A stretch of 64,000 bases of DNA from an uncultured delta proteobacterium (GCA_963727445.1 CAVSGI010000010.1:608001-672000); one strand, 5' to 3'; counted from the first letter of the stretch, positions 1 through 64,000 are shown. Notes: generated from the letters alone by a model not told the origin. Numbers and translations are program-made.

Positions 1-89
1 GTCAGGGCATCTCGCAACAGGCCATAATCCTGGAACTCGTGGCCCAGCTTCGCCGCCAGTGCGCGGAGCTTTTCGGCCTCGTCGTCCAT
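1..89 (-). CDS. rnc: Ribonuclease III, 5' end only (runs off window)
   Basis: Manual translation from ATG at 89 gives MDDEAEKLRALAAKLGHEFQDYGLLRDALT, matching the RNase III N-terminal LG(Y/H)xFxDxxLLxxALTH pattern. Not in the ORF track. Confidence 0.75.
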   Translation of the reverse strand, partial: MDDEAEKLRALAAKLGHEFQDYGLLRDAL

Positions 90-173
90 GGGCCGGGAGC
101 GTAGCAGGCGGGAAGATGACCCGCGGGGAATTCGTATGAAACTTCGGCGCCTCTCGGGCGTCTAGACCTCACG

Positions 174-950
174 ATGCGACGCGCCCTGGCCTTCTCCTTC
201 ACCCTCGTCTCCGGCCTGCTCATCGCGTCCGCTCTCGTCAGCGCCAATCCCCCGGCCAACCGCCAGGTCGCGGAGAAGAACGACCAGCTCTGGGCGCCGC
301 CCGCGCCACCCGCTCCCTGGCGCGTCCTTCCACCCGGACCCGGCGAGCCCCAGAGCCATGCGGCGGAGCGCGTCCTCGGCGTTCTGTCGAACATCGAAGA
401 AGGGATGACCGAGACCCGCTACCAACATCGCACCGTGGTGCGACAGCGGCGCGGGCTCTACGCGTGGGATTGCTCCGGGATGGCCGCGTGGATCCTCGAG
501 CGCGCAGCGCCGCGTGCCCTGTCCGCCATCCACCGCGAGCGCCCGGTCGCCCGCAACTTCCACGACGTGATCGCGCGCTCCCCCACCGAGCGCGCGCGTC
601 GCGGTTGGCAGCGCCTCGCGCACGTGGAGGAGGCTCGCCCGGGTGACGTCTTCGCGTGGCGCCGCCCGCCGGAGTGGGGCCGACGCATCACCGGCCACGT
701 CGGCTTCGTCCTCGAGCGCGCGCGCCCCGTCCCCCAGTGGGAAGGCGCGTACACGATGCGCATCGTGGATGCGACTTCGCTGCCGCATCAGGACGACACG
801 CGCATGCGCGGCGGCCCCGGCGGATACGGTCACGGCACCATCCTCCTGATGACCGACGGCGACGGACAGGTGGATTCCTACGGCTGGTTCGGCACCAACA
901 GCCGCGGCGTCGTCGTCACGCCCGTCGTCTTCGGCCGCGTCACGCGCTAG
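174..950 (+). CDS. Secreted NlpC/P60/CHAP-like cysteine hydrolase (putative peptidoglycan amidase/peptidase)
   Basis: Signal peptide; YAWDCSG (catalytic Cys), RPGDVFAW and TGHVGFV (His) motifs typical of the NlpC/P60 superfamily. Confidence 0.6.
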   Translation: MRRALAFSFTLVSGLLIASALVSANPPANRQVAEKNDQLWAPPAPPAPWRVLPPGPGEPQSHAAERVLGVLSNIEEGMTETRYQHRTVVRQRRGLYAWDCSGMAAWILERAAPRALSAIHRERPVARNFHDVIARSPTERARRGWQRLAHVEEARPGDVFAWRRPPEWGRRITGHVGFVLERARPVPQWEGAYTMRIVDATSLPHQDDTRMRGGPGGYGHGTILLMTDGDGQVDSYGWFGTNSRGVVVTPVVFGRVTR

Positions 951-987
951 CTTTCTCCCCCGGCCGCGGGCGCGGTATGATCGAAGG

Positions 988-1579
988 ATGATCCCCCGCG
1001 CCCTCACCCTGTTCCTGGTCCTCGCCGCCTGCGATGGCGGCGACGAGCCCGAATGCATATCCAGCGCCGACTGCCCGACGGGCCGGTGTGTGGAGGGGGC
1101 GTGCGTCGCGGGCACAGACACGGGAACCGCGTCGGATACCGGCACCGCCGCTGACACCGGCACTTCCGCCGACACCGGCGCCCGCTACCGACGCGAGCGC
1201 CGACACCGGCGCCCGCTCCGACGCGAGCGCCGACACCGGCGCCGCCTCCGACACGGGCACCGCCTCCGACGCTGCATCCGACACCGGCACCCTCTCCGAC
1301 GCTGCGGGCGGAACCCACACACTCACGGTGCGTGCCTCCGGGACCGCGACGATCCACCGCATCACCTCCGACCCGCCGGGGATCGACTGCCGAACCGACA
1401 TCTGCACCGCTGACTTCCCCGCGGGCACCGTCGTCACCCTCACTCAGGTTCCCGCGGACTGTCCCTGGCTGTCGCCGTCCTCCTGCTCCTCCGCCGCCAC
1501 CCCCTGCTCCGTCACGATGGATTCGGACCAGCTCGTCCGGGCCTTCTTTCCGCTCACCTCGGGCGGCCTCTGCCCCTGA
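988..1579 (+). CDS. Lipoprotein with Cys-rich module, DTG tether and C-terminal divergent InlB B-repeat-like domain; one +1 frameshift at ~1187
   Basis: Lipobox LAAC. ORF 988 frame continues in the ORF 1034..1579 frame (ITSDPPGIDC...CTADFPAGTVVTLT). The extra A is visible by comparing the two copies of a 30-bp duplication. Confidence 0.65.
1171..1231 (+). repeat. Coding 30-bp tandem duplication (DTGARSDASA); copy 1 carries one extra A
   Basis: gacaccggcgcccgctAccgacgcgagcgcc (1171-1201) versus gacaccggcgcccgctccgacgcgagcgcc (1202-1231). Confidence 0.9.
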
Positions 1580-1624
1580 CCGGCCATCAGGCACGGGAAA
1601 CGCTCCCGCGGTATCATCGATCGA

Positions 1625-2881
1625 GTGGCTCGAGTGATTTCGCTTCTGGTGCTGTTCCTGACCGGATGCGGACTCGTGCTCGATGCGATCCCGGCTGCCT
1701 CGGGTGCCGACGGGGGCCGAGACGCGCGTGTCGACGGGACGTCTCCCACGGACGCAGCCAACGACGCCACCGGGGATACCGGTGTCGTCTCGACGGACGG
1801 AAGCGTCGACGCGACGATGCCGATGCCGATGCTCGGCACCGTGTCGATCGCGAACGCCGGCCCCAACGACAGCCAGCCCGCGGTGATATGGGATGGAAGC
1901 AAGTTCGTGGTCGGGCTGATCGCCGATGGCTACGTCGACGTCTTCAAGATGGCTCCGGGTGTGGTGGCCGACACCGAACGGGAGCACGTCACCCCCACCG
2001 CCGACTTCACGCGACAGGACGTGCTCCTGTCAGCCAACGGGTCCCGACTCGCGGTCGGCTGGACCGAAGCGCCTGCGTCGGATGGAGTCTTGATGCTGCG
2101 CGTCTTACCCGACGACGCGGCGCCGAGGATGATCGCAGCCGGCATTCTGAGAGAGACCGATCGGCAGGATGCCGCGCTCCACGCGTCGGGCGGCGACTTC
2201 GGCGCGCTGATGCGCCGCCTGGGTTCGAGCGCGACCGAACAGCAGCTCCACTATCTCGACGTCGCCAGCGGGTCGACCGGCATCGTCACCTCCCATGCCG
2301 GAGACCTGGGCGAGTTCGACATGCACGAGTCGGCCCTCGGTCCGCTCTTCGTGCACGGCCAGCCCGAGGAGCTCTTCCATTGGAATGGGGGATGGTTGCT
2401 CGAGGCGACGGTTCCGCTGAGCCCCGGCTCCGAAGGCGCGACGACCTGGCTCGCGGACGGATCGGTCGCTTCGGTCTGGCTTCACGACGATGGCATGGGG
2501 GGCCGCCAGTTCTCCTTCACCCGCCATCGGCCGGAGTCGGCGTGGGCGGAGGAGGGGATGCCTGTCCTGCTCCCCTTTCAGGGATCCGATCAGGCGATGG
2601 ACGCGTTCTCGGGCGGGGCGGTCCTCGCCTTCGCTTATCCAGACCCGGACACCACGGGTCGAACGCTCGGCCTCGTCGGGCTCGACCCCACGGGCAACGT
2701 CATCGCCGGCCCCTGCCGCATCCCCCCGATGGCGCCGACGGCCAACGACCCCGACATCGCCTGCGGCGGCGGCTACTGCGCCATCGTCTGGATGGAAGGC
2801 AGCACGTATGACGGGTCGGACTTCATGACCCGCGTCACTCAGGTCCCCGACGATCCCGAGACCGTCTGCCCCGCGAGCTGA
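1625..2881 (+). CDS. Hypothetical lipoprotein, acidic tether plus beta-rich (propeller-like) domain
   Basis: Lipobox LTGC, DGG/DTG low-complexity linker, 418-aa ORF. Confidence 0.65.
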   Translation: MARVISLLVLFLTGCGLVLDAIPAASGADGGRDARVDGTSPTDAANDATGDTGVVSTDGSVDATMPMPMLGTVSIANAGPNDSQPAVIWDGSKFVVGLIADGYVDVFKMAPGVVADTEREHVTPTADFTRQDVLLSANGSRLAVGWTEAPASDGVLMLRVLPDDAAPRMIAAGILRETDRQDAALHASGGDFGALMRRLGSSATEQQLHYLDVASGSTGIVTSHAGDLGEFDMHESALGPLFVHGQPEELFHWNGGWLLEATVPLSPGSEGATTWLADGSVASVWLHDDGMGGRQFSFTRHRPESAWAEEGMPVLLPFQGSDQAMDAFSGGAVLAFAYPDPDTTGRTLGLVGLDPTGNVIAGPCRIPPMAPTANDPDIACGGGYCAIVWMEGSTYDGSDFMTRVTQVPDDPETVCPAS

Positions 2882-4402
2882 CCCGTGAGCTCGAACTCGC
2901 GGGCGTAGCCGCGGGCGACGTTGCGGATCTGCACCGAGATGCGGCCGTCCCCGCCGTAGGTGTATCGCTCCTCGATCTCCTCGCCAGCGAGCGTACCCGT
3001 CCGCTCGAAGCCTTCCTCGGCCGTGAGGTCCGCATCGCGTAGCGACGGGTCGTAGGGAAAGCGCACCTCCTTCCACGGCAAGAGGTCCCCCGCCGGGCGC
3101 CCGTCCACCAGGCGGGTGCATTCCACGAAACGCAGCCGTCCCACCCGATGCACCGGCCTGTACCGTCGCTCGACGACGAGCGGCCCGTCTTCGGGCGGCG
3201 CGAGGTGTGCGTCGATGATCTTGTCGAAGACCTTCTCACGGCCGTCGGCGGCCTCTCGCCACACGCCGAAGCAGCGCGTCGACGCTTCGCGCACCCGGAC
3301 CGTGGCTGCGGGATCCGCCGCGATGGCGAGCCCCACCGCCGTGGCGGCATGAGGCATGGGGGCGAGCTTGAGCTTCTTGCCCCACCGCTGGCGAAGCTGG
3401 CGCGCCACCGGGGGAAAGGCCACCGCGCCGCCGACGAGGTAGACGGCGCCGAGCTGACGCGGGTCCTCCGGATCGATACCGTGGGCGGGCAGCGTGTCGA
3501 GCACCCGCGCGAGCACCTCCACGCTCTGATCGATGAGCGGGGCCGCGCGCTCGTAGAGCTCGCGCGTCTCGAGCACCACCGGGGGCGTGTCGGGGAGGAG
3601 ATCGGAGAGGTCGACGAGAAGCTTCTTGCTGCTCGGGGTCAGCGTCTCCTTGGATTCGCGGCAGCGCTCGAGGAGCGCCGCGCGACGCACCTCGGGCACG
3701 GCGTCACCGGCGAGGCCCAGCGCGCCCTGGGCCGCATCGAGGATGAGGGCATCGAAGTCGTCACCGCCGAACGCGCTGATGCCCTCCGAGGCGATGAGAA
3801 TCGAAGCGTCGGTCGCGGAGCGACACCGCGGAGGTGTCGAAGGTACCGCCGCCCAGGTCGTAGACCACGACGTAGCGCTTGGGTGAGCGGCCACCCACCC
3901 CGACGAGATGGCGGTGCGCGTAGTCGATGGCGCCGGCGGTGGGCTCGTTCACCATCCCGAGGACCTCGAAGCCCGCGGCCTCGAAAGCCTCGAGGGTCAT
4001 GTACCGCTGCTGGGTCGAAGCGTTCGCGGGCACCGCGACCATCGCTTGAAGCGGCTCGCCCCTGCCCACGTCGAGGTTGCTCTCTTCGCGGATCGCGCGC
4101 TCGAGGCGCGACAAGAAGAGGGTGACCAGCGAGAGCGCGTCGGTATCGAAGCCAATGATCGGATCTTCCGGCGCTCTGTGACCGATCACGCGCTTGAGCG
4201 AGCGGAGCCCTGAGTCGGGATCGGCCGGGAGCGCCGCCTCGGCCTCCCAGCCGTGGACGAGCCCGTCGGGTGTGCGCGCCACGAGACCCGGCATGTAGTC
4301 GCGAAAGCCCCCCTCCACGTCGAAGCTGGCCACTGGATAGCGGCCGTCCTCCACCGCCGCGACGACGGTACGCGTCGTTCCGAAATCGATCCCCAGTCGC
4401 AC
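2839..4402 (-). CDS. Hsp70-family (actin-like ATPase) protein; frameshift at ~3800
   Basis: GIDFGTT, VAVPA, NEPTAGA, YDLGGGTFD, GGDDFD and LVGG motifs are spread over two ORFs. Removing one base at 3798-3802 gives FDLIASEGISAFGGDDFD. Confidence 0.85.
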
Positions 4403-4486
4403 GCTCTCACCCCACCGAGACCCCGAGCATGAACGCGTGCTCCGACCATGTCGAGGGGCGGTGGCGAACTGCCGTCTACGCGGGTT

Positions 4487-5686
4487 TCAGCGACATTCCT
4501 CATCCCCTTCGGCGCACTCGAAGCGGACGTGGAGATGGTCGCGGTGGTTCGGGAAGTGGCGGATCACGCCGAGCGGGAAGCCGACGCCGCGGGGGTATTG
4601 AAACCAGTGATGGAGCTGCTCGCGGGTGGCGCCGCGACGGCGCGCCTCCTGGTAGAGCGCGCCCTGGAGCGAGTAGTCGATGAAGATCGCCTTGGCCTGA
4701 TCGTGCTCGAGCCAATAGGAGAGGAGCGTCCACGTGCGTTCCACGTCCAGGAGCTCGGGGGTCATGCGCCGAAAGCCGCATCCGTCGCTCGGACAGCGGC
4801 GCCGGTGGTAGTAGCTGATGTCGGCGTCGCGCCCATTTTGATGGCTGCGATGGTCGCTCAGCCGCCCACCACGCTCGGTGCTGAGGTCGTGCACGCGCAC
4901 CTTCTGGCCACGGCCGTGCTCACTGACGACGCGATCGAAAGCCGCCATGATCGCGTCGTTGGTCTCGCGGGTGCCGTAGGCCCGCGAACGATCGCGGATC
5001 ACGTAGCCGGGGTGCCGCGGCAGGCGCTCCCCGTGCACCAGGCGTCCGTGATAGGGCAGCCCGATCGCTTCGGAGAGCGACTCCGGCCGCTCGGCCCACA
5101 CGACAACCTTCGCCCCTGCGCGTAGCGTGTTGCCCTCGAGGCGACGATTCCATCGCAACAGATCCCGCACCGCGACCCCGTAGCGGGAAGCGATTCGGCT
5201 CAAGGACTCGCCGGGCCGAACGTCGTGCTCGATCCGGTAGCGCGCGGGCCCGATCACCAGCGGCTGGCCCACGCGGATGGCGTCCGCCTCGAGGCCCTCG
5301 TTCCACTCGAGGAGCTGCTCCATCTCGACGCCGAAGCGGCTGGCGATGCCGCTCAGCGTGTCACCAGCGTGGACCTCGTAGGTGGGGCTTCCATCCGGCC
5401 CGGCCTCTGTGCCGCCCCCCGCCTGATCGCCCACCACCAGCTCCTGCCCGATCTGAATGCGGTCGTCCGGCAGGGCGTTCCACTGCTGCAAGTCCTCGAC
5501 GCTCACCCCGTACCGGTCGGCCAGAATGCTCAACGCATCCCCCGCCCGCACGGTGATGGTCCTCTGGGCCGCTGCCTCGAGAGAACCGAGGAGCATCGTC
5601 GCGGCAAATGCCAGCACGAAGAGATAGACCCGCGCCCTCGGAGGGGTCGGATGGCTCGCGTGCTGCTTCCGGGACTGGAGGCGCAT
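4487..5686 (-). CDS. LysM x3 + penicillin-insensitive murein endopeptidase (MepA-like) domain
   Basis: Three LysM repeats (VRAGDALSILADRYGVSV, VHAGDTLSGIASRFGV, VRPGESLSRIASRYGV); HRSHQNGRDAD and HRDHLHVR metal-ligand motifs. Start uncertain. Confidence 0.85.
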   Translation of the reverse strand: MRLQSRKQHASHPTPPRARVYLFVLAFAATMLLGSLEAAAQRTITVRAGDALSILADRYGVSVEDLQQWNALPDDRIQIGQELVVGDQAGGGTEAGPDGSPTYEVHAGDTLSGIASRFGVEMEQLLEWNEGLEADAIRVGQPLVIGPARYRIEHDVRPGESLSRIASRYGVAVRDLLRWNRRLEGNTLRAGAKVVVWAERPESLSEAIGLPYHGRLVHGERLPRHPGYVIRDRSRAYGTRETNDAIMAAFDRVVSEHGRGQKVRVHDLSTERGGRLSDHRSHQNGRDADISYYHRRRCPSDGCGFRRMTPELLDVERTWTLLSYWLEHDQAKAIFIDYSLQGALYQEARRRGATREQLHHWFQYPRGVGFPLGVIRHFPNHRDHLHVRFECAEGDEECR

Positions 5687-5762
5687 CTCCTTTCGAATAC
5701 GCCCGAACCCGCACCTCTGACAAAAAAGTGTCGAGACCAGCGCCGTGATATGGTCGCCGGCG

Positions 5763-6197
5763 ATGGCGGAGGGCAAGGGCGGTGCGCTGAAGTGGATCGG
5801 CCTGGGATGCGGGGTCTTCCTGCTGGTGGCCGCCTGCGGCGTGGGCGCCGCCTTCTTCGCCTGTCAGAGCCTCTTCGAAGCGCCCGAGGGTCAGGCACGA
5901 GGCTTCTTCGCCGACCTCCGGGCCGGCAACTACCAGGACGCGCTCCGGCGCACCGACGCGCCGTATCAGAGCTCGCACACCGTGGAGGCGTTCGAGCAGG
6001 CGGTCTCCGCCATCCCCGCGGCGACGCAGCAGACCGATGTCTCCTTCAGCAGTCGCGACGTCAACGGGAGCTCGGCGAGCATGGTCGGAGACCTCTCCAC
6101 ACCGAACGGTCAGGTCCCCGTCACGGTCACGCTCTCCCGCGCGGGCGAGTACTGGTACATCGACTCGGTCACGGTGCAGGGTCAGACGCTTCAGTGA
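5763..6197 (+). CDS. Single-TM hypothetical protein (small NTF2/DUF4878-like exported domain)
   Basis: N-terminal hydrophobic segment WIGLGCGVFLLVAACGVG and C-terminal LSRAGEYWYIDSV strand pattern. Confidence 0.6.
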   Translation: MAEGKGGALKWIGLGCGVFLLVAACGVGAAFFACQSLFEAPEGQARGFFADLRAGNYQDALRRTDAPYQSSHTVEAFEQAVSAIPAATQQTDVSFSSRDVNGSSASMVGDLSTPNGQVPVTVTLSRAGEYWYIDSVTVQGQTLQ

Positions 6198-6292
6198 GCG
6201 CGCCCGCGTCGACGGCTGGCGCCCCAGCGTCTTCGTCACCCCTGGGGGGTGAGGTCGTTCCGCTGTCCGCCCCGTGCCCAAGAAGAAACAAG

Positions 6293-6358
6293 GGGAGCTC
6301 CCACCGAGCTGCCAACACCCCCAGGGGGGGCAGGGGTGAAGGCACGGCGGGAGCTCCC
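6293..6358 (-). terminator. Long imperfect hairpin followed by a U-rich tract on the minus strand (terminator or small structured RNA)
   Basis: gggagctccc at 6293-6302 and 6349-6358 enclose ccg/cgg, tgcc/ggca and cacccc/ggggtg stems. The minus strand continues ...ccccttgtttcttctt. Lies between convergent genes. Confidence 0.5.
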
Positions 6359-6422
6359 GTCCCAGAATTGGGATTACTCAGGCCGAAGGCAAGAAAAAGC
6401 GCCCACGCCTCGGGACCCCTCG

Positions 6423-8774
6423 CTAGGGGTTATCGAGAATGAACCTCAGGCCCAGGAGAGCGGTGAAGCGGCCGAAGATTTGGGGGGCGTCGTCCCCCAG
6501 GCCCACGCGAAGTCCGACGAGCGCCTCGGTCGGCCCCATGGGCACCACGGCCTCGAGGCCCAACGCCCCCGCGAGCCGCTGGGCCCCGTCGCTCTGGCCC
6601 ACCACCAGCGAGCCCGTGACGCCGAGGGTCAGGGCCGAGAGCAGCCGCGCGTCGACGCCGTAGGCCGAGGACCACAGGAGGGTGGATCCGGTGGTGTCGG
6701 CGACGAGGGCCTGCCGGCTGCGCAAACACACAGAACCGCCGAAGGTTCCCGAGAAGGAGAGCGATGGGACGATCCGCACGTCGTTCAAGGAGCCCTCTGC
6801 AGCGCGGGTGGGGATCCAGGCTGTCACGTCGGTGGTGAGCGCGAAGTGAGACGACGCCGGATAGGTCAGGTTGGCGAAGACGCGGACGTCGGTCGCCCCG
6901 CGTCGCGAGGTGGTGCGATAGGCGCCGGTCGCATCGAGGGTCCAGTCGAAACCCACCTCGAGCGGCTGGTCGAAGAGTCGAGCGCGCGCGCCGAAGTTAC
7001 CCCGAACCATGTCCGGTTGATCGGGCGCGGAGATGCCCGAGAGCGCCGCGTGAAAGGTGGCGCCCTTTCGCCCCGTCGGGAGGATGGACGCGACGTCGGG
7101 GAGCGCGCTGTGCGCGAAGACGCCGGGGGCGACGGGGATCGCGGGCGCGGTCGGAGAGCTCGGAGCCTCGGGCGACGAGACCGCCGTCGGTGGAGCGCCG
7201 CGGATCGTGACATCGAAGTGTGCGAGCGCTACGCGCTCGTCGCCCTCTGCGACGCCGAGGGTCACGGGCAGCGCCGCCGGCGCGTCGGTGGTGGCGAGGA
7301 GCGGGATCTCGAAAGCGCCGTCGGGCCGGCGCGACACCCGACCGATCTCCACGCCTTCGGGCGCCCACGCCACGAGAGAGCTGGGGATTGGCAGCTCGCT
7401 CTCGAGGCGGACGACGACGCGCGAAGGAACGCGACGGACGAGCTCTGGGGGGCCCCCTTCGATTCGTGCCCGGGGCGCGGAGAGCACCACGTCGAAGGCG
7501 GGGACCTCGCGGCCACCCGGATCGAAGCACTGCACCGACGTGCGCCCGTCGCCGAGGAGCGTCGCCATCTCCGCGACTGCCCCGCCGTGCGGGCCGCAGC
7601 GAAAGCCGACCGGGGCGACGATCCAGGTCCCTGGCAGAACGCGCGGCAAACGGTCGGGGACCGATGGATCGCCGGGATCGTAAGGCTCGATCAGCGGCTC
7701 GCCGCCGCCCGGAGGAATGACGCGCGCCTCGAGGACCTGCACCGCGAGGCGCGGAGAGGGTCGCCCCTCGAGGAGCCACTCGTCGATGGTCGCGACCGAG
7801 ACGTAGTACACGCCGGCCGGCACGCGGTGGATGGCGAAGGTGGTGCTGGGCGCCGTGACCTCCATGGCTGCGGCGACGTCGGTGCCGTCGGGGCGGCGCG
7901 CGAGCTCGACGCGATAGGCGACCGCCCCTTCGACGGGTTCGAAGGCGCCAGCGATGGTTCCGCCGCGCCCGGTGAGGCCGACGAAGCGGCCCGGGCGATC
8001 GACGCGCCAGCGCGGCGGCGCGGGCAAGGGGCGCGGGGGCGCCGGGCGCTCGCCGCGCCGAACGAGAGTGCCGCTCCCGGCGGGCACGCGCACCGAAACG
8101 TTGCCTGCGGTGACCGTCGCGGTGCGCCCTTCGAGGTTGGCGAGGCGGCTCGCTCCGTCCTCGCCCACGGCCACGATCGCGTCGCCGCCGACCACCCGAG
8201 CCGTCCCGGCGGGGGTGTCCACCGAGAAGCGACCGGTGAGCTCCGCGAGGCGGCTCCGAAGCGCGCCGCGTTCGAGGGTGGCCGTGCTCCGCCGCTGGGC
8301 GAGGCTGCCACTTCCCCCATAGATGATCACCATCGTCTCCTGGCGCATCTGCACCGTGGAGCGATCACGAAAGGTGAGCTCCGCCGACGAGCGCGCACCG
8401 GTCTCCACCTGCGCCCCGCGCGACAGCGCCTCGCCGACCGACGCCGGAGCGAAGCGGCCGCCGGGTGGACGCGCGCGCACCACGTTCTCGGCCGCCGTCA
8501 CGCGCGCATCGGGGCCCTCGTCGGGCGGTCGCGGCAGGACGAGGATGCTGCCCGGCTCGAGGTGATGAGGCGGCGGGCCCAGATCGGGGTTGAGCTCGTG
8601 GATGCGCTCGTAGTCCCGCGAGCTGCCGTAGAGCCGGCGCGCGATCCCGGCGCAGGTGTCGCCGTCCTGGACCCGATAGCGAAAGGTGCCGCGCTGCTGC
8701 GCGGCCGCCGAGCGGCCGAGGCCCCACGTCGAGATCACGACCCCGATGACGAGGAGGAGACGGGTCATCCTCAT
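6423..8774 (-). CDS. Secreted LysM + FecR domain protein with Ig/FN3-like region and probable C-terminal beta-barrel
   Basis: Signal peptide; LysM YRVQDGDTCAGIARRLYG; FecR-like VETGARSSAELTFRDRSTVQM...FSVDTPAG; C-terminal alternating hydrophobic strands ending LLGLRF. Confidence 0.75.
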   Translation of the reverse strand: MRMTRLLLVIGVVISTWGLGRSAAAQQRGTFRYRVQDGDTCAGIARRLYGSSRDYERIHELNPDLGPPPHHLEPGSILVLPRPPDEGPDARVTAAENVVRARPPGGRFAPASVGEALSRGAQVETGARSSAELTFRDRSTVQMRQETMVIIYGGSGSLAQRRSTATLERGALRSRLAELTGRFSVDTPAGTARVVGGDAIVAVGEDGASRLANLEGRTATVTAGNVSVRVPAGSGTLVRRGERPAPPRPLPAPPRWRVDRPGRFVGLTGRGGTIAGAFEPVEGAVAYRVELARRPDGTDVAAAMEVTAPSTTFAIHRVPAGVYYVSVATIDEWLLEGRPSPRLAVQVLEARVIPPGGGEPLIEPYDPGDPSVPDRLPRVLPGTWIVAPVGFRCGPHGGAVAEMATLLGDGRTSVQCFDPGGREVPAFDVVLSAPRARIEGGPPELVRRVPSRVVVRLESELPIPSSLVAWAPEGVEIGRVSRRPDGAFEIPLLATTDAPAALPVTLGVAEGDERVALAHFDVTIRGAPPTAVSSPEAPSSPTAPAIPVAPGVFAHSALPDVASILPTGRKGATFHAALSGISAPDQPDMVRGNFGARARLFDQPLEVGFDWTLDATGAYRTTSRRGATDVRVFANLTYPASSHFALTTDVTAWIPTRAAEGSLNDVRIVPSLSFSGTFGGSVCLRSRQALVADTTGSTLLWSSAYGVDARLLSALTLGVTGSLVVGQSDGAQRLAGALGLEAVVPMGPTEALVGLRVGLGDDAPQIFGRFTALLGLRFILDNP

Positions 8775-10050
8775 CGCCCGTGCTTCGCCCTCCTGCGTGC
8801 GACGCGCCGAAGCCGGCGCGACAAGTCATCGGCGCCGGTTCGGACGGACCACCACCTCGGCCGCGCCCGCGCCGAGCAGCGCGCTGATGCGCGCAATGTC
8901 CCCCGCCTCGGTGTCGGTGAGGACGGTGTGACCGGCGCGACAGTATCGCGCGACCTCCTCGACGTTGGCGTGGGGCGCGAAGACGAGGGAGGGCTCCTCG
9001 ATCGGATCGTCGCCCGCCGCCCAGGCGACGATGCCGTTGGCGGCGAGCGCGAGCCACAGCTCGGGCGCGAGATCGCCGACAATCGCGACCTCGAAAGCGT
9101 CGCGGCCTCCACCTTCCACCGACGCCGCCGGGGCTGACACCATCCGCGCCTTGCGGCCGAGAAGATGCGTGTCGTCGCGGGCGCGCTCGCGGCGCAGAGG
9201 GTCGATCTCCGAGAGCGTCTCGAGGAGCGACTCGGCGTCCGGGCGACGCTCGGGCCTCTTCTGGAGCATGGCGCGGAATCGAGCGATCGAGCGCGGTGGG
9301 GATGGGCTCGCGGCCGGGATGCTCGACGAGCGGGGGCGGCGAGGCGAACATCTGCTTGGTGAGCACCTCCATGTCGCTGCCGCCGAAGGGCACCCGGCCC
9401 GTGACCAGCTCGTAGAGGATGCAGCCGAGGGCGTAGACGTCGGTCGCCGGGCCCACGTGCTCTCCGCGCGCCTGCTCGGGGGAGAGGTACTCGGGAGTGC
9501 CCGTGACGACACCGTGCGCCGTCATGCGATCCGCCCGCGCCTCGCCCGCGATGAAGGCGAGCCCGAAGTCGACCACGCGCACGCGCGCCGCGCTCCCTTT
9601 TCCTTCCAGGAAGACATTCTCGGGCTTGAGGTCGCGATGAACCAGGGGAAGACGATGCGCGGTGACGAGGACATCCGCGATCTGAGCCGCGATGGCGATG
9701 GCCTCCTCGACCGATAGCGCGTTCGGCCTTTCCATGCGTGCGCGAAGCGTGTGTCCAGAGAGCAGCTCCATCGCCAGGTAGACCACGTCCTCGTCTTCTC
9801 CGAAGTCGTAGACGGCGACCGCGCTCTCGTGGGACAGCGCCGACGCCACCCGCGCCTCTCGCTCGAAACGCGCGCGTGCACCCGGGTCGAGCGCGATGCG
9901 GGGATGGAGCACCTTGAGCGCGACCTCGCGACCGAGCGCGGGCTGCGCGGCGCGAAAGACGACGCCGGTCGCGCCCTGGCCGAGCCGCTCCTCGAGGTGG
10001 TAGCGGCCCGCCACCTGGTCGCCGACCTTCGGCACCATCGGACCCGTCAC
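8771..10050 (-). CDS. Ser/Thr protein kinase with C-terminal degenerate receiver-like domain; frameshifts at ~9278 and ~8840
   Basis: LGQGATGVV, VALK, HRDLKPEN, DFG, GTPEYLSPE and DVYALG motifs. The repaired frame continues IRAMLQKRPERRP...ALLGAGAAEVVVRPTGADDLSRRLRR. Confidence 0.85.
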
Positions 10051-11795
10051 GTGCGCACCTCGAAGAGGAGGATCGGATCGCGCCTTCCCGACAGGACCTT
10101 CTCGCCAATCTCGCCGAAGTCGGCGCCGTCGCCCACCGCCTCTCGCGTCGCCGCTGACACCAGAATCTGCATGGGGCGCGCGATGGCTTCGAGGCGCGCC
10201 GCCACGTTCACCACGTCGCCGATGGCGGTGTACTCCATCCGTCGCTCGGAGCCGACATTGCCCACGATGGCTTCACCGCTGTGCGCGCCGATGGCGAGCT
10301 GCACCGTCACCCCGTACCTCTCCTCCCAACCGGGATTGGCCGTGGAGAGCCAGTTCATCATGTCCTCGGCGCACTCGACGGCGCGGGTCGCGTGATCGTC
10401 CTGGGCGGTCGGCGCTCCCCACACCGCCATCACACAGTCGCCGACGAACTTGTCGACGGTTCCGCCGTGACGAAAGACCAGCTCGGTGAGCACGGTGAAG
10501 AGCTCGTTCAACAGCGAGACCACCTCTTCGGGCGGGAGGCGCTCGGTGAGGGGGGTGAAGGCCACCACGTCGGCGAAGAGCACGGTGATGTCGCGCCGTA
10601 CACCTCCCAGACCCATGTCCTGCTCTCGCGAAACCACCTTGTCGACGACCTCGGCCGGCAGATAACGCCCGAGATCCGATCGGATGCGCTCCTCCTCGCG
10701 GATCTTGGCTTCGCTCTCTTCGAGGTCCCGCGCCGCGCCGCTCATCGCATCCGCCAGCAGCTCCAGCTCGTCCGCTGTCTTCACCTCCACGCGGCGGTCG
10801 AAGCGCCGGTTCGCGAGGTCGCCGGCGAAGCGCGCGAGCGCGGCGATGGGCGCGGTGATCCGCCCCGCGATGAAGAGCGCCGCCAGGAGCGCCAGGAACG
10901 CAGCCACCGCCACGGTCACGCCGACGATGCGCCGCATCTCCGTGAGCGACGCGTACGCGACGTCGCGCGGCACCTCGACCACGACCGCCCAGGGGCGGGC
11001 GTCCAGCCCCACCACCGTGCCGACAATCTCGCGACCGTCGATCGCGACCTCGCTGTTCCGCGGCACGCCCGCGCGAAGCGTCGCCGGGTCGACATCGCGG
11101 AGGATCGGGCGGTCTCTGAAGGAGGCGAGTTCGTGCGCGAGCTCGGCGTTCGGATGGGCGATCACGCGGAGGGTGTCGTCCACCACGTAGAGGTTGCCTT
11201 GCATGGTGGCGAGCTGCGCCTCGTGGATCCGTTCGACCCGATCCTGGACACCGACCAGCCTCGTCATGGCGTAGACGAAGCCCGTGGGCGTGCCATGTGC
11301 GAGGATCGGCACCGTGACCGGGAGGCGTGGCTCCCCTCCGTCGGCCACCACGGACCCGAGGGCGATGCCGTCGCGCATGGCTTCGTCCCGCAGCCCGGCG
11401 GGCAGGCGCTCGGGGAGCTCCACCCCTTCTGCGGATTCCGTCCGCGCGACGTCGATGAGCTTGCCGGTGGCATCGAAGATGGCCACGTGATCGACGCTTG
11501 GATCGCGGCCCACCAGGGCCAGGGGTACCGAGAGGCGCGTCTCGGCGGAGATGTCCTGGTCGGACAGGATGCGCGCGAGCAGCTCGAGGCTGGCCTCGGT
11601 GCGGCCAATCTCTTCCTCGATGGTGCGGCTCAAATCGTCGGCGACCGCGATCTGGAGCGCTCGGCTCTCGCGCTCGACCGTCCGCTCGTTCACGTCGATG
11701 AGGCCGAGCCCCACCAGAGCCGTCGGCACCACGGCGGCCGCCCCCGCGAGCGCGAGTAGCTTGAGCCGGAAGGGGAATCGAGGCTGCGACGCCAT
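10047..11795 (-). CDS. Membrane class III adenylate cyclase (TM-dCache-like-TM-HAMP-cyclase)
   Basis: LFADVVAFT, VDKFVGDCVM (Lys, ATP-specifying) and YTAIGDVVNVAARLE motifs; HAMP ITAPIAAL...DELELLA; two TM helices. Confidence 0.9.
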   Translation of the reverse strand: MASQPRFPFRLKLLALAGAAAVVPTALVGLGLIDVNERTVERESRALQIAVADDLSRTIEEEIGRTEASLELLARILSDQDISAETRLSVPLALVGRDPSVDHVAIFDATGKLIDVARTESAEGVELPERLPAGLRDEAMRDGIALGSVVADGGEPRLPVTVPILAHGTPTGFVYAMTRLVGVQDRVERIHEAQLATMQGNLYVVDDTLRVIAHPNAELAHELASFRDRPILRDVDPATLRAGVPRNSEVAIDGREIVGTVVGLDARPWAVVVEVPRDVAYASLTEMRRIVGVTVAVAAFLALLAALFIAGRITAPIAALARFAGDLANRRFDRRVEVKTADELELLADAMSGAARDLEESEAKIREEERIRSDLGRYLPAEVVDKVVSREQDMGLGGVRRDITVLFADVVAFTPLTERLPPEEVVSLLNELFTVLTELVFRHGGTVDKFVGDCVMAVWGAPTAQDDHATRAVECAEDMMNWLSTANPGWEERYGVTVQLAIGAHSGEAIVGNVGSERRMEYTAIGDVVNVAARLEAIARPMQILVSAATREAVGDGADFGEIGEKVLSGRRDPILLFEVRT

Positions 11796-11802
11796 CGCCG
11801 AC

Positions 11803-12987
11803 TCAGAGGTTAGTCCATACCGTTCCCGGCCCCGAGATCCATCCCTTGGTCCCGATGAAGACCCGCCCCTGCCGGTCCACGATCGGAGGGCCGAAGAACA
11901 ACAGGACGTGATCCTGGTCGACGTCCCGTTCGAGGGGCGCGACCTGAACCCCCGCCGGCCGGCGCTGCCGCTCGACCCGGGCGAGCCACAGCTCGCCAGT
12001 CGAACCATCCGTGTCGACCCGAGCGAAGGTGACGAGCGCCCCCAGCTCATCGAAGCCGACCATGGGCCTCAGGGCGAGCCCGTCGGCAAAGGGAGCGACG
12101 CTCGTGCGACGGATGCCGTTTCGGTCGACGAGCAGGTGCAGGAAGCTGATGTTGTCGTGGTGCTCGGCCACCACGTGTAGCTCCCCGTTCGGCGTGAACA
12201 CCGCGCTCGCCCGGCGGCGGATCGTGAAGTCCTCGAAAGCGTGAAGCTCCCGCGTCGGCCCGTCGGTCGACGAGAGGAAGAGCTTCGAGCGCACCGGGTC
12301 GGTCCAGGCGAAGCGCGTCCGTTCGCCGCCGACCTCGAAGGCGAGGACCTGTCCCACCTCCTCGTCGCCGAGGCTCAGGCTCTCGAAACCGTCCCCGCTC
12401 CGGCGCAGGAGCGTGGGCGCGTCGTGGCCCCGGCGGTACGCGAAGACGACTTCGCCGCCGCCGTCGACGATCAGCCAGCCAATCGACGAGGCGTGCTCGA
12501 GCTCGCGCGGCTCGCGGTGGACGACCTCGCTGAGCCACTGACCCTCGGCGCGAAAGGCGTGCACCAGCTGCGCCTCGTGGCTCTCGGTGTCGACCTCGCC
12601 GACGACGCGGAGGTACATCAGGTGCGGCTCGCCCGTGCCGTCGAAGACGAAGCGCAAGAAGGAGCCGCCCATCGGCCGAGGGAGGTCGAGGTGCGCTGTC
12701 TCCATCCCCTCCGCCGTGAGCCGGGACAGAAGGACCGTCCCCTCGTCGCTCGAATCGAAGGTGGCGAGCCAGACGTCGTCGGTCGCCGGGTCGAGAGCCA
12801 GCTGATGATCGCCCCACGAGCCCCGGGGCGCGGGCACGCCGTGGAACGTCGGGGGCCAGGGCACCTCCGGCAGGCGCACCACCTCGGGGCGGGGCGGCGG
12901 CGCTTCGGGGATGGGGGCGGACTCGTCCTCGTCGCACGCATCGCAGCCGCCGAGCACGCACAGCACGACGAGGAGCCACGGCTTCAT
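11803..12987 (-). CDS. Hypothetical lipoprotein (beta-propeller-like)
   Basis: MKPWLLVVLCVLGGC lipobox; repeated LALDP/FDGTGEPHL/FTPNGELHV strands; stop 7 nt upstream of the cyclase start. Confidence 0.6.
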   Translation of the reverse strand: MKPWLLVVLCVLGGCDACDEDESAPIPEAPPPRPEVVRLPEVPWPPTFHGVPAPRGSWGDHQLALDPATDDVWLATFDSSDEGTVLLSRLTAEGMETAHLDLPRPMGGSFLRFVFDGTGEPHLMYLRVVGEVDTESHEAQLVHAFRAEGQWLSEVVHREPRELEHASSIGWLIVDGGGEVVFAYRRGHDAPTLLRRSGDGFESLSLGDEEVGQVLAFEVGGERTRFAWTDPVRSKLFLSSTDGPTRELHAFEDFTIRRRASAVFTPNGELHVVAEHHDNISFLHLLVDRNGIRRTSVAPFADGLALRPMVGFDELGALVTFARVDTDGSTGELWLARVERQRRPAGVQVAPLERDVDQDHVLLFFGPPIVDRQGRVFIGTKGWISGPGTVWTNL

Positions 12988-12994
12988 CGCCGGG

Positions 12995-13004
12995 ATGGTA
13001 TCGT
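12995..13004. promoter_or_regulatory. Overlapping divergent -10-like boxes (TACCAT on minus, TATCGT on plus)
   Basis: Both lie in the 28-bp gap between the divergent starts at 12987 and 13016. Confidence 0.4.
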
Positions 13005-13015
13005 CTCGGGGTCTC

Positions 13016-14326
<1,311 letters not shown>

Positions 14327-14329
14327 CCG

Positions 14330-16348
14330 TCACTCGGGGATGAGCTCGCGGGCAGCGGGGCACGCGACCTCGACGCCCGTCGGCGCTCCGTCCTGGCGCA
14401 GGATCTTGAACTCCACGCGCCGGTTGCGCTCCCAGGCATTGGCGTTGTGTCGCGGGTCCACGGGGCAGCGCTCGCCGTAGCCCGCGCTTCGAAGGCGGTC
14501 CCGCTGCACGCCGCGCTGCAACAGCCCTTCGAGCACCGCCGCGGCGCGGTCGCGCGTGAGGCGGATGTTGTACTCGTCGCTCGATCGCTCGTCGGCGTGC
14601 CCCTGGATCTCGACCAGCTCGATCTGGGGATTGCCGTTCATCGCGGCCGCCACCGCGTCGAGGATGGGGTAGCTGTCCTCGAGGATCCGCGCGCTGTCGG
14701 TCTCGAACATGATCTTGCGGAAGGTCGCGATGACGCCGCCTTCGATCACCGCCTCGCCGCGATCCGGACAGCCGTCCTCGTCCCGGTAGGCGTTGTACAT
14801 CTCGGGGTCGTTCGGGCACTCGTCGTCCACGTCGAGAATGCGGTCCTGGTCGTTGTCGGGGTCGGGGCAGCCGTCGGCGTCCTCGAAGTCGTCGCGATCC
14901 TCCGGGTCGTTCGGACAGAGATCGTCGGTGTCGAGGATGCCGTCCTGATCGTTGTCGGGATCGGGGCAGCCGTCCTGGTCCTGAAAGCCGTCGCGGTCCT
15001 CCGGGTCGTCGGGGCACTGGTCGACCTCGTCGAGGATGCCGTCGCCGTCGCGGTCGCCTTCGCTGCCTTCGGGGCAACCGTCTTCGTCGGCGTCGCCATC
15101 GCGATCCTCGGGGACCATCGGACATTCGTCGTCGACGTCGAGGATCCCGTCGCGGTCGTTGTCCGGATCGGGGCAGCCGTCCTCGTCGGCGAAGTTGTCG
15201 AAGTCCTCCGGTTCGTCCGGACACTGATCGAAGTCGTCCTTGAGGCCGTCACCGTCGCGGTCGCCGATGGAGGGCTCGAAGATGAAGCCGAGCATCGCGC
15301 GCGCGTCCGCCGTCTGGAAGCCGCCCGAATCACTGGCCACGTTGGGGATGCCCACCCCACCGCCGATCATCAGGTAGCTGTTGCGCTCGACGAAGATCTT
15401 GAGGCCGAGGATCGCTTCGAGGTTGAAGCCCTCGGCGGTGAAAGACGACACCGATTGCGTGCCGTAGGCCTCGACGCCGATCTCCACCGGATCGGCCACC
15501 CGGAAGGCCGCGCCCGCTCCGAAGGTGAGGAGATGGCCATATTGCGTGGGCGAGCCCGGCTGGGCGGGATCGATCATCGCGCCGAGCGCGTTCATCCCCA
15601 TGCCGTCACCGGTGGGGACGGTGCGCGCGCCCACCGGCAGCGTCGCCGGGTCGCCGAAGCTCATTCGATAGCCGACGTTCATCGCCAGGCGAACGCTGCG
15701 TGTGGGCCTCGCCTCCAGGGCGAGGATCGGCCAGAGCGCGAAGCCGTCACCCGCGAACTCCGAGGGGCTCCCCGTGGGCAACTCCACCAACACCAACCCC
15801 GCGACGCCAACCGGTGCGCGCTCTACGCGCGTGAAGCGAACCTTGCCGTGGATGGTGATGTCGCCGAAGCCCTGGTAGTCGAGGCCGCCCGATTCGCCCA
15901 GGCCATATCCGGTGCTCGCACCCGTGGCTGGCAGCGTGGTGTTCGGACCGCTCACCACCTGGACGGGAACCTGCACGCCCACCACCGCCAGGTTGAACAG
16001 GCCGATGTTGGCTTGAAGCGTTCCGGTGAAGAAGGTGTCGACCAGATGACCGGCGCGCTGCTCGTTCCCCGCCGCCACCGACGCGTCGTTGACGAAGGTC
16101 TGCGCCGGCATGAGCCCGAAGCCGGCGTCGAGCACCAGGCCGAAGCTGAAGTCGAGATGGCCGAGAAGATCGGTCCCGTTGACGGTGAAGATCCCCTTGC
16201 TGTCGATCGCTGGCCGGTACAGGTGCAGGTCCATGCCGCGGCCACCACCGAGGTGCGCGCCGGTGGTCTGGGCGTGAGCCGTCCCCACGAACAGGAGCGA
16301 CAGGGCGAAGAGGATCGGCGGGGCGAGGCGCGGGAGCGTTTTGGCCAT
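14330..16348 (-). CDS. OmpA-family outer membrane protein: beta-barrel + thrombospondin type-3 repeats + OmpA C-terminal domain
   Basis: Signal peptide; multiple DxDxDGIxDxxDxCP repeats; IQGHAD, RDRAAAV, GYGE and NRRVEF motifs. Confidence 0.9.
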   Translation of the reverse strand: MAKTLPRLAPPILFALSLLFVGTAHAQTTGAHLGGGRGMDLHLYRPAIDSKGIFTVNGTDLLGHLDFSFGLVLDAGFGLMPAQTFVNDASVAAGNEQRAGHLVDTFFTGTLQANIGLFNLAVVGVQVPVQVVSGPNTTLPATGASTGYGLGESGGLDYQGFGDITIHGKVRFTRVERAPVGVAGLVLVELPTGSPSEFAGDGFALWPILALEARPTRSVRLAMNVGYRMSFGDPATLPVGARTVPTGDGMGMNALGAMIDPAQPGSPTQYGHLLTFGAGAAFRVADPVEIGVEAYGTQSVSSFTAEGFNLEAILGLKIFVERNSYLMIGGGVGIPNVASDSGGFQTADARAMLGFIFEPSIGDRDGDGLKDDFDQCPDEPEDFDNFADEDGCPDPDNDRDGILDVDDECPMVPEDRDGDADEDGCPEGSEGDRDGDGILDEVDQCPDDPEDRDGFQDQDGCPDPDNDQDGILDTDDLCPNDPEDRDDFEDADGCPDPDNDQDRILDVDDECPNDPEMYNAYRDEDGCPDRGEAVIEGGVIATFRKIMFETDSARILEDSYPILDAVAAAMNGNPQIELVEIQGHADERSSDEYNIRLTRDRAAAVLEGLLQRGVQRDRLRSAGYGERCPVDPRHNANAWERNRRVEFKILRQDGAPTGVEVACPAARELIPE

Positions 16349-16482
16349 GCGCCGGATAGAGCAAGGCCCGTGCCTCCAAATTACCGCGATCGCGTGGGTT
16401 TTCGGGAAAGTCGGCCTGTCGGCCCGATCCGACATTTGCAGACTTCAGACGACAATTGGAGGTGCGCGGGTATCCTCCGCGC

Positions 16483-18096
16483 ATGGCCGACGTAGCCACT
16501 GTCGCCGAGCTCTTCGCCGACAAGTATCAGGTCGTCGAAAAGCTGGACTGGAACGGGCTCGCCCTCGTCTACAAGGCCGTCCGCGAAGGTGGCGCGCCCC
16601 TCGCGGTCGCGATGCTCCCCATCGACACCGAGAGCTCGCCCGAAGCGGTCGCGACGTTCAAGGCCAAGGCGTCGGAGCTTCAGCTCCTCGTCGAGCCCGG
16701 CATCGTGCGCGTCACCGGTCACGGCATTCAGCATGGCGTGCCTTATCTCGAGCTCGAGTTCGAGGACGCGACCACCCTCGCCGACGAGCTCCTGGACGGC
16801 CCGCTCGATCGGGATCAGGCCTTCGTGATCACCAGCGAGCTCCTCGACATCCTCGGGCGCGCGCACTCCTCGGGTCACTTCCACTGGGATCTCACGCCGA
16901 GCAACATCCTCCTCTCACCCGGCCTCGACGGGAGCGAGCACGCGAGCGTCGTCGGCTTCGGTATCCAGCAGATCATTCGCGCCGTCTTCGATCCCGAAAA
17001 GACCGGGCCCACCGGCCGCGGCTCGGGTCCCAAGGCGAAGCGCTACATCGCACCCGAGCTTCAAGACGGGCGCAACCCGGATGCCCGCGCCGATGTGTTC
17101 GGCGTCGCCGCCGTGCTGCACCACATGCTCACCGGCTCGCCGCCCGGACCCGAGAGTCCGGCGCCACCCGCCGATCTGGCCCAGGCGCTCGCGCAGGCGA
17201 TGTCCTCGGACCCCGCGGGACGACCCGCCGACGCCGCCACTTTCGGGTTCACGCTCGCCGAGGGCATGTCGGGCGGCAGCGGAGAGAAGCCCTCCTTCGC
17301 GCCGCCGCCATCCTCGATGCCGTTTGCTTCACCGCCCGTGCCCGCAGCACCAGCCATACCTGCGGCGCCGCCTGCGCCTGCGCCTCCGCCCGAGCCCGAG
17401 CCCATCGCCGAAGCTGCCGCGCCCGCCCCCGAGCCCATCGCCCCCGACGTCGCACCCGAGCCCCCCACGCCCGCGCTCGAAGCGCCCGCCGGCTTCCCGC
17501 CCCCCGCAGAAGAGCACGCCGGCTTCCCGGCACCCCCGTCGGAATCGGACGCCCTACCCTCGGTCACGTCGGAACCGGAGTATTCGAGCGACGCGACGGT
17601 GGTGGACGCGCGAGCGCTCAGCGAGGACGACTTCCTCCCCGCGACCACTGCGCCGCCGATCGAAGCGGCCGACTACGAGTCCCTCGGCCCCCCGATGAGC
17701 GAGGCCGCCGAGGAGGCGTCCCACGAGCTCGACGCGCTGCTCGGAGGCCCGGGCTCCGGCACCGCCGCTGACCTCGGACCACCCCCGGCATCCGCGGCAC
17801 GACCCGCAGCGCCGCCGGCCCCGGGGCCCGAAGCCGACCCCGACGTGGTCATGAGCCCGACGCCGCCCCCCGGACCCGCGCGGCCCAAGCCCCGCGATCC
17901 CTTCGCGTCCGCGCCCCCGCCGGCGGACCCCTTCGCCCCCTCGCAGCACCCGGGACCGATCGCCAAGGATCCCTTCGCAGCTGAGGAATTCGCCGAAGCG
18001 GAGAAGAAGAAGGGCAGCATGATCGCGGCGATCATCATGCTGACGATCGCCATCGGCCTGGTCGTCGCTTTCTTCATGATCAAGAGCGTCGGCTGA
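16483..18096 (+). CDS. Membrane-anchored Ser/Thr kinase-like protein, probable pseudokinase
   Basis: Kinase fold with YIAPE and ADVFG, but AVAML (no Lys), HWDLTPSN and VGFG (no DFG Asp); Pro-rich linker; C-terminal TM. Confidence 0.75.
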   Translation: MADVATVAELFADKYQVVEKLDWNGLALVYKAVREGGAPLAVAMLPIDTESSPEAVATFKAKASELQLLVEPGIVRVTGHGIQHGVPYLELEFEDATTLADELLDGPLDRDQAFVITSELLDILGRAHSSGHFHWDLTPSNILLSPGLDGSEHASVVGFGIQQIIRAVFDPEKTGPTGRGSGPKAKRYIAPELQDGRNPDARADVFGVAAVLHHMLTGSPPGPESPAPPADLAQALAQAMSSDPAGRPADAATFGFTLAEGMSGGSGEKPSFAPPPSSMPFASPPVPAAPAIPAAPPAPAPPPEPEPIAEAAAPAPEPIAPDVAPEPPTPALEAPAGFPPPAEEHAGFPAPPSESDALPSVTSEPEYSSDATVVDARALSEDDFLPATTAPPIEAADYESLGPPMSEAAEEASHELDALLGGPGSGTAADLGPPPASAARPAAPPAPGPEADPDVVMSPTPPPGPARPKPRDPFASAPPPADPFAPSQHPGPIAKDPFAAEEFAEAEKKKGSMIAAIIMLTIAIGLVVAFFMIKSVG

Positions 18097-18130
18097 CGGC
18101 CGGCTCCCGTTTCGGTACGCTCTCGGCCCC

Positions 18131-19369
18131 ATGGGATCGAAGAAGGTGGTGGCCATCTGTGGCGGCGCAGTCGCGGGCTCGGAAGCAGCGCGCGTGTGCG
18201 TCGAATCGGGAGCGATCGCTCTCGTCTTCGAACAGAACGTTCGACCTTACGGAAAGATCGAGGACGGCCTGCCGCGCTGGCACGACAAGCTCCGCGCCAA
18301 GGAGTACAAGGCCATCGACGAGAACCTGTCGCGCGAAGGGGTGCATTTCATTCCGCACACGCGTCTCGGAGAGGACATCACCTTCGGCGAGTGGGCCGAC
18401 GAGCTCTCCGCCGTCATGCTCGCGTGCGGCGCATGGGCCGACCGAAGGCTCCCCGTTCCGGACGCCGATCGCTTCGTCGGTCGCGGCCTCCTCTACCAGA
18501 ATCCATTCGTCTACTGGTTCAATCACTATCTCGAGGACGACTACGATGGGCCGCGCTACGAGGTCCCCGACGGCGCGATCGTCGTCGGTGGTGGTCTCGC
18601 TTCGATCGACGTGGCCAAGATCCTGAACTTCGAGCTCTACGGACGTGCATTGCGCGAGCGCGGTGTCGATGTGGACGCGGTGCGCCTCGAGCACGAAGGC
18701 ATCACGGGCGTCGCCGAAAAGGCGGGCATCGACGTCGCGGAGCTCGGGGTGAAGGGGTGCACCCTCTACTACCGGCGCCGCAAGCAGGACATGCCGCTGA
18801 CCCCGGCGACGCCGAAGAACGAAGCCATGCGCGCCAAGATCGAAGGTGCGCGCCTGAAGATCGTCGACAAGCTCGAGCGCAAGTACCTGGTCCGCGTGCA
18901 GGACTGCGCGTCGCCGAAGTCGATCATCGAAGAGGATGGCCGCATGGTGGGCATGCTCTTCCAGCGGACCGAGATGAAGGACGGGAAGCTGTCGCCGGTC
19001 GAGGGCGAGGTGCTCGAGGTCCGCACCGATCTGACGGTGAGCTCCATCGGAAGCGTCCCCGAGCAGATCGTCGGGGTCCCCCACAAGGGCGAGCTCTTCG
19101 ACTACGCCGACTGGAACAGCGGAGCGCTGACCGGCCTCGAACGCGCGTTCGGCCTGGGCAATGCGCTGACCGGGCGCGGCAACATCAAGGACAGCCGAAA
19201 GAGCGCCAAAGCGGTGGCGAGCCAGGTGATGGAGCTGCCGCTGCCCGAGCTGAGCGAAGATCGGGTCGCCGAAGTACTGACTCGGGTGGCCGCACGGCAA
19301 AAGGCCGTTGGCTACGGAGGGGAATACGCCGCCTGGATCGCGGCGCATCCGCCCTTCGAGCTCCGCTGA
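18131..19369 (+). CDS. FAD/NAD(P)-dependent oxidoreductase (ferredoxin-NADP reductase/GltD-like)
   Basis: N-terminal Rossmann VAICGGAVAGSEAA, PYGKIEDG, second Rossmann IVVGGGLASIDVA, YYRR. Confidence 0.75.
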   Translation: MGSKKVVAICGGAVAGSEAARVCVESGAIALVFEQNVRPYGKIEDGLPRWHDKLRAKEYKAIDENLSREGVHFIPHTRLGEDITFGEWADELSAVMLACGAWADRRLPVPDADRFVGRGLLYQNPFVYWFNHYLEDDYDGPRYEVPDGAIVVGGGLASIDVAKILNFELYGRALRERGVDVDAVRLEHEGITGVAEKAGIDVAELGVKGCTLYYRRRKQDMPLTPATPKNEAMRAKIEGARLKIVDKLERKYLVRVQDCASPKSIIEEDGRMVGMLFQRTEMKDGKLSPVEGEVLEVRTDLTVSSIGSVPEQIVGVPHKGELFDYADWNSGALTGLERAFGLGNALTGRGNIKDSRKSAKAVASQVMELPLPELSEDRVAEVLTRVAARQKAVGYGGEYAAWIAAHPPFELR

Positions 19370-19422
19370 AGGCGAAAGTGGTCCAATTGGGCCCCTGAGC
19401 GCTATGCTCGGCGTGGGCATCC

Positions 19423-20829
19423 ATGTCCGATCCACCTACTGGCAACGGACGCCCCTCGCACGTGGGGGAGCACTCTTTGTACGACGACGACGACGACGAT
19501 GATTTCGCGACCGTCGTCGACGCGTCCCTCTATGCCCAGCCGAAGATCCCCGAGTACGACGTCCTCGCGACGTTCGGTCACTTCGAGATCCTCGGCCGCA
19601 TTGCCCGGGGCGGCATGGCCGAGGTCTATCTGGCCCGGGATCGCCACCCGGACGGCAGCGTCCGCCACGTCGTCGTGAAGCGGGTCCTCCCGGAGTTCGA
19701 GGACAACGAGGAGTTCCTCCAGATGTTCCTCGAAGAGGGGAAGATGGCGACCCGCCTCTACCACCCCAACGTCTGCCACGTGTACGAGATTGGGGAGATT
19801 GGGGGCGCCACCTTCATGGCGCTCGAGTGGGTCTACGGCGTCCCGCTGCGCGCAGTGATCCGCCGCTCCTCGGAGAAGGTCGGCATCCCGACCGCCATCG
19901 GCGCCAAGATCATCTCGAAGGTCGCCGCGGCCCTTCACTACGTGCACAACGCGAAGGGCGTCCACGGCAAGTCCCTCGACATCATCCACCGCGACGTGAG
20001 CCCCCACAACGTGATGATCAGCTGGGACGGCAACGTGAAGCTGCTCGACTTCGGCATCGCCAAGACCACGGCGAAGGAGAGCCAGACCGACGCCGGCGTG
20101 CTCAAGGGCAAGTACAGCTACCTCTCCCCGGAGCAGGCACGGGGCCAGCGCATCGATGCGCGCGCCGACATCTTCGCGCTGGGGATCTGCCTCTACGAGA
20201 CCCTGACCGGCAAGCCCCTCTACCACCGCGAGACGGTGCTCAACACGCTCACCGCCATCACCGACGAACCGGTTCCTTCGGCCCGGGAAGTGAACCCCGA
20301 CATCTCGACCAAGATGGACGCCATCGTGAAGAAGGCGCTGGCCAAGGAGCCAGAGGATCGCTTCGCCACCGCCGGTGAGATGCAGGAGGCCATCGACGAA
20401 GCGCTCATCTCGGAGGGCGAGTACGTCGATGCCATCCGCATCTCGAAGTTCATCGACGGTGTCTTCGACGACAACGACAAGGCGCCTCTGCCGAAGCGGG
20501 CCGAGAAGCTCACCGGCAGCTTTCAGACCGGTACGCCCTCCATCTCGAGCGGCTCCTTCGGTCCCTTCAGCGGCGCGCCGCGGGCGCCGGCGAACCAGGA
20601 CGAGATCGAGATCGACATCGATGCGCTCGAGTCGGCGCCACCCCTCGAGCCCAAGCCCACTTGGAGGCCGCCCAAAGTCGCGTTGGAGGCGGTGAACCCC
20701 GAGCTACAGCCCGAGGTGCTGGAGGTGAGCGAGCCCAAACGGTCGATGCCGCTCTGGGTCATCGGGGTGATCTTCGTGGTCGCGGGGATCATCGCGGGCG
20801 CGATCGCCGCCTATTTCGCGAGAGGCTGA
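19423..20829 (+). CDS. Ser/Thr protein kinase with C-terminal TM
   Basis: IARGGMAEVY, VVVKR, HRDVSPHN, DFGIAK and GKYSYLSPE motifs. Confidence 0.93.
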   Translation: MSDPPTGNGRPSHVGEHSLYDDDDDDDFATVVDASLYAQPKIPEYDVLATFGHFEILGRIARGGMAEVYLARDRHPDGSVRHVVVKRVLPEFEDNEEFLQMFLEEGKMATRLYHPNVCHVYEIGEIGGATFMALEWVYGVPLRAVIRRSSEKVGIPTAIGAKIISKVAAALHYVHNAKGVHGKSLDIIHRDVSPHNVMISWDGNVKLLDFGIAKTTAKESQTDAGVLKGKYSYLSPEQARGQRIDARADIFALGICLYETLTGKPLYHRETVLNTLTAITDEPVPSAREVNPDISTKMDAIVKKALAKEPEDRFATAGEMQEAIDEALISEGEYVDAIRISKFIDGVFDDNDKAPLPKRAEKLTGSFQTGTPSISSGSFGPFSGAPRAPANQDEIEIDIDALESAPPLEPKPTWRPPKVALEAVNPELQPEVLEVSEPKRSMPLWVIGVIFVVAGIIAGAIAAYFARG

Positions 20830-20830
20830 G

Positions 20831-21259
20831 CTACGCCACCACGTCGTCGTCCGGCGCGTCGCCCGAGAGGTCGCGCAGGAGCTCGGCGAGGACGCGGCTC
20901 ACGTCGCTGTGGGTGAGAATGCCGACGAGCTTTCCATGGCGGGTGACCAGGGCCGAGTCGAGGCCGGTCTCCGCCATGTGGGTGACGATGTCCGCCAGAC
21001 GGCTGTGGATGTCGACGACGTAGGGCCGGGATGCGCAGACCTTCTGCACCGTGAGGTCCGACTGTCCCGGATCGAGAGCCAGGGCATGATCGATGTGCGC
21101 CGACGAGATGATGCCGACCAGCTCCTCGTCCTTGGTCACAGGCAGATGGTGGAAGTCGTGCTCCTCCATCATGGCGCGAGCCTGGATGACGTTCTTGTCC
21201 GCGGAGATCGCGTGAGGAAAAGGCGTCATGACCGACGCGAGTGTGGGCGCCTTCTTCAT
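20831..21259 (-). CDS. CBS-domain pair protein
   Basis: VMTPFP...FHHLPV...LVGIIS and ALVTRHGKLVGILTHSD. Confidence 0.85.
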   Translation of the reverse strand: MKKAPTLASVMTPFPHAISADKNVIQARAMMEEHDFHHLPVTKDEELVGIISSAHIDHALALDPGQSDLTVQKVCASRPYVVDIHSRLADIVTHMAETGLDSALVTRHGKLVGILTHSDVSRVLAELLRDLSGDAPDDDVVA

Positions 21260-22080
21260 GACCCGGCAGGATAGCCGTAAGCGGCCACGAAGGCACGGTG
21301 CGCGTCGAGGGTCGGATCGTCGCGGCGGGATTGGTGCAGCTCCCGCGGGCGGTAGCCGGTCGAGATCTCCACGACCTGGATCGCTTGCGCCTCGACGACG
21401 AACCACGCGCGCCACTCTCCGAGCGCGAGTCGGCTCCGCCCGTCGTCTTCGCGCCGAATGCGGCGGTACGCATGGGGCTGTGGACCGAGGGCGAGCGCTT
21501 CTTCGAGCCGGCCCGAGAGCTCGATGCCGCGCGCCGTCAGGAAGGCGAGCTGCTCGCGGCTGCGGTCGGTGAACGACACCTGCCACGCGCCGCGGGGATC
21601 GGCCGGGCGCTCGGCGTGGTCCAGAGTGCCCTCCTCGAGCCAGCCGCCGCCCGCGTCGGGGATGGCATCGGCCCACGCGACGTAGGGTTTGATGTCGAGC
21701 AGGGGCGTGCCGTCGAGGATGTCGATCTCGCGCACGTGGAGCTTCAGGCCGTCGACGCGCTCGAGACGCACCGCGGACATGCCGATGGGGTTCGGCCGGT
21801 GCGGGGAGCGGGTGGCGAAGAGGCCGCGCTTGACCTCGCTCCGCGGCGGCAGGACGCGCGGACGAAAGCCGAGCCCCACGTTGTGGTGGAAGACGAAGAG
21901 GAGCCAGAGGTAGCGCCAGCGCGCGACGTCGGTGAGGGCATCTTCGAAGCCGTGCCCCTCGAAGAGCTCGACCATCCCTGCCGTGTCGCCGGACGCTCGC
22001 GGCTGTCGGGGCGCCTCGGCCCGCTCCCGAAAGGGGGTCCGGATGATGCCGATCGGGGTCATCTCGAAGGAGTCGCTCAT
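21256..22080 (-). CDS. tsaA: tRNA (N6-threonylcarbamoyladenosine(37)-N6)-methyltransferase TrmO/TsaA
   Basis: PIGIIRTPF...APRQP, GLFATRSPHRPNPIGMS and DILDGTPLLDIKPY motifs. Confidence 0.92.
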   Translation of the reverse strand: MSDSFEMTPIGIIRTPFRERAEAPRQPRASGDTAGMVELFEGHGFEDALTDVARWRYLWLLFVFHHNVGLGFRPRVLPPRSEVKRGLFATRSPHRPNPIGMSAVRLERVDGLKLHVREIDILDGTPLLDIKPYVAWADAIPDAGGGWLEEGTLDHAERPADPRGAWQVSFTDRSREQLAFLTARGIELSGRLEEALALGPQPHAYRRIRREDDGRSRLALGEWRAWFVVEAQAIQVVEISTGYRPRELHQSRRDDPTLDAHRAFVAAYGYPAGS

Positions 22081-22234
22081 CGCGGGCTCGCAGCGTACGG
22101 GCCTCACCGAGCCCTCGCCACCTGCGGGCGACCGGCGCCATGAGCGTCCTTCAGAGCGACTCTTGCGCCAGTGAGCGGCAGATCGATCGGCCATCTCGGC
22201 GTCCGAATCATCAATGATCTCGATCCGACTCGGA

Positions 22235-22250
22235 TGGACCGGCCTTTGCT
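22235..22250 (+). promoter_or_regulatory. Possible sigma54 -24/-12 promoter
   Basis: tGGaccggcctttGCt has GG-N10-GC spacing, upstream of the CDS at 22266. The implied leader would be very short. Confidence 0.3.
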
Positions 22251-22265
22251 TTTTCGAGGTGCAAC

Positions 22266-24182
22266 ATGCGCCCCTCGACCCTCCCCATCCTCCTCCTCGT
22301 CCTATCGGGCTGCGCGGCCCTCGGCTCGGCCCAAGACGAGGCCCTCCAGATCACGGCCCCCGTCGACGGCGCCTTTGTCCCCGAGGGCGACGTTCGGGTG
22401 CAGGGCCGAATCGACCTCGCCGGCGTCAGCGAGGTGACGATCAATGGCGAGGTCGTGCCCGTGCACGGCGGCGCCTTCGAGACGAGGCTCGCGCTCGCGG
22501 AAGGCCCCGCGATGATCACGGCTAGCGTCGATGGCCACCAGGACGTGGTCGCGGTCACGGTCGACACCACCGATCCGGTGGTGGTCATCGAGTCGCCCGA
22601 GGCCGGCACCTTCTCGAACGAGCAGCGCCTTCACGTGCGCGGTCGGGTGAACGACCGCAACGTCGCGAGCGTCACCTTGAACGGCGCCGAGATCGAGGTG
22701 GGCGACGACGGACTCTTCGATCACGTGTGGGACGTCGCTCCCGGAGCACACCGCATCCGCGTGGAGGCGACTGACCGCGCGGGCCGCATCGGTCGCGGCT
22801 GGAGCTCGGTCGTCTGGGGCGATTTCCAGACCGAGGACGCGCCCCACCTCGACGCCATGATGCTCGACCTCGGGGCCGATGCCCTCGAGGGCCTCGCGAA
22901 CGGCGTCGAGCCCTTCCTCGCTTCGGAGAACCTCGAGCCCTTGATGATGGGCGCGAACCCGGTGGTCGACGGCTTCTGGGGCCACCTCGACGTCGAGGGC
23001 GAGTCCCACGGTCAGGCGCAGCTCTCCTTCGTGCCTCGTGACGGTTATCTGCAGATCTCGCTGGTCCTTCCCGACGTGCGCGTTCCCCTCCGCGCCGATC
23101 TCGCGGTGGGCGGCGACATCACCGGCAACGTCACCGTCGAGCGCGCCTTCGTGACCGGCCGGGTGAACGTCGGCACCGCCCGCGGGCTGCCCGACATCAG
23201 CGTGAGCGATGCCGAGGTGGTCCTCGAGGGCCTCTTGATCGACATCGACGGGCTGGCGAGCTGGATCGACCGCAACGTCGTGACCCGCGCGGCGCAGGGA
23301 CGCCTGGAGGATCAGATCCAGGCGATGATCACCGAGCAGATCCCGGTGCGGATGGAAGGGGCGCTGACCAGCCTCGCGGAGCTGAAGGAGGTGGAGGTCG
23401 CCGACGGGGCCTTCGTCATCGAGAGCAACCTCGCGTCGCTGTCCACCACCCGCGAGGGATTGAGCGCATCCGTGGACCTGGGCATGAACGCGACGCGACC
23501 CGTCCCCGAGCTCGCCGACAAGGCGCTCGGCAGCCTGATCCTCGGCACCGAGATCCCGCCGCGCGGCACCGACGGCAACGTGTACGCCGCCGTCTCGACC
23601 GATCTGATCAACGACGCGCTGCACACCGCGTGGCTCTCCGGGGCGCTGACGCGGCAGGTCGACAGCTTCGTCTACGGCGATCAGGCGCTCAACGTTCAGC
23701 TCCTGTCGCTCCTGCTCCCGGGTGTGGGTGCGGACGTTCCGCCCGAGACGCTGGTGGGCTTTCAGATCGAAGCCGCGCTGCCGCCGGTGGTGGGCCCGAC
23801 CGAGGACGGCCTCTTCGCGGGCGACCTCGCGGACCTGCACGTGACGGCCTTCGCCACGGTCGATGGAGAGCAGGTCACCCTGTTCAGCGCCTCGGTCGGC
23901 GCGCACGCCTCCCTCGTCGTGCACCTGGAGGGCGGTGCCGTCTCCTTCGAGGTGCCCGAGCTCTCCTTCATGGCCGATGTGATCGAGGGGCCCGCGTCGC
24001 TTCCCGATGGCGAGATGCTCGACGACATTCTCACGACGATCGTGAGCGGTCAGGTGGAGACGCTGCTCAACCCGGTGAGCCTCGAGATCCCGTCGCTCGA
24101 CGGCTTCAGCATCGACGCGCCGATGGCGAGCTACCAGACCGGGTATCTGACCTTCTCGGCGGACCTGAGCTACACGCCCTGA
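22266..24182 (+). CDS. Lipoprotein with two Ig-like (glucodextranase-B-like) domains and a BPI/LBP (TULIP)-like region
   Basis: Lipobox LSGC; ITAPVDGA...VTINGE and IESPEAG...VTLNG...EATDRAG Ig repeats; VYAAVSTDLINDALHTAWLSG resembles the start of the BPI C-terminal domain. Confidence 0.6.
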   Translation: MRPSTLPILLLVLSGCAALGSAQDEALQITAPVDGAFVPEGDVRVQGRIDLAGVSEVTINGEVVPVHGGAFETRLALAEGPAMITASVDGHQDVVAVTVDTTDPVVVIESPEAGTFSNEQRLHVRGRVNDRNVASVTLNGAEIEVGDDGLFDHVWDVAPGAHRIRVEATDRAGRIGRGWSSVVWGDFQTEDAPHLDAMMLDLGADALEGLANGVEPFLASENLEPLMMGANPVVDGFWGHLDVEGESHGQAQLSFVPRDGYLQISLVLPDVRVPLRADLAVGGDITGNVTVERAFVTGRVNVGTARGLPDISVSDAEVVLEGLLIDIDGLASWIDRNVVTRAAQGRLEDQIQAMITEQIPVRMEGALTSLAELKEVEVADGAFVIESNLASLSTTREGLSASVDLGMNATRPVPELADKALGSLILGTEIPPRGTDGNVYAAVSTDLINDALHTAWLSGALTRQVDSFVYGDQALNVQLLSLLLPGVGADVPPETLVGFQIEAALPPVVGPTEDGLFAGDLADLHVTAFATVDGEQVTLFSASVGAHASLVVHLEGGAVSFEVPELSFMADVIEGPASLPDGEMLDDILTTIVSGQVETLLNPVSLEIPSLDGFSIDAPMASYQTGYLTFSADLSYTP

Positions 24183-24193
24183 GTCGCGGCCAT

Positions 24194-26012
24194 TCAGCGC
24201 GCGCCCAGGCAGAGCGTCGCCTCGACGGTGGCGGACTCTCCGTCGGGTGTGCAGGCGAAGCGCGCGCCTTCGAGCGCGTGCTTCATGCAGGCGAGGACCT
24301 CTTCGCCGACGCCTTCGGCGGCGTGGATGCCTTCGAGGCTCACGTCGGTCACCGCGCCTTCGGCGTTGGTGGTGAAGGTCGCGTGGTACGAGCCGACCGA
24401 TCCGGCGGGCGCGGTCGACGCCGCGTAGCAGCGCGACAGCTCGTCGCGCAGAAAGCGGTCCGAGAGCGCGCGGTCGACGCCGAGCGCGCTCGCGTGCGGC
24501 GCCCGCTCGACCGCACGATAGGGCAGCGCGACCGGGGACTCGGGATAGAACGCGAGGGTGAAGGTGACGCGCCGTTCGCCCGTGCCCGCAGGGAGGGTCA
24601 GATCCTCGAGGGCATTGGTCACACAGTCCTCGCGGGGATCGCCGTAGGGCCCGGGGTCGATGTCGATGTCGCTGACGGCGCCGTCGGGGGCGACCTCGAG
24701 GACCACACGCATGTCGGTGGGCGGAACGTCGCCCGCGTCGCGACAGGCGCCGAGCGTGCGCTCTCCGCGCGAAAGGGCACGCCCGACGTCCACCTCTGCC
24801 CACGCGCCGTAGGGGGTGACGTTGCGAAGCTGCACAGCGCCGGCCACGCCGCCGGTCGCGGCGAGCCCGAGGAGCATGGCGCGGGCGCCGTCCTCCGCGA
24901 GTCGATCGACGGCCGCGAGCCAGTCGTCGACGTCGAAACTGGGCTCGACGAGCTGGACGCCGAGCGCGAGGGGTGATCCGTCGTCCTTCTTGCCCAGGAA
25001 GACGTCGAGGGAGCAGACGCGCTCGTCGTCGACGAAGTAGCAGTCGGCCGAGACGGACCCCCTCACCAGGTCCGCGTGTCGCGCGTGGAGCAGGTCGGTC
25101 GTCGCGGGCGCGCGAGCGCAGGCGGTCCCTGCGAGCGTACGGCCGCTCGCTGCGGCATCACGCGCGCGGCGCACTTCGCGGAGTGGGAGCAGGCGGAGCG
25201 AGCGATGCGTGCGACGAACCCATCGGTAGACCGCGTCCGCCACGCGATCGCGCTCCTCCGCGCTGAGGGGACCGCGCTCGGCGACGAGGAGGGCGATCGG
25301 CCTGCGGCCTGTCGGCCCGTCGTCGATCGCGTCGGGGCGGTCACCCTCCGGCGCGCTCGTGCACTCCTCGGGCCAGGCGATGCGCTCCGGGGTGGGCGCG
25401 GGCTCTTCGAATCTCGGGGAGCTCGGCGAGACGAACAGCGCAGGTGTCGCCCCAGGCACGGAGGGCCTCGGGGGCTTCGGGCGCCCAGTCGACGCAGGCC
25501 GACCACGCTTCGCGCGCCCGCCGCCACGCGGGCGCGGCCTGAGAACGCAGCTGCGCTCTGAAGGCCTCGCGCATCGCGCGGTCATCCTCGACCTCGACGG
25601 GCACCGGCAGCTCTTCGATCAAGCGCGCGAAGTCGGTGTAGAGATAGGCGGCGACCACTGCGCCGAAGAGGCGCTCACGCCCGCCGGCGTCGGCGAGCGC
25701 TTGAAACTTCTCGCGCATGTCACGCATCACCGCGACCCGGCCCTCGAGCCACGGCGCGAAGACCGCGCGCATCCAGTCCATGTATTGGTCGAGCCCGAGA
25801 TCCTCCGGCGGCACGGGACCGCGCTCCTCCAGCAGTCGCTCCGACACCTGCCACACGTCGCGCGCCTCTTCGGAGGACGTCGTCAGTGGCACGTCGAGGA
25901 CCAGCGCTCCGTCGAGACGCGGCCAATCGTCCGGGATGTCGTCACCCTCGTGAGCGTCGGGCTCCGCAGCACCACAGGCTGCGAGGAGGAGCAGAAGGGG
26001 CATCAAGCGCAT
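24194..26012 (-). CDS. Lipoprotein with helical N-terminal domain and two TonB-C-like (AgmX/PglI C-terminal-like) domains; frameshift at ~25410
   Basis: Lipobox LAAC; repaired junction ELPEIEEPAPTPE; VVLEVAPDGAVSD...CVTNALEDLTLP and TFTTNAEGAVTDV...CMKHALEGARF. Confidence 0.6.
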
Positions 26013-26086
26013 GGGCGGGAAGCTACCAAGGGAGCGGTACGCTGTCAGGGTGAAGGGGGGTTTCGGCTCGGGTTATGATCCGCGGC

Positions 26087-26575
26087 GTGAGAAAGGCGCT
26101 CGCCCTCGTCCCGTTTCTGATCGCCGCGTGCGGTCCGGCTCCGGAAGGCGGCGTTTGTCGCGTGATGGAACCGTCGAGGGAAGCGGCCACCTACGAGGTT
26201 CAGCTGGGGACGCGCTCCTCGGGCATGTTCGTCCCGTGGGGCGACGGCGACCAGGTGGGGGCGGTCCGAGGCGGACAGGGCGCGGCGATGGTGGTGCCGC
26301 GCGTCCGGATCCCGAACGCCCCCGCCGACGCGACCGAGCTCTGCATGCGCGTCGAGGTCGACCACGAGCTCGACACCGGACGCACCCCCTTCTCGATGCT
26401 GGCCGTGGACGAGACCTTCCGTGTGCTCGACGGCGGCTGGGAGAGCGTCTCCATCGAGGTCCCCATCGACTACGGAGACGTGAACATGCACATGATCGAC
26501 TTCACGGTGAACGTGCGCGGCGACACCTTCGTCGCGGAGGGAAACATGACCTTCGAGCTCATCGGGGGAACGTGA
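26087..26575 (+). CDS. Hypothetical lipoprotein
   Basis: GTG start, lipobox IAAC, 7 nt downstream of TATGAT. Confidence 0.6.
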   Translation: MRKALALVPFLIAACGPAPEGGVCRVMEPSREAATYEVQLGTRSSGMFVPWGDGDQVGAVRGGQGAAMVVPRVRIPNAPADATELCMRVEVDHELDTGRTPFSMLAVDETFRVLDGGWESVSIEVPIDYGDVNMHMIDFTVNVRGDTFVAEGNMTFELIGGT

Positions 26576-27039
26576 AGCGCGCGGCCTTGGCAATCGGGCT
26601 CGTCGCTATGCTCGCGGCCTGCGGAGACGACTCCCGTCCGAGGGACACGGGGACGGCGATGGATACGGGGACGGCGACGGATACGGGGACGGCGACGGAT
26701 ACGGGAACGGCGACGGACACGGGAGCAGGAGCGGACGCCGCCGCCGCGGACGCCGGCGCCCCCTGCACCTTCAACCGCGACTGCCCCGACGCCCAGCGCT
26801 GCGAGTGCGACGAGACCACCGGCTGCTTCTGCTTCCCCGGCGTCCGCGGCACGGGCCAGGTCGGCGTCGACACCTGCACGGACGGAAACGACTGCGCCAG
26901 CGCCCTGTGCGTCGAGGGCCCCGACGGCACCACCTTCTACTGCTCGGACGAGTGCACGGACGCCAGCGACTGCGCCGGCATGCTCCCACGCTGCATCTCG
27001 GTCGCCGGCCTCGGCGACATCTGCGCGCGCATGCCTTGA
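26572..27039 (+). CDS. Cys-rich lipoprotein with DTGTAT tether
   Basis: GTG overlaps the upstream TGA; lipobox LAAC; many Cys in C-terminal modules (CTDGNDCASALC, CSDECTDASDC). Confidence 0.7.
   Translation: MKRAALAIGLVAMLAACGDDSRPRDTGTAMDTGTATDTGTATDTGTATDTGAGADAAAADAGAPCTFNRDCPDAQRCECDETTGCFCFPGVRGTGQVGVDTCTDGNDCASALCVEGPDGTTFYCSDECTDASDCAGMLPRCISVAGLGDICARMP
26644..26724 (+). repeat. Coding 18-bp tandem repeat (DTGTAT x4.5)
   Basis: Units of ga(c/t)acggg(g/a)acggcga(c/t)g. Confidence 0.85.
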
Positions 27040-27059
27040 ATCAGCCGTTTGCCCATACT

Positions 27060-27286
27060 CGGACCGCTCAGCCTCCGTCTTGACGGACCGCTCGTCCGAG
27101 GCGACTCACCGCCCAACGCGTCCTGTCCGTCCCGACGGACCGCTCGCCCGAGGCGGCCGCCCAACGCGTTCTGTCCGTCCCGACGGACCGCTCGTCCGAC
27201 GCGGCCGCCCGCCCAACGCATCCTGTCCGTCGGCGGACCGCTCGTCCGAAACGACTCACCGCCCGACGCGTCCTGTCCGTCTTGAC
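27060..27286. repeat. Intergenic tandem array A: four ~48-52 bp degenerate units plus a partial unit
   Basis: cggaccgctc at 27060, 27084, 27136, 27184 and 27234. Units end ...acgc(g/a)t(c/t)ctgtccgtc, and several junctions form tccgtc-NN-gacgga hairpins. Confidence 0.85.
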
Positions 27287-27391
27287 GGGCTTCGGCGGAG
27301 GAATGCGTTTCGGGCCCGGCCACTGGGCGGCCTCTGGGGCGGCGCTTCGCGCCTGGACGCTGGCGCGCCCGCGCAGCGAGCCCGGTGACGA

Positions 27392-27760
27392 ACCGAAGTC
27401 CGACCCATCGCGCGATGACCCCGAGAGCGGTCCGCTCGCGCGCACCGAAGTCCGACCCATCGCGCGATGACCCAGAGAGCGGTCCGCTCGCGCGCACCGA
27501 AGTCCGACCCATCGCGCGATGACCCCGAGAGCGGTCCGCTCGCGCGCACCGAAGTCCCGACCCATCGCGCGATGACCCAGAGAGCGGTCCGCCCGCGCGC
27601 ACCGAAGTCCCGCCCATCGCGCGATGACCCAGAGAGCGGTCCGCTCGCGCGCACCGAAGTCCGACCCATCGCGCGATGACCCAGAGAGCGGTCCGCTCGC
27701 GCGCACCGAAGTCCGACCCATCGCGCGATGACCCCGAGAGCGGTCCGCCCGCGCGGACCG
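27392..27760. repeat. Intergenic tandem array B: seven near-identical 52-bp units
   Basis: accgaagtccgacccatcgcgcgatgaccc(c/a)gagagcggtccgctcgcgcgc starts at 27392, 27444, 27496, 27548, 27601, 27653 and 27705. Internal palindromes catcgcgcgatg and gagcgg-t-ccgctc. Confidence 0.95.
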
Positions 27761-27779
27761 CGAGCTCGATCCGCGCCGC

Positions 27780-28154
27780 TCATTCGTCGCTCTGGAAGCA
27801 GCGGAGGCGGAGCGGCGTCCCGCAGGTCGTGGCGTAGATCGGGTCGAAGACCTCGGTGTCGCTTGTGACGTTGCTCGCGGCCGTGCCACCACCGGCCCAG
27901 TTCCCGCAGGAGCTCGACAGCGCCATCGGCGCGTTGGCGCCCGTCCACACCGGGCCTCCGTGATACGTCAGGGCGTCGACCGAGTCGCGGTTCGCGGAGC
28001 TCGGGTCGAGCTCGAGAAATTAGGCGGCGCGGCCGGCGGTGTAGAGCGCCTGCGCCTCCTCGTCGGAAACGTGGCCTTCGCTCTCCTCCTGAGCGACGGC
28101 CGGAGAGGCCGTGCACGCGAGCAGCCAGGCGGAGAGGACCATCGCGCGATGCAT
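27780..28154 (-). pseudogene. Collapsed remnant: TPR-protein N-terminus fused to a Cys-rich DUF1554-like C-terminus, with an in-frame stop
   Basis: Manual translation MHRAMVLSAWLLACTASPAVAQEE...EEAQALYTAGRAA*FLELDPSSANRDSVDA...VWTG...SCGNW...TCGTPLRLRCFQSDE*; TAA at 28022-28020. Confidence 0.6.
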
Positions 28155-28314
28155 GGGCGGATTAGACCTCCCGAAATGTGGGGGCCGGCCTTCGCGATGG
28201 GGTGCGCGCCCGGCACAAGTCCCCGACAGTCTTCGAATTCCGCGAAGTTAGCGTCGGATGACGGGGAACCCGCTCGAAATGGCAGCCATCAGCAACACGT
28301 GAGATTGTCCCCGC

Positions 28315-28959
28315 ATGCATGCGCCTGAGAACGAGCCCCTTCGCAGCGCCAGTCCATGGACAGCGGCGATCCTGACGATCGCCGTCGCCGCCTGCGGTGG
28401 GTCGACCTCCACCACCACGACCGAGCCCGGCAGTGAGTCGTATCGCGATCTCGACGGTGACGGATATCCGGACGCGGACGATCAATGTCCCGAGGAACCC
28501 GAAGACATCAACGGGATCGATGACGACGATGGCTGTCCCGATCGCGCCCATGAGGAGGAGGGGGCCTTCGTCATCCTCGACGTGATCGTGTTCGACGACG
28601 GTTCGGCGGAGCCCGCGGGGCGTCACGGACCCGTCCTCGATGCGATCGTCGAGACCCTCGAAGGGAACCCCGAGATCGAGCTCTTGGAGGTCCGCGGCCA
28701 TCGCGCCGGGCCCGACGACGGTGCGGGTGGGCTCGGACTTCGGCGCGCGGAGGCGGTTATCGACAGGTTGAGGGCAGAGGGGATCACGCCGGATCGCCTC
28801 CGAGCCATCGATCTCGACGTGCGCTGCCCAGCTGAAGACGATTCGCAAGGCCGCGTCGACTTCCGTTTCTCGCGTTTGGACTCCGAGCAAATCGAGTACG
28901 ACAACGAGTGTGCGCGCCAGACCGAACAGCCCGACCAGGAGGAGCAAACGCGCCGGTGA
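28315..28959 (+). CDS. Lipoprotein with TSP3 repeat and degenerate OmpA-like domain
   Basis: VAAC lipobox; DLDGDGYPDADDQCPEEPED; LEVRGH, LRRAEAV and RVDF motifs. Confidence 0.75.
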   Translation: MHAPENEPLRSASPWTAAILTIAVAACGGSTSTTTTEPGSESYRDLDGDGYPDADDQCPEEPEDINGIDDDDGCPDRAHEEEGAFVILDVIVFDDGSAEPAGRHGPVLDAIVETLEGNPEIELLEVRGHRAGPDDGAGGLGLRRAEAVIDRLRAEGITPDRLRAIDLDVRCPAEDDSQGRVDFRFSRLDSEQIEYDNECARQTEQPDQEEQTRR

Positions 28960-29042
28960 GCGACGCCTGACGTCGTTCACGCGTGCTCCGAAGGTTACGG
29001 TTTCGCCGATGCTCACCGCTCCGCGCTGATACCCTGTCGGAC

Positions 29043-30545
29043 GTGTCGTATCGCCCTTCGACGCTCTGGCTGCTTCCGCTTTCGCTCGCCTTTGCTCTGT
29101 CCTGCGCCGACGACGCCGTTCCGCCGGACGGGGGAATGGACGCGGCCGTGGATGGGGCGGCCGATTCGAGCGCGCGCGACACCGGTGTGCCGCCGGACGC
29201 GGGGGACACGGCGGCTACGGGGGACGTGTTTCCACTCCACGTCTCCGCGGACCGGCGCTACCTCGTCACGGCCGGCGACGCGCCGTTCTTCATTCAGGGG
29301 GACACGCCCTGGTCGCTCATGGTGGAGCTCACCCGAGAGGAGGTGACGGAGTACCTCGACGATCGGGTGGCGCACGGCTTCAACGCGATCCTCGTCAACC
29401 TCATCGAAGCGCGCTTCTCTGCGACGACGCCACCCTGGGCCACGGCCTACGGCGACGTGCCCTTCGACGACGTCGACGACTTCTCCGTTCAGAACGAGGC
29501 CTATTTCGCGCACACCGACTGGGTGCTCGCCGAGGCCTCTCGGCGGGGCATGCTCGTCCTGTTGACCCCGGCCTACATGGGCTACGGGTGCGGGGACGAA
29601 GGGTGGTGCGCCGCGATGCGCAACAACGGCGTCGACAACCTCCGCGCGTACGGCCGCTTCTTGGGAACGCGCTATCGGGACCAGACCAACATCATCTGGG
29701 TTCACGGGGGCGATCACCGGCCCTCGACCTCGGGATCGCCTTCAGACTGGGATCTGATGGACGCGATCCGACTGGGCCTAACGGAAACGGATCGTGATGA
29801 CCGGATCGTCACGGCGCACTGGAGCCGTGGCGACAACGGCAGCGAAGCCGACGAAGCCGCGTCCTGGCTCACACTCGACTCGATCTACTCTGCAGATGGC
29901 GCGTCGATCTACGAGGAGAGCCTCGACGTGTGGGGGCGTTCGCAGGGCGTGCGGCCCGGAGTGCTGATCGAGTCGTACTACGAGAACGAGCACGGGATGA
30001 CACCGCAGAGGCTCCGCTCCGAGATGTACTGGCCGGTGCTGGCGGGCTCGACGGGCTTCTTTTACGGCAACTACCCCATCTGGCCTTTCTGGAACGCGGG
30101 CGATCCGGACTGGGGCTTCGGCGACGGCGGCTTCTCCGGCGGCTGGCGCGAGGCGCTCGACAATCCCGGAGCGTCAGCCGCCCGGATCGCAGGGGGCTTC
30201 TTCCGCGATCGAGATTGGCAGCGCCTCGTGCCCGACACCGCGCACGCCTTCCTGACGGACGGACTCGGCTCTTCCGGCTCGGAGTCGTACGTCCTCTGCG
30301 CCGCGACGCCCGAAGGCGATCTCGCGGTCGCATACTTCTACGACGGCTCGTCGTCGCCGACCGTCGACCTCGGCGCCTTCGCCGGCGCGACGGTGAGCAT
30401 CTCGTGGGTGGACCCGGCGGATGGCAGCGTCCAGCCCCTCGCAGGTAGTCCGTTCACGACCGACGCTACGATGTCCGTGAGCCCGCCGGGAGACAACGCA
30501 GACGGGGACGCGGACTGGTTGCTGCTCTTCGAATCGCCGCCTTGA
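29043..30545 (+). CDS. Lipoprotein with DUF4038/GH140 apiosidase-like catalytic domain and C-terminal putative collagen-binding-type domain
   Basis: PFFIQGDTPW, YLDDRVAHGFN, NIIWVHGGD, LIESYYE, GFFYGN, WVDPADG and DWLLL motifs. Confidence 0.8.
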   Translation: MSYRPSTLWLLPLSLAFALSCADDAVPPDGGMDAAVDGAADSSARDTGVPPDAGDTAATGDVFPLHVSADRRYLVTAGDAPFFIQGDTPWSLMVELTREEVTEYLDDRVAHGFNAILVNLIEARFSATTPPWATAYGDVPFDDVDDFSVQNEAYFAHTDWVLAEASRRGMLVLLTPAYMGYGCGDEGWCAAMRNNGVDNLRAYGRFLGTRYRDQTNIIWVHGGDHRPSTSGSPSDWDLMDAIRLGLTETDRDDRIVTAHWSRGDNGSEADEAASWLTLDSIYSADGASIYEESLDVWGRSQGVRPGVLIESYYENEHGMTPQRLRSEMYWPVLAGSTGFFYGNYPIWPFWNAGDPDWGFGDGGFSGGWREALDNPGASAARIAGGFFRDRDWQRLVPDTAHAFLTDGLGSSGSESYVLCAATPEGDLAVAYFYDGSSSPTVDLGAFAGATVSISWVDPADGSVQPLAGSPFTTDATMSVSPPGDNADGDADWLLLFESPP

Positions 30546-30570
30546 AGCCCCGCATCGCAACGGATTCTGA

Positions 30571-31653
30571 TCAGAGGGCGACACGGTAGAACGACAGGCC
30601 GACGGCGACGGCTTGGTCGGGGCCCGTCGAAGCGAGCATGAAGACGTCGTCCTCTTCGATGTGGGCGGGCTCGGTCCACGATTCGCCGTCGAAATGGACG
30701 AGTCGGATCGCCTTTCGGAGGATGTGTTTGCTGCAATAGCCGCGGAAGGTGCAGGACACTTCGGCACGCTCCCAGTCGATGAGCGGAACCCAGATGTCGG
30801 TGGGGCTGTACGCGCCGACGGCGACCATCGGCTCGGAGAAGGCGTCGGAGGTGGTCGCTGGAAAGTCCGAGACCGAGAGCGTCGTGCGCAGGACCAGCGC
30901 GTCGTCCGCGATCTCGTAGACGTCGCAGGAGTCCGCGTGCTGCACGAAACCGAGGGCCGACTCGCCATCGGCGCCGGGCGTCAGGCGCACGGCCGGCGTG
31001 TCTCCGCCATCGACGGCGTTGAAGCTCGTTCCGTCGAACGACCGGATCGAGTCAGTGCATTGGACGTAGAGGCGGTCCGAAACCGCGACGACGCGGTGCG
31101 AGTGGCAGCCGGCCGGAAGCGTGATCACTTCGAAGGCGCTGCCGTTCCAGTGGTGGATGCGATCGCGGACGCTCACGTAGACGTCGTCGTCGCTTCGCCC
31201 GTGAATGGCCTCGACCGTCACGCCGCCGAGCCGCGACACGACCCACGCGGAACCATCCCATCGCGCGACCTGCGGACCGGCGTCGATGTAGCCGCCGACC
31301 CACACCGCGCCGTCGGGACCCACCCAGAACGCCGTGATGCTGCGAAACGTCCCCGTCGGTTGGGGCAGCACCGACTGCATCACTCCGTCGCGCTCGAGCG
31401 CGATGGTGCCGTCGCCCATGCGATAACCGACCCACCCCGCGGAGGAAGCGATCTCAGTGACCGAATCGCCCTCGATCGGCGGCGGCTCCTGCTCGAGGAG
31501 CGGGCTCGAAGGCGGAGGGGTCGTGGCGGTCTCACCCGTTCCGATGCAGCCGACACCGGCGCCGACGGAGAGCAGGAGCCCGAGACCCAGGAGACCAGCG
31601 CTCCACAGTGACGTGGAGGATTCGGTGATGTCGACGGTAGTGGTGAACGGCAT
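30571..31653 (-). CDS. Hypothetical lipoprotein with beta-propeller-type (WDG/FDG) repeats
   Basis: Hydrophobic signal ending GVGC; repeats ARWDGSAW, HHWNGSAF, RSFDGTSF and VHFDGESW. Start uncertain. Confidence 0.6.
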   Translation of the reverse strand: MPFTTTVDITESSTSLWSAGLLGLGLLLSVGAGVGCIGTGETATTPPPSSPLLEQEPPPIEGDSVTEIASSAGWVGYRMGDGTIALERDGVMQSVLPQPTGTFRSITAFWVGPDGAVWVGGYIDAGPQVARWDGSAWVVSRLGGVTVEAIHGRSDDDVYVSVRDRIHHWNGSAFEVITLPAGCHSHRVVAVSDRLYVQCTDSIRSFDGTSFNAVDGGDTPAVRLTPGADGESALGFVQHADSCDVYEIADDALVLRTTLSVSDFPATTSDAFSEPMVAVGAYSPTDIWVPLIDWERAEVSCTFRGYCSKHILRKAIRLVHFDGESWTEPAHIEEDDVFMLASTGPDQAVAVGLSFYRVAL

Positions 31654-31852
31654 GAATGAGACTCGAGCAGAGATTGTGCCAACGCTTCCACCCCTCCTCT
31701 TCGAGCTCGAAGAGACGACGCCGGCGCGCGTGTGCATCGGACTGCACACGTCGCGCAGCCCGATTCACGACCGGCTCGTTCAATGGGTCCGGCGCTGGTC
31801 GTTGTACCCTCGTCGTGGTGGTCACTCCCTTGCTCGCCGCACTCACTGGAAG

Positions 31853-32361
31853 ATGAAGTCGCTCGTCTCACCCACGTCCGTCCTGGGCTTCGTCCTGGTG
31901 CTCGGTTCGTGCGGCCGCATCGACTACGACCCCATCGGCGAGGGCGGGATCGACAGCGGAGGACCACCCGACACCGGGTTGGACTCGGCGCTCGTGGACG
32001 CGCCGATGGACGCCGCACATCTCGACGGAGCGACCGATGGCGCAGCGCCCGACGCCGCGCCGTGCACGTCGTTCGGGCCGTTCGCGCCGCCACGTCCGGT
32101 GACGCAGCTCAACAGCTCGGCTCTCGAAGCTTCGCCCTCGCTCACGGCGACCGGTCTCGCCCTCTACTTCAGCTCGTTCCGCGACGGAGACCAGGACATC
32201 TACGTGAGCCGAAGAGAATCAGTCGCTGCGCCCTGGGGCAGCCCCACGAGGACGCCGAAGTGTCACCCGATGGCACGGAGCTCTACTTCATCTCGAAGCG
32301 CGCCGGAGGTTTGGGCGACTACGACATCTGGCAGACCACACGCAGCTGCACCGCGCCGTGA
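31853..32361 (+). pseudogene. Lipoprotein with PD40/TolB-like repeats, internally deleted or frameshifted at ~32245
   Basis: LGSCGRIDYD; ASPSLTATGLALYFSSFR; the frame then switches to EVSPDGTELYFISKR...DIWQTTR. A paralog of 56865..58370 with fewer repeats. Confidence 0.6.
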
Positions 32362-32442
32362 CGTGGGGAACCGCCGGCGCCGGAAGATCATCCTCTCCCA
32401 CCGCGGCCCGCACATCGGGGCCGTTCCCCCCTCGCCAAAGCC

Positions 32443-34023
32443 TCAAACCTCCAGCCGCTCGAAAAAGCCTGCCAGCTGGGCGCGCTGCTCCGGTGGCATG
32501 TACTCGAAGTTGCGGCCGCGATCGATGATCTCCCAGAAGTCCTTGGTGGTGACGCCCTCGAGCGACGATCGGATCTGTTCGAGGCGTGCGCGCGGTTCGT
32601 CCGCCATATCGTCGGCGATGCGCTTCGCGTGATCGGTCTCGCCCTTCCACAGGTAGTAGGCCGCGAGCTTCACCTGTGCCTTGCGCACGCCGAGGAGCGC
32701 CGACTCCTGAGACTTCGACCGCAGCGGGCGGTCGAGCTCGAGGAACTGGTCGAGCATCGCCTGGTGCGCCTCGGAGTCGAGCGAGTGCGCGATCTGACAG
32801 AGCGCAGAGATGTCGTAGGCGACGGTCTCAGTGACGAACGAGAGCTTCATGTCGAAGCTGACGTGACCGTAGTAGCTCATGTGCCGCACGCCCTCGCGTC
32901 CCGCGTCTGCGTGGCCGTCGCGCAGCAAAGCCTCGACGAGCTGGCGGTACTGGTTGAGTACGTTGTAGGCGGTCCGAACGTCGCGCGCGTTGAGCGTCGC
33001 GCGCAGGTAGCTGTTCATGAACCGGTAGACGAGCCCGGTGAGCTCCGCGTCGCCGGCGCGGCTCGCGGCTTCTCCGATGTAGCGCGTATCGATCGCGATG
33101 AGGTAGTTGATGTCGCGCATCGGCCCAAGAGCTTCGTTGTAGATGCCCAGGTACTGGCGCATCACCTTCCATTCGACCCAGGTGCGGCGTGACTCGAGAT
33201 CCGCGCGCGACTCGGGGTCCATCGCCACGAAGTCAGGGTTGTGCTTGAGGCTCTCCCCCAGCCGGAACCACGCGTCGGTCGCGCGCGGCTTGAGCCGGAG
33301 ATAAGCGAGCGCGAAGTCCTTGAGCCCGTCGACCGCGCCGGACGCGATGATCTTGTCCTTGCCACTGATGGAGTTGCTCGTGATGTCCGTGAGCTCCTCC
33401 ATCGCCGTGAGCACGTGCGCTTGAAGCCCGCCCACGTGGTCGTGCTCCCTGGCCTGCGTGCCGTTTGTGGCTTTGTCGATCGCGTCGCGCCGGATACGGC
33501 GGATGATGTTCATCGGCTCGAGGAACCAGAAGACGTATCCGAAATACGGCGCCATCAGCACGAGGGCGATGGTCAACATCACCATCATCGACAGGATCGC
33601 GACGCGCGGGACGAAGTCGTGATGGAGCGAAAAGGCCGTCCACACGCCCACCACGCACACGACGAGGTAGAAGCCCATGACGGTGAGGTTGACGCGGTCG
33701 CGCAGGAACATCCGCGCGACGCCGGTGTACCGCTCGGCCGAGAGCTGAACGATGATGGACACGACCGTCACCACCATCCCGAAGATCGCCGCGATGTTTC
33801 CAGACAGCGAGCTCGTCGCGTCCGTGATGGTCGACGGGTCGAGGTCGATGAACCGACTGATGGCCGTGTCGGAGTTGCCCTCGAACGGCCCCCCGAAGAG
33901 CGTGTTGTCGAGCCAGTAGAGCCCGACGAACATGAACGTCGCGGCACCCGTGAGGATCACGACCGGCACAGCCCAGCTTCCGGTGTTCCGTCGAAGGCCG
34001 TTCCTCTCGTGTCGCTCGGGCAT
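32443..34023 (-). CDS. DUF2254-like membrane protein
   Basis: Four TM helices with IFGMVVTVVSIIVQLSAERYT...FLRD, followed by a helical soluble domain. Confidence 0.65.
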   Translation of the reverse strand: MPERHERNGLRRNTGSWAVPVVILTGAATFMFVGLYWLDNTLFGGPFEGNSDTAISRFIDLDPSTITDATSSLSGNIAAIFGMVVTVVSIIVQLSAERYTGVARMFLRDRVNLTVMGFYLVVCVVGVWTAFSLHHDFVPRVAILSMMVMLTIALVLMAPYFGYVFWFLEPMNIIRRIRRDAIDKATNGTQAREHDHVGGLQAHVLTAMEELTDITSNSISGKDKIIASGAVDGLKDFALAYLRLKPRATDAWFRLGESLKHNPDFVAMDPESRADLESRRTWVEWKVMRQYLGIYNEALGPMRDINYLIAIDTRYIGEAASRAGDAELTGLVYRFMNSYLRATLNARDVRTAYNVLNQYRQLVEALLRDGHADAGREGVRHMSYYGHVSFDMKLSFVTETVAYDISALCQIAHSLDSEAHQAMLDQFLELDRPLRSKSQESALLGVRKAQVKLAAYYLWKGETDHAKRIADDMADEPRARLEQIRSSLEGVTTKDFWEIIDRGRNFEYMPPEQRAQLAGFFERLEV

Positions 34024-34150
34024 CGCGCGCGGAGTATCGCGTGCCGAACCGGCGGATGGAAGCGGCCAAAAGTACGACGCGGAGCTGACCGCGTCCGGCT
34101 CGTCGATGGAAAGCGGAGCCCATTCGGGACGGCACCGAGAACCGAGGCGC

Positions 34151-34711
34151 TCAGTCCACGGCAAGCTTGCCGCTCTTCGCCAGCTTCGGGTCCGTGCAAG
34201 AAGCGAGGTTGAAGCAGCAGGGCCGGCGCTTTCCGCTACTCATCTTGGAGATGCTCACCTCGACGCGCCGCTCACGTGTCTCGGGATTCCTGGTCGCCCC
34301 GATCCATCGAACCCATTCCCACCGTGCCATCGGAGTGATCGCGCGCCAGAGATCTCGGACTTCCCGCGGTGCATTCGACAGGGCCTTTCGCAGGTCTGGG
34401 GGAACGCGGGGCTCTGGCCACTCCTCGGCGGGCTCGACCACCACCGTGGCCTCGTCGCCGGGACCGACACCGGCGTCTCTTTGCAGCTTCGCGTCGACCC
34501 TGATCCAGTGACCGAGCTCTCCGTCCGGTTCGATGACCGTCTCGAATGAGTGTCCGTCGAGCGTCCCACGCACGGCCACTTGACCTCTCGATGGGAGCTT
34601 CTTGCTCGAGGCGTCGGGTAGTCGGAGGATCGTCGGGCCGCTCGTCGCTCGCAACGTCGCTTCGAAACGGATAGGCGGCTTCGCCGCTTTCTTCTTTCGC
34701 GTTGCAGTCAC
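34151..34711 (-). CDS. DUF1905 + YdeI/OmpD-associated domain protein
   Basis: LPSRGQVAVRGTLDG, EPDGELGHW, VPPDLRKAL and ITPMARWEWVRWI...ETRERR motifs. Confidence 0.8.
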   Translation of the reverse strand: MTATRKKKAAKPPIRFEATLRATSGPTILRLPDASSKKLPSRGQVAVRGTLDGHSFETVIEPDGELGHWIRVDAKLQRDAGVGPGDEATVVVEPAEEWPEPRVPPDLRKALSNAPREVRDLWRAITPMARWEWVRWIGATRNPETRERRVEVSISKMSSGKRRPCCFNLASCTDPKLAKSGKLAVD

Positions 34712-34849
34712 GTCAGGGCGCCGCGAGCTTCACGAGAGCTCCTCGCTCTGCAGAATAGCCTCCGACGCCGAGGCCGGCCAAGCCGCTCATCGGGTCCACC
34801 ACCTCGAAAAAATCGGTCACGTTCTGCGGACTCAGCGCTACCAATCCCT

Positions 34850-35353
34850 GTGAGAACCTTCGCAGCCGCGGCTTTCTGCCTGGCCATCGCCCTGCCGGCG
34901 GCGGCCGCGGCCGATTGTCGGGCGTCGGCGACAGGGGCGATGTCGGTCGACGTCTCGCTGAGCCCGATGTCGGGGATCCTCTGTCTCCACGACGTGGTGG
35001 TGCATCGTGGGGCGGACTGCTCCGGGACGGTCGAGTGGCAGACGGTGCTCGGTTGTGACGAGACGCGACGCATGGTGGTCAGCGATGACGGGGTGCTCGT
35101 GAACCTGCGGGCTTCCCGGCCGAATCGGCGCAACTGGGAGATCGTCCGCGTCTTCGTGCGGTCGGGCCGCGATGTCGCGGTTCGTTCGATCCGCTACGAC
35201 GCGCTCCCGTCGATTCCACCCGCCCCGGCGCGTGCGCGCCTCGAGCTGGGCGCCGATGGGCTGCGCATCGGCGAGGGGCCGGCGGCGCCGCTGGTGCCGC
35301 TCGCGCGCCTCATCGCCCTCGGCCATCGGACCGGCAGCCGCCGCGCGCGCTGA
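34850..35353 (+). CDS. Small secreted hypothetical protein
   Basis: Signal peptide ending AAAAA-D; 167-aa ORF. Confidence 0.5.
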   Translation: MRTFAAAAFCLAIALPAAAAADCRASATGAMSVDVSLSPMSGILCLHDVVVHRGADCSGTVEWQTVLGCDETRRMVVSDDGVLVNLRASRPNRRNWEIVRVFVRSGRDVAVRSIRYDALPSIPPAPARARLELGADGLRIGEGPAAPLVPLARLIALGHRTGSRRAR

Positions 35354-35521
35354 CCGGCTCGTTTCAGCGCACCGCGTCCACCTCCCAGGTTGCGCAAAGG
35401 GCGTCCCAGTGACCTTCCCAGGCGAACCACGGATCCTCCACGAGAGGACGAGGCGTCCGTCGTCGAAGCGGGCGCGAAGGATCGTTTCGGGGGGCTGATC
35501 CCACGAAAGAGGTCGCGAGCG

Positions 35522-37220
35522 TCAGAGGCCGGAGGTGCCGGGTGTCGGCACCGGGAGCGTCGTCGCTTGGAGGTTTGCTCCGTTGTCGTAGTAGTCGACA
35601 GTGGCGGAGAGGCGCGTGAGGTCGTACCCGTCCACCTGGACGCACGCCCCGACCGGGCATCCGCTCACCTCGCCCATGTCGAGGTCGACGCGTCCATCGG
35701 TCGCGAGCTGGAGCCCGCAGAGCGCCGCGTCGCGAATGGCGAACCGCTCGGCTCGGAGCTGCGCACCCATGTAGGCGCCCACGCCGATGCCGGCGGGTGC
35801 ATCGGGGCAATTCGTGGTGGCACATTCGCGCTCGCGCGTCGACAGGACGCGCGTGTCCACGAGCTCGATCTGGGTGCCGGAGCCGAAGCCGACGACCGCG
35901 ACGTCCCGGTTGTCCGTGATGAGCGCTCTCTCGAGGTGGGCGCGCGCGCTGCGGTCCACCGCGAGGGCCCGGCCGTAGCGAAGGTCGCCGCTGGTGCTCC
36001 GGGTCTCGGTGATGACGGCGTCCTGGAGGAGGAGCTCGCCGGTACCGTTTCCCACCGTGACCGCCTGCTCGGTCGCCCGTTCTATCCACACCCGGGTCGC
36101 GTTCAGGTTGGTGCCCTCGGCGAAGACGGCGCGTCCGATGGCGCCGAAGGTCGGGTCGGGGCCCACGTCTCGTATCACCGCGTCGGTGAGGGTCATTCGG
36201 CCGTTCTGAGCAAGCATGGCGGCGCCGTTCGCGTTCTCGATCACGATCCGTTCAACGGTCAGCTCACAACCCACGCAGATGAGGCCCGCGTTCGTCGTGG
36301 AGCTGATGACCACGTCTCGCAGGGCTCCCATGGAGCCACTGGAGCCGAAGGTCCCGACCCAGATCCCCCCGGTGGACTCGCGGACCGCGACGCGGTCGAG
36401 GTCGAGCTCGCCGGCCCCCTCGAGTCGGATGCCTGTTCCGGAGTCGCTCGGCAGCCCCGCCAGCGCCACGTCGCGAATCGACACGTCGGTGCCCGAGAGC
36501 CGAGCGCTCCCGCGCAGCACGATGCCGGCGTCGTCGACCGAGGAGATGACGACGTGCTCCAGAGCCGCGCTCCCGCCGTCGTCGATGACCACGCCGCGGG
36601 TGGGTCCGGGAGATCGTGAGGTCCTGGAGCCGAACGCCGGAGCCGGTGACCATCACGACCGCGGATGCCGCCGGATCGTCAGGGGCAGACAACGTCACGC
36701 CGGAAGCACAGGCTCCTCGGATCGTGACGTCCGGGCCGAGCTCGATCGCCTCGGAGTATGCGCCGACGCCCACCGCGATCGTCTCCCCCGGGGCCACTGC
36801 GGTCAGCGCGTCGGTGATGGTGGCGAATGGCAGGGTGGAGGAACCGTCTCCCCCCGGAGCCGCGTCAGCGCTGACGAAGACCACACCTTCGGCGGGAAGG
36901 CTCGCGAAAACCCCATCGCTGGGACAGGCGGATCCAATCCGGGAGCAACCAGGCTCGCCGGGGAAATGCGCCTCGTTCGAGCCGCACTCGAGGCGGCCTT
37001 CCTCGGGCCAGGGATCGCATCGAGCCAGCTCTGGAAACGCCGCCGCCACCGTCTCACGCCAACCGGATGGGCACGGCGTCAGCACGGGCAGGGCGATGGT
37101 AGCGGTCCCCGCATCATCGTCGACCGGCGGATCCCCGCCACAAGCGACACACCCGAGTACCGCGAGGAGTGGCAGCGAGCTCTCAGCGAATCTCCACACC
37201 GGCAGCTCCGATTCGAGCAT
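35522..37220 (-). CDS. Lipoprotein with DUF1565-like lead-in and right-handed parallel beta-helix repeats; frameshift at ~36609
   Basis: CVAC lipobox; GGDGSSTLPFATITDAL; repeated LxDxVIRD/ET units. Paralog of 52286..54385. Confidence 0.7.
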
Positions 37221-38080
37221 CGAACCGCCACGCGTTGCAAGTGTCGGGCGTGCAATCGCCCATCCGGCAGCCATCGGCGTCGCAGATGGAGTCGGGGGGG
37301 TACGTCCAGGTGTCCGGTGGCGTGGTGCAATCCGCGCTGGCGAAGAATCTCGCACCCGGTCACGCCAACGACGGGGAAGCTACCCTCGATGGTGGAGTCC
37401 AGCAGGACGAAGCTGGTGACACGACCTCGCCCCAGCACGCGGCTGCTCAGCGTGTCGTATTCGCCGACGCACGTGCGATCGTGGCTCAGCTCGACGCCGA
37501 TGAACGTCAACTCGGCGAGCACCAGCTCCACGGGAGTCGATCCGTCCGTGTCGTGGATGGGCACGACGAAAGGCACGGGAGCGGGCTCGCTCGTCAAGAG
37601 CTCACCTTCGATCGTACCCGTCGTGGTGAACGGATCCCAACGCGCCGGGTCATCGGGGCCCGGCGCGTCGCCCGCGTGCCACGCGTAGTACGACTCGTCG
37701 CTGCCTCGCGCGAGAGTTCCGATTCGGATCGTGACGGGTCCATCGGTGCCGGTACCCTGGATCTCGAACCCGACCATGAGCGCGTCCAGGCGTAGGGCTT
37801 GGGTGAACCCGTACGCGACCGCCGCGTTCGTGAGCGCGAGGGGCAGAGTGTTGTCGAAGTCGACGACTTTGAGCTGAGCTGAGGCCAGGCGATCTTCGTT
37901 ACTGCGGGCGTAGCAGCAGGGCAACGACAAGGTCGACTCCCAGCAGGGATTGGGCATCCCCGAATCCACGGTGCCCGTGTCCGTGAGTGGGGAGGAATCG
38001 GGAGCCGTCGACGTCTCGCCGCACCCGAACACCGAGGAAAGGCTGGTTGCGAGCATCGCGAGGCAAACCACGGGGCGCAC
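37183..38080 (-). CDS. Hypothetical Cys-containing lipoprotein; frameshift at ~37347
   Basis: VFGC lipobox; repaired C-terminus GCEIFASADCTTPPDTW...CNAWRFDARIGAAGVEIR*. Confidence 0.6.
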
Positions 38081-38213
38081 ATCGGAACGATAGCATCGGT
38101 CGGCTCCCGGTCAGGCCCCACTCTTCGCACGAGAGTGCCCGAACGCATGGCAGGCGTGAGACTCTTCCGAGCTGAGCATTCGGCTTTTCCGCCGACAGAG
38201 ACGGGTTTGGACC

Positions 38214-41200
38214 GTGGACATAGCCATCATCGGTATTGGGTGTCGCTACCCAGGCGGCGTCGATTCGCCCGCGTCGTTCTGGCGCCTCTTGAGATCGGGC
38301 GTGGACGCCATCACCGAGATCCCGGACGACCGGTGGAGTCAGTCCACGCAGTTCGACCCTGACAAGCCACCCGGAACCAGCAACAGCCGCTGGGGCGGGT
38401 TCCTCGACGATGTGAGTGGGTTCGACCCGTCGTTCTTCGGTATCTCGCCCCGAGAAGCCGCGGCCATGGATCCGCAGCAGCGCCTCCTCCTGGAGCTCGC
38501 CTGGGAGGCGATGGAAGATGCCGGCGTCCCGCCGGGCACGCTCCGGGGCACGCCGTGCGGGGTGTTCGTGGGCCAGTCGAGCTTCGACTACGCCGAGATT
38601 CAGAAGGCGCCGAGCAACCGGCACCTCATCGACGCCTACACCAACCTCGGCACCGCCGGGAGCATCGCGGCCAACCGGATCTCGTACATCTTCGATCTCA
38701 AGGGGCCGAGCATGACGATCGACACGGCGTGCTCGTCGTCGCTCGTCGCCACCGACGTCGCTTGTCGCTACCTCCGGGACGGAGTCATCGACCACGCGCT
38801 CATCGGCGGGATCAACCTCATCTTGAAGTCCGAGACGACGATCGGTTTCGCCCAGGCGTCGATGCTCTCCCCCGACGGGCGCTGCTTCGCCTTCGACGCC
38901 CGCGCCAACGGCTACGTCCGCTCCGACGGCGCCGGCGTGGTGCTGCTCAAGCCTCTGGCGCATGCGCTACGGGACGAGGATCGGGTCTACGCCGTCATCA
39001 AGGCCACGGTGAGTAATCAAGACGGTCACACCCGTGGCATCACGGTGCCCAGCCAGAGTGCCCAGGTCGCGGCGATCGAAAGCGCCCTCGCGCAGGCTGG
39101 CCTCGCCCCCCACGAGGTTCAGTACGTCGAAGCTCACGGTACCGGGACGCCCGTGGGCGATCCGATCGAGGTCCGTGCGCTGAGTGCCGCGCTCGGAGGC
39201 GATCGCGCGCGCCCGCTCCTGGTGGGCTCGGTCAAGACCAACATAGGCCACCTCGAGTCGGGCGCAGGCGTGGCTGGTCTCGTGAAGGCTGCGTTGGCGC
39301 TTCATCACGGCACCATTCCGCCGAGCCTCCACGTCGAACGTCCGAATCCCGCCATCGACTTCGAGTTGCTCGGCGTCGAGGTGGTGACCTCGCCCACACC
39401 GTGGCCCGAGGGACCGCGATACGCCGGGCTGAACAGCTTCGGCTTCGGCGGTGCGAACGCGCACGTCATCCTCGGGGACGCCCCGCCCGCGCCAGCGAGG
39501 AGCACACCTCACCCAGGCCCGCATTTATTGACCGTCTCCGGTCGTAGCGAGGCCGGCTTGAGAGCCCGCCTGGCGCAGCTCACAGAGTGCCTCGAACACG
39601 ACGCCATTCCGCTCGCCGACCTCTGTCATACGGCGAGCGCTCGGCGAGACCACCACCCATACCGTCGCGGTGTCGTGGGGGCCGATCGCGCATCGCTGAC
39701 GGCCGCGATCTCGCACGCGATGGATCAACCCGTTGCACCGGTGCCGGCGGCTCGGCCTCAGGTCGCCTTCGTCTACACGGGGATGGGGCCGCAGTGGTTT
39801 GGGATGGGCCGCGAGCTCTCGGCGTCGTCCGATGTCTTTCGCGACGCGATGGTGCGTTGTGACGCGTTGTTTGCCGGGCTCGAGCACGGCGTCTCGGTCC
39901 TGGAAGTGCTGGCGGCTGACGAGGAGGCCTCGCTCATCGATCGAACCGAGCACGCCCAACCAGCCATCTTCTCCATTCAAGTTGCCCTGACGGAGCTCTG
40001 GCGGCGTTGGGGGCTGCGACCCGACCTGATCATCGGACACAGCATCGGCGAAGCAGCGGCTGCATGGGCTGCAGGCGCCTTGACGCTCGAGCAGGCCGCT
40101 TTGGTCATCCATCATCGCAGTCGCTTGCAGGCCGAAACCGCCGGCTCCGGCACGATGCTCGCGGTGGGACTGTCGGCGACCGCGGTGACGCACTTTCTCC
40201 GCGGCCTCGAAGATCGCGTCGCCATCGCCGCCATCAACAGCGGCGACTCCGTGACCCTGGCCGGCGAGCACGACGCTTTGGAGCAGATCGCGGAGGCCCT
40301 CGACAGGGTCGGCGCTTTCCAGCGCCGACTGTCGGTCGAGGTTCCCTACCACAGCCCGCAGATGGCACCGGTGGCGAAGCACCTCGCTTCCGCCTTGAGC
40401 ACGCTCGTGCCCGTGCCTGCATCGGTGTCCATGTTCTCGACCGCCTCGGGGACATGGGTCGGCGAGCGCCTCCTCGACGGGGCCTATTGGGCGAGCAACG
40501 TCGAGAACCCCGTCCGGTTCAAAGACGGCATCCATGCGCTCGTGAGCCGCGGTGCGGCTGCATTCCTCCAGGTCGGCCCCCACCCCGTTCTGTCGAATGC
40601 CTTGATGTCCGAGGCCCCGGACCGACCCGCGCTCGCCTCGCTGCGCCGGAACGCTCCGGAACATCAGACCCTCCTGACGGCTGCTGCGCGCCTCTACGAG
40701 CTCGGCCTGTCCTTCGACTGGGCCGAGATCAATGCCGGCAAGCGCGTCGACCTGCCGAGCTATCCCTTTCAACGGCAGCCCTTCTGGCGGGAGGACCAGC
40801 GCTCGGAGGAGACGCGCATCGGCGCCGCGCGTCACCCGATGATCGGCCGGCGGACCATGGCGCCCGCACCCCGATGGAATCCGACGATCGACACGCGTCG
40901 TCTCCCCTGGGTCGCCGACCACGTCCTGCAGGGCTCGGTGGTCTTCCCCGGCACGGGATACGTGGAGATGGCGCTCGCCGCCGGCAGCGAGCTCTTCGGG
41001 GGCCTCCCGGGAGGCCTCGACGACGTGCGCTTCGAGCAGGCGTTCTTCGTGCAGCGAGACACCCGTCACGCTCTCGAGCTCCAGGTCGACCCGGCCTCGA
41101 AGCAATGGGAGGTCTTCGGACGCGGCCCCGAAAATCACTGGATCCGCCACGCGAGTGGGTGGCTGCATCGCGACCGCTCCTCCGTGCCGGTGATCGACGC

Positions 41201-44200
41201 AGCGGCACTTCGGCAATCCTGTCCGATCCGACTCGACCACCAGGCCTGCTACGCGCGCTTCGAGAGACTCGGCTTCTCCTACGGGGACTCATTCCGTGGC
41301 ATTCGGGCTTTGCACGTGGGTCCGCGGCGGGCCTTCGCCGAGATCGAGGTCCCAGCATCGCTCTCGAAGGTGGAGGCCTACTCGTTTCATCCGGCCGTGC
41401 TCGACGCGTGTTTACAGCTCCTCGCCGGCGCGGCGCCGGAGCTCCACGGCCTGGCCGTGCCGGTGGCCATTCGGCGCATGCGGGTGCACGGGACCCTGAC
41501 GCGACGCATCCAGTGCTTCCTCCAGCTCCACGCCGGGCACGGTCAGGATCTGGTGGGTGACCTTCTGGCCTTCGATGAAGAGGGCCGGCTCCTCATCGAG
41601 ATGGAGGACCTCACCGCACGCTGCACGGAACTGTCGCGGCCAGCGACGGTCGCCGACTTCGACCCACTGCTCTATTCCCCGCGCTGGGTGAATGCGCCGC
41701 TCGATGGCAAGCACGATGCCTCGTGGATCCCGCGATTGGACCAGCTCGCCGCAGCTGGAGGAAAGGCGCCACGGTGGCAGGTTCGGCGCGTCGACATCGG
41801 GGACGGCGAAGCAGAGCTCGAAGCGCTGGCCACGGACTACATCGTGTCCGCACTCAGGAACCTGGGATGGCAGCCGGCGCTCGCCGATCGCTTCACGGCG
41901 ACAGAGCTCGGTCGCTCCCTCGGGGTGGATCCGCAGCACGATGCGCTCTTGGCACGCTACCTCGGCTTTCTCGTCGTGGACGGCGTGCTCGGCCTCGAAG
42001 CCGGGTCCTACGAGGTGCGGCGCGATCCGGGGCGACCCGAACCGAGCGCCACCTGGCGAGAGCTCTACTTTCGCTACCCTGCCTCGCAGGCCGAGCTTCG
42101 GCTGCTCCGCCGGTGCGGGTCCCACCTGGCCGACGCACTGGCTGGGAAGATGAGCGGCGTCGAGTTGATCTTCGTCGACGGCTCGTCGAGCCTGTTGGAG
42201 CACCTCTACCAACACGCACCTTCGGTCGCTTCTGCAGCGGCCGCCGTGCAGTCGGTGATCGAGGCGCTCGACGCGGCTCGGCCCGTCGGCCGGCCCCTGC
42301 GGATTCTCGAGGTCGGCGCTGGAACCGGGGGCCTCACGGCCGCGATGGTTCGTGCCCTGCCGGATCGCGAGGTCGACTACTGCTTCACCGACGTCTCGCC
42401 TCTGTTCTTGCAGCGCGCGAAGGAGCGGTTCCAAGACCTCCCGTTCCTTCGCTTCGAGATCTTCGACCTCGAGCAGCCCGCGCAAGAACGAGGCTTGGCC
42501 CCCGGGTCCTTCGACGTGATCCTCGGTCTGGACGTGCTGCACGTCATGTCCCGACTCGACCGCGCACTCGAGGCGATCGGCGAGCTCTTGGCTCCCGATG
42601 GCGTCTTCGTGCTGGCGGAATTGGTGGAGCGCTACCGGACCAGTGAGCTGTTCTTCGGAATGCTGCCAGGCTGGTGGAGCTTTCAGGGCGACCCACGCCG
42701 CGACGATCACGCACTCTTGTCACCATCTGATTGGAAGTCGCTTCTGCAGGAGCACGGCTTTCGCGAGGTCGTCCGGACGGCCGCGCCCGACCCGTCGGCG
42801 CGCGCGGTCTTCCTGGCCCGGCGCCCTCGGATCTCGGCGAGCAGCGAGCCGCGGAAAGAAGAGTCCGCGGCGGCGCCGACGACGGGCCAGCGTTGGGTCG
42901 TGTTCGAGGACGCCGGGGGCGTGGGCGCGGCCATGACCGAACGCCTTCGAACGACGGGGGCCGAGGTGATCACGCTACGAGAGGCCGACGCCCCGGACGA
43001 GGCGCATCTGGCGCGAATCCTCGGGGGCTCGCTCCACGGCGTGCTCCATCTGTGGAACCTCGATGTCCCGGACGGCAAAGAGGCCATCGCGCACGCCGAG
43101 AGCCACGGCACGTTCTCGATCGCGCGCCTCGCCCAGGCGATCCCCGAAAAGGGCCGCGCCGGGTCCCATCCACTCGTCATCGTCACGCGGCAGGCATGGG
43201 CCGTCGATGGGCCGTCGAGCGAGCCCGCCGCGGCCCTGGCGTGGGGCCTCGGTCGCTCGCTTCGAAACGAGCGCGTCGACCTCGACCTGCGCTTGTTGGA
43301 CATCGACGACGAGGCGGACGTCGACGCTCTGTGGACGGAGATCCGCGGAGGCGTGGACGACGAAGTTGCGCTGCGAGGCTCGAGACGCTTCGTTCGGCGG
43401 CTGAACCCCACCGCGCTCCGCGACCTCCAACGAGAAGCGCCGCCACGGGATTGCCGCATGGTGCTGACGGTGCCAGGTCTCGTGGAGTCGCTCTCGCTCT
43501 TCGAAGTCTCGGACGACCCGCTCCCCGAGGGGTGGGTATCGGTCGACGTCGCATCCACGTCGCTCAACTTCAAGGACGTGACCCGCGCGGTCGGCCTCCT
43601 CGCGGAGTCCCGCGAGAGGGCCGCCTCGGCGTCCGAGCTGGGCCAGGAGTCCGCTGGTGTAGTGCGTCGCGTCGGTCCGGGAGTCGACGGAGTCGAAGTG
43701 GGAGACCGGGTCCTGGCATTGGTCGGCGGAGGCCTCGGTTCCGTCGTGCGTTGCCCCGCGGCGCTCGTCGCCAAGCTCCCCGACGACGTCACCTTCGACG
43801 AAGCTGCGGCTATTGGCATGGTCTTCCTGACCGCGTACCACGCTCTCTTGAATCTGGCGCGCTTGCGGCCCGACGAGACGGTGCTGGTTCATTCGGGAAC
43901 GGGTGGTGTGGGTCTGTCGGTCATCCAGCTCGCGCACTCCATCGGCGCGCGCGTGATGGCGACGGCGGGCTCGGCGGAAAAGCGCGAGATGCTCTTGGCG
44001 CTCGGCGCCGAACGTGTCGGAGACTCGCGTTCGCTGGCCTTCGTCGACGACGCGCGCGCGTGGACCGATGGGCGGGGCGTGGACGTCGTCGTCAACAGCC
44101 TGGCGGGCGACGCCCTGCACGCGAGCCTGAATGCGCTCGCGCCCTACGGACGATTCGTCGAGCTCGGCCGGCGCGACATGGAAGAAGGTGGGCGCCTCGA

Positions 44201-46727
44201 TCTTCACCCGTTCCTGGAGAACCGCGCGTTCTTCGGCGCCGATGTCGACGCGTTGCGTAGTGAACGCCCGGAGGAAGCCGGCGCAGTGATGCGCGGATTC
44301 CTCGAGGACGTGGCCCGTGGGCGCATGCGAACGTTGCCGTACAGACGCTTTCCACTCTCGGAGACCGTGCCGGCTTTGCGCGCCCTCTCGCGTGCGGAAC
44401 ACACGGGCAAGTTCGTCATCTCGACCGGCACCGAGTCGCGTACCGTCGTCCCCGCCGCGGCACCGAAGCTCTCGTTACCCGGTACTCACGTGATCACCGG
44501 CGGATTGGGAGGGCTGGGCTTCGCGCTCGCCCAGTGGCTCGTCGCCTGTGGCGCGCGCCACGTGGCGCTGCTCGGACGACGCGGCCTTCAGAGCGAATCC
44601 GACCGGGAACGCGTCGAGGCCCTGGGCCGCGCCGGCGCCGACGTCCGGGTGTGGCCCTGCGACGTCAGCGACTCATCACGCCTCGCCGCAGTGCTCGCCG
44701 AGGTGCGGGCGACGATGCCCCCCGTCCACGGCGTGTTCCATCTCGCCATGGTGCTGCGCGACGAGCCGGTCGCGCGCATGAGCGCACAGACCCTTCACGA
44801 AGTGCTCGCCCCGAAGGCCTGGGGCGCCTTCCATCTCCACAGGCTCACAGAGTCGGATCCCCTCGAGCACTTCGTGTGCTTCAGCTCGGTGTCCGCCGAG
44901 CTGGGAACCCTCTTCCAGGGGTCCTATGCGGCGGCGAACACGATGCTCGATGCCCTCGCTCATCATCGGCGTGCGCTCGGCAAGCCAGCGCTTTCGATCG
45001 ACTGGGGAGCCGTGGCGGAGGTGGGCGTGGTCGCGGAGACGCGAGAGACGGCCAGCTTCCTCGCGAGCCTCGGCGTGGACACCATCCCCGTCGCTCGCCT
45101 CCTGGCGGTGCTGGGCGAGATGATGCGTAACCCTGCCGCCCCACCTCAACTGATGGTATCGGCGATGGATCACGCGCGGCTCATCCGGGCGATGCCGCGC
45201 CTTCGGGAGAGCCCCAAGTTCGAACGCCTGACCGAATCGCTGGTCGAGGCGACCATGGGCACGGGAGGCGACGAGGTCGATCGCAAGACCCTGATACGGA
45301 GAGAGGTAGCAGCGATACTCGGGAACGACCCAAAGCGTGTGCGCGATGACATGCCGCTCGTCGATCAGGGCCTGGATTCGCTGATGGCCGTCGAACTCTC
45401 CAATCGGCTCCGGAACAAGCTCGGAATCGAAGTCGCCACCATGACGCTGCTGGAACACGCGACGGTGACGAGCCTCGAGGAGAGAACGGCCCGAGAAGGG
45501 GACCGCTCTGCATCCGCCGAGTCGGAGTCCTCCGAATCTGTGGACCTCGACGCCGAGGCCCAGCTCGATGCGTCCATCGCACCCACCGGGCGCGACATCA
45601 CACACACCGCCGATCCCCAGATGGTCGTGGTCACGGGGGCCGCGGGGTTCATCGGGGCACACCTGGTCCATCGCCTGCTCGAGCAGACGTCGGCCGAGAT
45701 CCAGTGTGTGGTGCGGGACCGAGGCGACGGCGCTCGCGCCCGATTGCTGCGCGCCCTCGACGGGTACGGGCTCACACACCCCGACCGGGAACGACGCTTG
45801 AAGGTCGTCGACGGAGACGTGGCATTCCCGCGCTTCGGGCTCGACGCCAGCACGTGGGAGTCCCTCGCCGAGGCCGACCACATCTACCACGCTGCAGCCC
45901 GGCTCAACTTCGCCCTTCCTTATCGGGCCCTGCGTGGCCCAAACGTCGTCGGTGTTCGAGAAGCGCTGAGGCTGGGTGCGACGGGCCGCCTGACGCCGGT
46001 TCATCATCTCTCCAGCTTTCCGGTCGTCGGTCAGCCAGGCGGAGTTCCGGCCGAGCGGGGATACAGCGCGCACTACCTCGCGTCACGCGGCTACGACGTC
46101 GGCTACATCCAGACGAAGTGGGTCGCCGACCAGCTCGTAACCCACGCGCGAGACCGAGGGCTCCCGGTCACGACCTATCGACCTGGCTTGGTGGCAGGGC
46201 ACTCCGGGACTGGCGTCTGGAACACCGAGGATGTCACCTGTCGCATCATCAAAGGTTGCATTCTCCTGGGAACGGCGCCCGATCAGGATCAGATGCTCGA
46301 TCTCGTTCCCGTCGACTACGTGGCCGCGGCGGTGGTGAACTTGTCCCTCCGCGAGAGCTCGTTGGGGCGGGGCTTCAACATGGCCAACCCCGCGCCCGTT
46401 AGCTGGCGGTGGTTCGTCGGGTGGCTTCGGGAACAGGGATACGACATCGAGCTGGTCCCCAGTGAGCGCTGGCACCGACAGGTGTCCGCGGGTCGCCTGC
46501 CGGAGGATAATCCACTCCGGAGTCTCGTGCCCTACTTCCAGCAGCGCCCACTGGACCGACCGCTCGTAGGGTATCGCGAGCACGCGCGTGCACCACGGCT
46601 ACTCGCCCGACTCACGACGGGGGCCGCGCTAGAGGGTCAGGGCGTCCTCTGTCCACCTCTTGACCGCAAACTGCTCGGCTTGTATGTCAGCTTTCTGCAA
46701 AGCACCGGGTTTCTCCCGCTTCCCTGA
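38214..46727 (+). CDS. Single-module highly reducing type I polyketide synthase KS-AT-DH-cMT-ER-KR-ACP-R (terminal thioester reductase)
   Basis: KS DTACSSS/HGTGT/GHLE; AT GHSIG and VPYHS; DH HVLQGSVVFP and LDACLQ; MT LEVGAGTGG; ER LVHSGTGGVG; KR TGGLGGLG, VLRD and YAAAN; ACP GLDSL; R TGAAGFIG and YIQTK. Confidence 0.95.
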   Translation: MDIAIIGIGCRYPGGVDSPASFWRLLRSGVDAITEIPDDRWSQSTQFDPDKPPGTSNSRWGGFLDDVSGFDPSFFGISPREAAAMDPQQRLLLELAWEAMEDAGVPPGTLRGTPCGVFVGQSSFDYAEIQKAPSNRHLIDAYTNLGTAGSIAANRISYIFDLKGPSMTIDTACSSSLVATDVACRYLRDGVIDHALIGGINLILKSETTIGFAQASMLSPDGRCFAFDARANGYVRSDGAGVVLLKPLAHALRDEDRVYAVIKATVSNQDGHTRGITVPSQSAQVAAIESALAQAGLAPHEVQYVEAHGTGTPVGDPIEVRALSAALGGDRARPLLVGSVKTNIGHLESGAGVAGLVKAALALHHGTIPPSLHVERPNPAIDFELLGVEVVTSPTPWPEGPRYAGLNSFGFGGANAHVILGDAPPAPARSTPHPGPHLLTVSGRSEAGLRARLAQLTECLEHDAIPLADLCHTASARRDHHPYRRGVVGADRASLTAAISHAMDQPVAPVPAARPQVAFVYTGMGPQWFGMGRELSASSDVFRDAMVRCDALFAGLEHGVSVLEVLAADEEASLIDRTEHAQPAIFSIQVALTELWRRWGLRPDLIIGHSIGEAAAAWAAGALTLEQAALVIHHRSRLQAETAGSGTMLAVGLSATAVTHFLRGLEDRVAIAAINSGDSVTLAGEHDALEQIAEALDRVGAFQRRLSVEVPYHSPQMAPVAKHLASALSTLVPVPASVSMFSTASGTWVGERLLDGAYWASNVENPVRFKDGIHALVSRGAAAFLQVGPHPVLSNALMSEAPDRPALASLRRNAPEHQTLLTAAARLYELGLSFDWAEINAGKRVDLPSYPFQRQPFWREDQRSEETRIGAARHPMIGRRTMAPAPRWNPTIDTRRLPWVADHVLQGSVVFPGTGYVEMALAAGSELFGGLPGGLDDVRFEQAFFVQRDTRHALELQVDPASKQWEVFGRGPENHWIRHASGWLHRDRSSVPVIDAAALRQSCPIRLDHQACYARFERLGFSYGDSFRGIRALHVGPRRAFAEIEVPASLSKVEAYSFHPAVLDACLQLLAGAAPELHGLAVPVAIRRMRVHGTLTRRIQCFLQLHAGHGQDLVGDLLAFDEEGRLLIEMEDLTARCTELSRPATVADFDPLLYSPRWVNAPLDGKHDASWIPRLDQLAAAGGKAPRWQVRRVDIGDGEAELEALATDYIVSALRNLGWQPALADRFTATELGRSLGVDPQHDALLARYLGFLVVDGVLGLEAGSYEVRRDPGRPEPSATWRELYFRYPASQAELRLLRRCGSHLADALAGKMSGVELIFVDGSSSLLEHLYQHAPSVASAAAAVQSVIEALDAARPVGRPLRILEVGAGTGGLTAAMVRALPDREVDYCFTDVSPLFLQRAKERFQDLPFLRFEIFDLEQPAQERGLAPGSFDVILGLDVLHVMSRLDRALEAIGELLAPDGVFVLAELVERYRTSELFFGMLPGWWSFQGDPRRDDHALLSPSDWKSLLQEHGFREVVRTAAPDPSARAVFLARRPRISASSEPRKEESAAAPTTGQRWVVFEDAGGVGAAMTERLRTTGAEVITLREADAPDEAHLARILGGSLHGVLHLWNLDVPDGKEAIAHAESHGTFSIARLAQAIPEKGRAGSHPLVIVTRQAWAVDGPSSEPAAALAWGLGRSLRNERVDLDLRLLDIDDEADVDALWTEIRGGVDDEVALRGSRRFVRRLNPTALRDLQREAPPRDCRMVLTVPGLVESLSLFEVSDDPLPEGWVSVDVASTSLNFKDVTRAVGLLAESRERAASASELGQESAGVVRRVGPGVDGVEVGDRVLALVGGGLGSVVRCPAALVAKLPDDVTFDEAAAIGMVFLTAYHALLNLARLRPDETVLVHSGTGGVGLSVIQLAHSIGARVMATAGSAEKREMLLALGAERVGDSRSLAFVDDARAWTDGRGVDVVVNSLAGDALHASLNALAPYGRFVELGRRDMEEGGRLDLHPFLENRAFFGADVDALRSERPEEAGAVMRGFLEDVARGRMRTLPYRRFPLSETVPALRALSRAEHTGKFVISTGTESRTVVPAAAPKLSLPGTHVITGGLGGLGFALAQWLVACGARHVALLGRRGLQSESDRERVEALGRAGADVRVWPCDVSDSSRLAAVLAEVRATMPPVHGVFHLAMVLRDEPVARMSAQTLHEVLAPKAWGAFHLHRLTESDPLEHFVCFSSVSAELGTLFQGSYAAANTMLDALAHHRRALGKPALSIDWGAVAEVGVVAETRETASFLASLGVDTIPVARLLAVLGEMMRNPAAPPQLMVSAMDHARLIRAMPRLRESPKFERLTESLVEATMGTGGDEVDRKTLIRREVAAILGNDPKRVRDDMPLVDQGLDSLMAVELSNRLRNKLGIEVATMTLLEHATVTSLEERTAREGDRSASAESESSESVDLDAEAQLDASIAPTGRDITHTADPQMVVVTGAAGFIGAHLVHRLLEQTSAEIQCVVRDRGDGARARLLRALDGYGLTHPDRERRLKVVDGDVAFPRFGLDASTWESLAEADHIYHAAARLNFALPYRALRGPNVVGVREALRLGATGRLTPVHHLSSFPVVGQPGGVPAERGYSAHYLASRGYDVGYIQTKWVADQLVTHARDRGLPVTTYRPGLVAGHSGTGVWNTEDVTCRIIKGCILLGTAPDQDQMLDLVPVDYVAAAVVNLSLRESSLGRGFNMANPAPVSWRWFVGWLREQGYDIELVPSERWHRQVSAGRLPEDNPLRSLVPYFQQRPLDRPLVGYREHARAPRLLARLTTGAALEGQGVLCPPLDRKLLGLYVSFLQSTGFLPLP

Positions 46728-46742
46728 CGGACGGAGACGACA

Positions 46743-47300
46743 ATGGCCAGCGACTTTCAAAAGCAGAAGTACCTCGACTTTTTCAACGTCATCGACAGCA
46801 ACCAGAACGGACAGATCGAGTTCGATGACATGGCGTCCCACGTCTACAAGCTCGCCACCGCCAAGGGTTGGCAGGAGAGCGACGATGCGTTCAAGCGCCT
46901 CCTCGACGCCAAGAAGAGCACCTGGAAGGCCATCTCCGAGCGCTGCGGCGGGTCAGAGAAGATCTCCAGTGATGAGTGGGTCGACATGTGCGACGGCGTG
47001 GCAACCGAGATAAAGCGCGACGGCAAGGCGCCCGCGTTCGTCACCGAGGCTCATCTCGCGACCTTCAACTCTCTCGATCTCGACAACAGCGGCGGGATTC
47101 ATCTCGACGAGTACGAGCACTACCTGAAGTCGATGGATGCCTCGACCGCGCAGGCGGCCGACGCGTTCAGCCGGGCCGACGCCAACAGCGACGGTCAGGT
47201 CACGATGGAGGAGCTGCAGGATCTACTCGTCGAGTTCTTCGTCAGCGACGAGCCCGGCGATCCCGGAAACGGCTTCGTGTCCGGCAAGGTCTACGCCTGA
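46743..47300 (+). CDS. EF-hand calcium-binding protein, calexcitin/sarcoplasmic Ca-binding protein/calerythrin type
   Basis: Loops DSNQNGQIEFDD, DLDNSGGIHLDE and DANSDGQVTMEE, with a degenerate second loop; SDFQKQK N-terminus and EFFVSDEPGDPGN C-terminus; GGAG RBS in the 15-nt gap. Confidence 0.9.
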   Translation: MASDFQKQKYLDFFNVIDSNQNGQIEFDDMASHVYKLATAKGWQESDDAFKRLLDAKKSTWKAISERCGGSEKISSDEWVDMCDGVATEIKRDGKAPAFVTEAHLATFNSLDLDNSGGIHLDEYEHYLKSMDASTAQAADAFSRADANSDGQVTMEELQDLLVEFFVSDEPGDPGNGFVSGKVYA

Positions 47301-47442
47301 GCGCTCGGGCCCGACGGAGTCACGGCCTCCAACCCTCGCACGACAACAGCGGGTCACGATGCATCCCCGCCGACGAGATGCTCTTGCCCGTGTGCCGCGC
47401 CAGCGTGTCGTCGATTACAGCGGGGTGAGCCCCCGGATCTCG

Positions 47443-48181
47443 CTACTGATGGTGCATCGCGGGCGTCGCGGGGAGCGCCTCGACGCCGACGGTGGCGAGA
47501 CCTGTAGGCAACGGGGTCGTCGCCGTGCTCGCCGCGGGAAGCATGATGCAGGTGGCCGAAGAGGTGAAGTCGATCGCGCCGGTGGTCACGGAAGAGGTCG
47601 GCGCGAAGTCGATCGTCCCGTTCGGAACAGGGACCTCGAAGAGCCACAGTCCGCCCGGGATCGCTTCGAGCGATGCGGAGGTCGACGCGACGAGCAGTCC
47701 GCCCTGGGAGGTGATGCGCGCCGTGGGTGGAGATTGACCGTTGTCGCCGCCGTACCACTTGGCCCAGGCGAAGCGCGTCGGCGAGGTCTTCGAGTGTGTC
47801 GAGGGCGTCATCGAGTGCGGAGAGCGCCTCGGTCGGCGAAAGAGATTGCCAGTCGAAATGAAGCCAGAAGTGAAGCGTGATCGACGCGCGAAGCGTGCCG
47901 GTTCCGTCGATGCGATCCTCGGTCGTCGCGTCTTTGCCGTCACCGTCGAAGAGCTCTATTGGAACGTCTGTCGCGCCGATCGGGAAGGTGATCGTGAGCG
48001 GCGCGCTCGCCGCACCCGGGCCGGTGGGCGTCGGAGGAGGCAAGAGCGTCGGTGCCTCGACCCCCTCGACCGGAATCTGCATGTCGAGGTCGAGTCGACG
48101 AAACGCGTGGTACACGGTGGCGGGCTCGGTCGTGACGACCATGCCGGGCGCGTCGCGCTCGATCGCGACAACGCGGCGCAA
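47443..48181 (-). pseudogene. Fragment of a large surface protein, lacking a convincing start, with a frame change at ~47770
   Basis: Protein-like text (VVTTEPATVYHAFRRLDLD..., IELFDGDG...; then GGLWLFEVPVPNGTIDF) spans two frames, with no signal peptide. Confidence 0.4.
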
Positions 48182-48299
48182 TAGCCCCTGTGGTCATGAC
48201 GAACGCGGTCCTGGAAGGCAGAGATCTAGCCGGGGTTTAGAATTCGTCGTTGGCGGCGACCGCCTTTCCATTCTCTTCACGGTCTCTTAGGATGTGTCC

Positions 48300-49061
48300 A
48301 TGAGGTCGGGTTCGGCCGTCTTCTTGTTCGTCTTTTCTGCCGTGCTCCTTCCTTCTCTGGCGTACGCGCAGGAAGAGGGGGACGAGGCGGCCGTCGAGCA
48401 CTTTCGCCTGGGCCAGGAGTACCTGGCCGACAACCGTTTCGAGGACGCGCTCCGCGAGTTCCGCGACGCCCATCGCCTCAGCGGCCGCGCCGAGATGATC
48501 TTCAACGAGGCGGTCGCGCTCGAGAAGCTGCAGCGGTGGGGAGAAGCGGCCGACGCCTACGAGCGCTTCGTGGACGCCGTCCCGGAGGATCACTCGGCTC
48601 GTGAAGGCGCCGTGTCGCGCGCGCAGGAGATGAGACGTCGCGAGGCGTCGGAGCCAGCCACCGAGATGGTCGAGCCCGTGACGCTGCAGCCGGTGAGGGT
48701 CGCCAGCCCGAGCCCGCTCACCTTGCCCGGCGTCGTGGTCCTCGGCGTGAGCGCGCTCATCGGCGCGAGCTCTCTGGTCACTGGGTTGATCGCCCACGGG
48801 ACCTACAGCGATCTCGAGACGCAGTGCGTCGACGACATCTGCCCGGCGTCGCTCCGGGACGACCGCGACACCGCGTCGTCCTTCGCGTCGGTGTCGACCG
48901 TCCTCTTCGTGACCGCCGTCGTCGGCGGCGTGCTCGGTGGCACGCTGATGGCGCTCGGCCTCGCGGGGGTGGGCGCGGACGACGGCGAGGGCGCGAGCGC
49001 GGCCATCGTCCCCTTCGGTGCCCCGGGGGGCGGCGGCTTGACCGTGACGGGAAGCTTCTGA
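48300..49061 (+). CDS. Secreted TPR protein with C-terminal hydrophobic segments
   Basis: Signal peptide; AVEHFRLGQEYLADNRFEDALREF, FNEAVALEKLQRWGEAADAYERF; ends GLTVTGSF. Confidence 0.8.
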   Translation: MRSGSAVFLFVFSAVLLPSLAYAQEEGDEAAVEHFRLGQEYLADNRFEDALREFRDAHRLSGRAEMIFNEAVALEKLQRWGEAADAYERFVDAVPEDHSAREGAVSRAQEMRRREASEPATEMVEPVTLQPVRVASPSPLTLPGVVVLGVSALIGASSLVTGLIAHGTYSDLETQCVDDICPASLRDDRDTASSFASVSTVLFVTAVVGGVLGGTLMALGLAGVGADDGEGASAAIVPFGAPGGGGLTVTGSF

Positions 49062-50802
49062 TGCCCCGCCTTCTGCCCCTGGCGATCCTGCTCTCCCTGA
49101 GCGCCTGCACGGCGCTGGACGACTTCGGCAAGTTCCAGTTCCCCGACGCGACCGTCGATGGGAGCGCCGACAGCGGCGACGTCGGCCCCGACGCCCCCGC
49201 GTGCGTGCCCTCGATGGACGGAGAGGTGTGCAACGGCCTCGACGACGACTGCAACGGCCTCCCCGACGAGGGCGACATCTGTGGTCCCGGCCTGTCCTGC
49301 GTCATGGGCGAGTGCGTCGACTGCGAGCCGGGGATCCCCGACCCGCCCGACGTCGACTTCTACGACGCGAACTGCGACGGCATCGATGGCGATTTCGACT
49401 CGGCGATCTTCGTGGCGCCAGGCGCAGCGCCGGGTGGGGACGGTCGGACGCCAGATGCGCCCCTCGCCTCGATCCAAGCCGGCATCGACGCGGCGATCAA
49501 CGCGACGCGGTCCGAGGTCTACATCGCGGCGGGCGAGTACACCGAATCCGAGCCGGTACGGCTCGCGTCGGGCATCTCGCTCTACGGCGGCTACGACGCG
49601 ACGTTCACCAGCCGCAGCGACGCGGCGACGGTGCTCCACGGCGCGACGACGGCCGTCCTGGGCGAACGGCTGAGCAGCGACGTGGAGCTCCAGCTCCTCA
49701 CGATCGAGTCCGCCACCGCCACGACGCCGGGCGAGAGCTCCTACGTCATCCGGGTGATCGACAGCCCGGGGATGATCCGCATCGTCGCGTGCGAGCTCTT
49801 CGCCGGCGATGGAGCGCCTGGGGAAGGTGGAGCGAGCGGGTCCAGCGGAGCGATGGGGAACGTTGGGGACCCGGGGATGGACGGCGAAGATCGCCTCGGG
49901 GCCGGCCTCTCGGGGCAGGCGGGGGGGCGGCGGTGAGCTGCGCCGGTGGACGCAGCTCGGGCCGCGGGGGCCAGGGCGGGGACTCGGGTCCGTCGAACGA
50001 CTGCATGCCCACTTACGCCTGCCGCGATGGGTTGGACGGGGCCAGGGGACAACTCACCGGAGGAACCGCGGGCGCTGGAGGTTCGGCAGTCACCAACTGC
50101 CAAATAACGGAAAGCAGCGGAGGGGGGCCGGCCGACGGCGCAGAGAGTGGAATGCAGGGCGCGCCGGCGATGGCTCTCGGATTGGTCGACGGCGGCTCGT
50201 ACGTCCCCGCCCTCAGCGGCCCGGGTGACGATGGAGCGCCGGGGCCGGGCGGCGGCGGCGGCGGTGGGGGCGCTTCGGTCCTGAACGCCATCGGCGGGAG
50301 CGGCGGCGGCGGTGGCTCCGGTGGATGTCAGGGAACGGGTGGCGGCGGAGGTGGGGGAGGCGGTGCGTCGATCGCCGTCCTTCTCGTCAACGCCGTGGCC
50401 CTCCTGGCGAACGGGACGATTCTGCATCGCGGAGCGGGAGGCCCGGGGGGACGGGGCGGTGATGGCGGCATGGGAGGAGCCGGCGGCAGTGGAGGCAGTG
50501 GGGGGGGCTCAACTACGACTGCCACCGGCACTTGTTCGACGTTCCCAGGTGCTGGCGCCGGGGGAAACGGTGGAGACGGCGGGGAAGGCGGCGCTGGCGG
50601 TGGGGGCGCCGGTGGGCCTGGAGGCCCCTCGATCGGCGTCCTTCGCATCTCCGCGGCGATCACCGCGCCCGGATTGACCTACGAGGGCGGCATGGGCGGT
50701 GCGCCGGGCATGGGCGGCAACCGACCCGCCACCGGCAGCACCCCGGCCGAACGCGCGCCGTCCGGCCCGATGGGCATGGTCTACGACGACCATTCGCTCT
50801 GA
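49061..50802 (+). CDS. Lipoprotein with MopE-type metal-binding motif, DUF1565-like domain and Gly-rich repeat region; frameshift at ~49910-49927
   Basis: LSAC lipobox; EVCNGLDDDCNGLPDE, DANCDGIDG and LYGGYD; Gly-rich GGGGGGGASIAV. The ATG overlaps the TPR gene TGA. Confidence 0.7.
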
Positions 50803-50920
50803 GCGTCGTCGTGGACGACATTCGTCGTCCGGCTCCCCGATCTCGCCGGCTCGCGCTTCTTGCCCGTGGTGGAAGGATACCGCCGACTCCGACGCGGATC
50901 GTCGAGCTACACTCACCTCC

Positions 50921-52219
50921 ATGACTCCTACCCAGCGCTGGCGCGGGCTCAAGGCCTTGATCCACGACGCCGTGGACGCGACCACGGACCTCGTCGGTGT
51001 GGGGCACGAGTCCACCGCGCGGAGCGTCCGGCGGGTCACCGACGCCATCGAGCCGCTGCGGGAGCCTGCGCGCGTCGTCGACGATGCCCGCCGTGTCTCG
51101 ACGGCCGGGGTACTCGGCACGGTGAAGGCCGTGAATCGGGGCGTCGAGTGGCTGAGCGACTTCGTCATCGATCGCGTCGCAGAGGTCGACGAGCCTCGGT
51201 GGCGAGCGCTCGAAGGAGGACGGGTGATACCCGCGCTGCCGATGCGCTCGGATGCGGCCGGGACGCGTGCGTGGGTGGGAGACGCAGCGATCGGGCTCGT
51301 CAACGCCGCCGTGGGAGACCACCTCAGCGAATCCGAGAACGGGCTGGACATGTCGATGCTCCTCCGCGTGGGTGATGACTACGTGTCGCCCGAACGCGGC
51401 GTGCTGGAGCGGGTGGTGAGAGCGCCGAGCCCGGCGGTCGCGCTCTTCGTACACGGCCTCGGCACCACCGAGTGGTCCTGGTGTCTCGACGCGGAGCGCT
51501 ATCACGGGGACCCGGCCACGACCTTCGGGACGCTCCTCGAAGCGGACCTCGGCTTCACCCCCGTCTACGTGCGCTACAACTCCGGGCGCAGGGTCTCGGA
51601 CAACGGGCGGCTCCTCGCCGCGCAGCTCGAGCGATTCGTGGAGGCCTATCCGACCACGGTCGGGGATCTCACGCTCTTCGGCCACAGCATGGGCGGCCTC
51701 GTCCTCCGGAGCGCCATTCATCACGCCGAGGAACGAGGCTTCACCTGGCCGAGCCTGGTGCGGCGCGTCTTCTGCCTCGGTGCTCCGCACCACGGCGCAC
51801 CCCTCGCGAAGCTGAGCCAGGTCATCGGCAACGCCTTGAAGGTCGTCGACCTCCCCGCCGCTCAGATCGGCGCGCGGATCTTCGACGGACGGAGCGCAGG
51901 GATCAAGGACCTCAGCGCCGGTGACGTGGTTGACCCGGAGTGGCTCGAAACGAATCGGGATGCCGCGACCGATCCGGGCCTACTGCCGCACGCGCGCCAC
52001 TACTTCCTGTCGGCGACCGTGACCACCGACCCCGAGAACAGGTTGGGACGAATCATCGGCGACCTCCTCGTGCGTGACCCCAGCGCCGAGGGCAACGAGC
52101 TCCGCGAGTCGCACTTCCCCATCGAGACCTTCCGCTATGGCGGCGTCATGCACCACCAGCTACAAAACCATCCTTCGCTCTACGTGGAGATTCTCGAAGC
52201 GTGCAGGGAAGCGCGATGA
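50921..52219 (+). CDS. Alpha/beta hydrolase (lipase/PGAP1-like)
   Basis: LFVHGLG, RYNSG, GHSMGG nucleophile elbow, LGAPHHGAPL, GDLLV and HHQL motifs. Confidence 0.85.
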   Translation: MTPTQRWRGLKALIHDAVDATTDLVGVGHESTARSVRRVTDAIEPLREPARVVDDARRVSTAGVLGTVKAVNRGVEWLSDFVIDRVAEVDEPRWRALEGGRVIPALPMRSDAAGTRAWVGDAAIGLVNAAVGDHLSESENGLDMSMLLRVGDDYVSPERGVLERVVRAPSPAVALFVHGLGTTEWSWCLDAERYHGDPATTFGTLLEADLGFTPVYVRYNSGRRVSDNGRLLAAQLERFVEAYPTTVGDLTLFGHSMGGLVLRSAIHHAEERGFTWPSLVRRVFCLGAPHHGAPLAKLSQVIGNALKVVDLPAAQIGARIFDGRSAGIKDLSAGDVVDPEWLETNRDAATDPGLLPHARHYFLSATVTTDPENRLGRIIGDLLVRDPSAEGNELRESHFPIETFRYGGVMHHQLQNHPSLYVEILEACREAR

Positions 52220-52285
52220 GCGAAGAGACGTGTGGCAGCGGTGCCCAGGGGACGTCACCGAACTCCGAACGCCGTGAGCCCGCCG

Positions 52286-54385
52286 TCAGGGCGTGACGTC
52301 GATTCCGCCGAATGCCGGCGCGCCGGGCACGGGGAGCGTCGTCGCGTCCAAGTTCGTCTCGTTGTCGCGAAAGCGGACTCCGCGAGCGATGACGTCGAGG
52401 TCGGCGCCCGCGACCTGTACGCAGAGCCCGAGCGGAGAACCGGCGACCAGCCCATCTTCGAAGCGCGTGCTCAGCATCTGGTCGGAGCTCGTGGTCGTCA
52501 GCAGCATGCCGCAGAGCGAGCTGCCGACAATCTCGAATCGCGAGAGCGAGAGATCGCTGGCACCTGCCACCAGGCCGTAGCCGAAGGGGGTGTCGGGACA
52601 AGACGTCGCCGCGCACACCGAGGCGACCATGCCGACGGAGACGTCGGAGAGATCGAGTGTCGCCTCGTTCACCGCCCCCAGGCCTAGAGTGTGAGCGTTC
52701 TCGATGCGAACCCGGGCGCCGCGCAGCGAACCGCCCTCCTGCACGTGAACCCCCGCTCCGAGGAGCGGGTCCTCCGCCGTACCGACCGGGTCGCGAACGA
52801 CGAGGTCCTCCACGTCCCCGGAGGCGCCGTCGACAAGGAGCCCGAGATCGTGGTTCTCCGCCATGAGCACGCGGCGGATCATCACCGACCCCGAGAGTCC
52901 GATGAGCGCGCCGCGCCCCCCGAGACCATCGTTTTCGGCCGGGAGGGTGTCATAGATGGCTGCGTCCTCGAGGAAGACCTGGGCCTCCGTGCCCGCGAGG
53001 ATGGCGACGTCGCGGTTGCCGGAGAGTACGCCACGAGTCACGCGGATCACCGCGCCCTCGCCTCCGAAGACGCCGAATCCGCCGGTGCCGTCCGCTTCCT
53101 CGGCGAGGGTGTCGCGAATCACGACATCGCTCAGCAGGACCTCGGTGCCTTCCTCGACCGCGAAGATCGCCTCCGCCCGATTTCCAGCGACGACCACGCG
53201 TTCGGCGACGACGCGCGACGCCTCCTGCGCGTTGATGCCGCGACCATGAACGCGGCTCGATTGAAGCGATCGGGTGTTGCGGACGATCGAATCGGTCAGC
53301 GTGATCACGGCGCCCGCTCCCTTGGCGACGACTCCCACGTCGTGATTTCCGTCGATCACCACCCGTGAGAGAGTGACCTCTGAGCGGGCCCCCTGGACGA
53401 AGACGCCGAAGCCATTGTTGCCGGCGCCACTCGGTTGCGTGTCCCGGACGAGGGCATCCGTGAGGGTGAGCTCGATGTCGTCCCCGATGGCGGCGAGGCC
53501 GTAGCCCACGTTGGCATCCAGGATCACCCGCTGCGCGTCGAGGCGTACGCCGCCTCCATCGATCACGATCCCCCGGCCCCGCCCGCCGACGCTGGTGCTC
53601 TCCGTGGTCTCCCGGATCACGACGTCTCGCAGCGACACCTCGGCGTCCGGGCCATCGACGTAGAGACCGCGGCCCAGGGGTGTGTTCACCGCGACCGCCT
53701 CGACCTCGAGCGAACGCCCACCCGGAACCACCAGAGCGTTCTGCATCGGATGATCGATGGTCAGCTCGCGGACCACCGCAGCCTCACCCCCGTTCTGTAC
53801 GCTGATCAGGATCGCCAGGGGTGGGCTCGCCCCTTCGAGGATCGTCTCGGCGGCGCAGGCGCCGACCAGACGCACGCCAGCGCGGAGGGGAATGGTCCCG
53901 GCGAAGCGTCCTTTGGAGAGGGCCACCGTGTCGCCTGGCGAGAGCGTGGCCCAGGGCACCTCGTCGAGGGAGCCGAACGGCGCTCCCATCGAGCCGTCAC
54001 CTCCGGTCGGTCCCGCCTGGACGTAGAGGACACCGCTCGCCGGGAGATCCTCCGCGTAGTCTCCGCTCGGGCAGGCGCTTCCCAGCGGGCGACAACCGGG
54101 CTCCCCGGGGAAGTGGGCTTCGCCCGGACCGCAGGTCGCGGGGCCGTCGTCCGGATAGGGCTCGCACTCCACGACGCGGCGGTCGACCTCGCGCCAGCCC
54201 TCCGGGCAGGGAGCGAGCGCCACCGGTGGCACGCCATCGCTGAGCCAAGGGATGTCGGGAGGGAGGAGGACGGCATCGGCGGCGCCCGCATCCACGACGA
54301 GCCCCGTGTCAGGGGTCGATGCGTCGTCGCCGCCACACGCTCCGAGGAGCGCCGCGAGCGTCGCGAGGGTCGCGGTTCGCGCCAC
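52286..54385 (-). CDS. Lipoprotein with right-handed parallel beta-helix repeats
   Basis: LGAC lipobox; EAHFPGEPGC and GGDGSMGAPF; repeated L(T/S)DxxxR(D/N)T units. Confidence 0.75.
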   Translation of the reverse strand: MARTATLATLAALLGACGGDDASTPDTGLVVDAGAADAVLLPPDIPWLSDGVPPVALAPCPEGWREVDRRVVECEPYPDDGPATCGPGEAHFPGEPGCRPLGSACPSGDYAEDLPASGVLYVQAGPTGGDGSMGAPFGSLDEVPWATLSPGDTVALSKGRFAGTIPLRAGVRLVGACAAETILEGASPPLAILISVQNGGEAAVVRELTIDHPMQNALVVPGGRSLEVEAVAVNTPLGRGLYVDGPDAEVSLRDVVIRETTESTSVGGRGRGIVIDGGGVRLDAQRVILDANVGYGLAAIGDDIELTLTDALVRDTQPSGAGNNGFGVFVQGARSEVTLSRVVIDGNHDVGVVAKGAGAVITLTDSIVRNTRSLQSSRVHGRGINAQEASRVVAERVVVAGNRAEAIFAVEEGTEVLLSDVVIRDTLAEEADGTGGFGVFGGEGAVIRVTRGVLSGNRDVAILAGTEAQVFLEDAAIYDTLPAENDGLGGRGALIGLSGSVMIRRVLMAENHDLGLLVDGASGDVEDLVVRDPVGTAEDPLLGAGVHVQEGGSLRGARVRIENAHTLGLGAVNEATLDLSDVSVGMVASVCAATSCPDTPFGYGLVAGASDLSLSRFEIVGSSLCGMLLTTTSSDQMLSTRFEDGLVAGSPLGLCVQVAGADLDVIARGVRFRDNETNLDATTLPVPGAPAFGGIDVTP

Positions 54386-54492
54386 GCCACGAGGTTATCA
54401 CTGACGGGGCGACTATTTCCGCCGCAGCGGAGATGCAGGAATGAGGCCGGAGAGGATAGGCGCGGAAGCGACGAACCTCTACCATCCGCAAC

Positions 54493-55269
54493 GTGAGGCT
54501 CATGCTCCCACCCGACCGTGGAGAGGTCGCAGCCACCGCGCGCGCCGCGGTCCTGACGGATTGGATGGGCGGCTGGCTCGGTGAACGGGTGGAGGTGACC
54601 GTCGCGAGAGACTACGGGCAGCTCGCCGACGTCGTGTCGAGGGGCGAGGTCGAGATGGCCTGGGTGACGCCCTTCGTGGCGTCGCGGGTTCGGCTCCTCG
54701 TGAGCCGGCTGCTGACCATCGTGCGCTACGGGGCCACCGGCTGCGCAGCCACCTTCGTAGTCCATCGTGACTCGGACATCTCGTCGCTCCGAGATCTGCG
54801 GGGCAAGCGAGCCAGCTGGGTCGATCCCCTCTCCATGAACGGTCACCTCATGGCGCTGAAGCACCTGGAGAAGAGCGGATTCGATCCGTCGGCCCACTTC
54901 TCGGAGCAGCACTTCGCCGGAAGCTACCGCGCAACGCTCTCGGAGGTCGCCGAGGGCCGGGCCGATGTGACCTCCTTCTTCGTCGTTGCCAACGACCGGG
55001 ACATGACGCTCCGCGAGATGCGAGAGCTGCTCGGAGCGCGCGCAGAGGACCTGGCGATCCTGGAGATCACGGATCCCGCGCCCTTCGACGCGATCGCCCT
55101 ACCCAGCGGGCCCCGCGCGAGCTTCCTCGCCGGCGAGCTCCTGAAGCTCGATCAGAAGATGAGCCCGCCCGCGATGCTCCTCGAGGTCTGTCGCGCCGAT
55201 CGCTTCATCGACGCCGACCTCGACGCCTACGCGGGCTTCGACGAATACGTCGACCTCACGTCGCTCTGA
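54493..55269 (+). CDS. PhnD-like phosphate/phosphonate-binding-protein-fold protein, no signal peptide
   Basis: DYGQLADVVSRGEVEMAW, LRDLRGKRASWVDPLSMNGHL and VAEGRADV motifs. Confidence 0.75.
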   Translation: MRLMLPPDRGEVAATARAAVLTDWMGGWLGERVEVTVARDYGQLADVVSRGEVEMAWVTPFVASRVRLLVSRLLTIVRYGATGCAATFVVHRDSDISSLRDLRGKRASWVDPLSMNGHLMALKHLEKSGFDPSAHFSEQHFAGSYRATLSEVAEGRADVTSFFVVANDRDMTLREMRELLGARAEDLAILEITDPAPFDAIALPSGPRASFLAGELLKLDQKMSPPAMLLEVCRADRFIDADLDAYAGFDEYVDLTSL

Positions 55270-55342
55270 GCGGGCGTCGGGCGCCGCACCTGCAGCTCCT
55301 CCATCGCAGCCGCAGTCCCCGCAGAGTCGCCGAATCCCGACG

Positions 55343-56773
55343 TCAGGGTTCGAAGAAGACGTCGAGATCCGAGTCACTGCGGGGGACGTCCTCGTGCTCG
55401 CCGCGTGCGTTCTCGACATGCACCGTGCCATCGCCCGGGAACGAGAGCTGCGCTCGCGCCTCGATGGTGCGCGCGCCGCCTTCGATGACGTCTCTGACGT
55501 GCTCGGCGATACGAACGCAGCGGAGCGCGACGGTGGCCAGATCTCTGCAGACCAGATAGCCCTCCTCTTGGAGCTCGTGATCGACGTCCTCCTCGTCGTC
55601 GTACGCGCGCTCGGTCTCGTAGTGGAGCAGCAGCTCGGGATCACCGCCCCCGACGAGCTCGCGCAGCGCCGGATCCCGGGTGTGGAAGTGCATGGTGCCG
55701 CTCATCTGGTTGCCGTTGAAGGGACCATCCGCGATCTTCGGGCCCTGCCACCAGCCCGCCTCGGTCGCGATGGCGAGGTGGTGACTCTCCATCTGCTGGG
55801 GTCCGCGCTCGAGCTTCAGCACCGCGACCTCACGAAGCGCGCCACCCGCGGGTGCTTCGAGCCGGTATGGGACGGTGAGCGTGCAAGCATCCTCGGAGTC
55901 GACGTCGCCTTCACGACAGCGCAGGGCTTCGCGCCCGACGGCCTCCGGCGAGGGCAGGGGTGTGAAGGCCGGGGCTCGTTGGCGCGGCGCGCGGCGACCG
56001 CCCGGCGGTGGCGGCGCGAAGACCGAGCTGCAGGGCTCGAGCAAGCGCGACAGGCACTCGCCGAGATAGCGGCCGGGCGCGCGGTCCACGTACGCGGGCG
56101 GGTCCGGATCCGACACCCAGACGCCGTCCGGAAGGCGCAACACCTGGAGAAGCTGCTGTGGGTCCCACGGATTCGAAACGGCGTTGGGAAAGGAATCCGC
56201 ATCGCTCGCGTACGTGAAGAGGCGCTCGTCGGAAGTGGCGACGCGCCCGTGGTCGTCGTAGCGGCACGTTCGCACGCGTGGCTGTCGGTCTTCGAATCCG
56301 TCTTCGATGCTGACGGGCCGCCCGCGCTCGTCGTAGGTCCAGCGGACGATTCTCACGCCTTCCTCCGGGTCATCGTAGCGCGCCTCGACCTGGCGGGAAT
56401 CCTCGTCTTCCGCGTAGGTCACGCGCGTTTCGAGAAGCGGTCCCTCCTCGCCCATTCCCTCGACGGCCTCGCGTTGAATCCTGACGACCCGCCCGCGCTC
56501 GTCGCGCAGGTACCGCTCTTCGTACTGCGTGCCCGCGGCGTCGCTGGCCTCGTAACGCGCCGTCGGAAGCCCTTCGGCGTCGAAAGAGATCTGCTCTTCG
56601 GATTCGGGGAGGAGCAAACGGCACGTGCTGACCGTGTCCCGCGCAACGGGCTCGCTCGGTCGGGCCCGCGTCGGAACCGCGCCTGCCGCGGTGGGCGGGG
56701 CGACCCCCGTCGCCGGCCCCGACCGCGACCCACAGCCGACGGCAAGCAGAGCGAGGATGAGCGGTCGAAGCAC
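55343..56773 (-). CDS. Lipoprotein with a few YD-like repeats and unknown C-terminal domain
   Basis: AVGC lipobox; FDAEG, RDERGR, YDERGR and YDDHGR repeats. Confidence 0.6.
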   Translation of the reverse strand: MLRPLILALLAVGCGSRSGPATGVAPPTAAGAVPTRARPSEPVARDTVSTCRLLLPESEEQISFDAEGLPTARYEASDAAGTQYEERYLRDERGRVVRIQREAVEGMGEEGPLLETRVTYAEDEDSRQVEARYDDPEEGVRIVRWTYDERGRPVSIEDGFEDRQPRVRTCRYDDHGRVATSDERLFTYASDADSFPNAVSNPWDPQQLLQVLRLPDGVWVSDPDPPAYVDRAPGRYLGECLSRLLEPCSSVFAPPPPGGRRAPRQRAPAFTPLPSPEAVGREALRCREGDVDSEDACTLTVPYRLEAPAGGALREVAVLKLERGPQQMESHHLAIATEAGWWQGPKIADGPFNGNQMSGTMHFHTRDPALRELVGGGDPELLLHYETERAYDDEEDVDHELQEEGYLVCRDLATVALRCVRIAEHVRDVIEGGARTIEARAQLSFPGDGTVHVENARGEHEDVPRSDSDLDVFFEP

Positions 56774-56864
56774 CGGCGGAGTATAGGGACCATGAGGCTC
56801 GGGTTTCCAGCCACGTCCCTGGGGAACGTCCGTTCGCATTCGGCGCATGGTGTATGATCATCGA

Positions 56865-58370
56865 GTGCGGTCGTCGTTCACCATCCCCTTGGCGGTTTTC
56901 GCCGCCATCGGGTGCGGCGGCGGGGACGGTTCCTCGCTCCTCGTCGATCTGAAGACGGATTTGCGGCCGGGGGTCGAGTTCGCCGCGGTCGAGCTGGAGC
57001 TCTTCGAGGGACGGCCCAGTGACGAAGCGGCTCCGATCCGCGAGCAGCGCGTCTCGGTGAGCGTGCTCGACGACGTGATCGAGGCACATCGGATCGCCGA
57101 CATCAGCGGCCTCGAATCTGGCGACCACGGCCTTGTCGCTACTCTCGTGGACGCGACGGGCGGCTTCGTCGCCCAGCGCACGATTCTCTTCGAGCTCAGC
57201 GGGACTCTCGGGGTCACGGTCCTCATCACGCGCGATTGCCGCAGCATCCGCTGTCCGACGGCCACCGATGCGCCGGAGGCGACCTCGTGTCTGGGAGGGG
57301 TATGCGTGGATCCGGGCTGTGCGGGCGCGTCCTGCGGCGGTGGGGGTTGCACCACGGGCGGCGAATGCGCGGCGGCCGATCCGTGCGCCACCCCTTCGTG
57401 TGACGAAGGCGTCTGCTTCTACCGTCCGGACGACAGCTCCTGTGGCGCTGGGCAGGTGTGCATACCGGATCGGGGTTGCGTCGCGACGGCGACAGATGCC
57501 GCTCCGATGGACACGGGCGTGCCGGATGCTGCCGTCGATGGCGGTGATGCGGGAGACGCCGGAGACGCCGGAGATGGGGGCTGCACCCTCGGGCCGTTCT
57601 CGTCGCCCGAGCCCCTCACGACGCTCAACTCGACGAGCTTCGATTGCTGCCCGACCGTCACCGCCGACGGGCAGGAGCTCTACTTCGTGAGCAACCGCGC
57701 CACCGGGCAGCTCTTCCACTCGACGCGAAGCACCGCCGGCGTGTGGGCGGCGCCCGATGTGGTGGATGAGCTGGGGGACATGGGTACGATAGGTGAGCCA
57801 GCGGTGACCGGCGATGGGCTCACTCTCTACTTCGAGTCGGACAGAGACAGCCCATCCAACTTTCAGCTCTACGTAGCTACGCGTGGCGCACGTACCGAGA
57901 GCTTCGGTACGCCGTCACTCGTCGGTGGCGAGCTGACGACGCTGGTCGACCCTCGAGGCGTCACGGTCACCGGCGATCATCTCGAGCTCTTCCTCACGGT
58001 CGGAAACGAAGGATCCACGGGGCAGATCTGGCGGATGACCCGCGATGACCTCTCGGCAGAGTGGTCCGGCGCGCTGCCGGTGGACTCGACCCTCACGGGC
58101 ATGTTGGCGAGCTTCCCCGGTGTGTCCCGCGACGGCCTCGAGCTCTTCTATCAGATGAGCGACGCGGGCGCCCCGAACGATGTCTACGTAGCGCGCCGAC
58201 CAGATCGCGACTCACCTTTCGGCACTCCGATCCCGGTCCCCAGCCTCTCGCGCGCCGGGATCGACGAAGGGGACCCTGCGGTGACGCTCGAGGGCCGCGA
58301 GCTCTACCTGAACATCACGAGCCCGACCGACGACACCGACATTTTCGTGGCCCGGCGCGAGTGTCTTTGA
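56865..58370 (+). CDS. Lipoprotein with Cys-rich region and PD40/TolB-like beta-propeller
   Basis: AIGC lipobox; repeats PTVTADGQELYF, PAVTGDGLTLYF, PGVSRDGLELFY and PAVTLEGRELYL. Confidence 0.75.
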   Translation: MRSSFTIPLAVFAAIGCGGGDGSSLLVDLKTDLRPGVEFAAVELELFEGRPSDEAAPIREQRVSVSVLDDVIEAHRIADISGLESGDHGLVATLVDATGGFVAQRTILFELSGTLGVTVLITRDCRSIRCPTATDAPEATSCLGGVCVDPGCAGASCGGGGCTTGGECAAADPCATPSCDEGVCFYRPDDSSCGAGQVCIPDRGCVATATDAAPMDTGVPDAAVDGGDAGDAGDAGDGGCTLGPFSSPEPLTTLNSTSFDCCPTVTADGQELYFVSNRATGQLFHSTRSTAGVWAAPDVVDELGDMGTIGEPAVTGDGLTLYFESDRDSPSNFQLYVATRGARTESFGTPSLVGGELTTLVDPRGVTVTGDHLELFLTVGNEGSTGQIWRMTRDDLSAEWSGALPVDSTLTGMLASFPGVSRDGLELFYQMSDAGAPNDVYVARRPDRDSPFGTPIPVPSLSRAGIDEGDPAVTLEGRELYLNITSPTDDTDIFVARRECL

Positions 58371-58402
58371 ATGAGCTCGCCGCCAGCCGGCGCGAGAAGT
58401 TG

Positions 58403-58744
58403 TCAGGGGGATTCGGAGTGGATGACCGTCGCGTTCAATCCGTTCGCGTCGATGGCATTCTGAACGAGGCTCCGGGCCCGTTCGGCATCACACGAGGAAG
58501 CCGCAACCGTGAGGCCCAACGAGCCGTACTCGATGATGTCGATGCCCTCCTCTTCCAGGAGTGCACGCAGGCGCTCACCCGTTGCGACGTCCCCGTTCAG
58601 GTATTGGGCGATGGGGAGCATTTCTTCTTCGGCCTCGCAGTCCGATTCGACGGAGCTCGTCGGGCTGCGCGTGGCGGTCCCGCTGCACGCGAGGGTCGAG
58701 CTGCAGGCCAACAACAGTAGGCCACACGGGTACACGATGTTCAT
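58403..58744 (-). CDS. Small hypothetical lipoprotein
   Basis: LLLLAC signal; C-terminal LRALLEEEGID...DAERARSLV resembles DUF2007-type small domains. Confidence 0.45.
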   Translation of the reverse strand: MNIVYPCGLLLLACSSTLACSGTATRSPTSSVESDCEAEEEMLPIAQYLNGDVATGERLRALLEEEGIDIIEYGSLGLTVAASSCDAERARSLVQNAIDANGLNATVIHSESP

Positions 58745-58791
58745 GCGTGCTCTTGGACGTCGCACTTCACAAAAAGGTCTCCCCTGAGGTC

Positions 58792-59589
58792 TCAAGGGCA
58801 GGAGAGCGCCGAGATCTCCGCGGCATCCCAAGCACTGATCTGTCCGAAGTCCATGAACGCCCAGTATGGGGTCCCCTCGATGTGGAGCGTGCAGCCAGTG
58901 GCGAGGGGGTAGGAGTCCCAGAGCGTGGTGGGCAAGCGGAGTTGGAGAAGCGGCTCCCCCGTGACTCCCGCTGTCTCGACGACGGCGCGGGTGAAGGCTT
59001 CTCCACCTACCTCGGGGGTACCGGTGATCGTGAGATCGACGGCGATGAGCTCGTGCGCGTAGTCCTCGAGACTCGAGACGAGATCCGCCGCGGAAGACAC
59101 GTCCTGGACCAGTCCGCTGATGTCGTTATCGGAGGACGTGACGACCAGCTCCGTGATCGCGCTGGCTCGCTTGTGGCCGATCCGCGTCTCCACCGCGGTG
59201 ACACGAAAGCTGACCATGTCGCCCGCGGATACCGATGATGGGTCGACCTGCACCACCAATGCGGGCCCCATTGGCTCGGACTGCACGAAGAACCCGGGGA
59301 TGTCGACGCCGATGGCGGGCCTCACGTAGGTCACCAACACGTCTTCGATCCTGACGTTTGCCGGGCCGTCGGGTGACGAGAGCGCCGCCTCGATGCCGAC
59401 GAGCTCCATTCCCGTGTCCGCGGTCGCATCCCCGTCTGGGGCAGCGTCGGGCATCGGCGTGTTGGTATCGATGGCGGAATCGGCGACGCCGGTGTCCAAC
59501 GTGCCGGTGTCGGCCGTGGCGCCGTCATCACCACACGCGAGCGCGATTGTCGAAAATGCGATCAGCGTCCACTTCCATGCTCTGGCCAT
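58792..59589 (-). CDS. Lipoprotein with acidic tether and OB-fold-like domains
   Basis: ALAC lipobox; DTG linker; VLVTYV...GFFVQ...GDMVSFRV pattern of nuclease-associated OB folds. Confidence 0.6.
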   Translation of the reverse strand: MARAWKWTLIAFSTIALACGDDGATADTGTLDTGVADSAIDTNTPMPDAAPDGDATADTGMELVGIEAALSSPDGPANVRIEDVLVTYVRPAIGVDIPGFFVQSEPMGPALVVQVDPSSVSAGDMVSFRVTAVETRIGHKRASAITELVVTSSDNDISGLVQDVSSAADLVSSLEDYAHELIAVDLTITGTPEVGGEAFTRAVVETAGVTGEPLLQLRLPTTLWDSYPLATGCTLHIEGTPYWAFMDFGQISAWDAAEISALSCP

Positions 59590-59654
59590 GGCCGCGAACT
59601 ACGCACAGAAGCATGGGAGTCAACACTTCAGACGCTCCCGAAGTTGCCGGGCAC

Positions 59655-61118
59655 TCACGGCCCCACCGGCCCCAGGTAGAGATTCGCCCGCGTCGCCGTT
59701 CCACACCCCGTGTCGTCTCCATCGACGGCGGCCGCGACCACGACGCGCCCATCGCGCAGGACACCCACGGCACGCCCGATGTCCGCACCCGGGGTGCCCA
59801 ACGGGTCGCTCCATCGATGAGCACCAGAAGCGGTGTCGAGTGCGACCACGAACGCGTCGGCTCCCTCGGTGACGAGGGAACCGCCGCCGAAGTCGACGGG
59901 GCCCTCGAAAGCGCCAGTGAAATAGACGGTCGAGCCGGTCGTGATCGCGCGACGGCCTTCGTCACAGCCGGGCCCGCCGAAGCTCTTCTGCCAGCGCACC
60001 ACGCCGTCGCGGTCGTAGGAGACGATGAAGATGTCGCGGCTGCCCTGGCCCGTCAGCGCTCCACCGCCCGGGTCGATGTCCGCGGTGCCCTCGAAGTAGC
60101 CCGAGACATAGAGGCTTCCGGCGTCATCGACCGCGACGTCGTTACCGTAGTCGAAGCCACTGGCGCCGAAGGTGCGCGACCAGCGGTAGACGCCATCCTC
60201 GGTGAGGGCCAGGACGAACGCGTCCTGGATACCTCGATAGGGCTCGGCCCCGCCGCCGAAGTCGAGCATGCCCTCGTAGAAGCCGGTGGCGTAGATGCTC
60301 CCGTCGCTCGCGACCGCCACGCCGCGGCAGCTGTTGAAGCGCACGTCGCCCCACGCCCTCGACCAGCGGTCGCTGCCGGATGGTTCGATGAGGGCCACGA
60401 AGCAGGCGGCGGTCGCTCCCGTGCTCAACATCCCACTTCCGAAGTCGATGGTGTCACCGAAGGATCCGACGAGGACGACGTCCACGCTGCCGATGCGCGC
60501 GAGCTTCCCGCCGCCGTCGTCCCCGGCGCCACCGTAGGCGAACGATGCCTGGTGCTCGCCGGTCCGGGACATGCGCATCAGGAAGACGTCTCGCCCCCCG
60601 GCGCTGGTCTTCGTCCCACCGCCGAAGTCCACCATTCCGGTGAAGAAGCCGGTGACCCAGAGGTCGCCCGCGGAATCGAGGAGCACGGCTTCGCCTTCGT
60701 CCCGGGTGGCGCTCCCCCAGGTTCGCGTGAATCGATGCGCGCCCGTCTGCTCGTAGCTCACGACGAAGGCGTCGCGCTCTCCCACGCTCGCGCGGTCGCC
60801 GTCCCCGAAGTTCGCGGTTCCGTCGAAGTAGCCGGTCAAGTAGATCGCCCCGCTCCCGTCGACGACGAGGTCCTGAACCTGAATGCGACCATCGCCGACG
60901 GAAACGCGCGGCCACACATCCGGGCCGCCAGCATCGGCGTCGGTCGCCGCATCTCCGGCGGCGTCGGCTACGGCGTCGGCTCGCGCGTCGGCGTCCCCCG
61001 CATCGAGCGTCGCGTCGACGGTTCCGCCGTCCTCGCCCCGGCCCTCGTCGAAGCCGATCCGCCCGCACCCCACGAGTAGGAGCGCGGCGACGACCACACC
61101 TGCGCGGCCGGGAGTCAT
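59655..61118 (-). CDS. Lipoprotein with SBBP-type beta-propeller repeats
   Basis: LVGCGRIGFD; repeated units VDxxGxxYxTGxFxGxxDFGGG...DAFV. Confidence 0.75.
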   Translation of the reverse strand: MTPGRAGVVVAALLLVGCGRIGFDEGRGEDGGTVDATLDAGDADARADAVADAAGDAATDADAGGPDVWPRVSVGDGRIQVQDLVVDGSGAIYLTGYFDGTANFGDGDRASVGERDAFVVSYEQTGAHRFTRTWGSATRDEGEAVLLDSAGDLWVTGFFTGMVDFGGGTKTSAGGRDVFLMRMSRTGEHQASFAYGGAGDDGGGKLARIGSVDVVLVGSFGDTIDFGSGMLSTGATAACFVALIEPSGSDRWSRAWGDVRFNSCRGVAVASDGSIYATGFYEGMLDFGGGAEPYRGIQDAFVLALTEDGVYRWSRTFGASGFDYGNDVAVDDAGSLYVSGYFEGTADIDPGGGALTGQGSRDIFIVSYDRDGVVRWQKSFGGPGCDEGRRAITTGSTVYFTGAFEGPVDFGGGSLVTEGADAFVVALDTASGAHRWSDPLGTPGADIGRAVGVLRDGRVVVAAAVDGDDTGCGTATRANLYLGPVGP

Positions 61119-61221
61119 CGGCGTGCGCGGCGACGTCTTCGAGCGCATCGGACCAGTGTCCAGGAGCCCCCGTGTGTGTCAACCGACCCGACCATCAGTC
61201 GAACGGGGGCACCACTCCGCC

Positions 61222-61503
61222 TCAAAGCCCCGAGAACAAGTCGAGGGCGTGCGGCAGGTCGGGGACGTCGCCGCCGTCCTGGTAGGGCAGGTCCTCCATG
61301 ACGAGGTCGATCTCGGCGAAGAGCTCGACGCGCTCGTCCGGCATCTCGAACGTGAGCGAGCCCGGCTGCTCCTCGGTGATGACCGCGCGGGCGAGCTCCT
61401 CACCGGGCCCGTAGAGAGTGACGAACGCGAACGCGCCACCCGCGAGCAGGATGACCAGGCCGACGAGGAACGTCACGAATCGCTTCTGGGTCAATCGGCG
61501 CAC
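61222..61503 (-). CDS. Short single-TM hypothetical protein, possibly truncated
   Basis: GTG 6 nt after TATCAT; TM FVTFLVGLVILLAGGAFAFV; ends abruptly after ~93 aa. Confidence 0.4.
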   Translation of the reverse strand: MRRLTQKRFVTFLVGLVILLAGGAFAFVTLYGPGEELARAVITEEQPGSLTFEMPDERVELFAEIDLVMEDLPYQDGGDVPDLPHALDLFSGL

Positions 61504-61658
61504 GCGCACATGATACCGCCGATGCTTGGTCGGCTCTCCCCCCGGTTCCAGGCACGTCTGAAGCCAACCCGGACGCCCGAGCATCCGAGTTGAAGTTGGC
61601 GTCGACGGGCTCGAGCCCGCGCCGCTCGCATCGAGTCTAGACCCCGCGCGGGCGCTGT

Positions 61659-62684
61659 GTGAGAGTCGCCACCATGCAGACGACGTGCGAGCGCGACTTC
61701 GGTGCCGTTGCTCTGTTGGACATCGCAGCGACGCCAGGCGGCACAATCTTCGTGCGCCAGGTGCCTGTGGAGAGCGTCGACATGCCGGGGGGCGGCACGC
61801 GTCTAGGCACGGTGGGTGCGGGCGAGGTGCTTGCGCTCGACCACGAGCTCTCCGAGCTGGATTGCATCGACGTCGAAGCCTTGGTCGTCGCGCACCGGCT
61901 GGACGAGAGCATTGGGACGCGCGCCATTCGCGTCGTGCACGATCCACGAGGATGGGCGATGTCGATCCTGTGCTCCGACAAGATCGCCGACTTCGGTTTC
62001 GGCAAGGACGAGGACGGTCGGTCGCGAACGGGTGAAGCTTGGGCCACATACACGTGCGAGCACACCAGGCGTTTCTCGAGCGCACGCTACCATCCGACCA
62101 ACGGCGACCTCGTCTTCGTGGAAGACGGTGGACCGGTACGCACGGCTCACGGGAGCCTCGAGTGGGGGGACGTCAACGCGTACAGCGCCGCGATGGACGA
62201 CGACCTGATCGCCGCGATCGGCCCCAAGTACCTCTACGTGTATGACCAGGCGGCTCAGGCGGAGTTGTTCCGCGCGCCCGTCGGCCCGGGCTATGCCGTT
62301 GGCCTCTTGCCGGATCGGCGGGTGGCGGTGCTCGCCGGCAGGAAGGCGCGGCTTCGAATCTACGACGCAGATGGTACGGAGCAGCTCTGCCTCGTCTCGG
62401 GCGTGCCGTCGCCCTCGCGCATCGAGGTCTCGCCCACTGGGACCATCGCGCTCTTCAATTCCGACCGCTTGGCGTTCGTCGATCCCGCGACCGGGAGGGT
62501 AGCCACGTTGCCTGCCTATGTCGGGTCGAAAGATCACGCCCGGCCTGGCCAGTTCGCATGGCTCGACGGGGAGAGTTTCGCGGTGGTCTTGTCCGGCACC
62601 GCGAAGCTCTCCATCTCGAAGGTCGACGATTTGTTCGCGACGTTGCCCGCAGTGAAGTGGAAGGTCGAGAAGCCCAAGAAGTAG
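61659..62684 (+). CDS. Hypothetical beta-propeller-like protein without signal peptide
   Basis: 341-aa ORF with repeated beta-strand/turn units (YHPTNGDLVF, VSPTGTIAL, VDPATG). Confidence 0.5.
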   Translation: MRVATMQTTCERDFGAVALLDIAATPGGTIFVRQVPVESVDMPGGGTRLGTVGAGEVLALDHELSELDCIDVEALVVAHRLDESIGTRAIRVVHDPRGWAMSILCSDKIADFGFGKDEDGRSRTGEAWATYTCEHTRRFSSARYHPTNGDLVFVEDGGPVRTAHGSLEWGDVNAYSAAMDDDLIAAIGPKYLYVYDQAAQAELFRAPVGPGYAVGLLPDRRVAVLAGRKARLRIYDADGTEQLCLVSGVPSPSRIEVSPTGTIALFNSDRLAFVDPATGRVATLPAYVGSKDHARPGQFAWLDGESFAVVLSGTAKLSISKVDDLFATLPAVKWKVEKPKK

Positions 62685-62809
62685 CGACGAGCGCCGCCGA
62701 CTCCTTCACCGGACGGGACCAGGCACTGGCTTTCCGTTGATGTTGCAGCCGTCTGCGGCGCCGCCACCTGTTCGACGACGAGCAAGTCACCGCGCAGCCG
62801 CTGACGAGC

Positions 62810-64000
62810 TCACTCCGCCGCGGGCTCGTCCGTCTCGTCGTCCTGGTCCTGCTCGACGATGACGAACTGGACGCGGCGGTTCTGGGCGCGGTGCTCGTCG
62901 CTGTCGTTCGGGACGATGGGCTGGGTCTCGCCGTAGCCGATGGGCGTGAGGCGCGACTCCTCGACGCCGTGCTCCACCAGCCAGCGCTTCACAGAGTCGG
63001 CGCGGCGCTGGGAGAGCTGCGCGTTGTACTCGGCGCGGCCCCGGTCGTCGGTGTGGCCCTGGATCTCGATGCGGCGGATCTGCGGGTTGTTGGTGATGAC
63101 GTGCGCGATCTGGCTCATCAGGTCGAAGCTCGAGGGCAGGATCTCGTCGCTGTCGAAGGCGAAGTTGATCTGCTCGAGGATGCGGATCTCCGACTCCTGG
63201 ACCTCGACCAGGGCGTGGCGCCTGAGCTCGCAGCGCACCTCGACGTCGTAGCTCTCGACGTCCTCCGCCTCGGCGGGGATGGTGCCGCTGCAGGTCCCCG
63301 TCTCGTGCTCGTCGGCCGAGACCTCCATCTCCACCGCGGTCCCCGGCTCGAAGCCGTAGGTGGTGAAGCGGCCGTGCTCGGCGAGGACCGAGCTCCACTG
63401 CGAAGCCGGGAAGCGCACGACGGCCTTGTCGACGGGGTTCCCGTCCTCGTCGACCACCTGACCGAGGATGCGGCCGGTGGGCGGCGCTGGTTCCTGCACC
63501 TCATCCTCGACCTCGACCTCGCGCTCGATGACCTCGGGCTCCGGCGGCGGCCGCGTGTCGAAGTTGTATTGAACGCCGAAGAACACGTCGTAGGGCTCGT
63601 TCAGCGCGAGCTCGCGCACCGAGTGCTCCTTCGACGCGCCGGTGAGACCGATGTCGACGCCGACGTACGCGGAGAAGCCTTTCACCGGCGGCAGGACGCG
63701 CAGGCCCAGGGTGAGGTCCATGGGCATCGCCGCGACCCCTTCGATGCCGAGGCAGCTCTCCTCCGAGGGGTCGCCGGGCACCGAGAGACAGCTGTAGCCG
63801 GTGCGATTGACAGGGATGTTCCAGCTCCACTCGACGATCGGATGGATGAAGAGCTCCTCGGCCACGCGCAACGGCACCTCGACGCCGAGGCGGATGTCGA
63901 AGAAGTCGGTGCGGTTCGCCTCGAGCGCAGTCCGCTCGTAGGTGGTGGCGAGGTGCCGGCTCTCGTCTGCGCGCGGCAGGGGATCGGCGAGGGCGGCGTA
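62810..64000 (-). CDS. OmpA-family protein (3' part; 5' end outside window) with carboxypeptidase-regulatory-like domain
   Basis: Frame open to the window end; GRILGQVVDEDG; INFAFDS, IQGHTD, SQRRADSV, GYGE and NRRVQF motifs. Confidence 0.9.
   Translation of the reverse strand, partial: YAALADPLPRADESRHLATTYERTALEANRTDFFDIRLGVEVPLRVAEELFIHPIVEWSWNIPVNRTGYSCLSVPGDPSEESCLGIEGVAAMPMDLTLGLRVLPPVKGFSAYVGVDIGLTGASKEHSVRELALNEPYDVFFGVQYNFDTRPPPEPEVIEREVEVEDEVQEPAPPTGRILGQVVDEDGNPVDKAVVRFPASQWSSVLAEHGRFTTYGFEPGTAVEMEVSADEHETGTCSGTIPAEAEDVESYDVEVRCELRRHALVEVQESEIRILEQINFAFDSDEILPSSFDLMSQIAHVITNNPQIRRIEIQGHTDDRGRAEYNAQLSQRRADSVKRWLVEHGVEESRLTPIGYGETQPIVPNDSDEHRAQNRRVQFVIVEQDQDDETDEPAAE

Follow-up and report, generated by a model that had tools for sequence, protein, structure and literature searches.

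An SCP-type EF-hand protein encoded behind a reductive-release polyketide synthase is a probable partner of the thioester reductase domain

The polyketide synthase (PKS) gene studied here, located in the window (the whole stretch of 64,000 nucleotides of DNA that was analysed), is followed directly by a gene for a small EF-hand protein, and this protein is probably a physical or functional partner of the thioester reductase (R) domain with which the PKS ends. A functional pairing of the two gene products had been proposed in an earlier note on this DNA. The pairing itself is backed by gene fusions and gene neighbours in other genomes, by a complex prediction and by the residues found in the predicted interface, but it follows the R domain and not the PKS architecture as the note had supposed. 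What is conserved, on sequence grounds, is the combination of R domain and EF-hand, rather than the PKS.

The PKS is encoded on the plus strand at 38214..46727 as an unbroken 8.5-kb frame (2837 amino acids). The EF-hand gene (46743..47300, plus strand, 185 amino acids) encodes the predicted R-domain partner and starts after an intergenic spacer of 15 nt (46728..46742, plus strand) with a GGAG ribosome binding site at 46733-46736. The ORF coordinates and the spacer sequence thus agree with the short gap and the GGAG described earlier. A feature that went unremarked is that the EF-hand gene shares the reading frame of the PKS, from which it is separated by one TGA and five codons, so that the spacer keeps both genes in frame. 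Read-through of this in-frame TGA appears unlikely, since the R domain ends level with its relatives and the EF-hand gene has its own GGAG. The unit is bounded by a divergent, lipoprotein-like gene upstream (37079..38080) and a convergent gene downstream (47443..48181), both without a Pfam match. The two neighbours are indeed on the minus strand, as had been stated, though both look frameshifted, the downstream one near 47760; the end of the latter is more probably 47443 than 47354. Several flanking genes at 35522-38080 and 47443-49936 of the window change frame, which could reflect assembly indels or decay, and a stretch of about 50 bp at 49220-49275 that matches dozens of sites in two related genomes is probably a repeated protein motif. 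The layout suggests that the PKS and EF-hand genes are co-transcribed. A promoter and terminator scan gave results at chance level, and no synteny for the pair was found in the same-genus genome that was compared.

The Pfam domain order of the PKS is KS, AT, DH, MT, ER, KR, ACP and NAD_binding_4, the last being the R domain. The KS (38217..39338, aa 2-375) is the first domain of the protein, without a loading module. It is followed, all on the plus strand, by the AT (39768..40661, aa 519-816), the DH (40833..41630, aa 874-1139), a methyltransferase in the C-MT position (42288..42764, aa 1359-1517), the ER (43527..44420, aa 1772-2069), the KR (44481..45020, aa 2090-2269), the ACP (45294..45482, aa 2361-2423) and the R domain (45624..46724). 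All catalytic motifs that were searched for are present, and the AT motifs read as malonyl-type. This PKS is the single type I KS-level match in the genome, which is 86% complete, and the genome has one PPTase-family gene (a PF01648 match); the enzyme is therefore probably iterative. A GC content of 69%, a size of 9.5 Mb and the genes present would point to a myxobacterium as the source. The architecture, the motifs, the lack of partner modules and the PPTase are those of an iterative highly reducing type I PKS with reductive release, and we regard the protein as a single-module highly reducing type I PKS that probably acts iteratively.

The EF-hand protein was said in the earlier note to have three canonical calcium loops and a degenerate one in a compact fold, and both statements hold. 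In the sequence alignment loop I (residues 18-29, with Asp at position 12), loop III (112-123) and loop IV (146-157) are canonical, and loop II is degenerate, with a 2-residue deletion and without the acidic ligands. The AlphaFold2 model (pLDDT 94.8, pTM 0.88) and its structure matches give the compact four-EF fold of sarcoplasmic calcium-binding proteins (SCPs) and calexcitin. The best matches in sequence and in Foldseek are insect juvenile hormone diol kinase (JHDK) and calexcitin (TM 0.84-0.88), with SCPs and photoproteins ranking next; the TM score is 0.88 to calexcitin and 0.79 to Nereis SCP. JHDK is the top sequence match (E 4e-14) and also first in Foldseek rank, at an identity to JHDK and calexcitin of 24-26%. 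No relatives above 38% identity were found, and the close-homologue search returned the protein itself alone. A search for longer fused forms gave two multi-EF proteins and missed the R-EF fusions that were found later. With its four-EF fold, three canonical loops and one degenerate loop, the protein has the fold and loop pattern of the SCP/calerythrin-type EF-hand proteins.

A complex prediction for the EF-hand protein, suggested in the earlier note, was made with the ACP-R region (aa 2350-2837) and three calcium ions. In the prediction the EF-hand protein docks on R with a score of 0.85 (0.83, 0.86 and 0.85 in separate runs), and the best of three controls scored 0.00. Out of 157 solved complexes 116 pass the mark used for this score, as do 2 of 215 mismatched pairs, rates that are only approximate for the present case. 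At least 62% of the contacts are common to the runs, and the partner pLDDT is at least 87. The predicted contacts on the R side comprise residues 2606-2625, 2639, 2643, 2654-2656, 2692, 2718-2722 and 2788-2804, with none in the ACP. Three patches stand out: 46056..46130 (aa 2615-2625 and Asp2639, a Glu in unlinked R domains), 46365..46379 (aa 2718-2722, a strand) and 46575..46625 (aa 2788-2804), all on the plus strand. On the EF side the predicted contacts are 90-95, 101-105, 117, 147-148, 155-168 and 173, and the core of the predicted interface is the inter-lobe linker (residues 90-97; 47010..47033, plus strand). The prediction supports binding of the EF-hand protein to R. No complex of R with an EF-hand protein is among the PDB matches of either protein, and AlphaFold2 on a natural R-EF fusion (G1189, see below) gave a pTM of 0.65, with the EF part poorly modelled from five alignment rows.

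A clade-specific EF profile was searched against 401 genomes of the class and gave 42 matches in 34 other genomes. The contexts of 40 were read, and seven are R-linked: in five the EF domain is fused behind R, and in two it is encoded by the adjacent gene. One fusion is a PKS with the order AT-DH-KR-ACP-R-EF, the KS being cut off by the contig end (G1189). Four fusions from one genus (G1346, G1292, G1086, G1109) are of the type FAAL-type AMP-binding-ACAD-ACP-R-EF, with Pfam run on two of them. In two genomes of another genus (G1202, G1151) the EF gene overlaps the stop of a gene for an AMP-binding-ACP-unknown-R protein; the unknown part, between ACP and R, is a region of 300 amino acids without a Pfam match (L377:8525-9424, in G1202). 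FAAL-based enzymes make up six of the seven linked cases outside the present locus. Including the present locus, the linked set consists of eight loci with four architectures, to be counted as four lineages and not as eight independent events. Between lineages the R domains are 34-43% identical, and the EF domains are 23-32% identical to the protein studied here. In three lineages no biosynthetic neighbours are among the flanking genes scanned, which suggests that the enzyme and the EF-hand form the whole unit.

The calcium loops are unevenly retained in this set. None of the five fusions retains loop I or loop II; among the eight linked EF domains, loop III is present in seven and loop IV clearly in six, and at least three loops remain in the present protein and in the two unfused relatives. 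The lobe that mostly keeps its calcium sites is therefore the one with the predicted interface. Calcium binding is not uniformly conserved, since loop IV is the only one that looks intact in G1189 and is itself partly altered in G1202 and G1151.

In a FastTree tree of 158 R domains with SH-like support, all eight linked domains, including that of the PKS studied here, fall in one branch of ten rows (SH-like 98) together with L016 and P0195. L016 (L016/L437) is flagged as a long-branch join and has neither the signature nor an EF gene; P0195 has part of the signature. The signatures, with motifs and thresholds picked post hoc with the sequences in view and compared with controls that are mutually related, are an Asp four residues past the catalytic Lys in 8/8 linked R domains and in 2/150 others (131 have Glu, 17 could not be parsed), and a linker motif at EF residues 92-97 in 8/8 linked and 0/192 unlinked EF domains, of which Gly94 and Pro97 are frequent in the wider clade too. 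Positions were called lineage-specific if common to the present locus and at least two of the three other lineages and rare in controls. On R, 6 of 27 such positions are in the interface of 29 residues (p 0.012) and 11 of 27 are within one residue of it (p 0.0006); on the EF-hand protein the interface of 22 residues holds 6 of 10 (p 0.0002). The complex prediction predates the discovery of the other linked lineages, and its alignments contained none of them. The linked EF domains are not a single clade but require three changes on the EF tree. The closest EF relatives are P0004-P0006.

Judged from the genomes surveyed, the R-EF module is real but rare, with the eight loci described. In a sample of 401 genomes of the order there were 49 EF matches; of the 47 from other genomes, examined with flanks of at most 5 kb, none has a KS or R within 5 kb, and the neighbours vary. 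The phylum sample gave no EF-hand homologue beyond the genome itself (1/401). Searches that started from R gave an EF gene at 0/14 R loci of 60 relatives and at 0/80 GTDB R loci, the best 80 of 484 confirmed. R-linked EF genes were likewise found at 0/25 metagenome loci, many of which are short, and for 0/48 of the cyanobacterial matches read (of 49, most with only 1.5 kb of flank), and 0/40 Streptomyces matches read (of 49) lie beside a KS or R. A linked R profile was also used prospectively on two families, with 73 and 23 genomes, and on 271 genomes of the order; the top ranks held nothing but the training cases, and no new linked case came to light. In the last order search 12 of the 25 non-own matches were read. 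A linked EF profile, run on 140 other R loci plus another five loci, gave no matches. The earlier note had proposed looking for co-occurrence of this PKS architecture with an adjacent SCP-like gene; Rhodopirellula sp. SWK7 and Aporhodopirellula rubra, two of the 80 GTDB cases, have PKSs of identical architecture and no such EF gene genome-wide.

SCP-type EF domains also occur in other settings. Seven cyanobacterial MFS transporters carry one at the C-terminus (L310:4698-6449, L311, L312 and L313 in G967; L314 and L315 in G957; L316 in G902), recognised by Pfam in one and by translation in the others. In G967, NRPS/PKS genes lie directly beside three of the four, and no paper describing an MFS-EF fusion was found. 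MscS-type channels of about 740 amino acids are fused to the same domain (L370:5339-7564 and L373:6355-8589, Pfam on both, and six similar frames). The genome studied here has a second SCP-type EF gene (L005:10520-12354, G000:C8), located directly behind a gene for a stand-alone NAD_binding_4/extended SDR protein; being outside the clade and without the linker motif, it was not counted as linked. Elsewhere an SCP-type EF gene lies in a tight FAAL-ACAD-P450-EF-ACP-methyltransferase operon (L066:149-7016, G485), within a type I PKS/cyclase cluster that also encodes an MFS pump on a Crinalium plasmid (L208:8001-8543, NC_019733.1), before a cyclodipeptide synthase-P450-methyltransferase cluster on a Streptomyces tsukubensis plasmid (L209:612-1163, NZ_CP045177.1), and a short gap ahead of a stand-alone ketosynthase gene (L110:10001-11836). 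In a type VI secretion locus with VgrG-like and DUF2169 proteins (L074:5727-10344, G734) an EF match ends a frame of 1254 amino acids, itself perhaps partly spurious, and another EF gene comes next. In Streptomyces, the common short EF gene is often convergent with an acyl-CoA-ligase-like gene (L262-L279). With few cases among many unrelated contexts, an overall enrichment of SCP-type EF genes in biosynthetic clusters is not established.

In view of the above, the following mechanism can be considered. From its domains, the PKS would use malonyl units to assemble, on its single ACP, a chain that is reduced and probably methyl-branched; R would then free the chain, at the expense of NAD(P)H, to give an aldehyde or a primary alcohol, in line with the release chemistry of R domains as summarised in the accessible part of PMC3908369. 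The FAAL relatives would perform the same reductive release with a fatty acid as substrate. The EF-hand protein would be a dedicated accessory subunit of R, its linker (90-95) and the helix past loop IV docking, as predicted, on the outer strand and C-terminal segment of R. Calcium in the C-terminal lobe (loops III and IV) could hold the docking surface in shape and thereby tune or permit release. R and the EF-hand may have travelled together among PKS and FAAL enzymes, with fusion in some cases. Our preferred reading, at about even odds, is that the EF-hand protein is an accessory subunit bound to R and that its C-lobe, when loaded with calcium, would tune reductive release. Among the three functions proposed earlier, regulation of the synthase fits best; the five covalent fusions are hard to reconcile with a free carrier of a ligand.

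A constitutive structural subunit would also bind and stabilise this branch of R, with calcium at most a fixed structural ion and no switch; MbtH-like proteins bind and stabilise A domains. The fusions, the tree and the interface are equally compatible with such a role, and the decay of calcium loops in the fusions, down to one intact loop in G1189, speaks for it. We nevertheless think it unlikely, as the loops that are retained belong to the lobe with the predicted interface, and the present protein and its two unfused relatives retain at least three. It is more doubtful still that the EF-hand protein, seated on R, would accommodate the hydrophobic aldehyde or alcohol in its core after release, in the way that a coelenterazine-binding protein holds its ligand. 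Photoproteins and coelenterazine-binding protein do have this fold (TM about 0.7), domains of the same fold occur in fusion with MFS exporters, of which three neighbour NRPS/PKS genes, and others are inside biosynthetic operons, but calexcitin and JHDK match better than the ligand-holding photoproteins, and the covalent fusions in five of the eight linked cases exclude a free carrier there.

The EF-hand protein might instead phosphorylate the released alcohol as a JHDK-like kinase, by analogy with the reductase-sulfotransferase SwfB, in which R is coupled to an alcohol-modifying domain (accessible part of PMC3908369). This idea comes from the similarity in fold and from JHDK being the first match in both searches. 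With an identity of just 24-26%, an equally good match to calexcitin (TM 0.88), a degenerate loop that is the fourth in the JHDK alignment and the second here, and an N-lobe that has strongly diverged in the fusions, we regard it as very improbable. Finally, an ordinary calcium-buffer gene could have landed behind an R gene and been passively inherited or fused, without any functional link. Most EF homologues have unrelated and varied neighbours, same-architecture PKSs exist without the EF gene, the codon adaptation of the two genes differs (3.6th percentile for the PKS, 57th for the EF-hand gene), and 7 of 44 blindly picked neighbours also pass the complex-prediction test. Yet the linkage persists over R identities of 34-43%, four architectures, and fused and split forms, and both partners carry specific residues in an independently predicted interface; an accidental association is accordingly improbable in our view, and a partnership of EF-hand and R is preferred.

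A further-reaching possibility, which we put forward tentatively, is that the EF-hand protein senses calcium, as a free subunit or a fused one, and gates release from PKS and FAAL enzymes, so that a calcium transient would trigger the release of a fatty aldehyde or alcohol. If so, a new class of accessory protein would be added to assembly lines, and bacterial SCP/calexcitin-type proteins would have a direct enzymatic output, with the MFS and MscS-type fusions of the EF domain as sister outputs. Control of release by calcium would mean that a second messenger regulates a thiotemplate assembly line post-translationally. To our knowledge, R domains are treated as self-contained. Bacterial SCP-type EF-hand proteins, for their part, are mostly described as buffers without a target in the accessible part of PMC10574481. 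The R-EF module offers a concrete two-protein hypothesis with named interface residues, and the residues of the linked R domains form a sequence signature by which such domains can be spotted. Even if merely structural, the EF-hand protein would be a partner needed for heterologous expression of such enzymes.

Among known systems, calerythrin and the Streptomyces proteins CabA-D resemble the EF-hand protein in their compact four-EF fold with three usable sites; calerythrin is a sequence match, and 1nya, 3aka and 3akb are structural matches. In the accessible part of PMC10574481 these bacterial SCP-type proteins are described as buffers or developmental regulators, with no link to a biosynthetic enzyme, whereas the protein studied here has a predicted target in R. 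Calexcitin and JHDK are the best matches in sequence and structure but are animal proteins without a synthase partner. JHDK differs further in its loop pattern, with loop IV degenerate as read from the alignment, and has three GTP-binding-like elements according to the accessible part of PMC6780227. The TM score of photoproteins and coelenterazine-binding protein to the EF-hand protein is only about 0.7. For R, the closest solved structure is the R domain of MxaA from myxalamid biosynthesis (E 1e-74), and the best GTDB matches are cyanobacterial proteins of about 500 amino acids that we read as HglB-type ACP-reductases (HglB is described in the accessible part of PMC8064123). MxaA and the HglB/HetM-type R domains have a Glu where Asp2639 is found here, and an EF gene is near none of the best 80 GTDB loci. 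The best PDB match of the whole PKS is Mas, which likewise has one fully reducing module, and in SwfA/SwfB of a sponge symbiont such a module is coupled to R and a tailoring domain (accessible part of PMC3908369). Compared with these systems, MT and R are built into the PKS here, and what is added is an EF-hand protein in place of a sulfotransferase; the Pfam scan of the neighbours found neither the separate R-sulfotransferase gene nor the radical SAM gene that are features of swf. A system that works in a similar way is NOX5, in which an EF-hand domain binds and controls an NADPH-dependent domain (accessible parts of PMC8777244 and PMC7317449), but its enzyme fold and chemistry are unrelated and homology is not claimed. 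The view in the earlier note that the pairing had apparently not been described agrees with our full-text literature search, which found no description of R with an EF-hand in a body of text that excluded most subscription papers and supplements. Both parts come from known families, and in their pairing the EF-hand protein is a probable, so far undescribed partner of reductive-release megasynthases.
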